From Bacteroidota bacterium (lineage in GTDB: Bacteria > Bacteroidota > Ignavibacteria > SZUA-365 > JAADGX01), in contig JAJRXL010000229.1 in the NCBI GenBank assembly GCA_024276335.1, positions 1 through 13,673 of the forward strand: a stretch of 13,673 nt of DNA, written 5' to 3'. Under the pieces are notes generated by a model that made no database searches, was not told the origin of the DNA, and saw only the letters and a list, made by a program, of their open reading frames with translations. The translations under genes and the position numbers were made by a program. Below are positions 1 through 13,673 of this stretch, piece by piece. The first letter of the stretch is position 1; every line of letters starts with the position of its first letter.

Positions 1-80
1 ATGTTCGGCCCGCGGAGAACCTCGTGCAGCTTCTCGTGAAAGGTCTTGTAATACGCTTCGTTAAAGATCGAATGTGCCAT
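1..80 (-). CDS. Partial CDS of unknown function. Only the N-terminal 26 codons are in the window (MAHSIFNEAYYKTFHEKLHEVLRGPN...). It continues past the left edge.
   Basis: There is an ATG at 80-78 on the minus strand with GGGA 9 nt upstream. The frame stays open to position 1. It lies 17 nt downstream of the stop of the 98..2443 gene, on the same strand. It is too short for the ORF track. I do not recognise a family. Confidence 0.3.
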   Translation of the reverse strand, partial: MAHSIFNEAYYKTFHEKLHEVLRGPN

Positions 81-97
81 CGTGAATCATCCCGGAA

Positions 98-2443
98 TTA
101 ATCTGCTGCCGCCGCCAGCACCGCGGAGGCGATCTCCTCGATAGCGCCGGCGCCGGTGTTGACTACATGCGGACGGGCGGACTGGAACATCCGCCTGAAA
201 AACCTGGCCTGCAGTTCCAGCCTGTCACTTGAACGCACGAGGAGGTGCGGGTTGAAGAACGGCTCGCCGCGGATAGAACCGGGCACGCTGACGGCGCCGG
301 CGCCCGCGTTCTCCAGCATACGAACAGCTTCGTCGGGATATACCTCGACCAACAAAGGGGAAACCGTGTCCCGCTTCAGGATGAACACGTGCTGAATATC
401 CACCCGCTTGACGTGCTTGCGCATGCCCCCGATCCAGTACGGGTCGAGCATGGCGTGGGACTTCTTCGCCGCGATGTAACAGTACGGCGCACCACGGTCG
501 AGCACACAGGAATCCTGCGCCCGGCACTCGTCGTTCCGGCAGTCCTCCTTCCGGGTGACAACGTTCTCGCACTTGCTGCGGTCGAAGAGGACGGTGAAGT
601 CTTCGAACAAGCCCGCCGTATTGGTGGGAATGTACACCTTGCGCTCGGGCAGGTCGGCGGCGGCGTACCCTCCTCCGTATCGCACGATGAGGTAGTCCGG
701 CGCGTGAAACGCCACCTGCTCGTACCGCATCAGGGCAAAATACAGCTCCGTCTTCCGCGTGCCCCTCGGCCCCAGGAGAAGCGTTCCCACCCCGTTCACG
801 TCCAGCGACATGCCGCGGACGCCGTGGGCGTCGAACAACCGCTCGGCGATGTCCGTCACCAGTCCCAGCGCAAGGTTGCGTAGCGAGCCGTAGTGGTCGG
901 CGTTGAACAGGACGCCAGTCTTGGTGTCAGTATTGTAAAAGACGTGCGGCTCCCTTCCCACCACCCCGTCCACGGCGTAGATGATGCCGTGAGGTTCCAG
1001 GTCGGTTTCGAGCTGGGCCGGGTACCAGTTCTCTACCCAGAAGTCGTAGAGGTGCCCGACGTTGGTGCGAAGCTGGATCACTACCCCGTTGATGTTGGCG
1101 TTCCATTCGAAGTAATGGTCGTACTTGAGGTGCGCTTCCGCTTCGGCCACGAGAGCGTCGCGCGATTCCACCGTCACCGCCGATTCTACCGGAACCTGCC
1201 GCTTGACCCTTGTCGTGGCATTGTTGAGTTCGATCTTGACCACCTTGGCGGGCTTTTTCAACTGCTGGAGCGCTTCGGCGATGCGGCTTATGCCTTTCTC
1301 CAGGTTCTCCATGGACGTCGCGTAGGAAATCCGTATGTGATCCGGCGCACCGAAAGCGTCGCCCGGGACGATGGCCACGTTGGCGTGCTTCAGCAGGTAG
1401 TACGCGAGACCGTAGGAGTTGCGGATGGGGGCTCCTTCGAATTCCTTCTCGAAGAACGATGACACGTTGGGGAAGGCGTAGAACGCTCCCTGGGGCATGG
1501 CGCAGGAAACCCCCGGCATGGCCTGCAGCTTGTGTACCACGTAGTTCCGGCGCTTCTCGAACTCCGCCCGCATGCGCCGGATTTCATACTGCGGACCTTC
1601 CAGTGCGGCCAGGGCGGCCATCTGGGAAATCGAGGAGGCGTTGGACGTGCAGTGGCCCTGGACCTTGGACATGGCCTCGATCACGTACCGGGGCGCTGCG
1701 GCGTAACCGATCCGCCAGCCGGTCATGGAGTACGCCTTGGACACGCCGTTGACGAGCACGGTCCTTTCCCGCACGTCGGACCCGAAGGTGGGGATACTTT
1801 TGAAAGGAAACCCGTCGAACACCAGCTTCTCGTAGATCTCGTCCGAGATGATGAACAGCCTTTCCTCCATGCAGATTTCCACGATCCGCTCCAGCTCCTC
1901 CGGGCGATAGCCCGCGCCGGTGGGATTGGACGGGTTGTTGAGAATGATCGCACGCGTGCCCGCGGTGATGGCGTCGCGGAGCTGGTCGGGCGTAAGGCGA
2001 AAACCGTTTTCCTCCAGGGCGCTGACCACGACCGGCACGCCACGCGCCAGCTTGACCATTTCCGGGTACGAGACCCAGTACGGCGTGGGAACGATAACCT
2101 CGTCGCCTTCATTGACCAGGGCCATGATCGCGTTGTAGATCGAGTGCTTGGCGCCGTTGGACACCAGTATCTCATCCGGCTTGTACTCCAGCTTGTGATC
2201 CTCGCGCAACCGCTCGACAATTGCTTGCCGCAGTCGGGGGATGCCCTCGTTGGCGGTGTACCGGGTGAAGTTGTCGTCGATGGCCCGCTTGGCGGCGTCC
2301 TTGATGTTCTGGGGAGTGGGAAAATCCGGCTCGCCCACGCTGAAATCGATGACGTCGATTCCCTGGGCTTTCAGCGCCTTGGCCTTGGCGGTGATCTTCA
2401 GCGTGGGGGAAGCGCCGATGTGGTGTATGCGTTCAGCAATCAC
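98..2443 (-). CDS. Fusion protein (781 aa). The N-terminal part is a class I/II PLP-dependent aminotransferase of the AspC type. The C-terminal ~350 aa is an HprK/PEP-carboxykinase-like P-loop kinase domain.
   Basis: Residues 1-397 (coordinates ~1253..2443) carry the aspartate/aromatic aminotransferase hallmarks. These are GEPDF, NNPSNPTG, the PLP-lysine motif SKAYSMTGWRIGY (Lys236 encoded at 1736..1738) and a C-terminal ...ISYATSMENLEKG. Residues ~430-781 then continue in the same frame with no stop. They contain HGVRGMSLDVNGVGTLLLGPRGTRKTELYFALMRYEQVAFHAPDYLIV, which aligns to the HPr kinase C-domain segment [40 protein letters not shown] (G-x-x-G-x-x-K-T/S-E P-loop). The start is GTG at 2443 with a GAGGA Shine-Dalgarno 5 nt upstream. 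The stop is TAA at 98-100. Confidence 0.8.
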   Translation of the reverse strand: MIAERIHHIGASPTLKITAKAKALKAQGIDVIDFSVGEPDFPTPQNIKDAAKRAIDDNFTRYTANEGIPRLRQAIVERLREDHKLEYKPDEILVSNGAKHSIYNAIMALVNEGDEVIVPTPYWVSYPEMVKLARGVPVVVSALEENGFRLTPDQLRDAITAGTRAIILNNPSNPTGAGYRPEELERIVEICMEERLFIISDEIYEKLVFDGFPFKSIPTFGSDVRERTVLVNGVSKAYSMTGWRIGYAAAPRYVIEAMSKVQGHCTSNASSISQMAALAALEGPQYEIRRMRAEFEKRRNYVVHKLQAMPGVSCAMPQGAFYAFPNVSSFFEKEFEGAPIRNSYGLAYYLLKHANVAIVPGDAFGAPDHIRISYATSMENLEKGISRIAEALQQLKKPAKVVKIELNNATTRVKRQVPVESAVTVESRDALVAEAEAHLKYDHYFEWNANINGVVIQLRTNVGHLYDFWVENWYPAQLETDLEPHGIIYAVDGVVGREPHVFYNTDTKTGVLFNADHYGSLRNLALGLVTDIAERLFDAHGVRGMSLDVNGVGTLLLGPRGTRKTELYFALMRYEQVAFHAPDYLIVRYGGGYAAADLPERKVYIPTNTAGLFEDFTVLFDRSKCENVVTRKEDCRNDECRAQDSCVLDRGAPYCYIAAKKSHAMLDPYWIGGMRKHVKRVDIQHVFILKRDTVSPLLVEVYPDEAVRMLENAGAGAVSVPGSIRGEPFFNPHLLVRSSDRLELQARFFRRMFQSARPHVVNTGAGAIEEIASAVLAAAAD
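101..1156 (-). other. HprK-like / PEPCK-fold P-loop kinase-like domain of the fusion ORF (approx. residues 430-781). It includes a Cys-rich patch.
   Basis: The P-loop GPRGTRKTE is encoded at 746..772, as verified by reverse-complementing the window. The Cys patch C-x10-C-x4-C-x5-C-x8-C is encoded at 479..571. Confidence 0.55.
1253..2443 (-). other. Aminotransferase class I/II domain of the fusion ORF (approx. residues 1-397).
   Basis: The motifs listed for the parent CDS apply. The PLP lysine codon is at 1736..1738. The domain ends with the AspAT-like C-terminus ...RIAEALQQLKK. Confidence 0.75.
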
Positions 2444-2488
2444 GGTAATCCTCGCTGGTTAGGAACGACATGGACGGCAGGCCGGGGG

Positions 2489-3883
2489 TCACTGCTCGCC
2501 GCCGAGCTTGTCCTTGAGGTAGCTCGCAATGTCCACGCCGGTGAGGGACTTGATCACCTCGGGAAGCTGCGCCAGGATTTCGGACACCTGGCCGGTGATT
2601 TTCGATGCTCCCGTAGAACCGTCAGCGCTGCCGACGAGGGTGATTTTCTCGATACGGGAGAGCGGTTCCGCCACGTTCTTGGCCAGGTCGGGAAGAATAT
2701 CGAGCACCATCTTGTACATGGCGGCCTCGTTGAAGTGTTCGAAGGCCTTGGCTTTCTCCAGCAGGGCCTTGGCTTCCGCCTCGCCCAGCTTCATGATGCG
2801 CTCGATCTCGACGTCGTTTTCTTGCCGGCGAGCGATGGCTTTCCCCTCGGACTCCTTGGCCAGGCGATAGCTCTCCGCGTCCGCTTCGGCCAGGACCTGC
2901 GCTTTTCGCGCCTCCGCCGGTTTCAGCACGTTGGCTTCCAGCTCGTTTTGCTTCTTGGCGATGAGCTTTTCCTGGAGACGGGTTTCTTCCTCCGCCTCGA
3001 TGTGTTTCAACTGGTACTCTTCTTTCTTCAATTCCTGGGCGAGCCGCGAGCGCTCCAGCTCGTAGGCCAGGTCCGCCTGTGCTTTCTGCTTGTTCACCGC
3101 GATCTGCGATTTCGCTTTCAGGGTTTCGTTTTCCCACTGGCGGGCCGCCACCTGAGCCTCCGCCTTGAGGCGCGCGATATCGCCTTCTTTCTTCGCTTCG
3201 GACGCCTTGATGATGGCTTCCTTTTCCGCCTCCGCCTCCGCGATAGCCGCCAGCTGCTTGGCCTCGGCGATTTTCGGCTTGCTAAGGGCGTCCAGGTAGC
3301 CTTGCGTATCGCTGATGTCTTTCAGGGAAAAGGAGATCATGGACAGGCCGAGGTTGGCCAGGTCCTTGCTGCTTTCCTCCTGCACCTTGTCGTTGAAAAG
3401 ATGACGATTCTGGTAAATTTCCTCCACCCGCATGGCGCCGATCACTTCCCGTACCTTGCCTTCCAGCACGGTCAGGGCCACTTCGCGGATGCCTTCGTTT
3501 CCCTTGCCCAGGAAGTTCTCGATGCCCAGGTAAGTGTGGTAATCGTCGCTGGTGTCAATCCGGACCTGAGCCGAGCCGTCAGCGAGGATGGGGATGCCAT
3601 CGGCGCTCAGCACCTCCGGGGTCTTGATCCCGATGGTGTTGACCTCAATGGGGAGGGTCTCCGCCCGCTCCACGTAAGGATGGATGTACGTCCCCCCGCC
3701 GAGCTGAAACCGGTAGCCGAGTTCCCGGGTGGAGCCGTCGGGCAGGGTGATGGCGTGTTTTTTCCCGCCGGATATGATGAGGATTTCGTTCGGCCCCGCC
3801 TTGACGTACTTCCGCATGAGAGTGAAGTACAGCACGACGGCGACGATAATTGCGGCAAAGATGATGATTAAAGCGGTGTCCAT
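2489..3883 (-). CDS. Flotillin-like SPFH/band-7 domain protein (FloT/YuaG-like), 464 aa.
   Basis: It has an N-terminal TM helix (LIIIFAAIIVAVVLYFTLM) and an SPFH domain. It has a long Ala/Glu/Lys-rich coiled-coil ('flotillin') region and a C-terminal tail. The ATG at 3883 has a GGAGG Shine-Dalgarno 6 nt upstream. The stop is TGA at 2489. Confidence 0.88.
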   Translation of the reverse strand: MDTALIIIFAAIIVAVVLYFTLMRKYVKAGPNEILIISGGKKHAITLPDGSTRELGYRFQLGGGTYIHPYVERAETLPIEVNTIGIKTPEVLSADGIPILADGSAQVRIDTSDDYHTYLGIENFLGKGNEGIREVALTVLEGKVREVIGAMRVEEIYQNRHLFNDKVQEESSKDLANLGLSMISFSLKDISDTQGYLDALSKPKIAEAKQLAAIAEAEAEKEAIIKASEAKKEGDIARLKAEAQVAARQWENETLKAKSQIAVNKQKAQADLAYELERSRLAQELKKEEYQLKHIEAEEETRLQEKLIAKKQNELEANVLKPAEARKAQVLAEADAESYRLAKESEGKAIARRQENDVEIERIMKLGEAEAKALLEKAKAFEHFNEAAMYKMVLDILPDLAKNVAEPLSRIEKITLVGSADGSTGASKITGQVSEILAQLPEVIKSLTGVDIASYLKDKLGGEQ

Positions 3884-4001
3884 GGAAAGCCTCCAGAGTG
3901 TGGCAAGCGTGAGACGGGTCTGACTACGATTTCGCGAACCATCGCGGTTCCGGAACAGATTCTACACTTGAAACTCCCCCGGTAAAGGAGTTCGAAGTAC
4001 T

Positions 4002-4030
4002 AAAATACTGAGCATATTTGTGATTGACAA
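4002..4030 (-). promoter_or_regulatory. Putative sigma70 promoter for the flotillin operon (-35 TTGTCA, 17-nt spacer, -10 TATTTT on the minus strand).
   Basis: The minus-strand reading is TTGTCA (4030-4025), then the 17-nt spacer atcacaaatatgctcag, then TATTTT (4007-4002). It sits in the AT-richer 324-nt gap, about 115 nt upstream of the flotillin ATG. Confidence 0.3.
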
Positions 4031-4207
4031 TTATTCCCCGGAGGACCGGGCGGAATAGCGGTGTTTTTTCAGCCGCGGACATTGAAAAGAAGTTGAACGT
4101 TGGAACATTATAACGTTGAAGCGTTTTTCCTTTGCGATCTCCGCGCCTTCTTTGCGCCCCTTGCGGTGAAACACGTTCTAATGAGACGTTACCAATTCAG
4201 TGTTTCG

Positions 4208-4885
4208 CTAATTACCCATAGGATATAGAACCACCACCCAGATCTTGGGTCCATGCACACCCTCTACAAGGACCTTCTCGATGTCCGCCGTTTTGCTCGG
4301 GCCGGCAATGAAAGTCAGGGCCGACGCCCCACTCCCTTTCAGCGAATCGTCCACCACGCTCGATGCACTGTCCAGGTCAGGATGAATACTGTGCACTTCA
4401 ACAAGACATACATGAACCAGGGGAAGAAGGGAAACCATGCGAGATTCATTCGCGCCTGCAAGGGCGAGAATAGCACCGGAATCAGCAAAGGCGGCACGGG
4501 CGGATGTAATTCCCATCGTTCTGCCCTGGTAGTAATTGCGATCGACCCGAGAAGACAGCTTGGTTTCGCCAGGCCAGCGCTCCTCCGACTGCATTCGAGC
4601 CTGGAACTTTTGGCGGTATCCGGCAAGGTCATCCGCGAATACTACCCGTTCCGAGCCATGTTCACGGCAGACCGTCGCGAGGATTCCGGGAATTTCACCC
4701 TCACCGGCGCAATTGTATACCTTGCCCCCGGCCCCAACGACACGTTCCCTGAAAAGCTGTACCAGGTCCTGTTGCGGAATATCGTTCCCGCCTTTGATAG
4801 CGAGTATACGGCGGACTTCTTCGACCGGCGGAACCTCCCATTTGTCCGCGCCAAGGTTGCTGAAAAACCTTTCCCGAGCGCTCAT
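4208..4885 (-). CDS. lutC: Lactate utilization protein C (LUD domain, LutC/YkgG family), 225 aa.
   Basis: The LUD-domain sequence begins at MSARERFFSNLG. The ATG at 4885-4883 overlaps the lutB stop (ATGA). I rejected the longer ORF-track start at 5353 because it runs antisense into lutB. Confidence 0.82.
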   Translation of the reverse strand: MSARERFFSNLGADKWEVPPVEEVRRILAIKGGNDIPQQDLVQLFRERVVGAGGKVYNCAGEGEIPGILATVCREHGSERVVFADDLAGYRQKFQARMQSEERWPGETKLSSRVDRNYYQGRTMGITSARAAFADSGAILALAGANESRMVSLLPLVHVCLVEVHSIHPDLDSASSVVDDSLKGSGASALTFIAGPSKTADIEKVLVEGVHGPKIWVVVLYPMGN

Positions 4886-6294
4886 GTCTGCCCCTCCTTT
4901 CCGCGCCAAAGGTCTTTGAATGTCTTTCGCGGCGGCGATGGAAATGCCCTTTGGACAGACCACCGCGGGACAACCAGGTTCCCTCCCTTGTCTGAAGCCA
5001 GCGGCGCCAAGAATCGCATGATTCTTCCCGCCAGTTGATAAAGAGCGGGTGACTGCATAATCAGGCGCCAGCCCCGGACCAGGAACCGTTCCAGGCTTGG
5101 AGTCCTTTTTTCTCGGACGGCGTTTCCGCGTTGTCGGAGCAAAAGATGGTGCAGATCGATCTTGACCGGGCAGATATCCGTGCATGCTCCGCAGAGCGAA
5201 GAGACAAAAGGATGATACGGCGCTTCCGCCCATCCTTCCAGCGCAGGCGTTATTACCGCCCCGATGGGACCGGAATATACAGAGCCATAGCCGTGTCCGC
5301 CGATGAGCTGGTACACGGGGCAGGTATTCAGACAGGCGCCGCACCGGACGCAATACAATACCTCGCGCAATTCAGGATGCTTCAACATGCGAGCACGACC
5401 GTTGTCGAGGATCACGATGTAGAGCTTCTCCGGACCGTCCTGTTCTCCATTCCGCCTCGGTCCGCGAATAAGCGAGGTATAACTCGTCATCCTCTGTCCG
5501 GTGGCGCTGCGGGCGAGCATCTTCAAAAACAGGCTCAGGCTTGCGGTATCCGGCAGAAGTTTCTCCATCCCCATGACGGCGATGTGCACTCTTGGCAGCG
5601 ATATACTCAAGCGCGCGTTGCCTTCGTTTTCCACGATGCATATCGCGCCCGTATCGGCCACAGCAAAGTTCACGCCCGAGATACCGACGTCCGCCCGGAG
5701 GAATTTCTCGCGCAAGACGCGCCGTGCAATGGCGGTGAGTTGCTCGGGGTCCTCGGTGTATTCCACTCCGAGGCGCTGTTGAAAAAGACGCCCGATATCC
5801 TGCCGCGACTTGTGCAAGGCCGGCGCCGTGATGTGTGATGGAATTTCCCCGGCCAGTTGAACGATGTACTCCCCGAGATCGGTTTCCAGCGTCTCGATGC
5901 CTGCGGCCGTAAGCTTGGGTGCGAGATGAATCTCCTCGGTGACCATCGACTTGGACTTGACAACGAGATGCGCCTCGTGCGACCTGCAAATATCGACGAC
6001 GATCCTTCTCGCCTCCACGGCATCATCGGCATAGAGTACTTCGGCGCCGGCGTCGCGCGCCCGTGATTCGAACTCACGAAGGTACGCAGGAAGATGATCC
6101 ATGACGAGTTTCTTGATCCGATGCGCGGCTTCGCGCATGTTTTCCCAGTCGCGATAGTCCGTCACCACGCGGGCGCGCTTGGCCAAGGAGAGCTCCGTGG
6201 CGCGCAGAACGTTCGTCCTGTACGCCTGGTCGGCGAGTCGCTCGCGAACAAGCGAAGGAAGATTTTGAGGTTCAACAGGCACGTGGAATGACAT
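4882..6294 (-). CDS. lutB: Lactate utilization iron-sulfur protein LutB/YkgF (4Fe-4S binding, DUF3390-containing), 470 aa.
   Basis: It has the motifs CVRCGACLNTCPVY and CGACTDICPV, and an N-terminal LUD-like domain (VVKSKSMVTEEI). The ATG is at 6294. The stop TGA at 4882-4884 overlaps the lutC start. Confidence 0.88.
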   Translation of the reverse strand: MSFHVPVEPQNLPSLVRERLADQAYRTNVLRATELSLAKRARVVTDYRDWENMREAAHRIKKLVMDHLPAYLREFESRARDAGAEVLYADDAVEARRIVVDICRSHEAHLVVKSKSMVTEEIHLAPKLTAAGIETLETDLGEYIVQLAGEIPSHITAPALHKSRQDIGRLFQQRLGVEYTEDPEQLTAIARRVLREKFLRADVGISGVNFAVADTGAICIVENEGNARLSISLPRVHIAVMGMEKLLPDTASLSLFLKMLARSATGQRMTSYTSLIRGPRRNGEQDGPEKLYIVILDNGRARMLKHPELREVLYCVRCGACLNTCPVYQLIGGHGYGSVYSGPIGAVITPALEGWAEAPYHPFVSSLCGACTDICPVKIDLHHLLLRQRGNAVREKRTPSLERFLVRGWRLIMQSPALYQLAGRIMRFLAPLASDKGGNLVVPRWSVQRAFPSPPRKTFKDLWRGKEGQT

Positions 6295-6297
6295 CGT

Positions 6298-7020
6298 TCA
6301 GCCCTCCGCCGCAAGTATGTCGGCAATATGACGAGCGCGGACACGCGATCCCCGCTTTTTCAACACTCCTTCCATCTGCATCAGGCATGAAGAATCGATG
6401 GCAGTGACCACGTCGGCGCCGGATGATTCGATGGCCAGGGCTTTCCGCTCGGCCATTGCTGATGACAATTCTGGAAATTTAACCGCGAAGGTGCCCCCGA
6501 ACCCACAACACGTGTCGCTCAGTTCCAGGTCAACCAGCGTGAGGCCGCGCACCTTTTCAAGGAGAAGCCTGGGTTGGTTCTGAATGCCGAGTTCGCGCAA
6601 GCCATGGCAGGAATGGTGCAACGCCACCTTTCCCCGGAAAGCAGCGCCAACGTCGGCGACACCGACGACGTCGACCAGGAAGGAGGTAAACTCGTGCACC
6701 CGCTCCGCCAGCAACGTGGCGCGTTCCCGGTACCCGTCGTCTTGGGCGAACAGGCGGGGATAAAACACCTTAACCATGGTGACGCAGGAACCGGACGGCG
6801 CGACCACGTATTCCACGTCGGAAAACAGGTCGATGAAACGTTTGGCCAAATGCCGCGCATCTTCGCGGTAGCCTGCATTGAAGGCAGGCTGGCCGCAGCA
6901 CGTCTGCGCGGGGTTGTATCGAATAGAAATTCCGAGGCGTTCCAGGACGCGGACCATGTTCATTCCACTGCGCGGAAACAGTTGATCCGTAAGACAGGGA
7001 ATGAACAGGTCAACGATCAT
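6298..7020 (-). CDS. lutA: Lactate utilization protein A (LutA/YkgE). It is a cysteine-rich CCG-domain Fe-S oxidoreductase of 240 aa.
   Basis: It has two CCG-type Cys motifs (PAQTCCGQP and SDTCCGFGG), and the whole protein looks like a HdrD/GlpC-like subunit. The ATG is at 7020. The stop TGA at 6298 is 3 nt before the lutB ATG. Confidence 0.88.
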   Translation of the reverse strand: MIVDLFIPCLTDQLFPRSGMNMVRVLERLGISIRYNPAQTCCGQPAFNAGYREDARHLAKRFIDLFSDVEYVVAPSGSCVTMVKVFYPRLFAQDDGYRERATLLAERVHEFTSFLVDVVGVADVGAAFRGKVALHHSCHGLRELGIQNQPRLLLEKVRGLTLVDLELSDTCCGFGGTFAVKFPELSSAMAERKALAIESSGADVVTAIDSSCLMQMEGVLKKRGSRVRARHIADILAAEG

Positions 7021-7022
7021 TG

Positions 7023-7964
7023 TTAATCTTCGAAAGTCTGGAGGTAGTGCTCTGCGTCGATCGCCGCCATGCAGCCGGAGCCTGCAGCGGTTATCGCCTG
7101 GCGGTACTTGCTGTCCTGGACGTCGCCGCAGGCGAAGACGCCGTCCAAATTCGTCTCGGTGGATTTCGCCTTCGTGATGATGTATCCCTTTTCGTCCATT
7201 TCGATAACGCCCTTGAACAGGTCCGTATTCGGTTTATGACCGATCCCGATGAATAGGCCGTCCACCTTCATTTCCGATATTTCACCCGTCTTTGTATCCT
7301 TCAAGCGCAGGCCGGTGACTTTTTTCCTTCCGTTTTCTTCCGTGCCTAGCACCTCTTCCACTACGCTGTTCAACCGGAACTCGATCTTCGGATTACTCTT
7401 CGCCCGCCTTTGCATGATGTGGGAGGCACGGAGTTCATCCCGGTGGTGGATGATCGTGACTTTCGAAGCGAACTTGGTGAGAAATATCGCTTCTTCCATG
7501 GCGGTATCTCCTCCTCCCACGACGGCGACTTCGAGATCTTTGAAGAAGAAACCATCGCACGTCGCGCAGGCGGAAACGCCAAAGCCCATGTACTTCGCTT
7601 CACTTTCCAGCCCCAGCAGCCGGGCGGATGCGCCCGTCGCGATGATCACGACGTCACAGGTCCATTCCTTCTCCCCGACCCACAGGCGAAACGGTCGATC
7701 CCCGAAATCGATTTTATCCACGTACTCGAAAAGCGATTCCGCACCGAATCGTTGTGCCTGTTTGCGCATATCGTCCATGAGTTTCGGCCCCATGACCCCC
7801 TCGGGGAAGCCGGGGAAATTCTCCACTTCCGTGGTGATGGTCAACTGGCCGCCGGGCTGTTCGCCCTCGAAGACAAGCGGCTGCAAATCCGCGCGGGCGG
7901 CGTACAGGGCGGCGGTCAATCCCGCCGGCCCCGATCCGATGATAATGACTTTTCTGTGTTCCAT
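7023..7964 (-). CDS. trxB: Thioredoxin-disulfide reductase (NADPH, FAD), 313 aa.
   Basis: The motifs are GSGPAG (FAD), the redox-active CATCDG, the GGGDTAMEEA NADPH site and the C-terminal GDVQD...AAGSGCMAA. The ATG is at 7964. The stop TAA at 7023-7025 lies 2 nt from the lutA ATG. Confidence 0.92.
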   Translation of the reverse strand: MEHRKVIIIGSGPAGLTAALYAARADLQPLVFEGEQPGGQLTITTEVENFPGFPEGVMGPKLMDDMRKQAQRFGAESLFEYVDKIDFGDRPFRLWVGEKEWTCDVVIIATGASARLLGLESEAKYMGFGVSACATCDGFFFKDLEVAVVGGGDTAMEEAIFLTKFASKVTIIHHRDELRASHIMQRRAKSNPKIEFRLNSVVEEVLGTEENGRKKVTGLRLKDTKTGEISEMKVDGLFIGIGHKPNTDLFKGVIEMDEKGYIITKAKSTETNLDGVFACGDVQDSKYRQAITAAGSGCMAAIDAEHYLQTFED

Positions 7965-7982
7965 AGTCTCTTGTATTTTCGT

Positions 7983-8966
7983 TCAACAATTGTCGTTTTC
8001 GTAAGATGAACGTGACGCGAAAACGGTTCCGGCGTTGCGTCGAAATCCTTTGGGCCTGGCACGGCTGACCGGGCTTCCACGAAATTTCCGCCGGAAATCC
8101 TCGTCCGACATATTCATTGCTTCCCGGACGCTAAGTTGCAGTATTCCCGCTCGTGGCGCAAATCCGGGCACGGCGGTTTCCTTCGCGAAAGAATTCCACG
8201 GACATACATCCTGGCATATGTCGCACCCGAATATCCATTCTCCCAGTTTTTCTGCCACTTCGCCTGGGATCGTATCGCCGCGGTTCTCAATCGTCTGGTA
8301 CGAGATGCACAGGTTGGAATCCAGGACGTACGGCTCGACGATTGCCCCGGTTGGACAGGCGTCGATACAGGCGCGACACGTTCCACAATAATCGAGAACA
8401 GGATTGTCATGGAGAAACTCAACCGTGCTGATGATGACACCGAGGAATATCCAGGAGCCAGCGTCCCGCGTAATGATATTGGTATGCTTTCCCTGCCAGC
8501 CGATCCCGGACTTGGTCGCCCACGCTTTCTCCATGACCGGTCCCGTGTCCACGTATATCTTGCAGGATACGCCGGGGAACCGTTCTTTCAGCTCTGCCCG
8601 GAACCGCTCAAGCCCGGACAACATGATCTCGTGGTAATCGTCACCCCAGGCATACCTGGAGACGCGAACGGTATCATCGTTCTCCCGATGCTTCACGGGC
8701 GTGTAGTAATTCATCCCGACGCAAATCACGCTGCGGGCGTCCGGCAAAATTCGAGTTACATCGGATCGTTTTACAGGATCACGCGCCATCCAGTTCATTC
8801 CCGCGTGAAATCCCCGCTCCAGCCATTCCAGCAAGTGCGTTCGTTCCCTCGACAATGGCTCCGCGGGCGCTATGCCGACATGAGTGAAGCCGTATGTCTG
8901 CAGCCGGTTTTTCACCCAGCAGGTTCGGTCCTGTAGCTCCCGGAGTGTAGCAGGTGAATTCACCAT
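7983..8966 (-). CDS. queG: Epoxyqueuosine reductase (tRNA queuosine biosynthesis; cobalamin/4Fe-4S), 327 aa.
   Basis: From MVNSPATLRELQ... onward it aligns with QueG. The matching segments are LPDARSVICVGMNYY, SRYAWGDDYHEIM, CGTCRACIDACPTG and CDICQDVCPWN. The ATG at 8966-8964 is followed immediately by the Rieske-gene stop (ATGgTGA). The upstream extension to 9128 runs antisense into the Rieske ORF, so I rejected it. Confidence 0.85.
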   Translation of the reverse strand: MVNSPATLRELQDRTCWVKNRLQTYGFTHVGIAPAEPLSRERTHLLEWLERGFHAGMNWMARDPVKRSDVTRILPDARSVICVGMNYYTPVKHRENDDTVRVSRYAWGDDYHEIMLSGLERFRAELKERFPGVSCKIYVDTGPVMEKAWATKSGIGWQGKHTNIITRDAGSWIFLGVIISTVEFLHDNPVLDYCGTCRACIDACPTGAIVEPYVLDSNLCISYQTIENRGDTIPGEVAEKLGEWIFGCDICQDVCPWNSFAKETAVPGFAPRAGILQLSVREAMNMSDEDFRRKFRGSPVSRARPKGFRRNAGTVFASRSSYENDNC

Positions 8967-9301
8967 TCGATAGAATCGTGTCGCTCCGGAACACGAACAT
9001 GGATTTTGTCGCCTATCACCCGGACCTCGAAGGTTCTCAGTCCCGGAAGGCCGTTGGGCATAGCGCCTGTTTCCAGATGGAACTGCCAGCCGTGCAACGG
9101 ACAGGCCACGTACATGTTCTCCACGCATCCCTCGGCAATGAGAGGCGAATGCTGGTGCGGGCAGATGTTGCTTACCGCGTAGTATTTGTCTTTGACACGG
9201 AAGATGGCGATTTCCTCATCGTTGATTGTCCTGACCGCCCCGCCGGCTTCCGTAATGTCCCGGATATGGGCTGCGCGAACAAACCCCTTGTCGTCACTCA
9301 C
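8960..9301 (-). CDS. Rieske [2Fe-2S] domain protein (NirD-like small Rieske ferredoxin), 113 aa.
   Basis: It has the CPH motif (..ICPHQHSPL..) and CPLHGW, and the NirD-like N-terminus ...AGGAVRTINDEEIAIFRV. The GTG start at 9301-9299 overlaps the stop of the MBL gene (GTGAGTGA). The stop is TGA at 8960-8962. Confidence 0.8.
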   Translation of the reverse strand: MSDDKGFVRAAHIRDITEAGGAVRTINDEEIAIFRVKDKYYAVSNICPHQHSPLIAEGCVENMYVACPLHGWQFHLETGAMPNGLPGLRTFEVRVIGDKIHVRVPERHDSIEW

Positions 9302-10166
9302 CCTGGTTCCCCGGGAGAAGATCGGACAGCGCTCCCATCCGGCCGGGGCGGAATCCTTTTTCAGTCCGCACCACCATGGCCGCTTCGTACACGGGATCGT
9401 GCTCGAAGAATATCACCCATCGTTCCTCCACGGCGCGGGACAACAGCTCGTTTTTCTCGCGTAGTGTAACCAATGGTTGCAGATCATACCCCATGATATA
9501 TGGTCCCGGAATATGGCTCACAATAGGAATAAGGTCCGCCGCGTAGAGGACTTTACCTTGGCCCGTTTCCACGAGAACCACCTGCTGGCCGAACGTATGG
9601 CCCTCGAGAGGAATCACCCGTATCCCGGGGAACAATTCGGTCTCACCATCGAGGAGAGTCAGGACGCCGTGTTCCCGCAAGGGGAGGAAGTTCTCCGGGA
9701 AATAACTGGCCCGGTCGCGTTCCGACGGGTTCAGCGCCCATTGCCACTGCTCGTTCTGGATATAGTACCGCGCGCGGGGGAACGTCGGGACGAACCGGTC
9801 ATGATCTTTCGAAACCGCACCCCCGACGTGGTCGAAATGCAGGTGCGTGACGATGACATCGGTGATGGTATCCACCGACTCTCCGACCTCGGCGAGACTC
9901 CGTTCCAGGGTGAACCGGGAAAAATCCAGTTTATATATACTCCGCATTTTCTCGCTCAGCTTGTAACCCAGGCCGGTGTCCACGAGGATAGTTTGTTCGT
10001 TTTGTTTGATCAAGAGCAATCGTGCCGCCATTTCAATCTGGTTCTGCTCGTCAGCGGGATTCGTCCGGTTCCAAAGATTCTTCGGTACCACGCCGAACAT
10101 CGCCCCGCCGTCGAGCCGAAAGCGGCACGTCTCGATCGGAAAGAGACGCGTTATATCAGTGCTCAT
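9294..10166 (-). CDS. MBL-fold metallo-hydrolase (Zn-dependent; glyoxalase II / lactonase-like superfamily), 290 aa.
   Basis: It has the THLHFDHVGG (HxHxDH) motif and the N-terminal LDGGAMFGVVPK motif typical of this fold. The ATG is at 10166. The stop is TGA at 9294. Confidence 0.85.
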   Translation of the reverse strand: MSTDITRLFPIETCRFRLDGGAMFGVVPKNLWNRTNPADEQNQIEMAARLLLIKQNEQTILVDTGLGYKLSEKMRSIYKLDFSRFTLERSLAEVGESVDTITDVIVTHLHFDHVGGAVSKDHDRFVPTFPRARYYIQNEQWQWALNPSERDRASYFPENFLPLREHGVLTLLDGETELFPGIRVIPLEGHTFGQQVVLVETGQGKVLYAADLIPIVSHIPGPYIMGYDLQPLVTLREKNELLSRAVEERWVIFFEHDPVYEAAMVVRTEKGFRPGRMGALSDLLPGNQGE

Positions 10167-10185
10167 AATTCAGTAATCATTATTC

Positions 10186-10223
10186 ATACAAACAAAGGCC
10201 GGTTGCAAACAACCGACCTTTTA
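10186..10223 (-). terminator. Rho-independent terminator downstream of the ferredoxin gene.
   Basis: On the minus strand there is the hairpin GGTCGGTTG-tttg-CAACCGGCC (one mismatch), followed by TTTGTTTGT. It lies 40 nt past the ferredoxin stop. The complementary hairpin on the plus strand is followed by TTTTAT, so it may act in both directions. Confidence 0.5.
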
Positions 10224-10262
10224 TCAACACCAAACACTGCGGACAAGTGCCGCGCGAACGAA

Positions 10263-10595
10263 TTACCGTCCCAACTCGTCCAGGTACTTGACTTTTTCCA
10301 GGAGTTGCTCTTTCGTTTCCCTGTGGTTCGGATCCGGGACGCAACAGTCAACGGGACAAACCGCCGCGCACTGAGGCTCGTCGTGAAACGTTTCGCACTC
10401 GGTGCACTTGTCGGGCACGATGTAGAAGAAGTCGGCGCTCCAGAAACCCGTGGCGCCGGAAGGAGCAGGGTCACCTTCTCCGTACGTCTTGCCGCCGAGT
10501 TCCCAATCCGCGCCGCCCTCGTAAATCGCGTTGTTCGGGCATTCCGGTTCGCATGCACCGCAGTTGATGCATTCATCAGTGATCATTAAAGCCAT
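10263..10595 (-). CDS. 2[4Fe-4S] ferredoxin of the Alvin/YfhL type, with an extended inter-cluster insertion, 110 aa.
   Basis: The first cluster motif is [12 protein letters not shown]. The second is [18 protein letters not shown] (CxxCx8CxxxCP). The ATG at 10595 has a GGAAGGAA Shine-Dalgarno. The stop is TAA at 10263. Confidence 0.88.
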
Positions 10596-10720
10596 GGTAA
10601 AATTCCTTCCAATGGTGGGTTCATGTGTTAGATTGGAATGAAGTCAGGGAAAAAAATCCTCGCTCTTTCAAAAGGCTTCCAGGTGTCTTTCTATACAGTG
10701 AATTCGCAGCCAGGACACTG

Positions 10721-10749
10721 TTGCAACTTATGAAAGAACCGTGTATCAA
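10721..10749 (+). promoter_or_regulatory. Putative sigma70 promoter for the DUF192-methyltransferase operon.
   Basis: It reads TTGCAA (10721-10726), a 17-nt spacer, then TATCAA (10744-10749). It sits in the AT-richer divergent intergenic region between the ferredoxin gene (minus) and the DUF192 gene (plus). Confidence 0.35.
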
Positions 10750-10871
10750 CCGCTTTCACCTGTTAAAAAGTTACTATGTTCATCGATATAAACCAAACAG
10801 ACAACCCTGGGAAATCAAGGGAAAACACTATCTTGGTTATGAAACATGTTTCAAATGACAGGAAAAACGTG

Positions 10872-11441
10872 ATGACCAGAAAAGAGAAGCCCGCTTCCGA
10901 ACCCGAACAACCAATTGGAAAAAACAACAACCGTAAATACATTCTCATCGGCGCGGTTGCCGTGATCATCATCGCAATCGTGCTTATCATCACACGTTCT
11001 CCAGAACCCACCCGAATAGACACCGGCTCCGTCCCCCATCCCACGCCTTCGACATCATTCCGCAACGACGGGGTCCTGATCTTTTCCTCCGCCGACGGTC
11101 AACAGAAAGCGCGCATTACTATCGAGATCGCTAAAACCGAAGAACAACGAACACAGGGTATGATGGGCCGCACCGGATTCGACTTCACGAAAGGCATGCT
11201 TTTCATCTTCGATAACGAAGAGGAGCGCGCCTTCTGGATGGCCAATACACCGACATCACTCGATATTATCTTCATTAACCGGAAAAAGGAGATCGTCAAG
11301 ATCCATCCCCGGACCGAACCGTATTCAACCGATTCCTACCCTTCCGAGCGACCTGCAAAGTACGTTGTCGAGACCCTGGGGGGGTTCTGCGCGCGGTTCG
11401 GCATCGAGGAAGGCGATAGGATCTCCTGGCTGGCGGAATGA
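10872..11441 (+). CDS. DUF192 (COG1430) domain protein with an N-terminal membrane anchor, 189 aa.
   Basis: It has the TM helix YILIGAVAVIIIAIVLIIT, followed by the DUF192 core (...GMLFIFDNEEERAFWMANTPTSLDIIF...). The ATG at 10872 has an AGGA about 9 nt upstream. Upstream in-frame ATGs at 10776 and 10839 lack a Shine-Dalgarno. The stop TGA at 11439-11441 overlaps the next ATG. Confidence 0.75.
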   Translation: MTRKEKPASEPEQPIGKNNNRKYILIGAVAVIIIAIVLIITRSPEPTRIDTGSVPHPTPSTSFRNDGVLIFSSADGQQKARITIEIAKTEEQRTQGMMGRTGFDFTKGMLFIFDNEEERAFWMANTPTSLDIIFINRKKEIVKIHPRTEPYSTDSYPSERPAKYVVETLGGFCARFGIEEGDRISWLAE

Positions 11442-12079
11442 CCATGTACCACGTTATCGATCCCGACACTGCCGAATACCTGTCTCGTTGGGTGCGCCAC
11501 CACGACCCGGTGCTCAGCGAAATGGAATCATACGCCGGGGCGAATGATTTCCCTATCATCGGCCCTTTGGCAGGGGCGTACCTATACCAGCTTGCCCGCA
11601 TGGTTAACGCGAAGAGGGTTTTCGAACTTGGATCGGGGTATGGGTATTCCGCGTATTACTTCTTGAAAGCCGTCGGGACAACCGGAATCGTCCATTGCAC
11701 GGAACTCGCGAAACAGAACATCGATCTCGCCCGGGAATTTCTCACCCGCGCGGACTTGTGGGATCGCGCAACGTTTCACCAGCAGGACGCCCTGTCGGCG
11801 TTAGAAAAGATCGGCGGCTCCTGGGACGTGATCTTCAGCGATATTCACAAGAAACAGTACCCAGAGACCATCGAACTTGCGTACCGTCATCTGCGTCCCG
11901 GCGGGTTGTTTATCAGCGACAACGTGCTCTGGTCCGGACGTATCTTGGACGGCAAGGACGACGGGACCCCGGACACGGCCGCTATCAAGGAATTCACGCG
12001 CCGGTTGTTCGCCCACGATGGATTCATAACAACCATTCTTCCCATTCGAGATGGCATCGCCGTCGCCATGCGGCAATGA
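11438..12079 (+). CDS. Class I SAM-dependent O-methyltransferase of family 3 (caffeoyl-CoA OMT / YrrM-TrmR-like), 213 aa.
   Basis: Motif I is VFELGSGYGYSAYYF. It also has DVIFSD and LRPGGLFISDNVLW. Its ATG overlaps the DUF192 stop (ATGA). Confidence 0.85.
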   Translation: MTMYHVIDPDTAEYLSRWVRHHDPVLSEMESYAGANDFPIIGPLAGAYLYQLARMVNAKRVFELGSGYGYSAYYFLKAVGTTGIVHCTELAKQNIDLAREFLTRADLWDRATFHQQDALSALEKIGGSWDVIFSDIHKKQYPETIELAYRHLRPGGLFISDNVLWSGRILDGKDDGTPDTAAIKEFTRRLFAHDGFITTILPIRDGIAVAMRQ

Positions 12080-12115
12080 GTAGTATTCGGCCGGGCGCCG
12101 AAGCGCCTCACGCCA

Positions 12116-12145
12116 TTCGCAGATAGCACGCGGGAATGATATATT
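12116..12145 (+). promoter_or_regulatory. Putative sigma70 promoter upstream of trkA with an extended -10.
   Basis: It reads TTCGCA (12116-12121), an 18-nt spacer, then TGaTATATT (TG 12137-12138, TATATT 12140-12145). That places it about 45 nt upstream of the trkA ATG. Confidence 0.3.
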
Positions 12146-12191
12146 AGCAGCGTATGTGTGGTAACACGGCTCGGTACAACCCGGAAATTTC

Positions 12192-13544
12192 ATGAAGATA
12201 ATCATTACCGGCGCGGGATTGGTTGGAACAAGCCTGGCGGAACAACTGCTCTTGGAGAACCATGATGTCGCACTCGTGGAGCAGGATCCCCTCCGGGCGG
12301 AAAACGCCCGCGACAAGCTCGACGTCCTCATGATTACGGGTTCCGGCAGCAACCCGATAGACCTGGAGCGAGCCGGCATCACCGATGCCGACATGGTGAT
12401 CGCCGCGACCCCGGTGGATGAAGTAAATATCCTCGGTTGCATGATCGCCAGGCAGTACGGCGTCCCCCAGCGCATCGCCCGCATCCGCAAATGGAATTTC
12501 GAGGACCTCGATGCTCGCATCACGCCGGAAGGGCTTGGCATTACCCAGGTGATATATCCGGAAGAAAGCACGATCCAGGCGGTTCTCAATTACGTCGAAA
12601 CGCCGTTCGCCATCGATGCCCAGGATTTCCAGAAGCGGTCCATCCTCTTACGGAGCTACCTGGTTACTGAGAAAATGCCCATTGCCAACCGTTCGCTTAT
12701 CGAGCTTCGTGAATCGTTGGAAGCAAAGATCCTGGTCGTGGCCATTATTCGTGGTGACGACGTGTTCATCCCCAAGGGAGAGGACTGCGTCCTGCCGGGA
12801 GATAAGCCGCTGTTCATCTTTCCCCGCGAGGCCCTCCCCGTTTTCCTCGAGCTGGTCGATGCGGCGCACATTCCGAAAAACAAAGCCGTTGTCTTCGGCG
12901 ACACTCTGACGGCCCTCAATATTGCAAAGGCGCTGCAAAACGAAGTGGACACGGTGGTATTCATCGACCCCGACCTCGAGCACGGAAAAATCGTGGCGGA
13001 GCAGCTCCACGACGTGGACGTCCTGCTCGGTCACGGGGCAGACGTGGACGTCCTCCGGGAAGCCAACATCCGTTTCGCGGATTATTTCGTGGCCGCCGCC
13101 ACCGCGACACACGAGAACGTCTTGTCCTGCCTCCTGGCAAAATCGGAAGGCGCGAAGGACGTTATTTCCATCGTCAACGAGGACCAGTACGTGGGATTGA
13201 TTCTCTCCATCGGGATCAACAACGTCATCAACCCGCGGCAACTTACCGCCGCCAGCATTCTCAGCACGATCAACCCGGCGTACGTCGGCCCTTCCCTGCA
13301 TATCCAGAAGACCGACATCGACGTCATCCGGTTCAAGGTTCGCGAGGGCGCTCCCGTTACGGGAAAATCCCTGATGGAAGGCTGGAAAAAAGCGCGCGGG
13401 ATCGCGATCGTGGGAGCGGTTTTCCGTCACGATGAAATGATCATTCCCACAGGAACAACCGTTCTTCAGCCGGACGACCTTGTTATCGTTTTCACCCGGT
13501 CAGCCGGGATACCCAAACTTCGGAAACTCTTTGGAACCGACTGA
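12192..13544 (+). CDS. trkA: Trk potassium uptake system protein TrkA (NAD-binding, two RCK-N/RCK-C repeats), 450 aa.
   Basis: The N-terminus is MKIIITGAGLVGTSLAEQL (Rossmann GxGxxG). A second RCK-N begins around KAVVFGDTLTALNIAKAL. The length and architecture are typical of TrkA. Confidence 0.92.
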   Translation: MKIIITGAGLVGTSLAEQLLLENHDVALVEQDPLRAENARDKLDVLMITGSGSNPIDLERAGITDADMVIAATPVDEVNILGCMIARQYGVPQRIARIRKWNFEDLDARITPEGLGITQVIYPEESTIQAVLNYVETPFAIDAQDFQKRSILLRSYLVTEKMPIANRSLIELRESLEAKILVVAIIRGDDVFIPKGEDCVLPGDKPLFIFPREALPVFLELVDAAHIPKNKAVVFGDTLTALNIAKALQNEVDTVVFIDPDLEHGKIVAEQLHDVDVLLGHGADVDVLREANIRFADYFVAAATATHENVLSCLLAKSEGAKDVISIVNEDQYVGLILSIGINNVINPRQLTAASILSTINPAYVGPSLHIQKTDIDVIRFKVREGAPVTGKSLMEGWKKARGIAIVGAVFRHDEMIIPTGTTVLQPDDLVIVFTRSAGIPKLRKLFGTD

Positions 13545-13562
13545 GGCCCGAACCCACAACAC

Positions 13563-13673
13563 ATGCATAAGCGAACCGTTCTTTACGGAATTGCCCGGCT
13601 CCTCCAGGTGATGGGACTTGTGATGTTGATCCCTACCGTCATCGCGTGGCTTGATTACCCACAGCTTGAACCG
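13563..13673 (+). CDS. trkH: Partial CDS. It is probably the Trk system K+ transporter TrkH (N-terminal 37 codons; continues past the right edge).
   Basis: The ATG at 13563 is 19 nt after the trkA stop. It encodes the hydrophobic N-terminus MHKRTVLYGIARLLQVMGLVMLIPTVIAWL. This fits the first TM helix of TrkH and the usual trkA-trkH gene order. Confidence 0.55.
   Translation, partial: MHKRTVLYGIARLLQVMGLVMLIPTVIAWLDYPQLEP

Follow-up and report, generated by a model that had tools for sequence, protein, structure and literature searches.

A single gene of a Bacteroidota bacterium (Ignavibacteria) encodes a subgroup Ib aspartate aminotransferase-type domain joined in frame to a second domain that, judged from sequence comparison, is a trimmed paralogue of ATP-dependent phosphoenolpyruvate carboxykinase (ATP-PEPCK) with an altered active site. 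The gene lies in a 13,673-nt contig stretch that was analysed as a whole and is called the window here. We favor, at a probability of roughly 0.45, a reading in which this two-module protein works at the aspartate-oxaloacetate-PEP node, with its C-terminal domain partnering with or regulating the PEPCK encoded next door. The arrangement suggests an unstudied enzyme assembly around oxaloacetate, not a peptide or protein kinase.

The fusion gene and its neighbors

We assigned the gene to the minus strand because the PF00155 match (E 3.4e-80) lies on the minus-strand ORF; a plus-strand ORF at 1532..3871 (779 aa) is a high-GC shadow ORF. An earlier note on this DNA had described one unbroken 781-codon ORF, leaving its strand unstated, and we recovered that ORF together with all of the peptides quoted from it (SKAYS at residues 235-239, SYATSMENLEKG at 373-384, and HGVRGMSLDVNGVGTLLLGPRGTRKTE... 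at 540-587). A GAGGA motif lies 7 nt 5' of the GTG start, and the N terminus MIAERI agrees with the MISERI/MLSDRV of homologues. The locus comprises the following features.

2489..3883 (-), flotillin-type SPFH/Band 7 gene, directly upstream of the fusion across a 45-nt gap (PF01145, E 1.8e-27; synteny)
98..2443 (-), whole fusion ORF, 781 aa plus stop (GTG start codon at 2443-2441, stop codon at 98-100)
1259..2443 (-), aminotransferase domain, residues 1-395, subgroup Ib aspartate aminotransferase type (PF00155, 1j32)
1736..1738 (-), codon of the PLP-binding Lys236 in SKAYSMTGWR (sequence; aligned to AKTYAMTGWR of 1j32)
1229..1258 (-), short hinge, residues ~396-405, from the last aminotransferase helix to the first strand of the C-terminal domain (full-length AlphaFold model)
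101..1228 (-), mini-PEPCK-fold domain, residues ~406-781
815..817 (-), Arg543 codon, aligned with the PEPCK Mn ligand His232 and with the conserved HprK His (invariant, 84/84)
746..772 (-), modified P-loop G558-P-R-G-T-R-K564-T565-E566 (aligned to PEPCK GLSGTGKTT)
470..571 (-), Cys-rich insert, residues 625-658, with a putative four-ligand metal site (C635, C640, C646, C655)
1..80 (-), next gene downstream, 26 codons before the window ends: MAHSIFNEAYYKTFHEKLHEVLRGPN, the N terminus of a 613-aa PEPCK-like protein (matches MAKDIYNNDYYKKFHEQLLPLLNGPNIK... in other loci)

The fusion is genuine, as the earlier note had argued. Homologues share the two-domain architecture: one intact ORF encodes both halves in 79 of the 80 best genome loci, which span several phyla, as it does in the cultured isolate Caldithrix abyssi DSM 13497 (782 aa). 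Where the halves appear as separate entries, frameshifts in long-read assemblies (L002, L003, L042) or a run of N (L001) explain the split, and these breaks fall inside the aminotransferase domain or at N gaps, leaving the junction unaffected. That two ordinary neighboring genes were merged by assembly or sequencing error, a reading to which the split database entries lend some color, can be dismissed for practical purposes, given the same ORF in independent assemblies and an isolate genome. The fragments among protein homologues, caused by short contigs, N gaps (L001) and long-read frameshifts (L002, L003), had raised the suspicion of an in-frame selenocysteine or stop codon, which we rejected since the genome loci carry intact ORFs. 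A programmed frameshift, considered for two frameshifts near residues 335-345, was rejected too, since the two do not coincide in position and the ORF is unbroken in short-read assemblies. No RNA features emerged when the window was scanned with Rfam and for tRNAs. In public annotation the fusion is named only as a 'PLP-dependent aminotransferase'.

A relative is encoded in 427 species genomes. The species with the arrangement, more than 400, are mostly uncultured, anaerobic and protein-degrading. The flotillin gene is found upstream in 81 of 83 related loci (L001-L083) and the PEPCK-like gene downstream in ~70 of the 83 (~85%), with a median intergenic gap of 27 nt and some genes overlapping. 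In the window, the PEPCK-like gene begins at position 80, 17 nt past the fusion's stop, and C. abyssi carries the same three genes. About 10% of loci, an Aminicenantes subgroup, have no PEPCK-like gene downstream and instead show unrelated genes for an acyltransferase, a SIS-domain protein and a PMT_2 protein. NDK is sometimes among the conserved neighbors; other genes in the window encode LutABC, TrxB, QueG, an MBL-fold protein, a DUF192 protein, an O-methyltransferase and TrkA.

The 613-aa neighbor, annotated 'phosphoenolpyruvate carboxykinase (ATP)' (e.g. Calab_3641), is a distant paralogue of the fused C-terminal domain (hhalign E 8e-5) in the same operon. A downstream orthologue matches PF01293 with E 5.5e-22 (78.5 bits against a cutoff of 26.5), and its motifs YIGEDKKG, LHSG(H232), TATGKST, QDD, YVKT and GNGR align to PEPCKs from E. 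coli and A. succiniciproducens; it scores 286 against the NF006821 subfamily cutoff of 369, which it does not reach. It retains YxGExKKG, His232, GKS, DD, Lys288 and Arg333, that is, every PEPCK catalytic motif, so that a complete PEPCK is already supplied by this gene. The fused C-terminal domain, in contrast, has neither the full motif set nor a PF01293 match.

An aminotransferase joined to a remodelled PEPCK fold

We compared the N-terminal half with known aminotransferases. It matches PF00155 over residues 30-388 with 270.4 bits (gathering cutoff 19.7), and the solved aspartate aminotransferase 1j32 with E 8e-114; 6f35, 5wmh and 1bjw also match. Its first 395 residues align end to end with subgroup Ib enzymes (Phormidium lapideum 1j32, Thermus thermophilus 1bjw, Rhizobium AatA/AatB, plant prephenate aminotransferase 5wmh; E 8e-114 to 1e-91), with which it shares the PLP lysine motif SK(A/T)(Y/F)xMTGWR (here S235-K236-AYSMTGWR) and the Lys of the NGxK segment. 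It differs from them by the 386-aa C-terminal extension and from 1j32 by a 9-residue insertion at residues ~331-339. A complete class I aminotransferase with its PLP lysine in SKAYS, as proposed before, is thus present. The module is, by all of these alignments, a predicted subgroup Ib aspartate aminotransferase, interconverting aspartate and 2-oxoglutarate with oxaloacetate and glutamate. Its best NCBIfam matches, both aspartate transaminases, stay below their equivalog cutoffs (NF004769, 444 bits versus 617; NF041091, 427 versus 550) and do not certify its exact specificity.

The junction contains no stop, in line with the earlier proposal of a linker at residues ~398-430, but the linker proved shorter: in the full-length AlphaFold model, poor order is limited to ~396-405, with pLDDT < 50 at 401-403. 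This monomer model (mean pLDDT 88.5, pTM 0.59) shows no confident interface between aminotransferase and C-terminal domain, and therefore lends no support to a channelling geometry.

Searches of Pfam, NCBIfam and PDB sequences with the C-terminal domain gave no significant match. PF01293 does not match the window protein even at E <= 1, and reaches only sub-threshold scores, in distant relatives (18-24 bits, cutoff 26.5). The domain contains both lobes of the PEPCK fold within ~375 aa, with 340 residues aligned, and its PEPCK match is far stronger than that to HprK and spans the entire domain. ATP-PEPCK (PckA; T. cruzi 1ii2, E. coli 1aq2) has 540 aa and is not fused to an aminotransferase; in the trimmed domain the adenine-binding C-terminal segment is shortened. 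We mapped active-site residues by sequence spacing and profile alignments, not by superposing coordinates. The Mn2+ ligands Lys213, His232 and Asp269 (E. coli numbering) correspond to Leu524, Arg543 and Asp583; in the fused clade, K212/K213 are replaced by S/L and H232 by R (84/84). The spacing from Tyr to His/Arg is 25 residues in both E. coli PckA and the C-terminal domain, Y518 being the Tyr207 equivalent, and the position of Arg543 is also supported by the HprK alignment and by stand-alone relatives, which have His there. Lys288 is replaced by Pro. For Arg65 and Arg333, whose regions align unreliably, candidates are R650 (R in 56/84, K in 10/84) or a K/R within 396-405. Because two of its three Mn ligands are replaced, the domain is not a canonical PEPCK.

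The P-loop follows the family consensus GPxGT[KR]K[TS][ED]. Among 84 orthologues, G558 and G561 are invariant (84/84), and K564 (83/84) and T/S565 (81/84) are nearly so; the residue before the Walker Lys, Gly in the kinase-1a motif G-x-x-G-x-G-K-[ST] and in PEPCK and HprK, is mostly Lys or Arg in the fused family, with N and H also found. D583, R543, R601/K602, E626/N627 and Y518 are near-invariant as well. In several divergent matches, some shown to be fused (including P0041, P0062, P0066 and P0107), R, L or G takes the place of the Walker Lys or the P-loop has degenerated, and the other core residues remain invariant. The Cys-rich insert, which has no counterpart in the aligned PEPCK or HprK sequences, occupies the place of the PEPCK hairpin leading to Arg333. 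C635 and C646 are each conserved in 82/84 orthologues; at position 640, 66 have C and 16 have H, and at position 655, 68 have C and 16 have S. The 13 His640 variants listed all combine Ser655 with a new Cys at 658.

Stand-alone mini-PEPCK/HprK-related proteins (P0101, P0112, P0114, P0124) are homologues of the C-terminal domain at 27-38% identity, many with the Cys-rich insert. Their GxGKT, His and DD motifs are canonical, unlike those of the fused domain. None is fused, and their gene contexts are unrelated to that of the fusion: we found no aminotransferase or PEPCK neighbor in the contexts of P0101, P0112, P0117 and P0111. In one archaeal-looking protein (P0123, 899 aa), a mini-PEPCK domain that has lost the P-loop and the Cys insert is fused directly to the PEPCK-like protein encoded downstream in other loci.

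Readings of the two-module protein

In the reading we prefer, the mini-PEPCK module itself would not act as a canonical PEPCK and would rather bind nucleotide or phosphate and serve the neighboring PEPCK as a docking partner or regulator. Oxaloacetate from the transaminase may then be handed directly to that PEPCK (Asp to OAA to PEP and CO2, or the reverse, carboxylating direction), and flotillin, going by synteny, may anchor the assembly at the membrane. This reading is favored because P0123 fuses the same domain to the PEPCK-like protein (Rosetta-stone evidence), because hundreds of species have kept the fusion and it sits in a compact operon with flotillin and the complete PEPCK-like gene, and because the Mn site is lost in the fused clade and the Walker Lys altered in several divergent matches. 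It is weakened by the ~10% of loci without the downstream PEPCK-like gene. In the main clade, to which the window protein belongs, there is almost no variation in the P-loop or in ~20 polar residues around the predicted cleft, a pattern that would suit catalysis no less than docking or regulation.

This conservation is central to the next alternative, somewhat unlikely in our judgment, that the protein is a self-contained bifunctional enzyme whose C-terminal domain acts as a remodelled PEPCK-type or other small-molecule kinase or decarboxylase on the oxo-acid product of the transaminase. Here Arg543/Arg522 and the Cys/His metal site would stand in for the Mn site, and the neighboring PEPCK would be separate or complementary. 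Retention of both lobes, the enzymatic look of the wider family given the canonical motifs of the stand-alone relatives, and the joining to an oxaloacetate-forming transaminase, a classic sign of consecutive steps, are consistent with this. It has to contend with the two missing Mn ligands, Pro for Lys288, Arg333/Arg65 equivalents that cannot be identified, and Lys/Arg for Gly before the Walker Lys; with the loss of that Lys in several divergent matches, including the fused P0041, P0062 and P0066; with the P0123 domain, which has no P-loop at all; and with a complete PEPCK next door in most loci, which would make a second one redundant. The bolder proposal that the domain is a new PEPCK-fold catalyst, with the invariant Arg and the Cys/His metal site replacing the Mn center, and the fusion an aspartate<->PEP machine, alone or in a flotillin-organized membrane complex with PEPCK, is a shade less probable still.

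We regard it as rather improbable that the C-terminal domain is a non-catalytic allosteric sensor, which would bind ATP/ADP, PEP or OAA and tune the fused aminotransferase independently of the neighboring PEPCK. A phosphate-binding loop conserved without the full catalytic set fits such a role, as does persistence of the fusion in loci without an adjacent PEPCK-like gene. There is also precedent at the same metabolic node in malic enzymes, whose fused, inactive phosphotransacetylase-like domain is regulatory (PMC8100219) and which the domain would then resemble. A sensor leaves unexplained both the fusion of the domain to PEPCK in P0123 and the tight operon with the PEPCK-like gene, and no confident interface with the aminotransferase is predicted.

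The earlier note had assigned the domain to HPr kinase/phosphorylase (HprK)-like kinases and, pointing to HprK-related peptide or protein Ser kinases such as those of lasso-peptide clusters, suggested a bifunctional enzyme that modifies small molecules or peptides. Membership of the PEPCK/HprK structural superfamily of P-loop domains stands; the specific HprK assignment does not, and a transaminase-fused protein or peptide Ser kinase of the lasso-peptide/RiPP kind is very improbable. The HprK C-terminal domain (PF07475; 1jb1, 1ko7) does share the P-loop core and the preceding segment (...[H/R]G....G.G.L..G..G.[GK]K[ST]E), with weak profile similarity at this region (E 0.008-0.05), and the family profile finds only borderline HprK matches among PDB sequences (E 0.011-0.05). 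Distant stand-alone relatives (P0101 and P0112) carry a weak label of the HprK-related family PF27840 (ScmC), and HprK itself exemplifies protein phosphorylation by this fold. Every HprK score is below its family cutoff, however: the window protein reaches 15.4 bits with TIGR00679 (cutoff 240) and has no PF07475 match, and homologues score 12-27 bits with PF07475 (cutoff 33.3), two of them at 26-27. The HprK organization, an N-terminal domain and a ~170-aa kinase domain with HPr/PTS partner genes, is not that of the fusion. We found no precursor peptide, cyclase, protease, PqqD-like RRE or PTS/HPr gene in the window or the conserved neighborhood, which has flotillin and PEPCK instead.

Implications for the PEP-pyruvate-oxaloacetate node

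The earlier note knew of no characterized enzyme with this architecture, and we likewise found none; in our full-text literature searches, neither the fusion nor the mini-PEPCK domain nor a flotillin-transaminase-PEPCK cluster turned up. Oxaloacetate is scarce and unstable in cells, and its transfer between enzymes is an old question of central metabolism. Here, a transaminase that forms oxaloacetate is physically coupled, within one gene, to a PEPCK-type module, and the flanking genes encode a complete PEPCK and the membrane scaffold flotillin. Because annotation names the aminotransferase only, the second half of the protein escapes metabolic reconstructions of these phyla. The question is directly testable in Caldithrix abyssi DSM 13497, which has all three genes. 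A complex of these parts, should one form, would amount to an Asp-OAA-PEP channel that occurs in nature and is encoded genetically, and it would tie a bacterial flotillin to a specific enzyme of metabolism, which is rare. A catalytic domain would instead be an example of the PEPCK fold whose active site is remodelled and free of Mn. Should the protein be an aspartate<->PEP machine, Ignavibacteria, Calditrichota, Aminicenantes and related uncultured phyla would share a widespread route at the PEP-pyruvate-oxaloacetate node that has so far gone unrecognized.

The fusion protein and its aminotransferase half

An aminotransferase and a C-terminal domain of different fold are encoded by one unbroken reading frame (window 98..2443), which an earlier note had described and which we find on the minus strand; the peptides quoted in that note all occur at their stated residue positions. 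The frame opens with a GTG codon preceded by GAGGA, and the N-terminus (MIAERI...) agrees with that of homologues. The PF00155 match (E 3.4e-80) fixes the coding strand; a long reading frame running the other way (1532..3871) is only its shadow.

Searching one genome per species, we found a relative encoded in 427 genomes. Among the 80 best loci, which come from Ignavibacteria, Calditrichota, Aminicenantes/Acidobacteriota, Fischerbacteria and others, 79 carry both domains within one ~780-codon ORF, and the cultured isolate Caldithrix abyssi DSM 13497 encodes a 782-aa orthologue. The in-frame fusion is thus genuine, as the note had argued, and an assembly artefact can for practical purposes be excluded. 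Fragmentary protein-database matches are explained by contigs of short length, by a stretch of N (locus L001) and by aminotransferase-domain frameshifts in two long-read metagenome assemblies. These frameshifts, both near residues 335-345, differ slightly in position (L002:~7700-7950, L003:~7900-8040) and are probably homopolymer errors. The protein-database search returned truncated versions only (longest 663 aa), in contrast to the intact ORFs in the genomes; full-length neighbour proteins from the same contigs are present in that database, and the truncation looks like a quirk of the database or its indexing rather than biology.

By sequence, residues 1-395 make up a full-length class-I aminotransferase, of the Ib type of aspartate aminotransferase (AspAT). 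PF00155 spans residues 30-388, and the PLP lysine is Lys-236 (SKAYSMTGWR). The top NCBIfam models are aspartate transaminases (444 and 427 bits, neither reaching its strict equivalog cutoff), and the closest solved structures are AspATs, namely 1j32 (E 8e-114), followed by Rhizobium AatA/AatB, plant prephenate/aspartate aminotransferase and Thermus AspAT. Compared with 1j32, a 9-residue insertion, FEKEFEGAP (residues ~331-339, window 1427-1453, minus strand), is kept among the fusion proteins and followed by the strongly conserved IRNSYGLAYYLLK. The full-length model (pLDDT 88.5) shows both domains well folded and linked by a short hinge (pLDDT <50 at 401-403), and leaves their relative orientation uncertain (pTM 0.59).

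A trimmed PEPCK fold with a remodelled active site

Residues ~396-781 match no Pfam family, score 15.4 bits against TIGR00679 (HPr kinase/phosphorylase, HprK; cutoff 240) and find no match in a plain sequence search of the PDB. A family profile retrieved only HprK P-loops from the PDB, at borderline significance (E 0.011-0.05). We compared the predicted structure with known folds.

Structure comparison of the C-terminal domain (match; score; extent)
ATP-PEPCK, T. cruzi 1ii2_B; 30.0; 340 of 386
GTP-PEPCK; 22.1; 350
PEPCK-like complex-I subunit of Euglena; 19.0; 268
PPi-PEPCK; 16.6; 353
HprK/P; 13.5; 135

Phosphoenolpyruvate carboxykinases (PEPCKs) rank first here and in Foldseek (ATP-PEPCKs, E ~1e-16, query TM 0.66-0.74), and the domain is therefore a PEPCK fold that has been trimmed but retains the two lobes; the HprK kinase domain represents only the core common to both. 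By sequence alone, the HprK-like kinase proposed in the earlier note is a weak lead to the right superfamily, with PEPCK the better assignment.

We mapped the active site in E. coli PckA numbering, using profile alignments and conservation across 84 orthologues.

Active-site positions (PckA; fusion; conservation)
Tyr207; Y518; 84/84
Lys212/Lys213; S523/L524, immediately preceded by R522; R522 82/84
His232 (Mn ligand); R543; 84/84
P-loop GLSGTGKTT; GPxGT[KR]K[TS][ED], Lys/Arg replacing Gly before Lys; K564 83/84, T/S565 81/84
Asp268/Asp269; N/P582 and D583; D583 83/84
Lys288; P606; Pro in 72/84

The mapping is supported by the spacing of 25 residues from the Tyr to the His position (Arg in the fusion), identical in PckA and the fusion. 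Arg65 and Arg333 of PckA have no reliably placed equivalents in the profile alignments. Further invariant residues are R601/K602, E626/N627, N731 and N762. Stand-alone relatives (350-570 aa) keep the canonical GxGKT, His and DD motifs, so the site of the fused clade is derived, yet strongly conserved. Several divergent matches have Arg, Leu or Gly in place of the Walker Lys, or a degenerate P-loop; among them, P0041, P0062, P0066 and P0107 are confirmed fusions.

The domain also carries an insert that may bind metal:
470-571, minus strand, Cys-rich insert (residues 625-658) with C635, C640, C646 and C655

In 16/84 orthologues residue 640 is His and residue 655 is Ser, each in place of Cys, and all 13 of these that were listed have an extra Cys at 658. 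Such ligand swaps are typical of metal sites, which favors a putative four-ligand site over disulfides. PEPCK and HprK lack this feature.

Conserved neighbours and a second fusion

Two genes flank the fusion in the window:
2489..3883, minus strand, flotillin gene (PF01145)
80..1, minus strand, first 26 codons of a PEPCK-like gene, where MAHSIFNEAYYKTFHEKLHEVLRGPN matches the conserved N-terminus of a divergent 613-aa family; the window end interrupts the gene here

The surroundings of the fusion vary little. Of the 83 related loci (L001-L083), which span several phyla, 81 have a gene for a flotillin-type SPFH/Band 7 protein immediately upstream, and ~70 have the 613-aa PEPCK-like gene immediately downstream. 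The median gap is 27 nt on either side, with overlaps in some, and an NDK gene at times comes next. Flotillin stays upstream (L002-L083, L092) even where the downstream gene is missing, an unexplained but conserved tie to a metabolic enzyme. The PEPCK-like family reaches PF01293 (E 5.5e-22), retains YxGExKKG, His232, GK[ST], DD, Lys288 and Arg333, and is publicly annotated as PEPCK (ATP), for example Calab_3641 of C. abyssi. It is a distant paralogue of the fused domain (hhalign E 8e-5).

In the 899-aa protein P0123 (loci L086-L088; gene at L086:8001-10700) the mini-PEPCK domain, here without P-loop and Cys insert, is joined straight to the PEPCK-like protein. Its contigs look archaeal (TFIIE-like and V4R neighbours). 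This second, independent fusion architecture provides Rosetta-stone evidence suggesting that the two proteins act together.

Elsewhere in the window, a complete LutA/LutB/LutC lactate-utilization cluster (CCG, LUD + 4Fe-4S and LUD domains) occupies 4208-7020 (minus strand); the listed 381-aa ORF 4208..5353 carries LutC too far, into LutB, with its LUD domain confined to roughly 4208-4900. In the QueG (epoxyqueuosine reductase) ORF (7983-9128, minus strand), a ~55-aa Arg/Gly-rich stretch precedes MVNSPATL, whose Met is probably the true start. Over the 500-bp interval 10501-11000, G+C is as low as 0.44 (0.55-0.60 elsewhere); this stretch includes the gap at ~10590-10775 between divergent ORFs ending near 10590 and a DUF192 gene at 10776, likely a shared promoter region.

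A possible link between transamination and PEPCK

In this protein an AspAT-type transaminase and a remodelled PEPCK-fold module form one chain, apparently co-transcribed with a PEPCK-like enzyme complete by its motifs. Oxaloacetate (OAA) is a substrate common to both fusion partners of the module, AspAT and PEPCK. We tentatively propose, at a probability of about 45%, that the module binds phosphate or a nucleotide and, as partner or regulator, couples the transaminase to the neighbouring PEPCK, such that Asp <-> OAA <-> PEP would operate as a single unit. The main alternative, which is less probable, is that the module is an enzyme in its own right, with a new active site free of Mn: its P-loop and polar residues are near-invariant, but the Mn ligands are lost, the PEPCK next door would make a second one redundant, and P0123 has dispensed with the P-loop. 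An allosteric sensor seems unlikely, and the peptide- or protein-modifying kinase envisaged in the earlier note is very improbable, being at odds with the PEPCK fold match and the flotillin/PEPCK context.

Both domains come from known superfamilies. The fusion is publicly annotated only as 'pyridoxal phosphate-dependent aminotransferase', and our full-text literature searches found neither the architecture nor the gene cluster described. What is new is a widespread, uncharacterized fusion whose active site is derived and whose gene keeps a link to flotillin.
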